From Idiomarina loihiensis L2TR (lineage in GTDB: Bacteria; Pseudomonadota; Gammaproteobacteria; Enterobacterales; Alteromonadaceae): a stretch of 32,000 nucleotides of DNA. Positions 1-32,000 of this stretch are shown one piece after another. A program made the translations under genes and the position numbers. Position 1 is the stretch's first letter. The number at the start of each line of letters is the position of its first letter. The notes beneath the pieces are model-generated. The model was not told where the DNA came from and made no database searches. It saw only the letters and a list, made by a program, of their open reading frames with translations. The stretch spans positions 600,001 to 632,000 of the forward strand of contig NC_006512.1 in NCBI RefSeq assembly GCF_000008465.1, read 5' to 3'.

Positions 1-108
1 TTTCCGGGCGGCGATAAATTAACCCTGACTCAGGTTACCTGGATAGGCCGCGATTATTCTGCAAGCCGCAATGCGCGCGAAGAACAACAAGGGCAAGAAG
101 CGCAATGA
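1..108 (+). CDS. 3' end of an upstream ORF (partial). By position it may be another member of a yjbEFGH-type exopolysaccharide operon.
   Basis: Frame 1 is open from the window edge to TGA at 106-108. That stop overlaps the next start (ATGA at 105-108). Only about 35 codons are visible, so no family call is possible. Confidence 0.3.
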   Translation, partial: FPGGDKLTLTQVTWIGRDYSASRNAREEQQGQEAQ

Positions 109-2984
109 GAAAACCAATGAAACTGATGCTCCGGAACACGCTACTTATTAGTGCTTTGTTTTCACTGAACGCCGTTGCTCAACAAGCTAAGTATGAATTT
201 GAAGGCCCGGTGCGGTTGCAGCAAGTACTGAATGACGCTGAAAGCGAAGGCTTGTTAGCCGACGCATACTGGCCTTTAGTGAGGCTGGTTAAAACCGACG
301 ATAAAGCCGAAATAGAACAACAACGTAACCAGATACTGGCGCAACTGACCGAGCTGGAACAGTATTGGCAGTCGCGCAGAGAAACCGAAAAAGCGCAAAG
401 CGCCGCATTACTGAAAAGCCAGGTAAAAAGCTGGCAACTGGGTAAACAATTATGGGGGCAAATTAGCATTGAAAATGCCCGTACGGAATTAGCCAGCAAC
501 CCCTTACTGCCTGCGGGAGAATATAAGCTTTATGTACCTGAACGTCCGGACTCGGTGCACGTATATGGTGTTGTCAGTACCCCTGGTGATTACCGCTATG
601 CCAGTGGTAAAACCGTAGCCGACTGGCTGAACAGTATAGATGACAGCGAAGGGCTGGGGGCGGCCTATAATAAAAGCCAGGCCGTGCGTATTAGGCAAAA
701 CCAGCAACAAACAGCGGACTGGGCTTATTATAAACAAAGTGACGCCGAGCTTCTGCCCGGCGACATTCTCTGGTTAGGCTTTGAACCTAACCAGTTGCCG
801 CCTAAATTTGAAAGTTTAAATGCGGATATTCGTGACTTACTAATGCATTTTGTTGCTAATGAGTCTGAGCGTAATAGCTTAAACCTGCCAGTTCATGAAG
901 TTGAAAATAACCATGCCACTTCCAGTTGGCATTGGTCACGCAGAGACTTGTCGCCCAGTTATGGTGACTATGGCTCTGTCGGCTTGCTGCAAACGCCTAC
1001 CGCCCGTATGGCCGAAGAAGGGGCTTTGGCTATTACCTACAGCGACATGGAAGAATATCGCCGTTATACGGTAAACCTACAGTTGCTGCCCTGGTTGGAA
1101 ACTACCGCCTTTTATACCGAGTTTCCTAACCGTAAGTACAGTAATGTCCCTGACTTCAGTGGTGACAACGTTTTTGCGGACAAAGGTTTTGATATAAAAG
1201 CCCGTTTATGGGAAGAGAGTTATTGGGTACCGGAAGTGAGTGTGGGCTTTCGTGACTTTGTTGGTACCGGGCTTTTTGATGCCGAGTATATTGTAGCCAA
1301 TAAACGCTTTGGCCCTTTGGATGTGAGCTTAGGTGTAGGTTTTGGTCGCCTGGGTACACGTGATGATTTCACTAACCCCTTTTGCGAGCTGTCTGACGAG
1401 TACTGTGATCGTGAAACAGGTTATGGATCTGGCGGTGGTCAACTGGAGTATGATCGCTGGTTTACCGGTCCTGCTGCCTTATTTGGTGGGGTGGAGTACC
1501 ATACGCCCTGGGAGCCGCTGAGTTTAAAAGTTGAGTACGAAGGCAATGACTATTCTGACGAGCGCGCCGGAGTGCCTATTAAAGTCGACAGTCGCTGGAA
1601 CTTTGGTGCCAATTATCAGGTAACCGACTATTTTGACGTGCAACTGAGTTACGAGCGTGGCAACACCTTTATGTTTAACTTTAGCTTGCGCACTAACTTC
1701 GGCACGCTGAACCAAATAAAGGTAACGCCGGACAAAACCGTACCCACACCGGAAAAACGTAAAGAGTCGTTAGACGATGTGAACTGGTCAGCCATGAACC
1801 TGGCTATGCGTGAGCAGGGGGCTTTTAGTGCGGCGCGTTTTGCCGCAGAAGACGACGAAGTGACCCTATTTGCTTACCACTTGCGGTATCGCGACAGCAG
1901 CGAGGCTTATGACCGGGCTGCACGTATTATGGCGGCCGAGTTACCAGACAGTGTGAAAACCTACAACCTGGTGGATATGACGCTGTTTGATCCGAACGTG
2001 AATACCCGGGTGAATGCCGACAAATTTAAAGACCGCGTGCTGAATAAAGACCCGGGTAAAGCAGTGGATGAAACCGGCGACTTATTTGAGCGCATGGATT
2101 CTCCTGACATGCCTGCGGAAGGCGATGACAGCTGGATGCTGAACCCGAGAAACCAGTTTAGCAACCGTTTTGGTCTGAAGCCGTTTCTTGACCAGAGTTT
2201 TGGTAACCCGGAAACCTTCTATACTTACCAATTGGGTGTTTATGCCTTTGGCCGCCGGTGGCTAACCGATAATGTAGAGTTATTTGGCGAACTGGGCTTT
2301 AACATTGCCACCAACTACGACGACTTCTTGTTCTTAGACGGTGGGGAAGATGCACTGCCTGATGTACGTACGAATATTCGCCGTTATGTGCAAAATGACA
2401 TTTGGTTAGACTCTGCGCAGGTCACTTACCATAAACGTTTAGGCCAGGACTGGTTTGCTATGGCCTATGCCGGTTACTTAGAGCGCATGTTTGGTGGTGT
2501 CGGTGCCGAAGTACTTTACAAACCGGTAGACAGCCGCTGGGCCTTTGGGCTTAGAGCTAACCGGGTAAGGCAGCGTGACTTTAATGGCGGCAGCGGCTTC
2601 TTAGACTATGAAGTGACCACCGGCTTTGCCAGTGTGTATTACCAAATGCCGTGGTTGTCTGATTCGTTATTGCAATTAGACTTTGGTCAGTTTCTGGCGG
2701 GCGACAAAGGTGTTAACGTAACCATGCAAAAACGTTTCGATAGCGGCGTTATAGCAGGGGCTTATGCAGCCTTTACCGATGTTTCGTCGGAAGAATATGG
2801 CGAAGGCAGCTTTACCAAAGGCTTCTTCATTAGTATTCCGTTTGACTTAATGAGCATAAGACCGACACGGGAACGGGTTGGCTTTAGCTGGGTGCCGTTG
2901 TCTCGTAATGGTGGTCAGCAGTTACAACGCCGTACCCGTTTGTACGACTATACTGATGACAGAGCGCCGTTTTACAGCCGTTAA
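105..2984 (+). CDS. yjbH: YjbH-family outer-membrane exopolysaccharide protein with an N-terminal YjbG/GfcC-like domain (apparent fusion)
   Basis: 959-aa ORF with a signal peptide (MKLMLRNTLLISALFSLNAVAQQ). From about residue 285 it shows strings I remember from E. coli YjbH: GSVGLLQTPTARMAEEG, LLPWLETT, LFGGVEYHTPW, LSYERGNTFMF, EEYGEGSFTKG, PLSRNGGQQL. Residues about 30-265 resemble YjbG/GfcC: YWP.., GEYKLYVPERPDSVHVYGVVSTPGDY..GKTVADWL, PGDILWLGF, LNADIRDLL. Confidence 0.85.
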   Translation: MRKPMKLMLRNTLLISALFSLNAVAQQAKYEFEGPVRLQQVLNDAESEGLLADAYWPLVRLVKTDDKAEIEQQRNQILAQLTELEQYWQSRRETEKAQSAALLKSQVKSWQLGKQLWGQISIENARTELASNPLLPAGEYKLYVPERPDSVHVYGVVSTPGDYRYASGKTVADWLNSIDDSEGLGAAYNKSQAVRIRQNQQQTADWAYYKQSDAELLPGDILWLGFEPNQLPPKFESLNADIRDLLMHFVANESERNSLNLPVHEVENNHATSSWHWSRRDLSPSYGDYGSVGLLQTPTARMAEEGALAITYSDMEEYRRYTVNLQLLPWLETTAFYTEFPNRKYSNVPDFSGDNVFADKGFDIKARLWEESYWVPEVSVGFRDFVGTGLFDAEYIVANKRFGPLDVSLGVGFGRLGTRDDFTNPFCELSDEYCDRETGYGSGGGQLEYDRWFTGPAALFGGVEYHTPWEPLSLKVEYEGNDYSDERAGVPIKVDSRWNFGANYQVTDYFDVQLSYERGNTFMFNFSLRTNFGTLNQIKVTPDKTVPTPEKRKESLDDVNWSAMNLAMREQGAFSAARFAAEDDEVTLFAYHLRYRDSSEAYDRAARIMAAELPDSVKTYNLVDMTLFDPNVNTRVNADKFKDRVLNKDPGKAVDETGDLFERMDSPDMPAEGDDSWMLNPRNQFSNRFGLKPFLDQSFGNPETFYTYQLGVYAFGRRWLTDNVELFGELGFNIATNYDDFLFLDGGEDALPDVRTNIRRYVQNDIWLDSAQVTYHKRLGQDWFAMAYAGYLERMFGGVGAEVLYKPVDSRWAFGLRANRVRQRDFNGGSGFLDYEVTTGFASVYYQMPWLSDSLLQLDFGQFLAGDKGVNVTMQKRFDSGVIAGAYAAFTDVSSEEYGEGSFTKGFFISIPFDLMSIRPTRERVGFSWVPLSRNGGQQLQRRTRLYDYTDDRAPFYSR

Positions 2985-3006
2985 CTGAGTAAAAGGACAC
3001 AAAGCT

Positions 3007-4932
3007 TTGAATCTTTTTAAGGTACTAATGCAGTTACCGCGTAATGTTAAGCGCGGTATTGGCCTGGGCGTCGATATCTTGTCGATTGCTATTGCCATGG
3101 TGTTTTCGTACTTATTAAGTTTTGAAGCGGTAATGCCGTTGCGGGTGTCGCAGTGGTTATTGCTGGGGGCTATAGTCCTTTGCGTAACCTTGCTGGTGTT
3201 TATCCGCATGGGTTTGTACCGCGCAGTGGTGCGTTACGTTGGTTTTAAGGTACTGAGCCTGGTCTTTTTTACCGTGTTATTAAGCGGTGCCTTATTGGTG
3301 CTGGGTGCTTTATGGATGGGCATTGCTTTGCCGGTAACCGCCGTTGTTAACTATGTGCTGGTAGCCTTTTTATTGACTGGAGGCAGCCGTTTAATTGTGC
3401 GTGAAGGCTACCAGCGCGCTATGAGTCGCCAAAAAGACCGGGTGATGATTTATGGTGCAGGCTCTGCCGGACGGCAGTTAGCGCAGGCGCTGGCTAATGG
3501 TGACGAATTTCACCCGGTAATGTTTATTGACGACGATTCGGGTTTGCAGAATACCTCGGTACTGGGGCTAAAAGTAACCGGCCCCGAGGGTATTGCCTGT
3601 GCGGTTCGCGAGCTGGATGTTCAGCGCATTTTACTGGCTTTGCCCAGCACGCTGCGCTCGCGCCGTCGCCAAATTCTGGATAGCCTGGAGCAGTTGCCGG
3701 TAAAAGTACAAACCGTGCCGGGTATGTCTGACATGGTTAATGGCGATATGTCGATTGACCAGCTGCAGGATGTGCGGGTAGAAGACTTGCTAGGGCGTGA
3801 CCCTGTGACTCCGGCACCGCAGTTAATGGAAAAGCACATTACCGGACAAACCGTATTGGTTACCGGGGCAGGGGGCTCAATTGGTTCTGAATTGTGCCGC
3901 CAAATATTGCAACAACGCCCCAAGGTACTGGTGCTGTATGAGTTGTCTGAGTTTGCTTTGTACGCCATTGAACGCGAATTAACGCAAATTTGTCAGCATC
4001 AGGGCATTGGCGCGGAAATTATTCCGGTAATAGGTACGGTACAGCGACGCAACCGCATTGAAACCGTGCTGAAGACCTTTGCGGTTGATACCGTATACCA
4101 CGCCGCCGCCTATAAGCATGTGCCTTTAGTTGAATACAATATGGTAGAGGGCGTGCGCAACAATGTGTTTGGCACCTGGCATACAGCGGAAGCCGCCATT
4201 TCTGCCGGTGTTAAGCAGTTCGTGTTAATTTCCACCGACAAAGCCGTGCGACCCACCAATGTTATGGGCACCACCAAGCGCTTGTCGGAGCTGGTGCTGC
4301 AGGGGCTGGCGCAACGGCAGCGCGGAACGCGTTTTTCAATGGTGCGTTTTGGTAATGTACTGGGGTCTTCCGGTTCGGTTGTGCCTTTGTTTAAGGAGCA
4401 GATTGAACACGGCGGTCCGGTAACGGTAACGCACCCCGATATTACCCGCTTTTTTATGACCATACCCGAGGCTGCACAGTTAGTGATTCAGGCTGGCACC
4501 ATGGGGCATTCCGGCTCGGTGTTTGTGCTGGATATGGGCGACTCGGTTAAAATTGTCGATTTAGCCCGCAAGATGATCCGCCTGTCGGGGCTTGAAGAGA
4601 AAACCGAGAAGAACCCGCACGGTGACATTGCTATAGAGTTTAGTGGCTTGCGGCCGGGCGAGAAGTTATACGAAGAACTGTTAATTGGTGACAATGTAGA
4701 AGCCAGTGACCACCCGCGTATATTGCGTGCCAATGAGCAGTCGCTAAGCTGGGACGAAATGGAGAAACTGCTGGGGCTGTTGGATGACGCCTGCCAGCGG
4801 TTTGCCATTGACGAGCTGCGCCAGTTATTGCTGGACGCTCCAACCGGCTACGCCCCGCTGGACGACCATATTTGTGATGTTATTTGGAATAAACACCGCA
4901 CCTGTAGTGATGATGAAACCGACGTTGCCTGA
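3007..4932 (+). CDS. Membrane-anchored polysaccharide biosynthesis protein, nucleotide-sugar 4,6-dehydratase/epimerase (CapD/WbpM/PglF-like)
   Basis: 641-aa ORF with about 4 N-terminal hydrophobic helices followed by two Rossmann regions (IYGAGSAGRQLA; VTGAGGSIGSEL) and a YKHVPLVE motif typical of extended SDR dehydratases. The track start at 3007 is TTG. ATG at 3028 is an alternative start. Confidence 0.8.
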   Translation: MNLFKVLMQLPRNVKRGIGLGVDILSIAIAMVFSYLLSFEAVMPLRVSQWLLLGAIVLCVTLLVFIRMGLYRAVVRYVGFKVLSLVFFTVLLSGALLVLGALWMGIALPVTAVVNYVLVAFLLTGGSRLIVREGYQRAMSRQKDRVMIYGAGSAGRQLAQALANGDEFHPVMFIDDDSGLQNTSVLGLKVTGPEGIACAVRELDVQRILLALPSTLRSRRRQILDSLEQLPVKVQTVPGMSDMVNGDMSIDQLQDVRVEDLLGRDPVTPAPQLMEKHITGQTVLVTGAGGSIGSELCRQILQQRPKVLVLYELSEFALYAIERELTQICQHQGIGAEIIPVIGTVQRRNRIETVLKTFAVDTVYHAAAYKHVPLVEYNMVEGVRNNVFGTWHTAEAAISAGVKQFVLISTDKAVRPTNVMGTTKRLSELVLQGLAQRQRGTRFSMVRFGNVLGSSGSVVPLFKEQIEHGGPVTVTHPDITRFFMTIPEAAQLVIQAGTMGHSGSVFVLDMGDSVKIVDLARKMIRLSGLEEKTEKNPHGDIAIEFSGLRPGEKLYEELLIGDNVEASDHPRILRANEQSLSWDEMEKLLGLLDDACQRFAIDELRQLLLDAPTGYAPLDDHICDVIWNKHRTCSDDETDVA

Positions 4933-4939
4933 TGTATAA

Positions 4940-6421
4940 ATGGACGAAACAATGATAAAAAACGGACCTTACCTAGCTTTAGATACCAGCTACCAAAAGC
5001 TGTCAGTGGACGAACTGCTCGAAACCGCTGGCAAACGCTTACCCGAACACTTCGATGATTACCGCCAGCAATTGTGCCGCGGTGAATACCGCAACATAAG
5101 CGAAGACCGCCCGGTAACTCATGTGTTGAGCCGCTCGGTACACGCGGTAGCAAAACAAAGCAACCGTAAAACCCGCTTTGTGGATACCGTACAAAAGCTG
5201 CGCTCTGGCCGTCGGCTGGGCAGTACCGGAAAACCTATTACCGACGTGGTGAACATTGGTGTGGGCGGATCTGATCTGGGGCCGCAGATGGGCGCTTTTG
5301 CCCTGCGTGAATTTGCTAACGACGCCGCTTTACATAATTTGCAGGTACATTTTGTGTCCTCTATGGATGGTGGCCAGCTGTATGCCGTGTTGCCTATTGT
5401 TGACCCCGAAACCACCTTATTTATTATTTCGTCTAAGTCGTTTGGCACCGTAGATACCTTTGCCAATGTGGATACCGTACGCAAATGGATTGAGCCTGAG
5501 TTGACTCAGGAGCAGTGGCTGGAAAACCATGTAATAGGTGTGTCGGCTAATGCACAAGGTATGACGGACTACGGTATACCACCGGCGCAGCAGTTTACCT
5601 TTGGTGATGGCGTTGGCGGGCGTTTTTCCTTGTGGTCGGCGTTAGGTTTGAGCATAGCGTTAACCACTGGTATTCGACCCTTTGAGCGTATGCTGGAAGG
5701 CGCTAAAGCCATGGACGAGCACTTTTTAGATGCGCCGTTGAACGAGAACTTGCCGGTTTTGTTGGCGCTTTATGGTGTGTATAACCGCGAGCAACTGGGC
5801 ATTAATAACTTAGCTATTTTGCCGTACGACGGTCGCTTGCGTATGTTGCCGAACTACCTGCAGCAGCTGGATATGGAAAGTAACGGTAAGCAGTACACTG
5901 CCGAGAATGAGGCCATTGATTACCCCACCGGACCGATTATTTGGGGCGGTTTTGGACCTAACGGACAACACGCGTTTTTCCAGCATTTGCACCAGGGTTA
6001 TGACCAGTTTACTGCGGACTTTGTCACCGTGCTTAAACGTGAAGCGCCGGGCTTTTCTGATGCCACCCGCAGTGGTCTGGCCGAGCAGCAGCGTTTGGCT
6101 GTAGCCAACTGTCTGGCGCACCGCCGCCTAATGTCGGACGGCAGCGAAAATGCCGATTCACCCAGTGACCATTATCCGGGCGGGCACCCGTCCAACTTGT
6201 TGATAATGGACGAACTGACCCCCGAGAGCTTTGGCGCTTTAATAGCCGCCTACGAGCACAAAGTATTTACCCAGGGCGTTATTTGGGGCTTGAACAGCTT
6301 TGACCAGCCCGGCGTAGAGAAGGGCAAGAAAATTGCCATGGACGTACTGCGCGTACTGGACGGCGAAAGCGACGAGTCCTTCGACGAGAGCACCGACGCC
6401 GTTATTCAGCGGATGCGGTGA
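4940..6421 (+). CDS. pgi: Glucose-6-phosphate isomerase
   Basis: 493-aa ORF carrying phosphoglucose isomerase motifs (IGVGGSDLGP, FIISSKSFGT.ET, GGRFSLWSA.GL, LQQLDMESNGK, FGPNGQHAFFQ.LHQG). Confidence 0.85.
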   Translation: MDETMIKNGPYLALDTSYQKLSVDELLETAGKRLPEHFDDYRQQLCRGEYRNISEDRPVTHVLSRSVHAVAKQSNRKTRFVDTVQKLRSGRRLGSTGKPITDVVNIGVGGSDLGPQMGAFALREFANDAALHNLQVHFVSSMDGGQLYAVLPIVDPETTLFIISSKSFGTVDTFANVDTVRKWIEPELTQEQWLENHVIGVSANAQGMTDYGIPPAQQFTFGDGVGGRFSLWSALGLSIALTTGIRPFERMLEGAKAMDEHFLDAPLNENLPVLLALYGVYNREQLGINNLAILPYDGRLRMLPNYLQQLDMESNGKQYTAENEAIDYPTGPIIWGGFGPNGQHAFFQHLHQGYDQFTADFVTVLKREAPGFSDATRSGLAEQQRLAVANCLAHRRLMSDGSENADSPSDHYPGGHPSNLLIMDELTPESFGALIAAYEHKVFTQGVIWGLNSFDQPGVEKGKKIAMDVLRVLDGESDESFDESTDAVIQRMR

Positions 6422-6430
6422 TTTGGTGAT

Positions 6431-6486
6431 GTAGCCTGACATTTATGTCAGGTTCTGCACCCCACCTGACATAAATGTCAGGCTAC
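6431..6486. repeat. REPIN-like double palindrome, copy 1 (A-variant arm / A-variant arm)
   Basis: GTAGCCTGACATTTATGTCAGG, then a 12-nt spacer, then CCTGACATAAATGTCAGGCTAC. The two arms are reverse complements of each other, and each arm is itself a hairpin. Confidence 0.9.
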
Positions 6487-6493
6487 GTACATA

Positions 6494-6544
6494 TTGTAAC
6501 CGTATTCAGTTACAATTGATAATGTAACTATATTAAGTTACATT
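6494..6544. repeat. Left 51-bp inverted-repeat end of the two-gene cassette, made of two TGTAAC-N8-GTTACA palindromes
   Basis: Palindromes lie at 6494-6515 (TTGTAAC-cgtattca-GTTACAA) and 6521-6544 (AATGTAAC-tatattaa-GTTACATT). By hand alignment the whole 51 nt matches the reverse complement of 8003-8053 at 42/51 positions without gaps. An extra direct half-site, TTGATAGTGTAAC, is at 6544-6556. Confidence 0.8.
6516..6544 (+). promoter_or_regulatory. Possible sigma70 promoter of the cassette (TTGATA-17-TACATT) overlapped by a palindromic operator
   Basis: TTGATA is at 6516-6521 and TACATT at 6539-6544, with a 17-nt spacer, about 30 nt upstream of the ATG at 6573. The palindrome at 6521-6544 covers the spacer and the -10. 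This is a motif-level guess only. Confidence 0.3.
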
Positions 6545-6572
6545 TGATAGTGTAACTCTACGGGAAAACAAC

Positions 6573-7208
6573 ATGAAAAACTCTATGATTGGTGTAATAA
6601 CTGGCGATATCGTTAATTCGCGGCAAATTCCTGTTGAGGAATACGATAGTATGCTTTATCGGCTGCACCAGACGCTTGAGTCCTTTAGTGAGCGTTATCA
6701 GATGCATTTTGATGTATTTCGTGGCGACGAGTTTCAATTACTGTTAAAGCGGCCTGAAAAAGTCATCTATTTAGCAACAATTATTCGTTTATCGCTTAAA
6801 TCGGGCTCCACCAACATTGATGTCCGACAGAGTTTGTCTGTAGGTGACAGTAACGAATTGCGAGATGACGTGAAGAGTTCTACCGGAGAGGCTTTCGTTT
6901 TATCAGGGCAGAACTTAAATAAAATGAAATCTGAGTTATTAATCTTTGACTCTACAATCGAACTCCTCAAACATCACCTCGGGTCGACCATTGAATTACT
7001 GGATGCACATTTAAGTTCTATAACAAAAACAGAAGCTTACGTATTGATTAATTACCTGGGGGACCCCGAAGTTTCGCATGCTGAACTGGCGAAAGAGATA
7101 GGTAAAAGTAGACCTAATACGACAAAGATGCTGAATTCAGCTCGTTACAATAGCGTTTTGAAGTACTTGTACTATGCCGAGAACCTGATAATAGAGGCTC
7201 GGGGATAA
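6573..7208 (+). CDS. SatD-like protein with an N-terminal palm (nucleotidyl cyclase/GGDEF-like) domain and a C-terminal helix-turn-helix
   Basis: 211-aa ORF. The N-terminus has GVITGDIVNSR (a strand plus acidic residue, as in class III cyclases/GGDEF) and HFDVFRGDEFQLLL (a GGDEF-like hairpin). The C-terminus has SHAELAKEIGKSRPNTTKMLNSA, an HTH-like stretch. Pairing with a DUF3307-like gene fits the satD/satC arrangement as I remember it. Confidence 0.6.
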   Translation: MKNSMIGVITGDIVNSRQIPVEEYDSMLYRLHQTLESFSERYQMHFDVFRGDEFQLLLKRPEKVIYLATIIRLSLKSGSTNIDVRQSLSVGDSNELRDDVKSSTGEAFVLSGQNLNKMKSELLIFDSTIELLKHHLGSTIELLDAHLSSITKTEAYVLINYLGDPEVSHAELAKEIGKSRPNTTKMLNSARYNSVLKYLYYAENLIIEARG

Positions 7209-7209
7209 A

Positions 7210-8013
7210 ATGAATGACTATTTAATTTTGATGCTGTTACTGCTGGCGCACATAGCCGGTGATTTTTATTGTCAGCCGGATTATTTGGTTGGTAAAAAGT
7301 TATCATCAAGCTTCCGAAAGCGACTGTATGCTAACGCGATTCATGCTTTTATTCATGCTGGCTTGGTCGTGCTTCTGCTGTTGATACCGAAAATGTCTTG
7401 GGATGATTTATTGGTAACGACAGCTGTTATAGGCGTGACTCATTTTATTATCGATTCACTTAAGTCAGTAGCTGTTATCAAATGGGTTGATACTTGGGAA
7501 GAAAACGAACAGCCGGAGGAGGGTAGTAAACCAAGGAAAAGGAACCGTGCTTTTTATTGGTTCGTATTAGATCAACTGGCTCATTTGAGCGTTATAATTC
7601 TAATTTGGCTTGGGTTATTCCAACCTTTTTCCTCTATTGTCGAATATTTGTCAGTTGAATACCTTGTTGTTGTCATTTCTTATCTTCTTGTTTTGAAGCC
7701 GACCTCTGTATTAGTCAGTCTTATTTTAAAATTGTGCGAGACGCGAGAGAAAAAAGATAGAACTCTGGATGAGGCTGGTGCGGTCATTGGCTATATAGAA
7801 CGTTTGGTTATCCTTACTCTGATATTAGTCGGGCAATATACCGCAATTGGTTTTGTGATAGCTGCTAAGTCGGTATTGCGCTTCGGCGAGAATAAAGGGA
7901 AGGACACGAAGCTAAATGAATATGTGCTTCTGGGGACCTTGGCAAGTTTTGCTATAGTTTTATTTGTCGGCATTGCTACCACTGAAGTATTAGAAATACT
8001 TAAATGTAACTAA
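7210..8013 (+). CDS. Polytopic membrane protein, DUF3307 (SatC)-like
   Basis: 267-aa ORF that starts 1 nt after the upstream stop, suggesting translational coupling. It has about seven hydrophobic segments. His/Asp motifs sit within the helices (LLLAHIAGDFYCQ, IHAFIHAG, VTHFIIDS, LDQLAHL). A highly charged loop reads EENEQPEEGSKPRKRNR. Confidence 0.6.
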   Translation: MNDYLILMLLLLAHIAGDFYCQPDYLVGKKLSSSFRKRLYANAIHAFIHAGLVVLLLLIPKMSWDDLLVTTAVIGVTHFIIDSLKSVAVIKWVDTWEENEQPEEGSKPRKRNRAFYWFVLDQLAHLSVIILIWLGLFQPFSSIVEYLSVEYLVVVISYLLVLKPTSVLVSLILKLCETREKKDRTLDEAGAVIGYIERLVILTLILVGQYTAIGFVIAAKSVLRFGENKGKDTKLNEYVLLGTLASFAIVLFVGIATTEVLEILKCN

Positions 8014-8053
8014 ATATGGTTACGTTACCACTTGTAACCGAATACAGTTACTT
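8003..8053. repeat. Right 51-bp inverted-repeat end of the cassette
   Basis: Palindromes lie at 8003-8026 (AATGTAAC-taaatatg-GTTACGTT, overlapping the stop codon at 8011-8013) and 8032-8053 (TTGTAAC-cgaataca-GTTACTT). The reverse complement aligns 42/51 with 6494-6544. Confidence 0.8.
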
Positions 8054-8056
8054 TGG

Positions 8057-8072
8057 AACCAAGCGCTTGGTT
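8057..8072. repeat. Perfect 16-bp palindrome AACCAAGCGCTTGGTT
   Basis: Read directly from the sequence. It lies between the cassette's right end and REPIN copy 2. No T-tract follows, so it is at best a weak terminator. Confidence 0.6.
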
Positions 8073-8074
8073 AT

Positions 8075-8130
8075 GTAGCCTGACGTTTACGTCAGGTTCG
8101 ATATCCCACCTGACATAAATGTCAGGCTAC
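8075..8130. repeat. REPIN-like double palindrome, copy 2 (G-variant arm / A-variant arm)
   Basis: GTAGCCTGACGTTTACGTCAGG, then a 12-nt spacer, then CCTGACATAAATGTCAGGCTAC. The left arm (8075-8096) is identical to the reconstructed empty IS target. Confidence 0.9.
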
Positions 8131-8167
8131 GCAAGCCTTGTAACTGAATAGAACAACGGAATGACTC

Positions 8168-8902
8168 ATGCTTAAAGAAGTAAAGGATATAGCCCACGAC
8201 GCTGGCGCTGCCATTATGGATATTTACCAAAGCAACGACTTTGATGTGCAGAAAAAGGCCGATGACAGTCCGCTGACCAAAGCAGATTTAGCGGCGCATA
8301 ACATCATTTGTGAGGGTTTGCGTGCGCTGGATATTCAGTACCCGGTTATTTCGGAAGAGTCGTCAGACATTAGTTGGGCGCAGCGCAAGCACTGGTGCCG
8401 CTATTGGCTGGTTGACCCGTTGGACGGCACCAAGGAATTTATTAAGCGAAATGACGAATTCACCGTGAACATTGCCCTGATAGAAAAGGGCGTGCCCATT
8501 TTAGGTGTGGTGTATGCTCCGGCGTTAGACGCCATGTATACCGGCGAGCGTGACCGCGGTGCGTTTTTAAACGACAAAGCGATTTCGGTTGCCACGCAGG
8601 AACCTGAAGCTTTGCGCGTTGTAGGCTCGCGCTCACACCCCTCACAGGAAACGACCGACTGGTTAGATGCTCAGGGCAAATCCTACGAGATGCTGGCGGT
8701 AGGCAGTTCACTGAAGTTTTGCCTGGTAGCCGAAGGTAAAGCCGACATTTATCCCCGCTTAAGCCCCACCAGCGAGTGGGACACCGCCGCAGCCCATGCG
8801 GTATTAAGTGCAGCAGGTGGGGACGTACTGACCCTTAACGGGGAACCGCTGCTGTACAACCAAAAAGCAGACTACCTCAACCCGCACTTTATTGCCCGGT
8901 GA
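8168..8902 (+). CDS. cysQ: 3'(2'),5'-bisphosphate nucleotidase
   Basis: 244-aa ORF with inositol-monophosphatase-family motifs (ISEES, WLVDPLDGTKEF, EWDTAAAHAV) and a length typical of CysQ. Confidence 0.85.
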   Translation: MLKEVKDIAHDAGAAIMDIYQSNDFDVQKKADDSPLTKADLAAHNIICEGLRALDIQYPVISEESSDISWAQRKHWCRYWLVDPLDGTKEFIKRNDEFTVNIALIEKGVPILGVVYAPALDAMYTGERDRGAFLNDKAISVATQEPEALRVVGSRSHPSQETTDWLDAQGKSYEMLAVGSSLKFCLVAEGKADIYPRLSPTSEWDTAAAHAVLSAAGGDVLTLNGEPLLYNQKADYLNPHFIAR

Positions 8903-8910
8903 TTGGTGTT

Positions 8911-8919
8911 GTAGCCTGA
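8911..8919. repeat. Left stub (GTAGCCTGA) of REPIN copy 3, which is split by the IS
   Basis: Joining 8911-8919 to 10302-10348 rebuilds a complete REPIN: GTAGCCTGA+CGTTTACGTCAGG, then a spacer, then CCTGACATGAATGTCAGGCTAC. Confidence 0.85.
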
Positions 8920-9004
8920 TGAGATGGTCCCCTCCCTCCTAAGCGGCATCGCAATGTGCCAATATAGAGGTTCAAGCTTCTATAGAACAGAGTGGAGAGG
9001 ACCA

Positions 9005-10036
9005 ATGGCTATTGTAAACAGAATTGCCCTGGATTTGGCAAAGGATTTTATTCAGGTTTTGGCGCTGGATGAAAATGAGCAGGAAGTTTTTAATAAAAAA
9101 CTGCGCAGCAATAAAGTGTTAGCGAAGCTGGCGACGCTGAGCCGTACGGATGACTGTGAAGTAGCGGTTGAGTCCTGCGGCATGAGTCATTACTGGCGCC
9201 GCGAATGTGAAAAGCTGGGTTATAAAACGGTGGCGTTGCCACCGCGTTTCGTCAAAGCGTACCTGCAGGGTGAGAAGAACGATGCGAATGACGCCCGGGC
9301 AATAGCCGAGGCGGCATCACGACCCAACCGTCAGACGGTCAGGCTGAAAAGCATTGAGCAGCAGGACTTAGCATTGATGGTCAATCAGCGGGAAGGCTTC
9401 GTGCAGACGAGAACGCAGTTCTCGAATAGGTTGCGGGGGCAACTGGCCGAATACGGCATTCTTTTACCGAAGCGAGTCGGTACGATATTACAGAGAGTAC
9501 CGGAGGTACTGGAAGACGACAGCAATGCGCTGACGCTTCAGTCACGGGACCTCATCAACCGGCTCTATCAGATGCTGCGAGCGGTGGATGAAGAAGTTAA
9601 AGCGCTGGATAAGCACTTAGCGACACAGGCCGAAAGGAATGAAGACAGTCAGCGGCTGATGACCCTGCCGGGTATCGGACCGATAACAGCGACCTCGCTG
9701 CTGGCACTGATAGGTGATGTGAGTGAATTTAAACGCGGCCGCAACCTGTCGGAATACCTGGGACTGGTACCACGGCAAAACAGCAGTGGCGGTAAAGACC
9801 GTTTAGGCGGTATTACCAAAAAAGGGAACACCAAACTCAGGACACTGCTGGTGCATGGCGCCCGCTCGGCACTGCGGGTGGCACAACAGCGCCACGACAG
9901 GCTGAGCCTCTGGGCACAGGATGTCGCTAAACGCAGAGGCAACAACGTTGCAGCGGTGGCACTGGCTAACAAGCACGCCCGGATAATCTGGGCGATGTTA
10001 AAGAATAAAGAAGATTACCGGATGACTGCTGCTTAA
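9005..10036 (+). CDS. IS110-family DEDD transposase/recombinase
   Basis: Starts MAIVNRIALDLAKDF.. (the N-terminal DEDD RuvC-like domain begins ..GIDLAK-like). The C-terminal Transposase_20-like region reads LMTLPGIGPITATSLLALIGDVSEFKRGRNLSEYLGLVPRQNSSGGKDRLGGITKKGN. A GGAGAGG RBS precedes the ATG at 9005. The track start at 8924 falls inside the terminal repeat. Confidence 0.9.
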   Translation: MAIVNRIALDLAKDFIQVLALDENEQEVFNKKLRSNKVLAKLATLSRTDDCEVAVESCGMSHYWRRECEKLGYKTVALPPRFVKAYLQGEKNDANDARAIAEAASRPNRQTVRLKSIEQQDLALMVNQREGFVQTRTQFSNRLRGQLAEYGILLPKRVGTILQRVPEVLEDDSNALTLQSRDLINRLYQMLRAVDEEVKALDKHLATQAERNEDSQRLMTLPGIGPITATSLLALIGDVSEFKRGRNLSEYLGLVPRQNSSGGKDRLGGITKKGNTKLRTLLVHGARSALRVAQQRHDRLSLWAQDVAKRRGNNVAAVALANKHARIIWAMLKNKEDYRMTAA

Positions 10037-10282
10037 CAGCATTCAGTAAAAGAGCACAGCGAAGGTTCATTCCTTCCGGGAGTTGCAAACGTCAACAGGA
10101 TGGTAAAATAGGGTAAACCGACGACAACTGAGACTGTTGAACGTCCGTACATAAAGTACGTTAGCCTGATAAGCCAGTTGTCGTGCGGAGTTCATCCAGG
10201 CCAGGTGCGCAAAGCGCGCACCATAAACAGGCCGTATATATGCGAGCGCCCCGACATTTACCACGAGTTGCCGTTGCAAAAC
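10037..10282 (+). ncRNA. Candidate bridge/seek RNA of IS copy A
   Basis: This non-coding stretch lies between the transposase stop and the right subterminal repeat. There is a 10-bp perfect stem (10121-10130/10175-10184) and an inner hairpin (10146-10150/10156-10160). Together they enclose an internal loop carrying AACGTC (10140-10145, antisense to target GACGTT) and TAGCCTGA (10162-10169, sense copy of the target left half). A second hairpin/loop (10192-10242) carries TCATC (antisense to core+left end, GATGA) and ATATATG (sense copy of right end+core). The exact RNA ends are unknown. Confidence 0.5.
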
Positions 10283-10301
10283 GGGAGGGGACCATATATG
10301 A
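10274..10301 (+). promoter_or_regulatory. Right-end half of a putative circle-junction promoter (TTGCAA-17-TA|TGAT)
   Basis: TTGCAA lies at 10274-10279 with a 17-nt spacer. Joining the right end, the TGA core and the left end would create TATGAT as a -10 directed toward the transposase gene. In the integrated state the hexamer is TATGAC. Confidence 0.35.
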
Positions 10302-10348
10302 CGTTTACGTCAGGAGCGATGCCCCACCTGACATGAATGTCAGGCTAC
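10299..10348. repeat. Right remainder of REPIN copy 3
   Basis: TGACGTTTACGTCAGG, then spacer agcgatgcccca, then CCTGACATGAATGTCAGGCTAC. Confidence 0.85.
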
Positions 10349-10434
10349 GTGCAGTTAAATGTGAGTAAATGTCGATTTTTCCAAATGGATGCTAGACTCT
10401 TTAGGTAAGAAAGCAGGCCACATAGGTGAAACAC

Positions 10435-10788
10435 ATGAAACTACTTTTAGCTTTTGCAACGACGGCGCTATTGGCTGGTTGCAGCACAGCCCAGTCGGCA
10501 ACAGACACTCCGGTCACTATGGCCGATATTAACGAACTGATTGGTAAGCCAGAGGCGCAAAGTATAGATAGCTGTAAGGTACTGCCTGTGGGCAAAAGAG
10601 CTTGCGGTGGCCCAGCGGGTTATGTGGTTTACAGTAGTGAGACCATCACTGATGAGAGTAAATTGCTTAACGCTGTGCATCGCTACAATGAGAAGGCCGA
10701 AAAAGATGCTCAAACAGGCTATTCTACCTGCCAGTTTATTCCCGAGCCCGAACCTCAGTTAAAAGCTGGCGTGTGCTGGATACCCTAG
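10435..10788 (+). CDS. Putative lipoprotein of unknown function
   Basis: The signal peptide has a lipobox (MKLLLAFATTALLAGC). AGGTG lies 8 nt upstream of the ATG at 10435. Several Cys residues appear conserved. No family was recognised. Confidence 0.55.
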   Translation: MKLLLAFATTALLAGCSTAQSATDTPVTMADINELIGKPEAQSIDSCKVLPVGKRACGGPAGYVVYSSETITDESKLLNAVHRYNEKAEKDAQTGYSTCQFIPEPEPQLKAGVCWIP

Positions 10789-10853
10789 TGGACAAATACT
10801 AATCACTTAATTAGACTAACTAGTATCAATATTTAAAAGTAAGCGGAGGCTTG

Positions 10854-11060
10854 ATGGACAAGATTGATCGTGCTTATTATCCAGAGCTCGACAAGCTTCT
10901 GTGGGATACCAATACGAAATACTTAACGCCTAAAGAAGCATTGGATATATATGAAACTCGCTGGCGTTTTGTCGAAGAAAGGCAATTGCTTAAGCGCGAG
11001 CGTCAGCTAATTGATAAATTGGCAAAAGATGCAGGCGGTTTTCTCCCAAGTGCAGCGTAA
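10854..11060 (+). CDS. Small hypothetical protein, possible partner/antitoxin of the downstream nucleotidyltransferase
   Basis: 68-aa ORF with a GGAGG RBS at 10845-10849. Its stop is 3-6 nt before the next start. It looks helical and charged, and I see no clear HTH. Confidence 0.45.
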   Translation: MDKIDRAYYPELDKLLWDTNTKYLTPKEALDIYETRWRFVEERQLLKRERQLIDKLAKDAGGFLPSAA

Positions 11061-11066
11061 AAATTG

Positions 11067-11771
11067 ATGAGCACTTACCAGCGTAAACACCACCAGTTAA
11101 TTCAGCGTTGCCTGGATAATTTTAATAGCCACTACTTAACGGAACACGCAATTCTTTTTGGTGGCGGCACTCGGATAGCTCTGGAGCTTAGCGAGTATCG
11201 TGAATCAGTTGACATTGATTTTCTTTGTAGAGATAAAAAATCATTTCGAGCGGTAAGAGAACAGGTAACGAATAGAACGCTAGGTGAGCTGGTAAAAGAG
11301 GATTTTATTTATTCTCGCGATATTTCGTTTGATAGATATGGTGTGCGCACTTTTCTGGATGTTGATGGTGTGAGAATTAAGCTTGAGTTTGTAGCTTTTG
11401 ACAACTACGCGTTAGAGCAAGGAGATGACGCAGATTTATTTAATGTGCCTTTTATTGACCGTACTTCATGTTTTATCACCAAGCTTCTGGCAAATGCTGA
11501 TAGGTGGATGCAGAAACCTTATAAAGACATATTTGATTTGATTGTTATGTTTGAAAACTGGGGGGAGATACCACCCGAGGCGTACGCGGAAGCTCACACC
11601 CATTACGGTGTTCAAGTTGTAAATAATGGCTTAAAACGGGCACTCCAAAACCTCCGGAATAATCACATTGCTTACAGAGAAGAAGCCGAAGGTATGGGAA
11701 TACAAAGAGAATATTTTGATAATGTTGTGTTCCCAGGCTCTGAGCGATTATTGTCTAAGCTTCTAAATTAA
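11067..11771 (+). CDS. AbiEii/DUF1814-like Pol-beta-superfamily nucleotidyltransferase (type IV TA / abortive-infection toxin family)
   Basis: The motif FGGGTRIALELSEYRESVDIDFL matches the G[GS]-x(n)-D-x-D NTase signature and the GGT..R.S.DIDF pattern I remember for AbiEii. The protein is about 234 aa and the DNA context is AT-rich. Confidence 0.6.
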   Translation: MSTYQRKHHQLIQRCLDNFNSHYLTEHAILFGGGTRIALELSEYRESVDIDFLCRDKKSFRAVREQVTNRTLGELVKEDFIYSRDISFDRYGVRTFLDVDGVRIKLEFVAFDNYALEQGDDADLFNVPFIDRTSCFITKLLANADRWMQKPYKDIFDLIVMFENWGEIPPEAYAEAHTHYGVQVVNNGLKRALQNLRNNHIAYREEAEGMGIQREYFDNVVFPGSERLLSKLLN

Positions 11772-13313
<1,542 letters not shown>

Positions 13314-13324
13314 CAGGATGACTA

Positions 13325-14902
13325 ATGACTAGAGATATCCACGACCACCGAATATTGATTCTGGATTTCGGCTCTCAGTACACTCAGCTGATAGCCCGCC
13401 GCATTCGCGAAATTGGCGTTTACTGTGAACTTTGGGCCTGGGATGTTGACGAAGCTGACATCCGCGAATTTGCGCCTAAAGGCATTATTTTATCGGGTGG
13501 CCCGGAAAGCGTAGCTGAAGAGGGTTCGCCGCGTGCGCCTGAATATGTCTTTAACGCAGGCGTACCAGTATTTGGTATTTGCTACGGCATGCAGACCATG
13601 GCACATCAGCTGGGTGGTTCGGTGCAATGCTCGCTGGAGCGCGAATTCGGTTACGCGCAAATTGAGCTGGTAGAGCAAAGCCCGCTGTTTAAAGCTATTG
13701 AAGACGCTGTGTCTGAGTCTGGTGCGCCGTTACTGGATGTGTGGATGAGCCACGGTGACAAAGTGGAAATGATTCCGGAAGGCTTTCACACCGTAGCGAA
13801 AACCTCCTATTGCCCGTATGCCGCAATGGCTGACGAAGAACGCCAGTTTTATGGTGTGCAGTTTCACCCGGAAGTGACTCATACGCGGCAGGGACAGCGT
13901 ATGCTGGAGCATTTTGTCAGCGATATCTGCGGTTGTGAGAAGCAATGGACGCCGGCAAAAATCATTGATGACGCCATTGAGCGCATCCGTGAACAGGTAG
14001 GTAGTGACAAGGTTATTCTTGGTTTGTCTGGCGGTGTTGATTCGTCGGTAACGGCTATGCTGCTGCACCGGGCTATTGGCGAGCAGCTGACCTGCGTATT
14101 TGTCGACAACGGATTGCTGCGGCTGAACGAAGCTGAGCAGGTGATGGAAATGTTCGGCGACCACTATGGTCTGAACATTTTGCCAATACGTGCAGAAGAC
14201 CGCTTCTTAGATGCGTTGGCGGGTGAGAATGACCCGGAGAAAAAGCGTAAAATTATTGGTAATACCTTCATTGAAATTTTTGATGAAGAAGCCGGTAAGC
14301 TGACCGAGGTTGACTGGCTGGCGCAGGGCACTATTTACCCTGACGTAATTGAGTCCGCTGGTTCTAAAACCGGTAAAGCGCACGTGATTAAATCACATCA
14401 CAACGTGGGCGGTTTGCCGGAAGACATGAAGTTAGGTTTGGTTGAGCCACTGCGTGAATTGTTTAAAGACGAAGTGCGTAAAATTGGGCTTGAGTTAGGC
14501 CTGCCGTACAACATGCTTTACCGTCATCCGTTCCCGGGACCTGGTTTGGGTGTTCGTGTGCTGGGTGAAATTAAGAAAGAATACTGCGACTTATTGCGCC
14601 GTGCCGATGCGATTTTCATTGAAGAGCTGCACAACGCGGACTGGTACAACAAAGTCAGCCAGGCCTTTGCGGTATTCCTGCCGGTACGTTCGGTGGGTGT
14701 TATGGGTGATCAGCGTAAATACGACTGGGTTATTGCCATACGCGCCGTAGAGACTATCGACTTTATGACCGCGCGCTGGGCTCATTTGCCGTATGAGTTG
14801 CTAGAGAAGGTATCAAACCGGATTATCAACGAAGTTAACGGAATTTCCCGCGTAACCTACGATATTTCAGGTAAACCACCTGCCACCATCGAGTGGGAAT
14901 AA
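13325..14902 (+). CDS. guaA: GMP synthase (glutamine-hydrolysing)
   Basis: 525 aa with a GATase domain (GICYGMQ), the ATP-PPase motif SGGVDSSV, and the C-terminal ending PPATIEWE. Confidence 0.95.
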
Positions 14903-14973
14903 GCGGGTAAACATTGGCTGGCCGTTGCAGGTAATCTTCCGAAAGACGCCAGCAAGTACATCCCTGTAAGGCT

Positions 14974-15001
14974 TGTGCAGCGCCGTCCATGGCGCTGCAC
15001 A
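14974..15001. terminator. 11-bp GC-rich hairpin between convergent guaA and the OMP gene (possible bidirectional terminator)
   Basis: TGTGCAGCGCC-gtccat-GGCGCTGCACA. Only a weak T-run follows (CTTTCTCC). It sits inside a longer inverted repeat (14912-14931/15017-15039). Confidence 0.45.
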
Positions 15002-15064
15002 CTTTCTCCAGATTTTCCTGCAACGACGTAACGCCAATGTTGACTTGTTATTTACTTAATCCAC

Positions 15065-15589
15065 TTAGAAGTGGTAAGTCACGCCTAAATGTACTTCATT
15101 GTCGATGCTGTTGAAGTTTCCACGGAAACCAGCGTCAGCAGAGAATTGCTCAGTGAAAGCGTAACGTAAGCGCGCACCAACTGATGCAAAGCCGTCTAAG
15201 CCCCAGTCATAACCGGCGTCTACAATAGCAGTGGTTTGCTGGCTTAACTTAGTCATAGTACCGATACCGGCATAAGCGCTGGTGTCGTCGTAGTTGCCAA
15301 AGTCATAGTGGCTAACACCGGCTTTCAGGAATGTATTGAACTGCTTACCTGCGCCCATGTCTATGAAATATTTAGCGCCAGCACGAAGTGAGTAGTCACC
15401 CATATCTTGCAGTTGTATTTCACCAACCCAGTTTGGGGCGATAGTTTTGGATCCTTCTACGTAGAAATCGGAATCGTAGAAATCGGAGAAACCGCCGCTA
15501 ACATAGTTTAAATCATCAGCTTTGCTGGCTGCTGAAAACATAAGCGAGCCGCTTGCGAGTAGAGCTGTTGTTAGTATAAGTTTTTTCAT
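15065..15589 (-). CDS. Small 8-stranded-type outer-membrane beta-barrel protein (OmpX/OmpW-like)
   Basis: It has a signal peptide (MKKLILTTALLASGSLMFSAASKA), alternating beta-strand patterns, and a C-terminal ..GVTYHF. An AGGAGG RBS precedes the ATG at 15589. Confidence 0.7.
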   Translation of the reverse strand: MKKLILTTALLASGSLMFSAASKADDLNYVSGGFSDFYDSDFYVEGSKTIAPNWVGEIQLQDMGDYSLRAGAKYFIDMGAGKQFNTFLKAGVSHYDFGNYDDTSAYAGIGTMTKLSQQTTAIVDAGYDWGLDGFASVGARLRYAFTEQFSADAGFRGNFNSIDNEVHLGVTYHF

Positions 15590-15703
15590 AGTTTGCCTCC
15601 TTGGATATGACATTTGTATTATGGCACCTGAGAGGCGAAATAGCAGCCCTTCAACTGTAAAGGTTCAGTAAAATAAAGGGCTGTAGGGGTGGTGTGTGTC
15701 GTT

Positions 15704-15759
15704 GTAGCCTGACATTTATGTCAGGTGAGATACCGTTCCTGACGTAAACGTCAGGCTAC
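15704..15759. repeat. REPIN-like double palindrome, copy 4 (A-variant arm / G-variant arm)
   Basis: GTAGCCTGACATTTATGTCAGG, then spacer tgagataccgtt, then CCTGACGTAAACGTCAGGCTAC. The right arm (15738-15759) is identical to the empty IS target in the opposite orientation. Confidence 0.9.
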
Positions 15760-15777
15760 GTACCCCACCATGCCGAG

Positions 15778-16986
15778 CTATTTAACGATATCCAGCCAGA
15801 CCATGCGATGGTCGGAAGAGGCGCTGCGCTTTTGCATTAGCCTGCTGCCGGCTTCATCACCGACAGGCCAGAACACGCCGGCGTCTTTTACGACTAAGTC
15901 GTTAGACGGCAACACGTAGTCTACGCGCTTGCGCCAGGCCGCGGTATGATATTGCGAGCCTCGTTTGTCAGGAGAATGCTGTTCACCGCCACGGCTTTGG
16001 GGTTTCACGTCATTTACCCGCGGGTGTTGCAGTAATTGCTCAATAGCACCATCAATACCGCCGGAACCGGCCTCTGCATTCATGTCACCCATAACGATAA
16101 AGCTCTCGTCAGCTCCCAGGCCGCCACGCACACCATTATCATCGTAAAGGTAGTTATCACTGCCGGGTGTAAGGTAGTCAGCTAATAAGCGGATTTCATC
16201 GTAGTTACGCATGCCGTTGCTGTTTTCCGGGCCGTCGAACGCTGGAGGTACTGGGTGCGCAGCTAATAAATGAATGACTTTGTCGCCCACTTGCACGGGG
16301 ACGTCCCAATGCGATTTCGAGCTTAACGGGTACTGCGCCATGATTTCGTCGGAGTACCATTGCTCGTCAGTAGGCTGTTCCTGTTCATTCATCACGTAAG
16401 GAATATGGCGGCCGGGCATGTCTTTCCACAAAAAGTGTTGAAAGGTTCGGGCTTTATCCGTTAGTAACGGATATTTCGATAAGATAACCATACCGTACTG
16501 CCCCGGATACCAGCCAAACCCCCAGGCGTCGATGCCGGTACCTTGTGCCGTGCCGTCGCGGTTTAAATCAAAAGGTGAGGCCACCCCTGTATTTACCGGA
16601 GCAATATAAGTATAGGGGTATTCAATTGCCTTTTGTCCGTTCTGGGGAATCGACAAGTACTTTTCCTGAAAGACATTTACGCCAATTTCTTTATCAACGT
16701 AGTCAAACTCGTTCAGCAAAACGATATCAGGTCGCACACGTTGCAGTATTTCGGCAATACCACGAATTTGTTCATGATCCTGCTGTAACACCTCGGGTAC
16801 AGGCGATTTGTCCAATTGCGGGAGCTCGCTGTCGCTCAGGTAATTAGATGCGTCCATACTGACATTAAAAGTCGCAACCCGAATGGTTTCTGGTTCGCCT
16901 TTGCCGGAACCGGCGAATGCATTAAAAGAAGTAGGAATCATAAGAACAACGAATGTTAAAATTAATAAAAACCGTATAAAGCCCAT
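15778..16986 (-). CDS. Secreted endonuclease/exonuclease/phosphatase (EEP) family protein
   Basis: 402 aa from MGFIRFLLILTFVVLMIPTSFNAFA (signal peptide). EEP motifs are present: RVATFNV, VLLNEFD, MGDMN, SDHRMVWLDI. Confidence 0.75.
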   Translation of the reverse strand: MGFIRFLLILTFVVLMIPTSFNAFAGSGKGEPETIRVATFNVSMDASNYLSDSELPQLDKSPVPEVLQQDHEQIRGIAEILQRVRPDIVLLNEFDYVDKEIGVNVFQEKYLSIPQNGQKAIEYPYTYIAPVNTGVASPFDLNRDGTAQGTGIDAWGFGWYPGQYGMVILSKYPLLTDKARTFQHFLWKDMPGRHIPYVMNEQEQPTDEQWYSDEIMAQYPLSSKSHWDVPVQVGDKVIHLLAAHPVPPAFDGPENSNGMRNYDEIRLLADYLTPGSDNYLYDDNGVRGGLGADESFIVMGDMNAEAGSGGIDGAIEQLLQHPRVNDVKPQSRGGEQHSPDKRGSQYHTAAWRKRVDYVLPSNDLVVKDAGVFWPVGDEAGSRLMQKRSASSDHRMVWLDIVK

Positions 16987-17377
16987 GGGATAACCGTTTG
17001 AGAGCAGCCTAAGACAGTGAGTGAGAATAAAGGTTCCCGGATGACTAGGCAAGAGCTAATAATTTGATTAAAATATGTCACATATCTGACACAAAAATGT
17101 CTTAGAAGCGTAATGAAATCAGCCCGATCCCATACAGCTCCGACCTCTTGCCGCGCACTGAATACTTTTCAGGCTATTAGTTTCCCGGTAATGAATCAGC
17201 TGTTATGCCGTGGCTCCTCATCTAATACTAAGCGAACGATCCAACTTCCTCTTCTGCGTTCGCAAAAAAGTTCCATTGCTTCTCATATTTTTTTTAAGTT
17301 TCACGAAATTGTCATAAATAAGATTTACCCTCACTTTCGCATAAATACCCAAAACCAAAATCGGGAAGAACAAAACT

Positions 17378-20300
17378 ATGTTTAACTCTACTTTCAAGCG
17401 TACAGCTGTTGCAGCTGCTATTGCTTTTGGCCTTAGTGGTGCGGCCATTGCACAAGATACTTCATCAGTCGTTCGCGGTAACGTTGTTACTGAGTCTGGC
17501 GAAGTTGCTGCAAACGCACGCGTTGAAATTATTCACGTTCCCACTGGAACTCGTTCAGTTGCGACGACAAACGAATCTGGTGCTTTTTCTAACTCAGGCT
17601 TACGTGTCGGTGGCCCTTACATCATCGTTATTGAAAGCAGCGAAGGCAAGAAAGTTTACGAAGACGTTTACCTGTCTTTAGGCGAACCTCTCCGTATTAA
17701 TGCTCAACTAGAGTCTAGTGATATGGAACGTTTGCAAGTGACCGGGACGGCAATTCTTGGCGGGGCGAACAGTGGTAGCAGCAGTTACTTTGGTGAAGAA
17801 GATATTGCTAACACTCCAACCTTTAATCGGGACTTAAAAGAAGTTGCGCGACTAAACCCTTACGTTAACTTGCTGTCAGGTTCTGAGTCTCCATTAAGTA
17901 TTGGTGGCGCGAACCCGCGTTATAACAGCATTGCAATTGACGGCGTTGGTGTGAATGACGATTTTGGTTTGAACGGCAATGGGTATCCAACCCAGCGCTC
18001 ACCTATATCTTTGGATGCGATAGAGCAAGTCTCTGTTGACGTGGCGCCATTTGATGCTGCCGAAGGTGGTTTTTCAGGTGGTCGCATTAATGCGGTAACT
18101 AAATCGGGAACGAACGAGTTTCATGGTTCACTAACATACGAGCGTATGAGCGATGCTTGGGCTGGTGACCCCGAGAATCCTGCCGGCGACGAAGTGCCAT
18201 TAGATTTCGAGCGCGATACATACAGTCTGGCATTAGGTGGTCCAATCGTAAAAGACAAAGTTTTCTTCTTTGTTAACTACGAGAAGTCAAAAGAGCCAGC
18301 TCAGATTGAGTTTGGCCCTGCCGGTGCCGGCGCCGCTAACGACAGTGACGTTACTCAGGAGCAATATCAGGAAGTAAGAGACATCGCACAAGGTGTCTAT
18401 GGTGTTGATATTGGTAATTGGAATACTTTAAAAGACACTACCAATGAAAACTTGTTGGTGAAGTTAGATTGGAACATTAACTATGATCATCGCTTAGCAT
18501 TTACCTTCAATAGAACAGAAGGTAATAATGTTCGCGGGCAATCAAATAACCCTGATTCATTGGCGTTATCGACCAACTGGTATGACTATCAGCAGAATAT
18601 GGATCTTTATCGTCTTTCATGGTTTTCTGACTGGAGTGCCGATCTTTCCAGTGAAATCTATGTTAGTTATAAATCTGTAGAGTCTATTTCGGGGCTTGAG
18701 ACTAAAGAGTTTGGTGATATATCTGTCGACATGGATTCCGAGGGCGAGATTAGCTTGTCGTTTGGTCCGGATTACAATCGTCATGCGAACAGTTTGGAAA
18801 CCGATAACCTTAAGATTGGCGCTCGTTTTGACTACCTGGTAGGCGATCATGAAATTGAGTTTGGCGGTGAGTACGACAAAACTGACGTATTCAATATCTT
18901 TGTGCGTAACTCACTTGGTTCGTGGAGTTTCTCTTCAATTGAAGACTTTGCCAACCGCGAGGCGAGCAGCTTTTACTATGAAAATGCCTATACAAATAAT
19001 GCGAGCGACGCAGCTGCTGATTTCTCTTTAGGTCAATTGAATTTATACGTGCAAGATAACTGGTACCTTAATGACTCTATGGAATTAGGTCTGGGGTTAC
19101 GTTACGAGCGATATAATACAAGTGATAAGCCAACATTAAACGAAAACTTTGTTGAGCGTTACGGTTACAGCAATCAGGAAAACCTTGATGGTTTGGATAT
19201 TTTCTTACCACGCGTTGACTTCAAATGGTTTGCGGCGGATGACCTTGTTGTCCGAGCAGGAGCCGGTCGTTTCTCAGGTGGTCGTCCTAATGTTTGGGTT
19301 TCTAACTCATTTTCGAATGATGGCTACACGCTGGTGCAGTTTGATCGTGGTGAAGTTCCGGCAAATGAATATCTGAACAATGTCGATATCACGGAAGTAC
19401 CAGAAGCGGTGCGTAATGCTATGTACGCCGGCGATGGCGACACCAATAGTATCGATCCAAATTATGAGATTCCATCGGACTGGATTGCACGCGTAGGTGT
19501 TGATTATCAGTTTGATATTCCAGGCCTTGGTAATAACTTTAATGCGACTGCGGAAGTTATGCGCAAGTGGATGACTGACAACAGCCAGTGGAAGGATATT
19601 TCACGTTGTGTTTCAGGCGAAACAGCTGCTGGCGTTAGTATATACGAACCATGTGATCCTGATGCGCCAATTGGCCATTATGATTTACAGTTAACGAATG
19701 AAGATAAAAATGGTAAAGCGTGGATTTATACTGCGTCACTATCCAAACAGTGGGATAACGGCTTTAATGCATATGCTGCTTATACGCATCAAAACATTGA
19801 TGAGGGTAACCCAGGCACATCTTCAACGGCAACATCTAACTATGAGTACAACATTGTTGTTGACCGTAATCAGCCGTTAATTGGTACTGCGGACTATGAG
19901 ACTGAACATACTCTGAAAATTGCGTTAGGTTATAGCCATGAGTTCTTCGATGGTTATGCGTCTAAGTTCAACTTATTCTTCCAGCGCCGTTCAGGAACTC
20001 CGTTTAGTCACACTATGAACCTATATTGTAATCGCAGAAATAACGACTGTGATGATGACTTTGGAGACCAGGATACGTTCGTAACGGGTAGTTACTTGCC
20101 TTACATCCCAGCGGGTGCAAACGACGCCAATATTAGCCCTGAGAGCACTATTAGTTACGATGACATGATGGCGATTTTTGAAAGTGTTGATTTAGCTCAG
20201 TACGCAGGTGGGTTTGCTCCGAAAGGTGCACGTCGTGCACCATGGGTCAATACCTTGGACTTCCAGTTCCAACAGGAGTTACCTGGTCTGATGGATGGTC

Positions 20301-20539
20301 ATAAAGGAGTATTCTACGTAAGTATTAATAACTTGTTGAACTTGATTGACAGTTCAAAGGGCAAGTCATTACGTATGAACTACACAAACAACTCAATTAT
20401 TGACTTCAATGGTTTAGATGATGAAGGCCGTTACATATACGGAGCTCCTTATGGTGGAGCGGACACGCGTAACTGGGATACTTTTGAAGCTGAAGAGTCG
20501 ACTTGGCGTATCAAAATGGGTGTTCAGTACAAGTTTTAA
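17378..20539 (+). CDS. TonB-dependent receptor with an N-terminal carboxypeptidase-regulatory-like domain (Oar-like), paralog 1
   Basis: 1053 aa with a signal peptide ending AIAQD. It has a CarboxypepD_reg-like segment (VRGNVV..GAFSNSGLRVGGPY), plug motifs (NPRYNSIAIDGVGVND) and the C-terminal ending MGVQYKF. Confidence 0.85.
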   Translation: MFNSTFKRTAVAAAIAFGLSGAAIAQDTSSVVRGNVVTESGEVAANARVEIIHVPTGTRSVATTNESGAFSNSGLRVGGPYIIVIESSEGKKVYEDVYLSLGEPLRINAQLESSDMERLQVTGTAILGGANSGSSSYFGEEDIANTPTFNRDLKEVARLNPYVNLLSGSESPLSIGGANPRYNSIAIDGVGVNDDFGLNGNGYPTQRSPISLDAIEQVSVDVAPFDAAEGGFSGGRINAVTKSGTNEFHGSLTYERMSDAWAGDPENPAGDEVPLDFERDTYSLALGGPIVKDKVFFFVNYEKSKEPAQIEFGPAGAGAANDSDVTQEQYQEVRDIAQGVYGVDIGNWNTLKDTTNENLLVKLDWNINYDHRLAFTFNRTEGNNVRGQSNNPDSLALSTNWYDYQQNMDLYRLSWFSDWSADLSSEIYVSYKSVESISGLETKEFGDISVDMDSEGEISLSFGPDYNRHANSLETDNLKIGARFDYLVGDHEIEFGGEYDKTDVFNIFVRNSLGSWSFSSIEDFANREASSFYYENAYTNNASDAAADFSLGQLNLYVQDNWYLNDSMELGLGLRYERYNTSDKPTLNENFVERYGYSNQENLDGLDIFLPRVDFKWFAADDLVVRAGAGRFSGGRPNVWVSNSFSNDGYTLVQFDRGEVPANEYLNNVDITEVPEAVRNAMYAGDGDTNSIDPNYEIPSDWIARVGVDYQFDIPGLGNNFNATAEVMRKWMTDNSQWKDISRCVSGETAAGVSIYEPCDPDAPIGHYDLQLTNEDKNGKAWIYTASLSKQWDNGFNAYAAYTHQNIDEGNPGTSSTATSNYEYNIVVDRNQPLIGTADYETEHTLKIALGYSHEFFDGYASKFNLFFQRRSGTPFSHTMNLYCNRRNNDCDDDFGDQDTFVTGSYLPYIPAGANDANISPESTISYDDMMAIFESVDLAQYAGGFAPKGARRAPWVNTLDFQFQQELPGLMDGHKGVFYVSINNLLNLIDSSKGKSLRMNYTNNSIIDFNGLDDEGRYIYGAPYGGADTRNWDTFEAEESTWRIKMGVQYKF

Positions 20540-20575
20540 TTATAAACAAGTGCTAAGCAACTAATTAAGAGTAAT

Positions 20576-20610
20576 CAGCCGATTTAGCGATAGCTAGGTC
20601 GGCTTTTTTT
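20576..20610 (+). terminator. Rho-independent terminator after TonB-dependent receptor 1
   Basis: AGCCGA...TCGGCT stem followed by a T8 run (20603-20610). Confidence 0.7.
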
Positions 20611-20692
20611 TAACTAAAATTCACAAAAATGTCACAATTAAGCTATACCTTATTTGCAGTTAAAACCAAAACAAAACTGGGAAGAACACACT

Positions 20693-23600
20693 ATGTTTAA
20701 TGCCACTTTCAAGCGTACAGCCCTTGCCGCTGCTATTGCTATGGGTCTTAGCGGTGCAGCTATTGCTCAGGAAACCTCATCCAGCCTTCGTGGTGTTGTC
20801 ACCACTGAGTCCGGACAGGTTGTTTCAAATGCAACTATTCAGTTACGTGATGAGCGTACCGGAAGCACTAAAACTCTAACGACTAACCAACAAGGCACGT
20901 TCTCTTCACGTGGTTTACCGGTTGGCGGGCCATACACTATAGTAGCAGAAGGCCCGGGTGGTCGTACTCAGGTTGTTGAAGATGTCTACCTAACCCTGGG
21001 CGATTCACAAAATGTGAATATCTCGCTTGTATCGCAACAAGACATGGAACGTTTGAGTGTTACTGGTTCTATGACCAGCAACGCGCTGTATGGCAGCAAC
21101 AGTCCGGCTGCAAACTTTAATCTTCAGGATTTACAAAACGCTCCGGCGAGTGATCGTGATTTACGTGATGTTGTGTCGATTGACCCGCGTATCTATATTA
21201 ATGAAACGAACTCTGGTGCTATTCAGTGTGGTGGTGCAAACCCACGCTTTAACAGCCTGACCGTTGATGGCGTTCGTATGAATGACAACTTCGGCTTGAA
21301 CAGCAGCGGTTACCCAACTGAGCGCATGCCATTTTCTTATGACGCGATTGAGCAGGTTGCGGTAGAGTTTGCTCCGTTTGACGTTCAGTACGGTGGTTTC
21401 ACTGCCTGTAATATTAACGCTGTTACCAAAACTGGCGACAACGAAATGTTTGGTGGCGTGTTCTATGACTACACTAACGACTCTTTGCAAGGCGACGAGC
21501 TGGAAGGCGACAGCATTAATGTTGGTGATTTCAGCGAGAAACGTTATGGCTTTAACCTTGGTGGTGCGTTTATTGAAGACAAGTTATTCTTCTTCACTGC
21601 GTACGAAAAATTGGAAGGTTCTGACACTTTTGACCGAGGTCCTGAAGGCTCAGGTGCGGCGACAGAAGTTGTTGGCGTAAGCCAGGCTGACGTTGACCGT
21701 ATCGCTCAAATTGCACAGGATAAGTACGGTTATAATCCTGGTGGTTTCCCGGCAAGCCTGCCAGTTGAAGATGAAAAATTCCTTGCTAAGTTAGATTGGT
21801 ATATTAATGATGCACATCGCGCGTCATTAACTTACAACTATAACGACGGTTATTCTATTGCGGAGTCTGATGGTGATTCAGACGAGTTAGAGTTTTCTAA
21901 CCACTTCTACGAGCGTGGCGCTAAGTTCACTTCTTATGTTGGCGAGTTATACTCTGACTGGAGTGATAACTTCTCGACTGAAGCGCGTATTGGTTACTCT
22001 GAATTAGACGCTCGTGTTAACCCGTTGGGCGGCACCGATTTCGGTGAAGTGCAAATTGGCGTTAATGACGCAACGGTGTACTTAGGTGCGGATGACTCTC
22101 GTCACGCGAACAAGCTGAAGTACGACACGACCTTCTTCAAATTAAAAGGTACCTACTTAGCTGGTGATCACGTGATTTCAGCCGGTATTGAGCGCGAAGA
22201 ATATGACGTGTTTAACCTGTTTGTTCAGGAAGCACAGGGTGAGTATCGATTCAGTTCGATAGATGAATTTGATGCTGGCACGCCAATTGGAAGCCAAAAT
22301 GACGATGGTAGTTATGACGATACTGTTATCTATGAAAGTGCAGCTGGGACTAACAATCCGCAAGACGCTGCCGCTGAATTTGCTTATGCGGTAAATACTG
22401 CTTATGTTCAGGATGAGTACTACTACGCTCCAATGGACATTACGTTCACTTACGGCTTACGTTATGACTGGTACACCAGCGATGACATGCCGGTGAACAA
22501 CCCGTTGACCGAGGAGCTCTATGGTTTCTCTAACCAGCAAAACATGGATGGTCAAGATTTATTGCAGCCACGTTTTGGTTTCAACTGGTTTGTTAACCCA
22601 GACTTAGAAGTTCGTGGTGGTGTTGGCTTGTATTCTGGCGGAAACCCGAACGTATGGATTTCAAACAACTATTCAAACAACGGTGTGACTCAGTACGAAG
22701 CCGCATTTACAGGCGACTACTTTTTAGGCGGTAACACATTGTTTAATATTCCGCACACTGGCGAAGGTCGTCCAATTTATGATATCCCTCAAGAGCTGTA
22801 TGACGAGGTGGCTAACGCAAGTGGCCAGGGCCCGATCAATACTATGGACCCTAACTTCGAATTACCAAAAGAGTGGAAATATGCTTTAGGTGCAACTTAC
22901 ACCTTGCCGGATAACTACATTCTGATGGCTGACTTCTTATACACTGATAAGAAAGACGCTGCTGTTATCTACAACTTGGGTCTGGAGCAGGTTGGTACAG
23001 CACCAGACGGACGTCCAATTTTCGACGAGTTATCTACTGACGGACGTGACCAGGGTGACGACTTCATGTTGACCAACGTTGATGGCGACTCAGGTTCGCA
23101 GACGACTGTTTCACTGGCGCTGAGTAAAACTCATGACTTCGGTCTGGACTGGACTTTAGGCTACGCTTATAACGAAGCGGAAGACGTTAACCCAATGACC
23201 AGTTCAGTGTCGTTCTCTAACTACACTAACCTGGCAACGGCTAACGCTCAGAACCCTGGTGTTGCAACTTCTAACTATGAGATACCACATCGCTTTACCT
23301 TTAAAGCGAACTACACCAAAGAGTTCTTTGATGGTTACGACACTACTGTGACCTTGTTTGCGACTCGTAACAAAGGACGTCCGTTCTCTTATACAATGAG
23401 CGATGGTCCTTTTGGCGACATAGCTTATCAGGGACGTAGTTTGTTATACGTACCAACTGGTCTGGATGATCCAAACTTTGCCGTCGGTACAGACCGTGAC
23501 GGTAATCCATTTGAAACAGGCGCTTTCTTTGACTTTCTTGAAGAGTCTGGCTTGAGCAAATACGCGGGTGGCATAGCACCACGTAACGAGTTCAACAGCA

Positions 23601-23890
23601 AATGGTGGACTAAAGTGGACTTGCGTGTTGAGCAGGAATTACCAGGCTTTATGGACGGACACAAAGCTTCTGCATTCTTCGTTATTGAAAACTTAGGCAA
23701 TATGCTGAATGACGACTGGGGTGTGCTTTATGAAGCTCGATTCCCACGTGCTATCAATATTGCTGACGTTGAAATCAATGACGCGGGTCAGTACCAGTTC
23801 AATAATTTCCGCGACGTATCAAACGTTCAGTCACGCCAGGGTGAACCTTCACTATGGTCTGTGCGCATAGGCGTAGAATACAAGTTCTAA
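20693..23890 (+). CDS. TonB-dependent receptor (Oar-like), paralog 2
   Basis: 1065 aa from MFNATFKRTALAAAIAMGLSGAAIAQE. Its signal peptide and 5' leader are nearly identical to paralog 1, and it ends IGVEYKF. The start was moved to 20693 by alignment with paralog 1. Confidence 0.85.
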   Translation: MFNATFKRTALAAAIAMGLSGAAIAQETSSSLRGVVTTESGQVVSNATIQLRDERTGSTKTLTTNQQGTFSSRGLPVGGPYTIVAEGPGGRTQVVEDVYLTLGDSQNVNISLVSQQDMERLSVTGSMTSNALYGSNSPAANFNLQDLQNAPASDRDLRDVVSIDPRIYINETNSGAIQCGGANPRFNSLTVDGVRMNDNFGLNSSGYPTERMPFSYDAIEQVAVEFAPFDVQYGGFTACNINAVTKTGDNEMFGGVFYDYTNDSLQGDELEGDSINVGDFSEKRYGFNLGGAFIEDKLFFFTAYEKLEGSDTFDRGPEGSGAATEVVGVSQADVDRIAQIAQDKYGYNPGGFPASLPVEDEKFLAKLDWYINDAHRASLTYNYNDGYSIAESDGDSDELEFSNHFYERGAKFTSYVGELYSDWSDNFSTEARIGYSELDARVNPLGGTDFGEVQIGVNDATVYLGADDSRHANKLKYDTTFFKLKGTYLAGDHVISAGIEREEYDVFNLFVQEAQGEYRFSSIDEFDAGTPIGSQNDDGSYDDTVIYESAAGTNNPQDAAAEFAYAVNTAYVQDEYYYAPMDITFTYGLRYDWYTSDDMPVNNPLTEELYGFSNQQNMDGQDLLQPRFGFNWFVNPDLEVRGGVGLYSGGNPNVWISNNYSNNGVTQYEAAFTGDYFLGGNTLFNIPHTGEGRPIYDIPQELYDEVANASGQGPINTMDPNFELPKEWKYALGATYTLPDNYILMADFLYTDKKDAAVIYNLGLEQVGTAPDGRPIFDELSTDGRDQGDDFMLTNVDGDSGSQTTVSLALSKTHDFGLDWTLGYAYNEAEDVNPMTSSVSFSNYTNLATANAQNPGVATSNYEIPHRFTFKANYTKEFFDGYDTTVTLFATRNKGRPFSYTMSDGPFGDIAYQGRSLLYVPTGLDDPNFAVGTDRDGNPFETGAFFDFLEESGLSKYAGGIAPRNEFNSKWWTKVDLRVEQELPGFMDGHKASAFFVIENLGNMLNDDWGVLYEARFPRAINIADVEINDAGQYQFNNFRDVSNVQSRQGEPSLWSVRIGVEYKF

Positions 23891-23907
23891 TTGTTTGACG
23901 CCGAATG

Positions 23908-23949
23908 AATAAACCGCCGCTGGTATTGCCCGCGGCGGTTTATTGTTTT
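23908..23949 (+). terminator. Rho-independent terminator after TonB-dependent receptor 2
   Basis: 13-bp stem AATAAACCGCCGC / GCGGCGGTTTATT with an 11-nt loop, followed by GTTTT. Confidence 0.8.
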
Positions 23950-23985
23950 AACCTCCCAGTATCAGACATTTACAAACGCACCCTA

Positions 23986-25374
23986 ATGGAACTGAGCTGG
24001 ACCAGTCTTTTACCTTCCTTATTGGCAATTGTATTTGCCATAGTTACCCGAAAAGTTCTGCTGGCGCTTATTGGCGGTATTATTCTGGCCAATATACTGC
24101 TGTTCTGGCCTGCCCCTGAAAACATTGCTTACGGCACTTTAAACAGCACCTGGGACACCCTTATCGACCCCAGTAATATGCTGGTGTGGTTTTTTACTCT
24201 GGGTATTGGTGCGTTGTTTGGCGTGCTGGAAAATGGCGGTACGTTTAAAGAGTTTGTGCTGAAGCTGGAAAAAAAGCAGTGGATAGAGAATAAGCGCCGG
24301 GCGAGGTTAATGACCTGGATACTGGGCGTTGTGGTCTTTATTGAATCGAACGTGACCATTATGATTTCCGGCACCACCTCGCGGCCTATTTATGACCGCC
24401 TGGGCATTGCCCGCGAAAAGCTCGCTTACATTGTTGACTCTACATGTGCTGCTATTTGTATCTTAATTCCGCTGAATGCCTGGGGAGCGTTTAATTTAAC
24501 GCTTATTACGAACCAGGGCGTTGAGCAACCATTACTGGTGTTTATTCAGTCTATTGCCTTTAACTTCTATGCCATTTTTGCGGTATTGCTGGCGCTGTTT
24601 GTGGCGTTGTTCGACTGGAACATAGGGCCCATGAAAGCCTTTGAAAAGAATGCTGTGCCCGATCAGGTTTCCAAAAATACCTGGGGCGATGGCCCGGATG
24701 ATGAGGCCAGTTTTGGCAAAGGTACAGCGGTGGTTATGACCAGCCTGATTTCGCTGGTGGTAATGGTTCCGATTATTCTGCTGGTTACCGGAAATGGCGT
24801 ATTGGTTGACGGCAACGGCACATTAAGTGTGTTTGTCGCTATTTATGTGGCGCTGGGTATTGCTGTAGCCGGAACCCTGATGACACAGCCGGCAGGTTTA
24901 GCCGATATTGGTAAGTACCTGTTAAAAGGTGCCTGGAATATTCTGCCACTGGCGGTCATTTTGTGGTTGTCTATTGCACTGGGTGGCTTAACCCGCGACT
25001 TAGGTACGGGAGAGTTTTTGGCGGCTGCTCTGGATGGTTCGGTGGCATTGTGGATGCTGTTACCGCTGATATTTGTGCTGTCGGCTATTACCGGTTTTTC
25101 TATTGGCTCCAGTTGGGGAACCTTTGCCATTATGCTGCCTCTGGCGATACCGCTGGCAATGACGTTAGGTTTGCCGGCCGCGCCCTTTATAGCAGCGGCG
25201 ATTTCCGGTGGCATATTCGGTGACCATGCGTCGCCTATTTCTGATACCACTATTATTGCTTCTATGGCGTCGGGAGTTGAGCACATAGACCATGTGCGTA
25301 CGCAATTACCTTATGCTTTATTAGCCGGGCTTGCAGCGACTGTGGCTTACGCTATAACGGGTATGCTTATTTAG
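23986..25374 (+). CDS. NhaC-family Na+/H+ antiporter-like membrane transporter
   Basis: About 462 aa from MELSWTSLLPSLLAIVFA. It is polytopic, and the MISGTTSRPIYDRLGI..KLAYIVDSTCA region is NhaC-like. The track start at 23905 lies inside the upstream terminator, so I moved the start to 23986. Confidence 0.7.
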   Translation: MELSWTSLLPSLLAIVFAIVTRKVLLALIGGIILANILLFWPAPENIAYGTLNSTWDTLIDPSNMLVWFFTLGIGALFGVLENGGTFKEFVLKLEKKQWIENKRRARLMTWILGVVVFIESNVTIMISGTTSRPIYDRLGIAREKLAYIVDSTCAAICILIPLNAWGAFNLTLITNQGVEQPLLVFIQSIAFNFYAIFAVLLALFVALFDWNIGPMKAFEKNAVPDQVSKNTWGDGPDDEASFGKGTAVVMTSLISLVVMVPIILLVTGNGVLVDGNGTLSVFVAIYVALGIAVAGTLMTQPAGLADIGKYLLKGAWNILPLAVILWLSIALGGLTRDLGTGEFLAAALDGSVALWMLLPLIFVLSAITGFSIGSSWGTFAIMLPLAIPLAMTLGLPAAPFIAAAISGGIFGDHASPISDTTIIASMASGVEHIDHVRTQLPYALLAGLAATVAYAITGMLI

Positions 25375-25840
25375 CGTTAGCTTTGGCGGATTTGCGGCGA
25401 GCGCGGAAGAAACGACGTAAAATGTCGCCGCATTCTTCTGCTAAAACACCGCTTTCTACATCGACTTTATGGTTCATGGAGGCGTGGTTAATAACCTCAA
25501 TGGCAGTGCCGGTGGCTCCTGTCCGCGGGTCGGTTGCGCCGAACACCAGGCGTTTGACTCGTGCATGAGTGATTAAACCGGCACACATGGCACAGGGTTC
25601 GAGGGTGACGTACAGAGTGGCGTTGACCAACCGATAATTATCGATAGCCTGACCGGCAGAACGAATGGCTTGTGCTTCGGCATGAGCGGACGGGTCGGAC
25701 AAAGAAATAACCTGATTGTAACCTTCGCCAACAATTTTATCGTCCATGACCAATACCGCGCCAACGGGCACTTCGTCTGCGTTTTGCGCTTGTTCAGCAA
25801 GTTCTAAGGCTCGCTGCATGTAGATTTCATCGGTTGTCAT
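25367..25840 (-). CDS. tadA: tRNA adenosine(34) deaminase
   Basis: 157 aa from MTTDEIYMQRALELA. It carries the CDA zinc motifs HAE (SAHAEAQAI) and PCAMCAG. Its 3' end overlaps the convergent nhaC-like gene by 8 nt. Confidence 0.9.
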   Translation of the reverse strand: MTTDEIYMQRALELAEQAQNADEVPVGAVLVMDDKIVGEGYNQVISLSDPSAHAEAQAIRSAGQAIDNYRLVNATLYVTLEPCAMCAGLITHARVKRLVFGATDPRTGATGTAIEVINHASMNHKVDVESGVLAEECGDILRRFFRARRKSAKANAK

Positions 25841-25910
25841 GAGGGCGATTTTAGCGCAGGATATTACCCAGTACCAGAATAACAATCCGCACTTATGCAG
25901 GAGAGAACAA

Positions 25911-27194
25911 ATGAAAAAGCTCATTATTAGCTTAATGCTGGCCAGTAGCTTTGGCTATAGCGCTCAGGCTGCTGCACAGCAGTCGCCGGTAAAAGTCAGC
26001 AGTGACTTAGAAGCTCAGGTCATTGAATGGCGTCGCCATATTCACGCCAACCCGGAACTGAGTAACCGTGAGTTTGAAACCGCCAAAATGGTGGCTGAGC
26101 ATTTGCGTTCTCTGGGCATGGAAGTTGAAACTGGTGTTGCGCACACGGGTGTCGTTGGCATGCTAAAAGGCGGTAAGCCAGGCCCAACTATAGCTTTGCG
26201 TGCGGATATGGACGCTTTACCTGTTACCGAGCAGACCGATGTTCCTTTTAAGTCAACCGTGAAATCAGAGTATCGTGGCAATGAAGTGGGTGTGATGCAT
26301 GCCTGCGGGCATGATACTCATGTTGCTATGTTAATGGGTGCAGCAGAGAAATTAGCCGAAATGAAAGACGAGCTGGCCGGTAACGTGATGTTTATTTTCC
26401 AGCCAGCTGAAGAAGGCGCGCCTGAAGGTGAAGAGGGCGGCGCGGCATTGATGCTGGAAGAAGGGCTTTTTGCTGATAACAAACCAGAAAAAGTCTTTGG
26501 TATTCATGTCTGGGCAGGTTTTCCAACAGGTCATGTTGGTTATCGGAAAGGCCCTCTGATGGCTTCTGCAGATAGATTTGAGATTAAAGTGAAGGGCAAG
26601 CAGGCTCATGGTTCAGCTCCGTGGACAGGCGTTGACCCTATTGTGACTTCGGCACAAATTATTAATAACGCACAGACCATTATCAGCCGTCAGACCAATA
26701 TTACCAAAGCCCCGGCAGTTTTATCCTTCGGTATTGTGGAAGGTGGTGTGCGTAATAACATTATTCCGGACGAAGTGACCTTAATTGGTACTATCCGCAA
26801 TTTTGACATGGACATTCGCTCGGATATTCACGAGAAATTAAAGTTAACGGCAGAAAAAACGGCTGAAGCAAACGGAGCCGAAGCTCACGTTCATGTCGAT
26901 TTAGGCTATCCGGTAACCAGTAATGACGCGGACCTGGTTGAACAGATGCTGCCAATAACTAAAGCGGTAGCCGGAGCTAACAAGGTGCAGGAAGTACCGT
27001 TAGTGACAGGTGCTGAAGACTTCTCGTATTATGCGCTGGAAGTGCCGGGTATGTTTGTATTTTTGGGGGTTACCCCACCAGAGCGTGATATGGCTAATGA
27101 ACCAAGCAACCATTCGCCACACTTCTATGCCGACGAAGACGCACTGAAAACCGGTACGGAACTTTATGTGAATTGGGCTCTGGAATCTCTCTAA
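25911..27194 (+). CDS. Secreted M20-family amidohydrolase (M20D / aminoacylase-hippurate hydrolase type)
   Basis: It has a signal peptide (MKKLIISLMLASSFGYSAQA). Family motifs present are HANPELSNREF, LRADMDALP, HACGHDTH and FQPAEEG. An AGGAGAG RBS precedes the ATG at 25911. Confidence 0.8.
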   Translation: MKKLIISLMLASSFGYSAQAAAQQSPVKVSSDLEAQVIEWRRHIHANPELSNREFETAKMVAEHLRSLGMEVETGVAHTGVVGMLKGGKPGPTIALRADMDALPVTEQTDVPFKSTVKSEYRGNEVGVMHACGHDTHVAMLMGAAEKLAEMKDELAGNVMFIFQPAEEGAPEGEEGGAALMLEEGLFADNKPEKVFGIHVWAGFPTGHVGYRKGPLMASADRFEIKVKGKQAHGSAPWTGVDPIVTSAQIINNAQTIISRQTNITKAPAVLSFGIVEGGVRNNIIPDEVTLIGTIRNFDMDIRSDIHEKLKLTAEKTAEANGAEAHVHVDLGYPVTSNDADLVEQMLPITKAVAGANKVQEVPLVTGAEDFSYYALEVPGMFVFLGVTPPERDMANEPSNHSPHFYADEDALKTGTELYVNWALESL

Positions 27195-27195
27195 T

Positions 27196-28563
27196 ATGCC
27201 GAAGTCTGCAGTATCGCTGTTTGCTATTTTACTGCTGGCCGCTAGTGTAATAACGGCCTGCAGTCCTCAAACCCGCCCCGATGCCATGTCCGTAGTTCAG
27301 GAACGCCAGGTATTGCGGGTGGGAACATTGATAAACCCAACCAGTTATTATTTTGACCATGACCGGGAGCAGGGCTTCGAGTACGACTTGGCGAAACGCT
27401 TTGCTGATCGCTTAGGGGTTGAGCTGGAAATGGTGCCGCGCTTTGACGTGAATGACTTGTTTACCATGCTGCGCCGCGGTGAAGTTGATATTGTTGCGGC
27501 GGGTCTTGACCGGACATCGACGCGTGCTCAGCTGTTCCGTTTTAGCCCGCCTTACGACATTATTAGCCAGAAAGTGGTTTTCAAACAAGGTTCACGGCAG
27601 CGCCCGCGTGACTTACAGCAAATTACTGATGGTGAAATTGTTGTAGTAGAAGGCAGTTCGCACCATGAGTTTTTAAAAAGTCTGGGCGATAGTATTCCTA
27701 CTTTAAAGTGGCGCGCGACCCGGGACCATGATGCGGTTGAATTGCTACAGATGGTGATTAGCGGCGAGGTCGATTACACCATTACCGACAGTACTGCATT
27801 AGATATTCAACGGCGGTTTCATCCTGATTTAAGTGTGGCTTTTACGGTAAAGCATGATCAAGACATTGCCTGGGCTTTACCGCAGGGTAAAGATGACTCT
27901 TTGTTTGCCGCCGTTATTGAATATTTTGGTGAGATTCGTTCCAGTGGGCGTTTAGCCCATATTAAAGAGCAGCACTTTGGTCATGTAAAACAATTTAACT
28001 ATGTCACTACCAGCTTATTTATTGAAGCGGTAGAGCAAGTTTTACCCGGTTATATTGAAACCTTTAAAGAACATTCGGGCTCGCTTGACTGGCGGTTACT
28101 GGCTGCTATTTCCTATCAGGAGTCGTTGTGGAATCCGCGAGCAGTGTCTCCTACAGGTGTGCGCGGCATGATGATGCTGACTTTGCCTACAGCGAAAGCT
28201 ATGGGCGTTAAAAGCCGCTTGAATGCCGAACAAAGTATTCGCGGCGGTGCACGTTATCTGGAGCGTATGTTGAATAGGGTGCCGGCAAGAATTCCTCAAC
28301 CGGACAGAACCTGGTTTGCGATAGCTGCGTATAATATAGGATTCGGGCATTTAGAGGACGCGCGAATAATAACGGAGCGTCAGGGTGGTAACCCGGACCG
28401 TTGGGTGGATGTGAAGAAACGCTTGCCGCTGCTGAGACAAAAGCAGTTTTACCGACATACCCGCTATGGTTTTGCTCGAGGCGATGAACCCGTGACCTAT
28501 GTTGGTAACATCCGCCGCTTTTACGACACATTGAAATATTTAGATGAGCAAGGGCGGCTGTAG
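27196..28563 (+). CDS. mltF: Membrane-bound lytic murein transglycosylase F
   Basis: It has a lipobox (VITAC), an N-terminal PBP-type domain and an SLT domain (ISYQESLWNPRAVSPTGVRGMMMLT; AYNIGFGH). Proximity to tadA resembles the enterobacterial tadA-mltF neighbourhood. Confidence 0.85.
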   Translation: MPKSAVSLFAILLLAASVITACSPQTRPDAMSVVQERQVLRVGTLINPTSYYFDHDREQGFEYDLAKRFADRLGVELEMVPRFDVNDLFTMLRRGEVDIVAAGLDRTSTRAQLFRFSPPYDIISQKVVFKQGSRQRPRDLQQITDGEIVVVEGSSHHEFLKSLGDSIPTLKWRATRDHDAVELLQMVISGEVDYTITDSTALDIQRRFHPDLSVAFTVKHDQDIAWALPQGKDDSLFAAVIEYFGEIRSSGRLAHIKEQHFGHVKQFNYVTTSLFIEAVEQVLPGYIETFKEHSGSLDWRLLAAISYQESLWNPRAVSPTGVRGMMMLTLPTAKAMGVKSRLNAEQSIRGGARYLERMLNRVPARIPQPDRTWFAIAAYNIGFGHLEDARIITERQGGNPDRWVDVKKRLPLLRQKQFYRHTRYGFARGDEPVTYVGNIRRFYDTLKYLDEQGRL

Positions 28564-28575
28564 CCGTCCCGCGAC

Positions 28576-28626
28576 GTAGCCTGGCATTTATGTCAGGTGA
28601 GATGCTGATTCCTGACGTAAACGTCA
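28576..28626. repeat. REPIN copy 5, left part (A-variant arm with one G substitution, spacer, and start of the G-variant arm up to TCA)
   Basis: GTAGCCTGGCATTTATGTCAGG, then spacer tgagatgctgatt, then CCTGACGTAAACGTCA. The arm is completed by GGCTAC at 30009-30014, on the far side of the IS. Confidence 0.85.
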
Positions 28627-28642
28627 TATATGGTCCCCTCCC

Positions 28643-28888
28643 GTTTTGCAACGGCAACTCGTGGTAAATGTCGGGGCGCTCGCATATATACGGCCTGTTT
28701 ATGGTGCGCGCTTTGCGCACCTGGCCTGGATGAACTCCGCACGACAACTGGCTTATCAGGCTAACGTACTTTATGTACGGACGTTCAACAGTCTCAGTTG
28801 TCGTCGGTTTACCCTATTTTACCATCCTGTTGACGTTTGCAACTCCCGGAAGGAATGAACCTTCGCTGTGCTCTTTTACTGAATGCTG
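28643..28888 (-). ncRNA. Candidate bridge/seek RNA of IS copy B
   Basis: This is the mirror image of 10037-10282. For example, TCAGGCTA at 28756-28763 is the reverse complement of TAGCCTGA. Confidence 0.5.
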
Positions 28889-29920
28889 TTAAGCAGCAGT
28901 CATCCGGTAATCTTCTTTATTCTTTAACATCGCCCAGATTATCCGGGCGTGCTTGTTAGCCAGTGCCACCGCTGCAACGTTGTTGCCTCTGCGTTTAGCG
29001 ACATCCTGTGCCCAGAGGCTCAGCCTGTCGTGGCGCTGTTGTGCCACCCGCAGTGCCGAGCGGGCGCCATGCACCAGCAGTGTCCTGAGTTTGGTGTTCC
29101 CTTTTTTGGTAATACCGCCTAAACGGTCTTTACCGCCACTGCTGTTTTGCCGTGGTACCAGTCCCAGGTATTCCGACAGGTTGCGGCCGCGTTTAAATTC
29201 ACTCACATCACCTATCAGTGCCAGCAGCGAGGTCGCTGTTATCGGTCCGATACCCGGCAGGGTCATCAGCCGCTGACTGTCTTCATTCCTTTCGGCCTGT
29301 GTCGCTAAGTGCTTATCCAGCGCTTTAACTTCTTCATCCACCGCTCGCAGCATCTGATAGAGCCGGTTGATGAGGTCCCGTGACTGAAGCGTCAGCGCAT
29401 TGCTGTCGTCTTCCAGTACCTCCGGTACTCTCTGTAATATCGTACCGACTCGCTTCGGTAAAAGAATGCCGTATTCGGCCAGTTGCCCCCGCAACCTATT
29501 CGAGAACTGCGTTCTCGTCTGCACGAAGCCTTCCCGCTGATTGACCATCAATGCTAAGTCCTGCTGCTCAATGCTTTTCAGCCTGACCGTCTGACGGTTG
29601 GGTCGTGATGCCGCCTCGGCTATTGCCCGGGCGTCATTCGCATCGTTCTTCTCACCCTGCAGGTACGCTTTGACGAAACGCGGTGGCAACGCCACCGTTT
29701 TATAACCCAGCTTTTCACATTCGCGGCGCCAGTAATGACTCATGCCGCAGGACTCAACCGCTACTTCACAGTCATCCGTACGGCTCAGCGTCGCCAGCTT
29801 CGCTAACACTTTATTGCTGCGCAGTTTTTTATTAAAAACTTCCTGCTCATTTTCATCCAGCGCCAAAACCTGAATAAAATCCTTTGCCAAATCCAGGGCA
29901 ATTCTGTTTACAATAGCCAT
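28889..29920 (-). CDS. IS110-family DEDD transposase/recombinase (copy B)
   Basis: The translation is identical to that of 9005-10036. Confidence 0.9.
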   Translation of the reverse strand: MAIVNRIALDLAKDFIQVLALDENEQEVFNKKLRSNKVLAKLATLSRTDDCEVAVESCGMSHYWRRECEKLGYKTVALPPRFVKAYLQGEKNDANDARAIAEAASRPNRQTVRLKSIEQQDLALMVNQREGFVQTRTQFSNRLRGQLAEYGILLPKRVGTILQRVPEVLEDDSNALTLQSRDLINRLYQMLRAVDEEVKALDKHLATQAERNEDSQRLMTLPGIGPITATSLLALIGDVSEFKRGRNLSEYLGLVPRQNSSGGKDRLGGITKKGNTKLRTLLVHGARSALRVAQQRHDRLSLWAQDVAKRRGNNVAAVALANKHARIIWAMLKNKEDYRMTAA

Positions 29921-30005
29921 TGGTCCTCTCCACTCTGTTCTATAGAAGCTTGAACCTCTATATTGGCACATTGCGATGCCGCTTAGGAGGGAGGGGACCA
30001 TCTCA

Positions 30006-30014
30006 TCAGGCTAC
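30006..30014. repeat. Right stub (TCAGGCTAC) of REPIN copy 5
   Basis: It completes the G-variant arm that the IS interrupts. Confidence 0.85.
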
Positions 30015-30040
30015 GAAAATGATAAAATTAGGTGTTTAAA

Positions 30041-32000
30041 ATGAAAAAGACAGTCGCCGCAGTGCTAATGGCTTTAGCTCCGGTATTTGCCTTAGCACAA
30101 AGCCTTGGCGACAAAATTGAACTATCCGTAAACAATCAGGTTATTGAAGCGACTCTGGCCGAGCCTTTGTCGTCGGGAAACAGTTATCGACTCACTTTTG
30201 AAGACCGCTATGGTGACACTCAGCATTTAGGTTTTTTGCATAAGCGTGGCGATAACCAGCTTATTTCCATTACGCATCCCGATGTGGGGGAAGTGGAAAT
30301 TCGTCGCGTAAACGGTAAAACCTATATTAATCAAAGAAACCGAACACCATCGGAGCCGTTAAAACCTAAGAGTCGGACAGAACCACAACAACTGGAAAAA
30401 CAGCTTCAGCTAGCTCCTGCTCCGCGTAAAGCGGCACTGACGAAAGCCAACAACGCTCAAATAACCTCCCTGGTGACTCAGTTCGATAACAACGTTGACG
30501 TGTTATTTCTGTACGACGAACGCTTATTGGGCTATGCCGATGATAAAGGTTACGATTTAGCTTTACGCATTGAAGCCGCCGTGAGCACAAGTAACTCTAT
30601 TTTTGAACGTTCACAATTACCCGTTGAAATGTCTGTGGCCGGTGTTAGTTTTTTCAATCCGGCATCTACCACTAGCTTTCCGACAGAAGACCCTAACGCG
30701 ATTATTGATGAACTGGTTGATGATCAGCGGGTTCGCCGGTTGATGGATCGCTATCAGGCCGATGTCGTCCATTTTATTGGCGCTGAAAACCCCACTGTTT
30801 GCGGCCTGGCTTTTGTTGCTACCGACTTTAATGTCAGTGACAACTTAGTGAATAGGGTGAGCGGCGCCGCGGGTGCAGGTTATACTGCATTATCCTGTAC
30901 GGGCACGGGAACTGTTGCGCACGAGGTTGGGCATAACTTCGGACTCAATCATGACCGCTATACCTTGGCCGACAATGCGAGTGGCGGTGGCGGTGATCAG
31001 AAGGATTACCATATTCCTTACGGCTTTATTGAAGATAGCGGACTTTTTTACACGACCATGTCATACGGCAGTGTCTGTCGGAGTGAATTTGGTAGCGGTG
31101 CCGTCTGTCGGGATGAAGCTGTCTACTCCAGCCCCGATATAGTAGATAGTGACTCTGGACTGCCAATGGGTAAAGCTGAGTCTCAAATTGATGCGGCTGA
31201 TGCCAGTACGGCGGCTCAGCGCAGCACGGTGGTTTGGGCTAATAATGCGTCACGCACTAATGTGAATGCTATGGCAGCCAGTCGCTCCGGCAATTCCGAG
31301 CTAACTTTAAGTTGGCCGGCGGTTGCTAATGCCGACCGCTATGCATTAGCCGGTGGGCGCTGCGAACAGTATGAGTCTGTAAGTCGTGAAGCTCTTTTGG
31401 ACTTGCAAAGCTTTAGTGTGAACTCGGTTGCTTTAGGCGGCATACCCAACGGCTCAACCGATATCTGCATTATCGCGATAGAGGAACTGACCAACGGTGC
31501 TGTTCGCTGGCGTTTTGTCAGCAATAGTAGCTTTAGTGGTAACTTCTCGAATACTAATGCAAATTACCTGTTACTGAATAGCAATGTGATGGGCTTGGTG
31601 GAAGCCGGAGATCAGGCCAGCTTTACTATTGAGCTATCGGATGCCGATACCAGTAACCAGTCATTACAGATGGCTGTTCCGACAACCGCTAGTGGCACTT
31701 CGGTGAGTCAGGACGTGGGTATAGCAACTGCCGGACAATGGTTTGACTGGGTTGTCAGCGGTAGTGGCAACACACGTATGATGACGGTAACTTTAAAGAC
31801 CGATATTGAAGAGATTGCGGCAAGCCTGGATAAAGACACTATTTTTAATCCGTTCCACTTGCGTTTAAAAGTGGTGAATACCGCTTTTAACGATTTTAAT
31901 ATTTCCAGCGGACTGTGGAATGACCCTTCTAGTATGGTTGGCTCGCGTCCGCAGGCTTTTTTAAGTTCGGGTGATACGGTTGGCGAACTGGAGGTGCTGG
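30041..32000 (+). CDS. Secreted zinc metalloprotease, reprolysin/metzincin-like (partial, runs off the window)
   Basis: The frame is open from ATG at 30041 to the window end. This ORF is not in the track because there is no stop. It has a signal peptide (MKKTVAAVLMALAPVFALAQS) and the zinc motif HEVGHNFGLNHD at about 30922-30957. Confidence 0.7.
   Translation, partial: MKKTVAAVLMALAPVFALAQSLGDKIELSVNNQVIEATLAEPLSSGNSYRLTFEDRYGDTQHLGFLHKRGDNQLISITHPDVGEVEIRRVNGKTYINQRNRTPSEPLKPKSRTEPQQLEKQLQLAPAPRKAALTKANNAQITSLVTQFDNNVDVLFLYDERLLGYADDKGYDLALRIEAAVSTSNSIFERSQLPVEMSVAGVSFFNPASTTSFPTEDPNAIIDELVDDQRVRRLMDRYQADVVHFIGAENPTVCGLAFVATDFNVSDNLVNRVSGAAGAGYTALSCTGTGTVAHEVGHNFGLNHDRYTLADNASGGGGDQKDYHIPYGFIEDSGLFYTTMSYGSVCRSEFGSGAVCRDEAVYSSPDIVDSDSGLPMGKAESQIDAADASTAAQRSTVVWANNASRTNVNAMAASRSGNSELTLSWPAVANADRYALAGGRCEQYESVSREALLDLQSFSVNSVALGGIPNGSTDICIIAIEELTNGAVRWRFVSNSSFSGNFSNTNANYLLLNSNVMGLVEAGDQASFTIELSDADTSNQSLQMAVPTTASGTSVSQDVGIATAGQWFDWVVSGSGNTRMMTVTLKTDIEEIAASLDKDTIFNPFHLRLKVVNTAFNDFNISSGLWNDPSSMVGSRPQAFLSSGDTVGELEVL

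Follow-up and report, generated by a model that had tools for sequence, protein, structure and literature searches.

Gene content and base composition of the pgi-cysQ interval

In the stretch of DNA analyzed (the window: 32,000 nucleotides of Idiomarina loihiensis L2TR, NC_006512.1:600001-632000), the interval between pgi and the cysQ-type gene is occupied by two genes that lie 1 nt apart on the same strand and encode a SatD-like protein and a DUF3307 membrane protein; the pair is framed by short palindromic boxes and by REPIN hairpins (see Table 1). The arrangement of the two reading frames and the peptide motifs quoted for both products in the original prediction were recovered in the translations. 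The lower GC content, previously judged by eye, was confirmed by calculation: the cassette has a GC content of 0.393 versus 0.486 for the remainder of the window, and successive 300-nt segments gave values of 0.38-0.43 across positions 6450-8250 versus 0.50-0.57 in the flanking regions of pgi and cysQ; in 7 of the 8 hosts examined, the GC content of the cassette was below that of its own host DNA. An AbiEii gene is present at 11064-11771 of the same window, and no Rfam families were found in the window.

Table 1. Genes, predicted SatD boxes and repeats in and around the pgi-cysQ interval (positions within the window; strand given where applicable).
Feature	Position	Strand	Remarks
pgi	4940..6421	+	left border of variable slot
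REPIN copy 1	6431..6486		arms of 23 nt with 100% complementarity, separated by 10 nt
SatD box U1, TGTAACCGTATTCAGTTACA	6495..6514		predicted box; half-sites perfectly palindromic
Promoter-like element	6516..6544	+	predicted from consensus match and conservation
SatD box U2, TGTAACTATATTAAGTTACA	6523..6542		predicted box; 28 bp past U1
SatD box U3, degenerate	6551..6570		left half TGTAAC intact, right half with 3 mismatches; 28 bp past U2
satD-like gene	6573..7208	+	211 aa; palm domain 1-128, winged HTH 130-210
DUF3307 gene	7210..8013	+	267 aa, polytopic membrane protein
SatD box D1	8005..8024		predicted box; 1 mismatch; includes DUF3307 stop codon
SatD box D2	8033..8052		predicted box; 1 mismatch; 28 bp past D1
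REPIN copy 2	8075..8130		hairpin pair; between box D2 and cysQ
Partial box (TGTAACTGAATA...)	8139..8151		same offset from REPIN copy 2 as U1 from REPIN copy 1
cysQ-type 3'(2'),5'-bisphosphate nucleotidase gene	8168..8902	+	right border of variable slot

In sister genomes of the I. loihiensis group, the place between pgi and cysQ is taken by HipBA, or by an S8 peptidase together with a HipB remnant (a sister strain also carries BrnT/A); other Idiomarina species have either cysQ or cysC-cysQ immediately behind pgi. The variable DNA stops approximately 16 nt ahead of the cysQ ATG. A search for an exact within-species empty site by means of identical CysQ proteins returned only the same genome, and the slightly diverged CysQ proteins led to other cargo at the slot and to no clean empty site. 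According to these sequence comparisons, the module is a horizontally acquired accessory cargo of a strain-variable slot, in line with the islet-like status that had been proposed for it.

The SatD protein: a predicted cyclase-type palm fused to a winged helix

The assignment of the two proteins to the families SatD (PF16264) and DUF3307 (PF11750), as originally proposed, is supported by matches above the Pfam thresholds. SatD scored 31.8 bits (cut-off 29; E 1.5e-7) and PF16264 also matched 34 of the 35 aligned homologues; with respect to the Streptococcus mutans sat operon, from which the name SatD is derived, both proteins pass Pfam and the gene pair is the norm in the family, the Pfam domain covering, however, only residues 9-89 of the protein investigated here. 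The predicted model (pLDDT 91) consists of two domains and had 59 matches at E<=1e-3 in the comparison with the PDB by Foldseek; the 50 matches listed comprised class III adenylyl/guanylyl cyclases, one Cas10 (Csm) chain, a Pycsar cUMP synthase and, at rank 50, the GGDEF protein PA3702 (3bre). The top match was Ma1120 (E 1.5e-5, rmsd 3.1 Å over 128 columns); Rv1900c and Cya2 gave E values of 5e-5 and 1e-4 (probability 1.0, target-normalised TM score up to 0.63). On the basis of the model, the N-terminal domain can confidently be assigned to the class III cyclase/GGDEF-type palm. In contrast, no Pfam match to Guanylate_cyc (PF00211) or GGDEF (PF00990) was obtained at E<=1 in 35 family members, and a PDB profile search yielded nothing significant to cyclases (Ma1120, E 0.4; DosC, E 0.23). 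A strict GG[DE]EF hairpin is absent from SatD, the hairpin reading RGDEF, and the pairing of this motif with the LGDCY hairpin of an adenylyl cyclase C1 sequence by HHalign was not significant. Thus, of the palm of cyclase/GGDEF/Cas10 kind that was originally predicted, the fold and the conserved acidic residues stand, whereas the matches to the Guanylate_cyc and GGDEF profiles are missing.

The motifs of the palm (GD at positions 11-12, RGDEFQ at 50-55, and R85) are retained throughout the family: G11, D12, S16, R50, G51, D52, F54, Q55 and R85 were invariant in 35 sequences with identities down to 25%. In the model, D12 terminates strand 1 and D52, in the G-D-E-F motif, belongs to the hairpin between strands 2 and 3. 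In topology, these are the places where the two metal ligands lie in class III cyclases (such as Ma1120 and Rv1900c) and GGDEF diguanylate cyclases, whose palm fold the model shares, and both aspartates are therefore putative metal ligands. It differs from them in its fusion to a putative operator-binding winged helix and in the lack of a significant sequence match; in addition, its domain is shorter than the matched class III cyclase chains (approximately 128 versus 156-231 residues) and does not preserve the Asn/Arg pair of the transition state. The presumed counterpart of the transition-state Arg is Q113, which is variable in the alignment of the 35 sequences (R, H, K, Q, E or A), and the same alignment offers no conserved equivalent of the transition-state Asn; catalysis by SatD is therefore uncertain.

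The C-terminal domain resembles regulators of ArsR/MarR type (E 0.002) and adopts a winged helix in the model, and HTH Pfam matches occur in most members of the family, in support of the original assignment of a C-terminal HTH. The family comprises approximately 4,000 clusters at 50% identity; in keeping with the two-domain layout (GD...RGDEFQ plus HTH), the best 150 of 4,005 representatives are covered over their full length.

The DUF3307 membrane protein

The second protein matched PF11750 with 125.1 bits (cut-off 23) over residues 6-153. Seven residues are invariant in DUF3307 (H14, D18, H45, H78, D82, D121 and H125), and a conserved C-terminal module contains E197, R198, K220, R224, E237 and Y238. 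No fold relative was found in the PDB (best Foldseek E 0.46), and the putative label "hydrolase" is taken from residue chemistry. Features of cNMP-binding, CARF, SAVED, 2TM-beta or other nucleotide-sensing domains were not detected. The N-terminal DUF3307 domain is also found by itself in phages, where it forms a membrane protein of the "moron" kind.

The inverted repeat is composed of regularly spaced palindromes

The 51-nt imperfect inverted repeat of the original prediction was reproduced: positions 6494-6544 are identical to the reverse complement of 8003-8053 at 42 of 51 positions, versus a maximum of 27 of 51 in the controls (54 pairs of 120-nt segments 1.5 kb apart), and a repeat search delimited an inverted pair at 6496-6545 and 8002-8051 with 86% identity. 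A feature unnoticed before is that each arm consists of two TGTAAC-N8-GTTACA palindromes in tandem, 28 bp apart (boxes U1/U2 upstream, D1/D2 downstream; see Table 1). Because the arms are built of palindromes, the same DNA can equally be read as a direct repeat. These four boxes are the sole matches with at most 1 mismatch in the 32-kb window; the degenerate U3 spans the ribosome-binding region of satD, and at its register a third box of good quality is present in I. seosinensis and Methylophaga. The predicted promoter is embedded in the boxes: its -35 element (TTGATA) falls between U1 and U2 and is separated by 17 nt from the -10 element (TACATT), which is the right half of U2; the same layout is kept in three other species (four in all).

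Arrays of TGTAAC-N8-GTTACA with a 28-bp period precede satD also in I. seosinensis, an Idiomarinaceae MAG, an Idiomarina relative from a stromatolite and Methylophaga, in genomic contexts that are all unrelated. For the family as a whole, the 5' and 3' flanks were searched with a half-site/periodicity detector; an ungapped 24-nt comparison of the 5' and 3' flanks of 70 loci had been dropped as too insensitive, because the N8 spacers vary. Of the 89 homologous loci, 68 had an array ahead of satD, versus 2 of 356 control windows. The period was 28 bp in 57 loci and 29 bp in 14, with 2-5 boxes per locus. In the family comparison, the half-site sequence covaries with the recognition helix of the SatD HTH (GTAAC with R-x-NTTK-x-LN, TATTAC with NQAAVSRRQKR, TATCG with KSQSxISEALKR, and TTAGCC with ATVSKSLKAS), a relationship that is correlative. 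The family-wide presence of the arrays upstream of satD and this covariation together indicate that the boxes are likely SatD operators overlapping the promoter. The arms of the repeat are thus interpreted, from sequence correlation, as putative SatD operator arrays and not as transposon ends.

A second, 3' array is restricted to three lineages (3 of the approximately 70 loci with enough 3' flank), and in all three the first 3' box holds the stop codon of the DUF3307 gene. The 3' box pair of the present lineage is a putative second SatD-binding array that most likely allows looping or acts as a roadblock for tighter control; alternatively, it may be the leftover of the excision of the module from a donor.

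REPIN copies and the 83-nt direct repeat

As had been described, the inverted repeat is itself flanked by hairpin pairs of REPIN type (6431-6486 and 8075-8130). Paired hairpins recur in the window (8 arms at 5 places, with a chance expectation of 0), further copies being present at 15704-15759, 10327 and 28576, and relatives of these REPINs exist in sister genomes; REPIN copy 1 is a host genome repeat outside the module. REPIN copy 2 is a later insertion between D2 and cysQ, since the orthologous position in a related contig (L103) is free of a REPIN. The partial box behind it belongs to an 83-nt direct repeat (6423-6505 and 8067-8149, 83% identical) that stems from the later REPIN-associated DNA missing in L103. 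The possibility that the TTGTAAC after REPIN copy 2 is a piece of the REPIN consensus was rejected, as the other REPIN copies do not contain it.

The original prediction had regarded the inverted repeats as possible termini of a mobile cassette. In such a reading, the arrays would be terminal inverted repeats and a recombinase or transposase in trans, or SatD itself, would move the 1.56-kb unit. Consistent with this, the arrays are situated at both edges of foreign DNA that is low in GC, variably located and in places plasmid-borne; the insert in L103 begins at most approximately 15 nt from a cysC remnant and ends approximately 8 nt before the conserved pre-cysQ sequence, Methylophaga likewise has arrays at both ends, there at an unrelated site adjoining an IS110 remnant, and the DUF3307 stop codon falls within the first 3' box in all three lineages. 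However, each box is internally symmetric like an operator, the 5' array is a feature of the promoter in the family as a whole and covaries with the HTH, and a 3' array is missing from approximately 67 of the 70 loci whose 3' flank was long enough. In L103 and Methylophaga, no direct repeat that would represent a target-site duplication abuts the arrays; the 83-nt direct repeat is REPIN-associated and absent from L103. Moreover, the cassette contains no transposase and is present as one copy, with no solo arrays, in the window. That the repeats are the ends of a mobile cassette is therefore not supported and is considered improbable.

Distribution and genomic neighborhood of the gene pair

The DUF3307 gene follows directly 3' of satD in approximately 75 of 85 loci, in the same direction and with a gap of at most a few nt. 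Among the 125 immediate neighbors at approximately 60 loci, no family occurred more than 6 times; the neighbors are mostly housekeeping genes (the commonest being HMGL-like, PGM, MscL and TsaD), and approximately 5 of the 125 are defense-type proteins (defense models, E<=1e-10). The gene cysQ was considered as a functional partner and rejected, being missing from 4 of the 6 proteobacterial loci examined. The ColE1-type plasmid pEC34A (3,770 bp) and its relatives carry the pair as their only cargo; the pEC34A cassette was not found in complete E. coli genomes. No homologues were found in GenBank phages, and SatD-only homologues are present in phage-like contigs.

A layout of cyclase-fold protein followed by membrane protein in a horizontally travelling two-gene unit is also that of Pycsar, Panoptes (mCpol) and CBASS with TM effectors, and the original prediction had accordingly suggested a possible signaling-defense module. 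In this reading, SatD would make a cyclic-nucleotide signal, either in response to infection or constitutively in the manner of a guard, with DUF3307 serving as membrane-disrupting effector. The modeled cyclase fold with its putative metal-binding acids intact, the Pycsar cyclase and Cas10 among the fold matches, the membrane nature of the partner, the occurrence of the pair alone on a small plasmid and of SatD in phage-like contigs, and a local region in which genes of toxin-antitoxin and abortive-infection type abound (AbiEii here; in the sister strain, HipBA and BrnT/A) would all agree with such a role. However, PADLOC returned only noise (CasR, E 0.0015, on the HTH; Csx18, E 0.0008, on the membrane protein), housekeeping genes dominate the neighborhood and enrichment in defense islands was not observed, DUF3307 is devoid of a recognizable nucleotide-sensing domain, SatD is a predicted DNA-binding autorepressor fused to an operator-binding HTH while the known defense cyclases have none, and no such defense system is described in the literature searched. 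A cyclic-nucleotide anti-phage function is regarded as rather unlikely.

The pair may instead constitute an ordinary physiological operon gained by simple horizontal transfer, with SatD as a nucleotide-sensing transcription factor that tunes a DUF3307 enzyme of envelope or lipid homeostasis. In S. mutans, satCDE is part of the ffh operon, is co-transcribed with ffh/ylxM and is up 2-3-fold with fructose (PMC12077213). Given these data and the housekeeping neighbors of most family members, a physiological role fits as well as a selfish one; the position of the pair after capsule or polysaccharide genes in two Idiomarinaceae loci and the solitary "moron" domain in phages point in the same direction. 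Against this, no neighbor is conserved, although a pathway component would usually have conserved neighbors, the pair forms the sole cargo of a 3.8-kb plasmid and swaps with HipBA at one strain-variable slot, and the predicted multi-site autorepression array suggests a product that has to be kept tightly off. This possibility is regarded as somewhat unlikely. The literature searched contained no functional account of SatD/DUF3307, nor one of fold, operators or partner dependence.

Comparison with toxin-antitoxin and operator systems

In its architecture, and in this respect only, the pair is reminiscent of the type II/IV toxin-antitoxin systems HipBA and AbiE: Both are bicistronic and translationally coupled, the first product carries an HTH with (here predicted) palindromic operators over the promoter, and both are scattered at variable positions and on plasmids, HipBA even in the same slot of the sister strain. 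In contrast to these systems, the SatD and DUF3307 proteins are larger, the HTH protein possesses an enzyme-like palm, and the partner protein is polytopic in the membrane and bears the signature of a metal site. Repeated sites at regular intervals over an autoregulated promoter, as predicted for the SatD boxes, are known from the OR/OL operators of lambda CI and from the centromere-operator arrays of plasmid ParR/omega proteins; by analogy with these systems, the distal array of the three lineages could support looping. To our knowledge, a 28-29-bp period of 18-20-bp palindromes combined with a cyclase-fold partner domain has no described counterpart.

Proposed working of the module and implications

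Taken together, we consider it somewhat likelier than otherwise that the locus harbors an autonomous, horizontally mobile, self-repressing two-gene module that is not a transposon. By its C-terminal winged HTH, SatD would bind the row of 18-20-bp palindromes over its own promoter, as predicted from the sequence; SatD dimers may occupy the boxes cooperatively and thereby shut off the operon. The palm, with both putative metal-binding aspartates, would bind Mg-NTP and either make or sense a nucleotide that alters DNA binding, or act on the partner protein. DUF3307 would be the output of the module; its invariant His/Asp cluster, which according to the positive-inside rule probably faces the cytoplasm, resembles the site of a metal-dependent hydrolase. 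Overall, the module might behave as a pair of toxin-antitoxin or abortive-infection type, in which a repressor-enzyme is followed by a potentially harmful membrane protein. In a bolder version, which we hold to be doubtful, SatD would be an active cyclase/transferase whose catalytic dimers assemble on the array with its 28-bp period (a DNA-scaffolded enzyme) and whose product controls DUF3307 as a new membrane metallo-effector; the whole would represent an undescribed mobile conflict module (phage/plasmid exclusion or addiction), with the two-ended arrays marking the portable unit.

More generally, an extended "inverted repeat" that encloses two genes can represent operator DNA and need not mark transposon ends. 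For the widespread SatD and DUF3307 families, the analysis provides handles: a cyclase-type fold with conserved putative metal ligands; a predicted DNA target of SatD, the tandem operator array, whose sequence may be readable from each recognition helix; and signs that the pair is a self-contained mobile unit, carried as the only cargo by a small plasmid and exchangeable with HipBA at one chromosomal slot. Should the palm be active, SatD would couple an enzyme of cyclase fold directly to its own promoter and to a membrane protein without a fold relative in the PDB.

The variable slot between pgi and cysQ

The interval between pgi and cysQ varies by strain: it holds HipB-HipA in CP085212, another complete I. 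loihiensis genome (CysQ 95% identical), an S8 peptidase, an ORF_2_N protein and a HipB remnant in a widespread lineage of I. loihiensis type (on at least 23 contigs; CysQ 89%), an S8 peptidase and an ORF_2_N protein in a PL1-037-type contig, and, in L103 (a stromatolite-metagenome Idiomarina relative), HipBA followed by a decayed cysC and the SatD-DUF3307 cassette; the order is pgi-cysC-cysQ in I. fontislapidosi and pgi-cysQ directly in I. aquatica. In all these genomes the variable DNA stops approximately 16 nt 5' of the cysQ start codon. As the slot contents differ between strains, the cassette is accessory, and its suspected islet status was borne out by the relatives compared; I. loihiensis GSL 199 (CP005964.1, ~599-616 kb) has the same region, with 6/6 compared proteins 100% identical. 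Windowed GC agreed with the AT-richness first judged by eye (0.38-0.43 over 6450-8250 versus 0.50-0.57 in pgi/cysQ; cassette 0.393, remaining window 0.486), and the GC of the cassette lies below that of the host DNA in 7/8 hosts examined. The original prediction of two adjoining genes (spacing 1 nt) of the SatD and DUF3307 families (Pfam: 31.8 bits at a cut-off of 29, and 125 bits, respectively), framed by a 42/51 inverted repeat (control segment pairs ≤27/51) and by REPINs with additional copies in the window, was likewise correct.

Positions of the features (window positions unless a contig is named)
Feature	Position	Strand	Remarks
REPIN 1	6431-6486		hairpin pair
Inverted-repeat arm, upstream	6494-6544		matches reverse complement of 8003-8053
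Boxes, upstream	starts 6495, 6523		palindromes
Third box, upstream	start 6551		degenerate
satD ORF	6573-7208		
DUF3307 ORF	7210-8013		
Inverted-repeat arm, downstream	8003-8053		
Boxes, downstream	starts 8005, 8033		palindromes
REPIN 2	8075-8130		hairpin pair
IS110-family element	8911-10348		transposase ORF 8924-10036; inside first hairpin of REPIN just 3' of cysQ
Second low-GC islet	10650-11850		GC 0.38-0.44
Islet ORF, small	10851-11060		without Pfam match
Islet ORF, AbiEii-type nucleotidyltransferase toxin	11064-11771		Pfam E 3.6e-23
IS110-family element, second copy	ORF 28889-30001	-	adjoins REPIN at 28576
SatD-like/DUF3307 pair	L188 (plasmid pEC34A, NC_019077.1) 1792-3481		

Upstream of the L103 cassette, cysC (APS kinase) has decayed to 71 codons with internal deletions (3879-4130), and the frame of this remnant terminates at a TAA within the first SatD box. 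Both in the window (3007-6421) and in L100 (60-5867), an unrelated Idiomarinaceae MAG, the pair is found at the 3' end of a capsule/polysaccharide cluster (CapD-type Polysacc_synt_2, glycosyltransferases); this common position may be a coincidence or reflect a shared variable region.

The IS110-family element (ends: GGTCCCCTCCC ... GGGAGGGGACC) splits a REPIN hairpin into GTAGCCTGA and TGACGTTTACGTCAGG. The identical junction recurs at the second window copy, in I. abyssalis and in another I. loihiensis genome (L011 7483-7709; L258 4737-5394), so the element appears to target REPIN hairpins. In CP085212, BrnT/BrnA are present in place of the AbiEii islet.

Box arrays upstream of satD

Each arm of the inverted repeat consists of two TGTAAC-N8-GTTACA boxes 28 bp apart; since every box is palindromic, the arms align equally well as direct and as inverted repeats. 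Boxes with the 28-bp period also occur directly upstream of satD in genomes with very different gene surroundings (three in I. seosinensis and Methylophaga nitratireducenticrescens, two in the Idiomarinaceae MAG and L103, an N10 variant in Alteromonas pelagimontana). In an alignment of four upstream regions, the spacer of boxes 1 and 2 contains a -35-like TTGnnn and the right half of box 2 a -10-like TACATT; the boxes therefore overlap the predicted promoter. With the set extended family-wide by 80 metagenomic SatD loci and 8 on viral contigs, a detector requiring an exact 5+5 palindrome and a second copy 27-30 bp off was positive in 68/89 satD upstream regions versus 2/356 control windows of the same loci (2-5 boxes per array, most commonly three; period 28 bp in 57 loci, 29 bp in 14). 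The half-site varies by lineage in step with the recognition helix of the SatD HTH, and mainly because of this comparative covariation SatD is well supported as the predicted binder of the boxes.

Half-sites and recognition helices of SatD lineages
Half-site	Recognition helix
GTAAC	R-x-NTTK-x-LN
TATTAC	NQAAVSRRQKR
TATCG/TATCTG	KSQSxISEALKR
TATTAG	TQGNISQGLKR
TTAGCC	ATVSKSLKAS
GGCCGG	RRTISNRLQAA

The pattern TGTAAC-N8-GTTAC-N10-GTAAC-N8-GTTAC was found exactly in 67 IMG/VR contigs (L190-L256; e.g. L192 7934-7980) encoding neither SatD nor DUF3307, the chance expectation being, by rough estimate, far below one match. Most belong to one phage family, in which the gene of a cytosine-5 DNA methyltransferase lies on one side of the pattern and a small gene on the other; the same type of site seems to serve a different regulator. 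A near-identical AT-rich double box (TTGTAACCGTATTGGGTTACAAATCAAAATGTAACTTAATACAGTTAC) in a 166-kb viral contig (L249 914-960) lies directly 5' of what looks like the beginning of a tRNA gene.

The 3' array

Three loci carry two boxes over the DUF3307 stop codon: the window, L103 and Methylophaga, in which neither box has a mismatch and the cassette occupies an unrelated genomic site. The 3' array is absent from I. seosinensis, the Idiomarinaceae MAG, Alteromonas and ~65 other loci, and no target-site duplication abuts the arrays in L103 and Methylophaga. The proposed transposon-like terminal inverted repeats were not borne out; both arms are arrays of the box type that recurs upstream of satD across the family. 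The 3' boxes are read as another array bound by SatD, serving in looping or as a roadblock; alternatively they could mark a cassette boundary. The window gained REPIN 2 and a partial box between the last box and cysQ once its lineage and that of L103 had separated, resulting in its 83-nt direct repeat.

Protein models

According to the AlphaFold model of SatD (pLDDT 91, pTM 0.90), residues 1-128 form a beta-alpha-beta-beta-alpha-beta core with D12 terminating strand 1 and R50-G51-D52 located in the hairpin of strands 2 and 3. A Foldseek search of the PDB gave 59 matches at E≤1e-3; apart from one Cas10 (Csm) chain, a Pycsar cUMP synthase and the GGDEF protein PA3702 (3bre), the 50 listed are class III adenylyl/guanylyl cyclases (Ma1120, E 1.5e-5; Rv1900c, Cya2, CyaC). 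Residues G11, D12, S16, R50, G51, D52, F54, Q55, R85, A107, S111 and G112 are invariant in a 35-homologue alignment reaching down to 25% identity. The suspected cyclase/GGDEF/Cas10-type palm thus holds for the modeled fold and the invariant D12 and D52, but not by sequence: the link to cyclases is not significant, and SatD falls outside both class III cyclases and GGDEF proteins. The helix that in cyclases carries the transition-state Asn and Arg is only partly conserved (corresponding position: Q113); therefore the predicted fold and metal ligands are supported, and catalysis is putative. The C-terminal HTH was confirmed as an ArsR/MarR-like winged helix (residues 130-210, E 0.002), with numerous HTH families matching the homologues across the alignment.

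The DUF3307 model (pLDDT 88) contains ~8 hydrophobic helices and has no fold relative in the PDB (Foldseek: best E 0.46, TM <0.3). Invariant residues comprise H14, D18, F19, Q22, H45, H78, D82, K85, D121, Q122 and H125 in the Pfam-covered N-terminal half, and, in a further conserved module beyond the reach of Pfam, G190, I193, G194, E197, R198, G214, A219, K220, R224, E237, Y238, G242 and S246. The Lys/Arg-rich loops 21-34 and 176-183 are cytoplasmic according to the positive-inside rule, and the His/Asp cluster would then lie at the leaflet facing the cytoplasm; with four His and three Asp it resembles a hydrolase metal centre in chemistry, without homology. On its own, the N-terminal domain has a match to a PHROG of phage "moron" membrane proteins.

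Distribution and proposed role of the module

The SatD family comprises 4,005 representatives at 50% identity (E≤1e-3), and nearly all of the best 150 have ~200-230 residues and both domains. DUF3307 lies directly 3' of satD on the same strand, overlapping or with a few-nt gap, in ~75/85 loci; SatD stands alone in the remaining ones, which are phage-like contigs, several of them with the SatD ORF fused to BspA-like repeats. These contigs (L093 3531-4760, L094 5010-5651, L095, L096, L098, L172) also encode lysozyme and BspA-type leucine-rich repeat proteins, and their SatD homologues retain the GD and RGDSF motifs.

The pair is the sole cargo besides Rop and MobA of pEC34A, a mobilizable 3,770-bp ColE1-type plasmid of E. 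coli and Klebsiella (K. pneumoniae), which offers a handy experimental system; on a 10-kb Pseudomonas fragi plasmid it stands amid recombinase and toxin-antitoxin genes. Six further Klebsiella plasmids belong with pEC34A; five have a length of 3,770 bp and the sixth measures 4,424 bp. In pEC34A, AACC...GGTT palindromes lie 5' of the pair, and the HTH of the SatD-like protein matches the YlxM/p13 family (E 1.7e-6).

In S. mutans, satCDE reportedly belongs to the ffh cluster and responds to fructose with mild induction (PMC12077213); no description of the fold, operators or function of SatD/DUF3307 was found in the literature searched. Neighbours of ~60 SatD loci are mainly housekeeping genes (HMGL-like, PGM, MscL, TsaD, RsmE): of the 125 proteins with genes at most 1.1 kb away, ~5 match defence models, and no family is represented more than six times. 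Membership in the testable defence families was not found either, and a defence role is unsupported by context.

A self-contained, mobile two-gene module with predicted autorepression is well supported, as is the reading of SatD as its operator-binding protein with a cyclase-type palm. Its palm domain might use or sense NTP and DUF3307 might act as a tightly controlled membrane effector, which would make the unit function in the manner of a toxin-antitoxin or abortive-infection pair. The cassette is a well-defined lead into a widespread, uncharacterised module.

What the first reader, a model, noticed from the sequence alone, without database searches (positions are those of the whole stretch)
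8911..10348. Site- and orientation-specific IS insertion into one variant of a REPIN arm, seen twice
**The two insertions**
- Both IS copies interrupt the sequence GTAGCC-TGA-CGTTTACGTCAGG at the same TGA.
- They have the same polarity relative to the arm. Copy A is in the left arm of REPIN 3 on the + strand, and copy B is in the right arm of REPIN 5 on the - strand.
- Removing the IS body and one TGA restores a perfect REPIN in both cases.

**Preference for the G variant**
- Only the G-variant arms (GACGTTTAC) are hit. The A-variant arms (GACATTTAT) in the same REPINs are intact.
- The discriminating G lies within the stretch complementary to the candidate guide AACGTC.
- Two empty sites identical to the target exist in this window, at 8075-8096 and 15738-15759.

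**Established knowledge**
- IS1111-subgroup elements are known to target REP-like palindromes and transposon inverted repeats.
Basis: partly seen in the sequence, partly recalled or inferred. Interest (0 to 1): 0.65.

Follow-up and report, generated by a model that had tools for sequence, protein, structure and literature searches.

The report
RNA-guided IS inserted into REP repeats
Two identical copies of an IS1111-type insertion sequence sit at exactly the same base of a repeated palindrome because the element carries its own guide RNA matching that palindrome. This is a clean new example of a mechanism already known, and the supposed preference for the "G" variant of the palindrome is only partial.

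Summary
A 1382-bp element (8917-10298 +; 28627-30008 -) is present twice, 100% identical. Each copy splits a GTAGCC|TG|ACGTTTACGTCAGG REP arm at the same base and in the same polarity. Other assemblies carry both sites empty, base-for-base as predicted.

The window is from Idiomarina loihiensis GSL 199 (CP005964.1).

The element is an IS1111-type member of the IS110 family:
- a DEDD transposase of 343 aa;
- 13-bp subterminal inverted repeats with 7-nt left and 3-nt right extensions;
- a 262-nt 3' non-coding region;
- no target duplication.

The non-coding region encodes a bridge/seekRNA-like fold:
- The 3' guide UAGCCUG(A) (10162-10169) equals the left target half plus the core.
- The 5' guide UGAACGUC (10138-10145) is complementary to the right half, GACGTT(T/C)A.
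- In about 22 independent insertions of relatives, the guides covary with the flanks and with the core (TG or CG).

G-only targeting is not supported:
- An identical copy in the same genome sits in an A-variant arm.
- Of 9 sites used by this exact guide, 4 are A-variant.
- The data fit tolerance of one mismatch or wobble.
- The crossover core is the dinucleotide TG, not TGA.

Verdict: a new member of a known kind, of modest interest.

The parts
8917..10298 (+). IS copy A (1382 bp, IS1111-type, boundaries by the IS1111 convention of a 7-nt left and 3-nt right extension and no target duplication)
   Evidence: It is identical to copy B. Removing it reproduces the empty alleles L065 and L067.
28627..30008 (-). 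IS copy B, identical to copy A. Its tnp is 28889-29920, its 5' guide 28779-28788 and its 3' guide 28756-28763, all on the minus strand.
   Evidence: The empty allele is identical over 100 nt in 7 other assemblies.
8911..8916 (+). Left target half GTAGCC of the REPIN 3 left arm
   Evidence: This flank is invariant at every Idiomarina-type left junction. It equals the AGCC part of the 3' guide.
8917..8918 (+). Left copy of the TG crossover core. The right copy is at 10299-10300.
   Evidence: The core positions of both 3' guides covary between TG and CG, matching the junctions of relatives.
8924..8936 (+). Left subterminal inverted repeat ATGGTCCCCTCCC, preceded by the 7-nt extension TGATGAG (8917-8923)
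   Evidence: This matches the IS1111 definition in PMC11187229.
9005..10036 (+). Transposase gene (343 aa), a DEDD/RuvC-like domain plus a PF02371 domain, with the motif GLVPRQNSSG
   Evidence: Pfam PF01548 and PF02371. NCBIfam NF033542, IS110 family RNA-guided transposase, scored 326.8 bits against a cutoff of 140. Translation.
10037..10298 (+). 3' non-coding region encoding the predicted bridge/seekRNA
   Evidence: Folding z-score is -4.0. The region is conserved in relatives except for the guide stretch.
10118..10188 (+). Predicted target-binding stem-loop: basal stem 10118-10130 with 10175-10188, and inner hairpin 10147-10159
   Evidence: Four basal-stem pairs show compensatory changes and 99% of cells are paired.
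10137..10146 (+). 5' target guide (variable decamer TTGAACGTCC).
   Evidence: It is the only hypervariable non-coding stretch and it covaries with the right flank. In the permutation test none of 10,000 shuffles reached the observed pairing.
10162..10169 (+). 3' target guide UAGCCUGA, equal to top-strand TAGCC plus the TG core (and A). It pairs with the bottom strand.
   Evidence: It changes to UAGCU-UG and UAGGU-CG in relatives whose left junctions are GTAGCT|TG and GTAGGT|CG.
10189..10245 (+). Predicted donor-binding module: 5' guide UUCAUC(C) at 10191-10197 pairing with the left end G-ATGAG; hairpin 10199-10233; 3' guide AUAUAUG at 10236-10242, equal to the right end ATATA plus TG
   Evidence: The core position of the 3' donor guide is CG in elements with a CG core. 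The helices are invariant, so the fold itself is not supported by covariation.
10274..10279 (+). -35-like TTGCAA. In a circular form it would lie 17 nt from TATGAT, which spans the junction.
   Evidence: Read from the sequence. No sigma-70-like promoter is found in the integrated copy. This is an inference.
10283..10295 (+). Right subterminal inverted repeat GGGAGGGGACCAT, followed by the 3-nt extension ATA (10296-10298)
10299..10348 (+). Remainder of REPIN 3: right target half TGACGTTTACGTCAGG, the spacer, and the intact A-variant arm 10327-10348 (GTAGCCTGACATTCATGTCAGG on the minus strand)
28576..28626 (.). Remainder of REPIN 5: an A-like arm 28576-28597, the spacer, and the right half of the interrupted G arm 28611-28626. 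The GTAGCC stub is at 30009-30014 on the minus strand.
8075..8130 (+). REPIN 2, empty. Its G-variant left arm 8075-8096 is identical to the target.
   Evidence: In assembly L071 the orthologous arm carries a different IS110-family element.
15704..15759 (.). REPIN 4, empty. Its G-variant arm 15738-15759 on the minus strand is identical to the target.
6431..6486 (.). REPIN 1, empty, with both arms A-variant (TGACATTTATG)

Best explanation
**What it is**
The element is an IS1111-type member of the IS110 family in Idiomarina loihiensis GSL 199. Its DEDD recombinase is most likely directed by a bridge/seekRNA transcribed from the element's own 262-nt 3' non-coding region.

**How target and orientation are chosen**
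- One internal loop carries two guides.
- The 3' guide UAGCC-UG reads the left half of the REP arm plus the TG core on the bottom strand.
- The 5' guide UGAACGU-C reads the second core base plus ACGTT(C/T)A on the top strand.
- Together they fix both the position (between GTAGCC and TG) and the orientation. On the other strand of the REP palindrome the left guide would face spacer sequence, and the right guide would meet two mismatches (ACGTAAA).

**Donor recognition and insertion**
- A second module matches the element's own joined ends (ATATA-TG-ATGAG).
- A circular copy would therefore recombine with the target at the shared TG.
- The result is a simple insertion with no duplication.

**The G/A position**
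- It faces guide base C10142.
- G gives a Watson-Crick pair and A gives a C·A mismatch.
- The neighbouring T/C position faces G10139, giving a wobble or a Watson-Crick pair.
- Arms with at most one such imperfection are used (G/TTT, G/TTC, A/TTC). The commonest arm, A/TTT, has two imperfections and is rarely used.
- That is why the A arms in this window are empty.

**Shown versus inferred**
- Shown: the anatomy, the insertion polymorphism and the guide-target covariation.
- Inferred: RNA expression, RNA binding by the recombinase, the circular intermediate, and the quantitative mismatch rule.
For: **Family assignment**
- Pfam PF01548 and PF02371, and NCBIfam 'IS110 family RNA-guided transposase' at 326.8 bits.
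- 13-bp subterminal repeats with 7/3-nt extensions, a 3' non-coding region of 262 nt against 88 nt on the 5' side, and the GL-P----SG motif.
- These are the features PMC11187229 uses to define the group.

**Real insertions without duplication**
- Empty alleles are identical to the predicted ones.

**Guides**
- TAGCCTGA and AACGTC flank a hairpin inside a stem.
- The stem has 4 compensatory pairs.
- The top-strand guide lies 5' of the bottom-strand guide and they overlap at the core, as reported for IS1111 seekRNAs.

**Covariation of the 5' guide with the right flank**
- GAAUGUC with GACATTC, and with GATGTTC through two wobbles.
- AUAGCGUC with GACGTTAT.
- AUAGCCUC with GAGGTTAT and GATGCTAT.
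- AGGGCGC with GCGCCTT.
- AAGGCGC with GTGCCTT.
- 142 of 154 positions pair, against a mean of 102 in 10,000 permutations, none of which reached the observed value.

**Covariation of the 3' guides**
- Both 3' guides track the left flank and core: GTAGCC|TG, GTAGCT|TG and GTAGGT|CG.

**Constant site and polarity**
- Seen in all junctions.
Against: - No RNA data are available. Rfam 15 gives no hit, at the gathering thresholds over the whole window or at E-values up to 10 over 8850-10400.
- The donor-binding fold rests on invariant helices, so it has no covariation support.
- No promoter-like site was found for the RNA in the integrated copy.
- The 'one imperfection tolerated' rule is post hoc. 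It pools a few hundred kb from several genomes around IS copies (9 occupied against 32 empty arms; p = 0.02).
- Sequences are phylogenetically related, so permutation p-values overstate independence.
- Copies now in A arms could have inserted with a different guide (for example AAUGUC, seen in L012 and L024) and later been homogenised by gene conversion.
Confidence: 0.87

Rival explanations
1. Strict G-variant targeting. The guide discriminates G from A absolutely, so only GACGTTTAC arms are substrates.
For: In the window, 2 of 4 G arms and 0 of 6 A arms are occupied. The G pairs with a guide C. The pooled odds ratio is 4.3 in favour of G.
Against: - A 100% identical copy in the same genome lies in TGACATTCATG (L008).
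- L006, L034 and L003 carry the same guide in A arms.
- Neither the window-only contrast nor the pooled contrast is significant (p = 0.13 and 0.10).
Confidence: 0.07
2. Protein-only recognition. The transposase recognises the REP hairpin or its sequence directly, and the complementarity in the non-coding region is coincidental or serves another role.
For: - The target is a structured palindrome, and both the A and G variants preserve the hairpin.
- A 2026 preprint reports that a target hairpin potentiates ISPpu10.
- No RNA evidence is available here.
Against: Elements with nearly identical ends, and non-coding regions that differ mainly in the guide positions, insert into different REP variants or families that match those guide changes. 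Among the Idiomarina relatives the transposases are also 95-100% identical. The family is annotated and experimentally established as RNA-guided.
Confidence: 0.04
3. The two copies are not independent insertions but a duplicated or recombined IS-plus-arm segment. The shared junctions would then say nothing about target choice.
For: - The identity extends 6 nt to the left and 17 nt to the right of the IS.
- IS-mediated rearrangement does occur in this lineage (L001/L005).
Against: - The extra identity is just the REP arm. Spacers, partner arms and flanking genes differ.
- Each site exists as an intact empty REPIN in other assemblies.
- About 20 further sites show the same junction.
Confidence: 0.02

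Closest known systems
ISPa11 (IS1111 family, Pseudomonas aeruginosa), characterised with its seekRNA by Siddiquee et al. 2024 (PMC11187229)
   Same: - IS1111-type architecture.
- Inserts at a fixed position and orientation in chromosomal REP sequences.
- An RNA derived from the 3' non-coding region has a top-strand match 5' of a bottom-strand match, and the two overlap at the insertion point.
   Different: - Different host genus, REP family and guide sequences.
- No direct sequence comparison was made here.
- The RNA of the Idiomarina element is predicted, not observed.
IS621 bridge RNA system (IS110 group; Durrant et al. 2024, PMC11208160; structures 8WT6 and others)
   Same: - A DEDD recombinase with a bispecific RNA carrying target and donor loops.
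- A dinucleotide core shared by donor and target.
- REP targets, and tolerance of some single mismatches.
   Different: - In IS621 the RNA is in the left end, the core is CT and the subterminal repeats are only 2-3 bp.
- Here the RNA is in the right end, the core is TG and the subterminal repeats are 13 bp.
- Protein similarity is limited to the C-terminal domain (E = 2.6e-9).
ISPpu9 and ISPpu10 of Pseudomonas putida KT2440 (PMC12288879; bioRxiv 10.64898/2026.03.19.712850)
   Same: - IS110-family elements that occupy REP sequences.
- They drive large rearrangements.
- The target hairpin contributes to efficiency.
   Different: - Different hosts and REPs.
- The Idiomarina data add natural guide variants that match REP sequence variants.
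ISEc11 and ISXne4, natural retargeting (PMC11187229)
   Same: Related elements keep the RNA stems but differ in the target-matching segments, and they sit in correspondingly different targets.
   Different: - Here the retargeting is finer. Single-base guide variants among 90-100% identical elements correspond to REP micro-variants.
- A more distant group has been retargeted to another REP family.

Membership tests
IS1111 subgroup of the IS110 family | DEDD/RuvC-like N-terminal domain (PF01548) plus C-terminal PF02371 domain | tested here: met
   (E = 8e-20 and 1.8e-26). NF033542 scored 326.8 bits against a cutoff of 140.
IS1111 subgroup of the IS110 family | Subterminal inverted repeats of about 11-13 bp with asymmetric terminal extensions (7 nt left, 3 nt right) | tested here: met
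   ATGGTCCCCTCCC at 8924-8936 and GGGAGGGGACCAT at 10283-10295, with extensions TGATGAG and ATA. The criterion is from PMC11187229.
IS1111 subgroup of the IS110 family | The longer non-coding region lies downstream of tnp | tested here: met
   The left end is 88 nt (8917-9004) and the right end is 262 nt (10037-10298).
IS1111 subgroup of the IS110 family | Transposase of 330-350 aa with a GL-P----S(t)G motif | tested here: met
   343 aa, with ...EYLGLVPRQNSSGG....
IS1111 subgroup of the IS110 family | Insertion without added bases, and precise correspondence to an uninterrupted target | tested here: met
   Empty alleles in other assemblies equal the window sequence minus the 1382 bp.
IS1111 subgroup of the IS110 family | The transposase clusters phylogenetically with IS1111-type transposases | not tested
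   Only indirect evidence is available. There are full-length hits at 42-47% identity to many plasmid-borne IS110-family genes, and only C-terminal similarity to IS621 and ISCro4. No tree with named ISfinder references was built.
IS1111 subgroup of the IS110 family | Circular double-stranded intermediate with a junction promoter | not testable with these tools
   Joining the ends would create TTGCAA-17 nt-TATGAT. This is only a reading of the sequence.
Bridge RNA / seekRNA | [quoted passage not shown] | tested here: met
   UGAACGUC (10138-10145) pairs with top-strand GACGTT(T/C)A. UAGCCUG(A) (10162-10169) equals top-strand TAGCCTG(A). They overlap at the core.
Bridge RNA / seekRNA | Guide positions covary with the target sequence among related elements (programmability) | tested here: met
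   In the permutation test none of 10,000 shuffles reached the observed pairing.
Bridge RNA / seekRNA | Conserved secondary structure presenting the guides in an internal loop | tested here: inconclusive
   The basal stem of the target loop has 4 compensatory pairs. The donor module and outer helices never vary. No Rfam model matches.
Bridge RNA / seekRNA | A donor-binding segment complementary to the element's joined ends | tested here: inconclusive
   UUCAUC and AUAUAUG match ATATA-TG-ATGAG. Covariation is seen only at the core (TG to CG), because the ends are invariant in all relatives found.
Bridge RNA / seekRNA | The RNA is expressed and bound by the recombinase | not testable with these tools
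   No transcript or binding data are available.
REPIN (REP doublet forming a hairpin) | Two REP sequences in inverted orientation separated by a short spacer, repeated in intergenic regions | tested here: met
   There are five such doublets in the window and more than 30 further arms in the related loci.
REPIN (REP doublet forming a hairpin) | Association with a RAYT (REP-associated tyrosine transposase) gene in the genome | not tested
   Seven window ORFs next to REPINs or IS copies were scanned against Pfam, and none matched a RAYT (Y1 transposase) family. The other window ORFs were not scanned and the rest of the genome was not available.

The most novel reading that the evidence does not exclude
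In Idiomarina, REP micro-variants and IS guides form a small natural specificity matrix:
- Point changes in one guide decamer (AACGUC, AAUGUC, AAACGUC, AUAGCGUC, AUAGCCUC) retune near-identical elements to different REP variants.
- G·U wobble and one tolerated mismatch set how many arms are usable.
- A second, IS110-type RNA-guided element uses the same REP with a core 4 nt away.

If this holds quantitatively genome-wide, it would be a natural data set on bridge-RNA mismatch rules. It would also bear on competition or co-evolution between two RNA-guided IS lineages and a REPIN population.
Probability: 0.3. Interest if true: 0.45.

Novelty: new member of a known kind. Interest (0 to 1): 0.28.

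Why it matters
- **A documented natural example.** The case comes with empty alleles, about 20 junctions and guide-target covariation. It shows RNA-guided IS1111-type insertion into REP sequences in a marine gammaproteobacterium.
- **Explanation of site and orientation.** The guides account for both without invoking anything new.
- **Correction of the G/A rule.** The apparent rule becomes graded mismatch tolerance.
- **Practical uses.**
  - Naming and annotating the element and its RNA.
  - Predicting which arms are at risk. 8075-8096, 15738-15759 and the A/TTC arm 10327-10348 are all plausible targets.
  - Providing natural guide variants for studies of bridge-recombinase specificity.
- **Limit.** It does not open a new kind of system.

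Tried and rejected
- **Rfam.** Scans at the gathering threshold and at permissive E-values found no family for the non-coding region. The only hits were chance snoRNA-like matches with E > 2.
- **A second guide candidate.** AAACGTCA at 10087-10094 matches the target over 8 nt. I rejected it as the guide. It is largely conserved across relatives whose right flanks differ; the single lineage-specific change there (GTCAAC to GTAAGC) has a compensatory partner in a long-range helix. The covarying stretch is 10137-10146.
- **TGA as the core or target duplication.** Rejected in favour of a TG core, because relatives share only 2 nt at both junctions and their guides switch from TG to CG.
- **Promoter scan.** A sigma-70 scan of the integrated copy found nothing.
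- **Genome scan.** The single genome-contig scan returned only draft Idiomarina genomes in which most copies sit at contig ends. A whole-genome occupancy table for GSL 199 could not be built. The look-up of encoding contigs shows at most 10 places, so the copy number in CP005964.1 is at least 4 but not known exactly.
- **Plasmid relative.** An annotated plasmid relative (H15/L054) was fetched to name the nearest known IS. It is unannotated and showed no clear subterminal repeats in the stretch examined, so it was dropped.
- **RAYT.** A Pfam scan of seven ORFs next to the REPINs and IS copies found none.
Full report
**1. What is in the sequence**

The stretch 8911-10348 is a REP doublet (REPIN) interrupted by a 1382-bp element at 8917-10298. 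A second copy lies on the minus strand at 28627-30008. The two are identical at every base. The identity extends only into the REP arm itself (inverted-repeat pair I1, 8911-10315 against 28610-30014, 1405 nt, 100%).

Both copies read GTAGCC | TGATGAG-ATGGTCCCCTCCC ... GGGAGGGGACCAT-ATA | TGACGTTTACGTCAGG.

The window holds five doublets of the same family:
- 6431-6486;
- 8075-8130;
- 8911..10348;
- 15704-15759;
- 28576..30014.

The arm motif has 17 matches, where dinucleotide shuffles give none. Two uninterrupted arms, 8075-8096 (+) and 15738-15759 (-), are identical to the reconstructed target.

**2. These are real, independent insertions**

The window is Idiomarina loihiensis GSL 199, CP005964.1, at about 600-632 kb.

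Looking up neighbouring window proteins in other assemblies recovered the unoccupied alleles:
- Copy B: seven assemblies carry the SLT-to-metalloprotease intergenic region without the IS. It is identical over 100 nt to the window with 28627-30008 removed.
- Copy A: two assemblies, L065 and L067, carry the intact REPIN, matching the prediction at the site.

Removal of exactly 1382 bp restores the natural sequence, so no target bases are duplicated. Spacers, partner arms and flanking genes differ between the two sites. A segmental duplication is therefore excluded.

**3. What the element is**

The ORF 9005-10036 (343 aa) has the DEDD/RuvC-like domain PF01548 and PF02371. It matches NCBIfam NF033542, 'IS110 family RNA-guided transposase', at 326.8 bits against a cutoff of 140.

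The element shows each feature that Siddiquee et al. (PMC11187229) use to separate the IS1111 type from the IS110 type:
- subterminal inverted repeats of 13 bp;
- a 7-nt left and a 3-nt right terminal extension;
- the long non-coding region downstream of tnp (262 nt against 88 nt);
- a transposase of 330-350 aa;
- the GL-P----SG motif (GLVPRQNSSG);
- insertion without added bases.

Similarity to the structurally solved IS621 and ISCro4 recombinases is confined to the C-terminal domain. I did not build a phylogeny with named ISfinder references.

**4. The guide RNA**

The 3' non-coding region folds better than shuffles (z = -4.0). Within it, a stem (10118-10130 with 10175-10188) encloses:
- a 5' single-stranded stretch, ...UUGAACGUCC (10137-10146);
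- a small hairpin (10147-10159);
- a 3' stretch, GUUAGCCUGAUAAG.

The two stretches match the target as follows:
- The 3' stretch contains TAGCCTGA (10162-10169). This is identical to the top strand of the left target half plus the core, so it is complementary to the bottom strand.
- The 5' stretch contains UGAACGUC (10138-10145). This is complementary to top-strand GACGTT(C/T)A.

The top-strand match lies 5' of the bottom-strand match and they overlap at the crossover. This is the arrangement reported for IS1111 seekRNAs.

A second module follows. UUCAUC(C) (10191-10197) and AUAUAUG (10236-10242) flank a hairpin (10199-10233), and they match the element's own joined ends, ATATA-TG-ATGAG.

Rfam 15 has no matching family.

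**5. Comparative test**

I collected relatives from three sources:
- exact-protein look-ups (L001-L010);
- a genome scan (I. abyssalis, I. zobellii and I. piscisalsi; elements 89-97% identical over the aligned stretches);
- a metagenome scan with the conserved right end (L024-L053).

The non-coding regions align at 87-90% column identity. The one hypervariable stretch is exactly the 5' guide decamer. It tracks the right flank:

| Guide decamer (DNA) | Right flank(s) found |
|---|---|
| TTGAACGTCC | TGACGTTTAC, TGACGTTCAC, TGACATTCAT, TGACATTTAT |
| GTGAATGTCC | TGACATTCAT (7 Watson-Crick pairs), TGATGTTCAC (two wobbles), TGACGTTTAC (wobbles) |
| GATAGCGTCA | TGACGTTAT |
| GATAGCCTCA | TGAGGTTAT, TGATGCTAT |

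A more distant group shares the IS ends but targets another REP family:

| Guide decamer (DNA) | Right flank |
|---|---|
| ACAGGGCGCT | TG-CGCCTT, TG-CGTCCT |
| ACAAGGCGCT | CG-TGCCTT |

Over 22 distinct sites, 142 of 154 non-core positions pair. The mean over 10,000 permutations is 102, and none reached the observed value. The sites are phylogenetically related, so this overstates independence.

The 3' guide changes in step with the left flank and core:

| 3' guide | Junctions and empty REPs |
|---|---|
| UAGCC-UG | GTAGCC\|TG |
| UAGCU-UG | GTAGCT\|TG |
| UAGGU-CG | GTAGGT\|CG |

The donor 3' guide switches from ATATA-TG to ATATA-CG in the CG-core elements. This identifies the crossover core as the dinucleotide TG. 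The third shared base, A, is coincidental in Idiomarina.

Structural support:
- The basal stem of the target loop has four pairs with compensatory changes and 99% pairing.
- The other helices never vary, so they say nothing either way.

**6. Orientation**

The REP arm is a near-palindrome (CCTGACGT-TT-ACGTCAGG), but the guides are not symmetric. On the opposite strand the left guide would face spacer sequence instead of GTAG. The right guide would meet ACGTAAA, which gives two mismatches. This accounts for the single polarity at every junction recovered.

**7. The G/A preference**

This part of the finding does not hold as stated.

A 100% identical copy in the same chromosome (L008, about 524 kb) lies in GTAGCC|TGACATTCATGTCAGG. 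L006, L034 and L003 carry the same guide in A-variant arms.

The nine independent sites used by the TTGAACGTCC guide, set against the empty arms in all Idiomarina-type DNA fetched:

| Arm variant | Occupied | Empty |
|---|---|---|
| G/TTT | 4 | 6 |
| G/TTC | 1 | 1 |
| A/TTC | 3 | 4-5 |
| A/TTT | 1 | 19 |

Statistics:
- G against A: odds ratio 4.3, p = 0.10.
- Arms with at most one imperfection against the guide, compared with the doubly imperfect A/TTT arm: p = 0.02.

That second grouping was chosen after seeing the data, and the sample is pooled and taken from the neighbourhoods of IS copies.

The picture fits the graded mismatch tolerance measured for IS621. The A arms in this window are empty mainly because five of the six are A/TTT or a further-diverged form of it. 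The sixth, 10327-10348, is A/TTC and should be a usable target.

One caveat remains. A-arm copies could have entered with an AAUGUC guide and later been homogenised.

**8. Comparison with known systems and novelty**

Prior knowledge:
- REP sequences as targets of IS110-family elements were catalogued in 2006 (PMC1525189).
- IS1111 members targeting REPs (ISPa11) and their seekRNAs were characterised in 2024 (PMC11187229).
- Bridge RNAs, the dinucleotide core and the right-end location in IS1111 elements are described in PMC11208160.
- Natural retargeting is known (ISEc11 and ISXne4).
- REP-hairpin potentiation has been reported for ISPpu10.

The Idiomarina element is therefore a new member of a known kind. 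Sources name its transposase only 'IS110 family transposase', and no paper in the library links Idiomarina with this IS. What it adds is a tidy natural series of single-base guide variants matched to REP micro-variants.

**9. Verdict**

Site and orientation specificity and the guide identity are right. G exclusivity and the TGA core are wrong.
- Interest is modest.

Noticed in passing
L071 about 1545-2810; L006 1633-2897 and 6220 to the locus end; L004 5122-6384; orthologous to window 8075-8096: A second, unrelated IS110-family element uses the same REP family.
- It has a 337-aa transposase and a long 5' non-coding region, so it is IS110-type.
- It inserts at GT|AG|CCTGACG, with core CT on the other strand, 4 nt from the TG core of the IS studied here.
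- In L071 it occupies the arm that is empty in the window at 8075-8096. In L006 the two elements abut.
- Its left end contains ACGUCAGGC and GUAG around a hairpin, in the reversed guide order expected for the IS110 type.
   Followed up: partly
L001/L005 compared with L007 and L010 (window copy B, 28627-30008): In assembly GCA_002732945.1 and a JGI metagenome, one IS copy joins the left flank of the L007 site (the Ldh side) to the right flank of the copy B site (the SLT/M20 side).
- This implies an inversion of about 130 kb between two inverted IS copies relative to GSL 199.
- Empty alleles show that the GSL 199 arrangement at copy B is the ancestral one.
   Followed up: partly
L026-L052 (metagenome contigs): A sister group of elements has the same terminal sequences but retargeted guides. 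It sits in a different REP family, GTAGCT|TG|CGCCTTTGGCGCA and GTAGGT|CG|TGCCTTTGGCACG, in an unidentified host.
   Followed up: partly
L033 3706-3782: A 77-nt remnant of the right end of a sister-group element lies next to a CG|TGCCTTTGGCACG REP, directly after a host gene. It lacks the transposase and both guide modules. It could be a decayed copy or a miniature derivative.
   Followed up: no
window 10274-10298 joined to 8917-8925: Joining the ends would create TTGCAA-17 nt-TATGAT across the junction, a good sigma-70 promoter facing the transposase gene. In the integrated state the -10 reads TATGAC, and no promoter-like site is found in the integrated copy.
   Followed up: partly
L014 9914-11299: In I. 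piscisalsi the left junction has TG but the right junction reads ATA|CGATGCTAT, while the element's donor guide specifies TG. L048 has TG at the same type of site. This could be a core mismatch fixed on one side or a later mutation.
   Followed up: no
window 30009-30043 and 8903-8916: The left end of copy B lies 32 nt upstream of the ATG (30041) of an 858-aa reprolysin-family metalloprotease gene, separating it from its upstream region. Copy A starts 14 nt after the stop codon of the inositol-monophosphatase-family gene (8168-8902).
   Followed up: no
window 6496-6545 and 8002-8051: A different palindromic motif (AATGTAAC-N8-GTTACATT-like) flanks the SatD/DUF3307 gene pair next to REPINs 1 and 2, as 50-nt arms 86% complementary (D9 and I6). 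It may be an operator or a terminator.
   Followed up: no
window 17378-20539 and 20654-23890: Two adjacent large ORFs (1053 and 1078 aa) are tandem paralogues, with direct repeats at a spacing of 3315-3327 nt and 72-73% identity (D2, D5, D12). They were not characterised.
   Followed up: no

What the first reader, a model, noticed from the sequence alone, without database searches (positions are those of the whole stretch)
10037..10298. 3' non-coding region of the IS has two internal loops matching target and donor: a candidate bridge/seek RNA
**Loop 1 (candidate target-binding loop)**
- It is closed by a perfect 10-bp stem (10121-10130 / 10175-10184) and capped by a CGTAC-ataaa-GTACG hairpin.
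- Its 3' strand contains TAGCCTGA (10162-10169), identical to the target top strand left of and including the core (8912-8919).
- Its 5' strand contains AACGTC (10140-10145), the reverse complement of GACGTT, which is the core GA plus the right target (10300-10305).

**Loop 2 (candidate donor-binding loop)**
- It sits around the 7-bp hairpin 10204-10210/10216-10222 plus a GGCC/GGCC helix.
- It repeats the same logic for the IS ends. Its 3' strand has ATATATG (10236-10242), which equals the right end plus the core TG.
- Its 5' strand has TCATC (10192-10196), the reverse complement of GATGA, which is the core GA plus the left end.

**Further matches**
- The two guide matches in each loop overlap at GA. 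This fits the TGA found on both sides of each insertion.
- An additional 8-nt antisense match to the target (AAACGTCA, 10087-10094) lies further upstream.

**Established knowledge**
- IS110-family recombinases use an element-encoded bispecific RNA with a target loop and a donor loop. Each loop pairs with opposite strands on either side of the core.
- In IS1111-type elements this RNA is encoded downstream of the transposase.

**Inference**
- This element encodes such an RNA, programmed for the REPIN G-arm.
Basis: partly seen in the sequence, partly recalled or inferred. Interest (0 to 1): 0.8.

Follow-up and report, generated by a model that had tools for sequence, protein, structure and literature searches.

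The report
IS1111-type insertion sequence guide RNA
The non-coding tail of this Idiomarina insertion sequence very probably encodes the two-loop guide RNA (bridge RNA / seekRNA) that IS1111-type elements use to match their own joined ends to a chosen DNA target, here a repetitive palindrome, so it is a correct reading of an already known kind of system.

Summary
In detail: every quoted string sits at the stated coordinates. Inside the window the matches are only suggestive (p 0.01-0.36 each), so the case rests on comparison.

- **Close relatives.** Relatives with 83% transposase identity sit in a different palindrome. Their loop-1 strands changed to match their own flanks. Where the crossover dinucleotide is CG instead of TG, both loops and both junctions changed together.
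- **Wider family.** In 48 independent lineages (38-100% identity), each of the four guide segments matches only its own cognate flank or end, and only in its own loop strand (z = 6-22).
- **Structure.** The helices covary strongly: 94% of cells paired, against 30-38% when the partners are slid.
- **Known elements.** A covariance model built from this family hits exactly the two IS copies in the window. It also finds the same RNA downstream of the transposase in IS4321 and IS5708.

- The shared core is TG, not GA or TGA.
- The extra upstream 8-nt match is not supported as a guide; it lies in a covarying helix.

Verdict: a new member of a known kind, the IS1111-group bridge/seekRNA, here aimed at a REP/REPIN arm. 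No transcript or activity data exist for this element.

The parts
8911..8916 (+). Left target (LT) GTAGCC, the outer stem of a REP/REPIN arm
   Evidence: Uninterrupted arms GTAGCC-TG-ACGTTTACGTCAGG occur at 8075 and, on the minus strand, at 15758.
8917..10298 (+). IS copy 1, 1382 bp, with Partridge-Hall type boundaries: 7-nt left extension TGATGAG, then IRL ... IRR, then 3-nt right extension ATA
   Evidence: Compared with empty REP sites. Ends mapped. 100% identical to copy 2.
8917..8918 (+). Core TG at the left junction
   Evidence: In relatives L015/L018 it is CG at both junctions and in both loops.
8924..8936 (+). Left subterminal inverted repeat ATGGTCCCCTCCC
9005..10036 (+). Transposase gene: 343 aa, DEDD_Tnp_IS110 + Transposase_20 domains, GL-P----SG motif in LGLVPRQNSSG
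10061..10076 (+). Hairpin just after the stop codon (GAAGG-TTCATT-CCTTC); role unknown
   Evidence: Relative L023 has a lengthened compensatory version.
10082..10086 (+). 5' strand of a predicted long-range helix with 10246-10250 (family consensus AUUGC/GCAAU). It would close a multiloop that holds the donor-binding strands
   Evidence: RNAalifold on 40 lineages. The covariation is limited, so this is a prediction.
10087..10094 (+). It lies in a subfamily helix 10085-10096 / 10269-10279 and is not supported as a guide
   Evidence: Three compensatory variants of the helix. No own-versus-other signal for this region (z = 1.0).
10121..10249 (+). Conserved core of the RNA: target-binding arm plus donor-binding arm
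   Evidence: Covariance model R1, 81.4 bits, E = 8e-22. Structure covariation.
10121..10130 (+). Closing stem of the target-binding arm, 5' strand; pairs with 10175-10184
   Evidence: Eight of its pairs show compensatory changes across 46 lineages.
10140..10145 (+). Target loop, 5' guide AACGTC. It is complementary to the top strand G(core)+ACGTT at 10300-10305
   Evidence: Relatives carry AGGCGC against the flank GCGCCT in the same register. Family test z = 22.
10146..10160 (+). Cap hairpin of the target loop (CGTAC-ATAAA-GTACG)
   Evidence: Covarying pairs 10147-10150 / 10156-10159.
10162..10168 (+). Target loop, 3' guide TAGCCTG = LT(-5..-1) + core TG. It is identical to the top strand, so it pairs with the bottom strand. 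It is followed by AU, which matches the first two bases of the IS left end
   Evidence: It tracks each copy's own left flank in relatives: TAGCTTG, TAACTTG, TAGGTCG. Family test z = 20.8.
10175..10184 (+). Closing stem of the target-binding arm, 3' strand
10192..10196 (+). Donor loop, 5' guide TCATC. It is complementary to G(core)+ATGA of the left end (8918-8922)
   Evidence: It covaries with the left end in relatives: GATGTAAT in L025, AATGGG in L027. Family test z = 6.4.
10199..10233 (+). Donor arm helices: GGCC 10199-10202 / 10230-10233, and hairpin 10204-10210 / 10216-10222
   Evidence: C-G to A-U compensation in 14 lineages. A hairpin of at least 4 bp is present in 46 of 46 lineages.
10236..10242 (+). 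Donor loop, 3' guide ATATATG = right end ATATA + core TG
   Evidence: It becomes ATATACG where the core is CG (L015/L018). Family test z = 14.6.
10274..10279 (+). TTGCAA, a candidate -35 of a promoter that is completed only when the ends are joined (TTGCAA-N17-TATGAT)
   Evidence: No promoter-like site in the integrated element.
10283..10295 (+). Right subterminal inverted repeat GGGAGGGGACCAT
10299..10305 (+). Core TG at the right junction, plus right target ACGTT
28627..30008 (-). IS copy 2, identical in sequence to copy 1 and inserted at the same position of another REP arm
28676..28804 (-). RNA core of copy 2
   Evidence: R1 hit, 81.4 bits.
8076..8087 (+). Unoccupied perfect target TAGCCTGACGTT
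15747..15758 (-). Unoccupied perfect target TAGCCTGACGTT

Best explanation
**What it is.** Window 8917-10298 is an active IS1111-group insertion sequence of Idiomarina. Its 3' non-coding region encodes a bispecific guide RNA of the bridge RNA / seekRNA kind. The conserved core is 10121-10249. A longer form probably runs from about 10082 to at least 10250.

**Proposed mechanism (steps inferred unless marked shown).**
1. The element excises as a circle. Joining the right and left ends creates the promoter TTGCAA-N17-TATGAT. This promoter transcribes the transposase gene and the downstream RNA, which is then trimmed.
2. The target arm is a 10-bp stem enclosing an internal loop capped by a hairpin. 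It reads the REP arm GTAGCC-TG-ACGTT.
   - The 3' strand UAGCCUG pairs with the bottom strand of left target plus core.
   - The 5' strand AACGUC pairs with the top strand of the second core base plus the right target.
3. The donor strands flank the GGCC helix and hairpin, probably within a multiloop, and read the joined ends.
   - AUAUAUG pairs with the bottom strand of right end plus core.
   - UCAUC pairs with the top strand of core G plus the left end ATGA.
4. The DEDD/serine transposase exchanges strands at the shared TG and inserts the element without a duplication.

**Shown here by sequence comparison:** the architecture, the guide-flank and guide-end covariation, the helix covariation, and homology of the RNA to that of named IS1111 elements.

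**Inferred:** transcription, processing, binding to the transposase and the chemistry.
For: - **Element class.** PF01548 + PF02371 transposase. 13-bp subterminal repeats, 7/3-nt extensions and no duplication relative to empty REP sites. Two 100% identical copies at the same position of two REP arms.
- **Natural retargeting.** In elements with 83% identical transposase (L015-L022), the loop-1 3' strand equals each copy's own left flank: TAGCTTG, TAACTTG or TAGGTCG. The 5' strand becomes AGGCGC against the flank GCGCCT. In L015/L018 the core is CG at both junctions, in loop 1 and in loop 2.
- **Donor loop.** It follows the left end in 48-52% relatives: GATGTAAT in L025 and AATGGG in L027.
- **Family test, whole non-coding region.** An alignment-free own-versus-other test on 49 lineages gave p <= 1e-4 for all four guide classes.
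- **Family test, by loop strand.** On 48 lineages each query matches only its predicted loop strand, with z = 20.8, 22.0, 14.6 and 6.4. All other query-region pairs stayed at |z| <= 2.9.
- **Structure.** 21 pairs are 94.4% paired, against 30-38% for slid partners. The covariation score is 0.653 against 0.06-0.12, and 0 of 500 shuffles reach it.
- **Covariance model R1.** In the window it hits only 10121-10249 (+) and 28676-28804 (-). [quoted passage not shown] It also hits IS4321, IS5708 and two unnamed plasmid elements. The IS4321 flanks obey the same four-guide logic.
- **Published agreement.** The segment order matches that published for IS1111-family seekRNAs. Sizes fit the reported 70-100 nt short and 145-170 nt long forms (PMC11187229). 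PMC11208160 predicts bridge RNAs in the right end of 93% of IS1111 elements, often with donor-binding nucleotides in a multiloop.
- **Promoter.** The predicted junction -10 matches TATAAT at 5 or more of 6 positions in 37 of 42 lineages.
Against: - There is no transcript, processing or activity evidence for this element.
- Rfam 15 has no model that matches, at the gathering score or at E up to 10. The published covariance models could not be run.
- Inside the window the individual matches are weak. The loop's own antisense match is 6 nt, and the donor 5' match is 5 nt with p = 0.36.
- The G.U versus A.C count in the helices (29 vs 22) does not settle which strand is the RNA. The strand rests on co-orientation with the transposase gene and on published mapping in relatives.
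- For ISEc11, an 82-nt short seekRNA was sufficient for movement (PMC11187229). The donor strands may therefore not be needed at every step.
- The closure of the donor region is ambiguous: an invariant 2-bp helix 10185-86/10246-47, or the long-range helix 10082-86/10246-50.
- One pair of the 3-bp inner helix is an A-C mismatch in this subfamily (10133/10174).
Confidence: 0.88

Rival explanations
1. Target-only guide. The RNA works as a seekRNA whose target arm (about 10117-10188) selects the REP site. The second region (10185-10249) does not pair with the IS ends during insertion. The ends would be recognised by the transposase through the subterminal repeats. The donor-like segments would serve another step, such as excision, folding or processing.
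For: PMC11187229 reports that the 82-nt short seekRNA of ISEc11 supported movement at least as well as the long form, and that the role of the long form was not established. The donor 5' match in the window is only 5 nt.
Against: Both donor strands covary with the ends of their own element and only in their own positions (z = 14.6 and 6.4). The change of core from TG to CG is mirrored in the donor 3' strand. That is hard to explain without pairing to the end-core sequence at some step.
Confidence: 0.08
2. DNA-level signal. The conserved, covarying palindromes of the 3' region act as DNA (hairpins or cruciforms, or protein-binding sites near the right end), not as a transcribed RNA.
For: Helix covariation cannot by itself tell RNA from single-stranded DNA. 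The G.U versus A.C test was inconclusive. No promoter-like site is found inside the integrated element.
Against: Relatives of the same family yield transposase-bound RNAs mapping to this region, and those RNAs are required in trans (PMC11187229). The four-segment complementarity to opposite strands of target and donor is the signature of a guide. A promoter is predicted at the joined ends, upstream of the transposase gene and this region.
Confidence: 0.02
3. Coincidence. An ordinary structured 3' untranslated region or terminator happens to contain short matches to a very abundant genomic repeat.
For: TAGCCTGA occurs 13 times in the window. Each in-window match taken alone has p = 0.01-0.36.
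Against: Matches follow the flanks in relatives that use other targets. No terminator-like site lies in 10037-10298. The structure is conserved down to 35% transposase identity.
Confidence: 0.01

Closest known systems
seekRNA of IS1111-family elements ISPa11, ISEc11, ISKpn4 and ISPst6 (Siddiquee et al. 2024, PMC11187229)
   Same: - It is encoded in the long non-coding region downstream of a roughly 340-aa DEDD transposase.
- The element has subterminal repeats with 7/3-nt extensions and makes no duplication.
- A segment complementary to the top strand lies 5' of a segment complementary to the bottom strand, and the two overlap at the insertion point.
- ISPa11 also targets a REP sequence.
- Natural retargeting between close relatives is seen there (ISEc11 / ISXne4) and here (window type versus L015-L022).
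   Different: - This is a different host (Idiomarina), with a different REP target and different guide sequences.
- That paper did not assign a function to the long form. Here the donor-matching strands are shown to covary with the ends.
- There are no biochemical data for this element.
- Direct sequence comparison with those four elements was not possible with the collections at hand.
IS621 bridge RNA (IS110 group; Durrant et al. 2024, PMC11208160; Hiraizumi et al. 2024, PMC11208158)
   Same: It is a bispecific RNA with a target-binding and a donor-binding loop. Each loop has two guide segments that pair with opposite strands on either side of a short shared core. The core must agree in both loops, in the donor and in the target.
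   Different: - In IS621 the RNA lies in the left end, upstream of the gene. Here it lies in the right end, downstream.
- The order of the guide segments is reversed.
- The IS621 core is CT; here it is TG.
- Here the donor strands probably sit in a multiloop rather than a simple internal loop, as PMC11208160 notes for many IS1111 members.
- This element has long subterminal repeats.
IS4321 / IS5075 (IS1111 family, target the inverted repeats of Tn21-type transposons; Partridge & Hall 2003, cited in PMC11187229)
   Same: Model R1 finds the same RNA 79 nt downstream of the IS4321 transposase gene (68.7 bits). Its four loop segments match its flanks and ends in the same registers. The end architecture is the same.
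   Different: Transposase identity is 35%. The target is a transposon end rather than a REP. The core is TT.
REP-targeting IS110-family elements ISPpu9 / ISPpu10 of Pseudomonas putida (PMC12288879; bioRxiv 10.64898/2026.03.19.712850)
   Same: Site- and orientation-specific insertion into repetitive extragenic palindromes, guided by an element-encoded small RNA downstream of the transposase gene (Ssr9 in ISPpu9).
   Different: The hosts and sequences are unrelated. ISPpu9 has extra free-standing copies of its RNA gene, whereas none was found in this window.

Membership tests
IS1111 group of the IS110 family (the element) | DEDD (RuvC-like) transposase with the IS110-type N-terminal domain and the PF02371 C-terminal domain, about 330-350 aa | tested here: met
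   343 aa. PF01548 E = 8e-20 and PF02371 E = 1.8e-26. D10, E56, D93 and D96 are invariant among 12 homologs.
IS1111 group of the IS110 family (the element) | C-terminal GL-P----S(T)G motif | tested here: met
   LGLVPRQNSSGG in the translation. G253, P256, S261 and G262 are invariant.
IS1111 group of the IS110 family (the element) | Subterminal inverted repeats of about 11-13 bp | tested here: met
   ATGGTCCCCTCCC 8924-8936 / GGGAGGGGACCAT 10283-10295, a perfect 13 bp.
IS1111 group of the IS110 family (the element) | Asymmetric terminal extensions (7 bp left, 3 bp right) and no target duplication | tested here: met
   The empty site is GTAGCC-TGACGTT. The occupied site is GTAGCC-[TGATGAG-IRL...IRR-ATA]-TGACGTT. 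The same layout is seen in 71 related elements.
IS1111 group of the IS110 family (the element) | The longer non-coding region lies downstream of the transposase gene | tested here: met
   262 nt downstream (10037-10298) against 88 nt upstream (8917-9004).
IS1111 group of the IS110 family (the element) | A circular intermediate whose joined ends form a promoter | tested here: inconclusive
   In silico, the joined ends give TTGCAA-N17-TATGAT, whereas the integrated right junction gives TATGAC. The predicted junction -10 matches at 5 or more of 6 positions in 37 of 42 lineages. The circle itself cannot be observed with these tools.
Bridge RNA / seekRNA of IS110-family elements (the RNA) | Target loop with two segments complementary to opposite DNA strands on either side of the insertion point; in IS1111 types the top-strand complement comes first | tested here: met
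   AACGTC (5') and TAGCCTG (3'). The order is that stated in PMC11187229.
Bridge RNA / seekRNA of IS110-family elements (the RNA) | Guide segments covary with the target in relatives that use other sites | tested here: met
   (three guide variants matching their own flanks). (p <= 1e-4). (z = 20.8 and 22.0, confined to the predicted strands).
Bridge RNA / seekRNA of IS110-family elements (the RNA) | Donor loop with two segments matching the right end plus core and the left end | tested here: met
   ATATATG and TCATC. Covariation with the ends (z = 14.6 and 6.4). The core change TG to CG is mirrored.
Bridge RNA / seekRNA of IS110-family elements (the RNA) | Conserved secondary structure supported by compensatory changes | tested here: met
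   16 of 21 pairs change on both sides. 94.4% of cells are paired against 30-38% when slid. 0 of 500 shuffles reach the observed values.
Bridge RNA / seekRNA of IS110-family elements (the RNA) | Homology to the RNA of recognised IS1111-family elements | tested here: met
   R1 hits IS4321 (68.7 bits) and IS5708 (43 bits), downstream of their transposase genes. The IS4321 guides fit its flanks.
Bridge RNA / seekRNA of IS110-family elements (the RNA) | Match to a curated or published covariance model | not testable with these tools
   Rfam 15 returns nothing for this region at the gathering score or at E up to 10. The models of PMC11208160 are not available here.
Bridge RNA / seekRNA of IS110-family elements (the RNA) | The RNA is transcribed, binds the transposase and is required for movement | not testable with these tools
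   This needs RNA-seq, co-purification and recombination assays.

The most novel reading that the evidence does not exclude
The wider family shows something the IS621 model does not predict.

**Observation.** In 29 of 42 lineages the second 'core' position is A at the left junction and G at the right junction. Both 3' guide strands read G at that position.

**Inference on the crossover.** This suggests that strand exchange in these IS1111-type elements lies 5' of that position. The shared core would then be effectively one nucleotide.

**Inference on the donor guide.** The donor 3' guide matches the integrated right junction better than the circle junction.

**Inference on the A.** The A would be kept because it completes the junction promoter's -10 box (TATAAT or TACAAT).

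**Alternative folds.** Two conserved GCAAU partners for one GAUUGC segment could allow alternative folds.

**Reading.** Together these points could indicate a distinct excision/insertion logic in this subfamily.
Probability: 0.2. Interest if true: 0.5.

Novelty: new member of a known kind. Interest (0 to 1): 0.3.

Why it matters
It adds a well-supported natural example to the IS1111-type RNA-guided recombinases. The element is compact (1382 bp) and apparently active, with two identical copies. Its guide is aimed at a REP/REPIN arm.

Close relatives display stepwise natural reprogramming of the target loop. In one lineage the core changed in a coordinated way in both loops and at both junctions. 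Such series are useful for learning the rules of guide design in the IS1111 branch, which is less studied than IS621.

It also explains why REPINs in Idiomarina genomes are interrupted at one precise position and in one orientation.

It does not reveal a new kind of system. PMC11208160 already predicted bridge RNAs in the right end of 93% of IS1111 elements.

Tried and rejected
- **Rfam 15.** Scanning the whole window at the gathering score, and 8850-10400 at E up to 10, returned only chance-level snoRNA/sRNA hits. No curated family is available for this RNA.
- **Promoter scan.** The sigma-70 scan of the integrated element found nothing. I therefore dropped the idea of an internal promoter for the RNA and considered the joined-ends promoter instead.
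- **Upstream match AAACGTCA as a third guide.** Rejected. The antisense query shows no own-versus-other signal in that region (z = 1.0). The segment lies in a helix with three compensatory variants in the subfamily.
- **Sense query in the same upstream region.** It gave a weak signal (z = 2.9, p = 0.005, among 28 tests). I left this as unconfirmed.
- **Core = GA or TGA.** Rejected. The 83% relatives read TG-C on the right, and TG changes to CG as a unit.
- **G.U versus A.C counts to fix the transcribed strand.** Inconclusive (29 vs 22).
- **Orphan copies of the RNA in the window.** None found.
- **Literature search for a named Idiomarina IS110/IS1111 element.** Nothing relevant. ISfinder cannot be queried here.
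- **Direct comparison with ISPa11 / ISEc11 / ISKpn4.** Not possible, because they are not identifiable by name in the collections. IS4321 and IS5708 were used instead.
Full report
**1. What is at the coordinates**

- The 10-bp stem is 10121-10130 / 10175-10184.
- The cap hairpin is 10146-10160.
- TAGCCTGA at 10162-10169 is identical to 8912-8919.
- AACGTC at 10140-10145 is the reverse complement of 10300-10305.
- The 7-bp hairpin is 10204-10210 / 10216-10222.
- The GGCC helix is more exactly 10199-10202 / 10230-10233.
- ATATATG is at 10236-10242, TCATC at 10192-10196 and AAACGTCA at 10087-10094.

The 262-nt stretch folds better than its shuffles (z = -3.9).

Taken alone, the matches are only moderately unlikely.
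- Left target plus core: p = 0.045.
- The 8-nt antisense match: p = 0.022. This is the upstream one; the loop's own match is 6 nt.
- Right end plus core: p = 0.009.
- The 5-nt left-end match: p = 0.36.
- The two target matches occurred together in none of 5000 shuffles.

The window by itself therefore gives a lead, not a proof.

**2. The element**

The ORF 9005-10036 encodes a 343-aa protein with DEDD_Tnp_IS110 and Transposase_20 domains. It carries the GL-P----SG motif.

Perfect 13-bp subterminal inverted repeats lie at 8924-8936 and 10283-10295.

Uninterrupted copies of the host repeat read GTAGCC-TGACGTTTACGTCAGG. The occupied site reads GTAGCC-[TGATGAG-IRL ... IRR-ATA]-TGACGTT. The element is therefore 8917-10298, 1382 bp. 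It has the 7-nt left and 3-nt right extensions, and the absence of duplication, that define IS1111-family members (PMC11187229).

A second copy lies at 28627-30008 on the minus strand. It is 100% identical and sits at the same position of another repeat arm. Two perfect unoccupied targets remain in the window.

The host is Idiomarina. Copies with 95-100% transposase identity occur in I. abyssalis, I. zobellii and I. piscisalsi.

**3. Close relatives give a natural experiment**

Elements whose transposase is 83% identical (Idiomarina sp. CP080268 and metagenomes, L015-L022) sit in a different palindrome, GTAGCT-TG-CGCCnnnGGCGCAAGCTAC.

- The loop-1 3' strand equals the left flank of the same copy.
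  - TTAGCTTGAT with flank GTAGCTTGA.
  - TTAACTTGAT with flank GTAACTTGA.
  - TTAGGTCGAT with flank GTAGGTCGA.
- The loop-1 5' strand has changed from AACGTC to AGGCGC, in the same register. AGGCGC is the complement of the new right flank GCGCCT.
- The cap hairpin changed compensatorily, from CGTAC/GTACG to GTTA/TAAC.
- On the right these elements read ATATA-TG-CGCC. The nucleotides common to target and element are therefore TG, not GA or TGA.
- In L015 and L018 the dinucleotide is CG at both junctions, in loop 1 (..GGTCGAT) and in loop 2 (GTATATACGCG instead of GTATATATGCG).

That last result is a four-place coordinated change. It is what a bispecific guide that reads the core in both loops requires.

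**4. Distant relatives and the donor loop**

The ends are identical within the Idiomarina group, so I fetched more distant elements.

| Element | Transposase identity | Left end | Complement of the loop-2 5' strand |
|---|---|---|---|
| Window | 100% | ATGAG | GATGA |
| L025 | 52% | ATGTAATGG | GATGTAAT |
| L027-L034 | 48% | ATGGGATGG | AATGGG |

In L027-L034 the loop-2 3' strand is GATATACG, against the right end CCATATA plus CG.

**5. Family-wide tests**

A script located the subterminal repeats and ends in 71 elements, which fall into about 50 independent non-coding-region clusters.

An alignment-free test asked whether an element's own non-coding region holds longer matches to its own flanks and ends than other elements' regions do. 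All four guide classes gave p <= 1e-4.

After aligning the regions, I repeated the test by sub-region (48 lineages).

| Query | Matches only in | Own vs other mean match length | z |
|---|---|---|---|
| Left target + core (top strand) | Loop-1 3' strand | 6.19 vs 3.29 | 20.8 |
| Complement of core + right target | Loop-1 5' strand | 6.50 vs 3.36 | 22.0 |
| Right end + core | Loop-2 3' strand | 6.69 vs 4.06 | 14.6 |
| Complement of left end | Loop-2 5' strand | 5.65 vs 4.68 | 6.4 |

The other 24 query-region combinations stayed at |z| <= 2.9.

Typical guide extents:
- loop-1 3' strand: five left-target bases plus the two core bases;
- loop-1 5' strand: the core plus five or six right-target bases;
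- loop-2 3' strand: five right-end bases plus the core;
- loop-2 5' strand: the first five to seven left-end bases.

**6. Structure**

I aligned 46 lineages over the two arms (A3). RNAalifold predicts:
- the closing stem of the target arm;
- a 3-bp inner helix (CCU/AGG);
- the cap hairpin;
- an invariant G-C/C-G pair of pairs;
- the GGCC helix.

Counting pairs gives 94.4% standard pairs, against 30-38% when the partners are slid. Sixteen of 21 pairs change on both sides. The covariation score is 0.653 against 0.06-0.12, and 0 of 500 shuffles reach it. The second hairpin is present in 46 of 46 lineages.

On a longer alignment, a conserved AUUGC upstream (window 10082-10086) pairs with GCAAU just after the donor 3' strand (10246-10250). 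That would put the donor strands in a multiloop, as PMC11208160 remarks for many IS1111 members. It would also give an RNA of about 170 nt, the size of the published long seekRNA.

Within the Idiomarina subfamily, 10085-10096 pairs with 10269-10279 through three compensatory variants. This accounts for the conservation of AAACGTCA without making it a guide.

**7. Link to known elements**

A covariance model built from A3 (R1) gave these results.
- In the window it hits only 10121-10249 (+) and 28676-28804 (-), at 81.4 bits.
- It finds the RNA in annotated IS1111-family elements on plasmids: IS4321 (68.7 bits), IS5708 (43 bits) and two unnamed ones.

The IS4321 flanks fit the same logic.
- The target is GGATATT-TT-CCGTTTT.
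- The loop-1 3' strand is ATATTTT.
- The complement of the loop-1 5' strand is TTCCGTTTT.
- The loop-2 3' strand is ATAGATT, which equals the right end plus TT.
- The complement of the loop-2 5' strand contains ATGAG, which equals the left end.

Rfam 15 has no family for this RNA.

**8. Expression**

No sigma-70-like promoter or terminator lies in the relevant part of the integrated element. Joining the ends gives TTGCAA-N17-TATGAT, whereas the integrated right junction gives TATGAC. The predicted junction -10 matches TATAAT at 5 or more of 6 positions in 37 of 42 lineages. This fits the published view that the transposase mRNA and the long RNA are co-transcribed from the junction promoter of the circle (PMC11187229). 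Here it remains an inference.

**9. Verdict**

- the core is TG;
- the upstream match is not a guide;
- the RNA core is 10121-10249.

The thing is an IS1111-group bridge/seekRNA programmed for a REP/REPIN arm. It works like the published systems and passes every membership feature that sequence analysis can test. Transcription, protein binding and requirement for movement are untested.

Bridge RNAs were already predicted in 93% of IS1111 elements (PMC11208160), and REP-targeting members are known (ISPa11, ISPpu9/10). This is therefore a new member of a known kind. Interest is modest. Its value lies in the clean natural reprogramming series, and in family-level details such as the asymmetry at the second core position, which were noticed but not resolved.

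Noticed in passing
L026-L114 (related loci); window 8917-8918 and 10299-10300 for comparison: In 29 of 42 lineages the second position of the 'core' is A at the left junction and G at the right junction, while both 3' guide strands read G. The first position agrees at all four places in 36 of 42. Exchange therefore seems to lie 5' of the second position. The A completes a predicted junction -10 box (TATAAT or TACAAT). In the window subfamily both sides are G.
   Followed up: partly
L084 1952-2070 and 2108-2235; L035 520-649; L087 1-89: Model R1 finds two tandem RNA modules downstream of one transposase gene (L084). It also finds RNA modules upstream of the transposase gene in L035 and L087. 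These may be neighbouring IS copies or free-standing RNA genes like the extra ssr9 copies of ISPpu9.
   Followed up: no
window 10081-10096, 10246-10250, 10269-10279: The conserved GAUUGC-like segment has more than one possible partner. It can form a local hairpin (UUGC-NNN-GCAA in most relatives, GUUG...CAAC in the window). It can pair with GCAAU after the donor 3' strand. In the Idiomarina subfamily it can pair with a distal segment that overlaps the -35 TTGCAA. Alternative folds are conceivable.
   Followed up: partly
window 6431-6486, 8075-8130, 15704-15759, 10301-10348, 28577-28624: The window holds several REPIN-like pairs of inverted REP arms (GTAGCCTGAC[G/A]TTTA[C/T]GTCAGG ... CCTGACATAAATGTCAGGCTAC). 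Two arms are perfect unoccupied targets (8076-8087 on the plus strand, 15747-15758 on the minus strand). Others differ by one base in the right target (ACATT). Relative L002 carries the guide variant AATGTC, which would fit that ACATT variant.
   Followed up: partly
L004 (Idiomarina piscisalsi), right junction: This copy has TG at the left junction but CG at the right. Its right flank (ATGCTATTGCATCAGG) fits its 5' guide poorly. It may be an off-target insertion, or a rearrangement between copies.
   Followed up: no
L027/L031 and L028/L029: Two left flanks and two right flanks occur in all four combinations around identical elements. This points either to recombination between IS copies or to chimeric metagenome assemblies across the repeat.
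   Followed up: no
window 10061-10076: A hairpin GAAGG-TTCATT-CCTTC lies 25 nt after the transposase stop codon. It is conserved in the Idiomarina subfamily and has a lengthened compensatory form in L023 (GAAGGTC...GACCTTC). Its role is unknown; it could be a processing or stability signal.
   Followed up: no
window 8168-8902: Copy 1 lies 15 bp after the stop codon of a co-oriented 244-aa ORF. Read-through transcription from that ORF could express the integrated copy's transposase and RNA, although the element has no promoter of its own.
   Followed up: no
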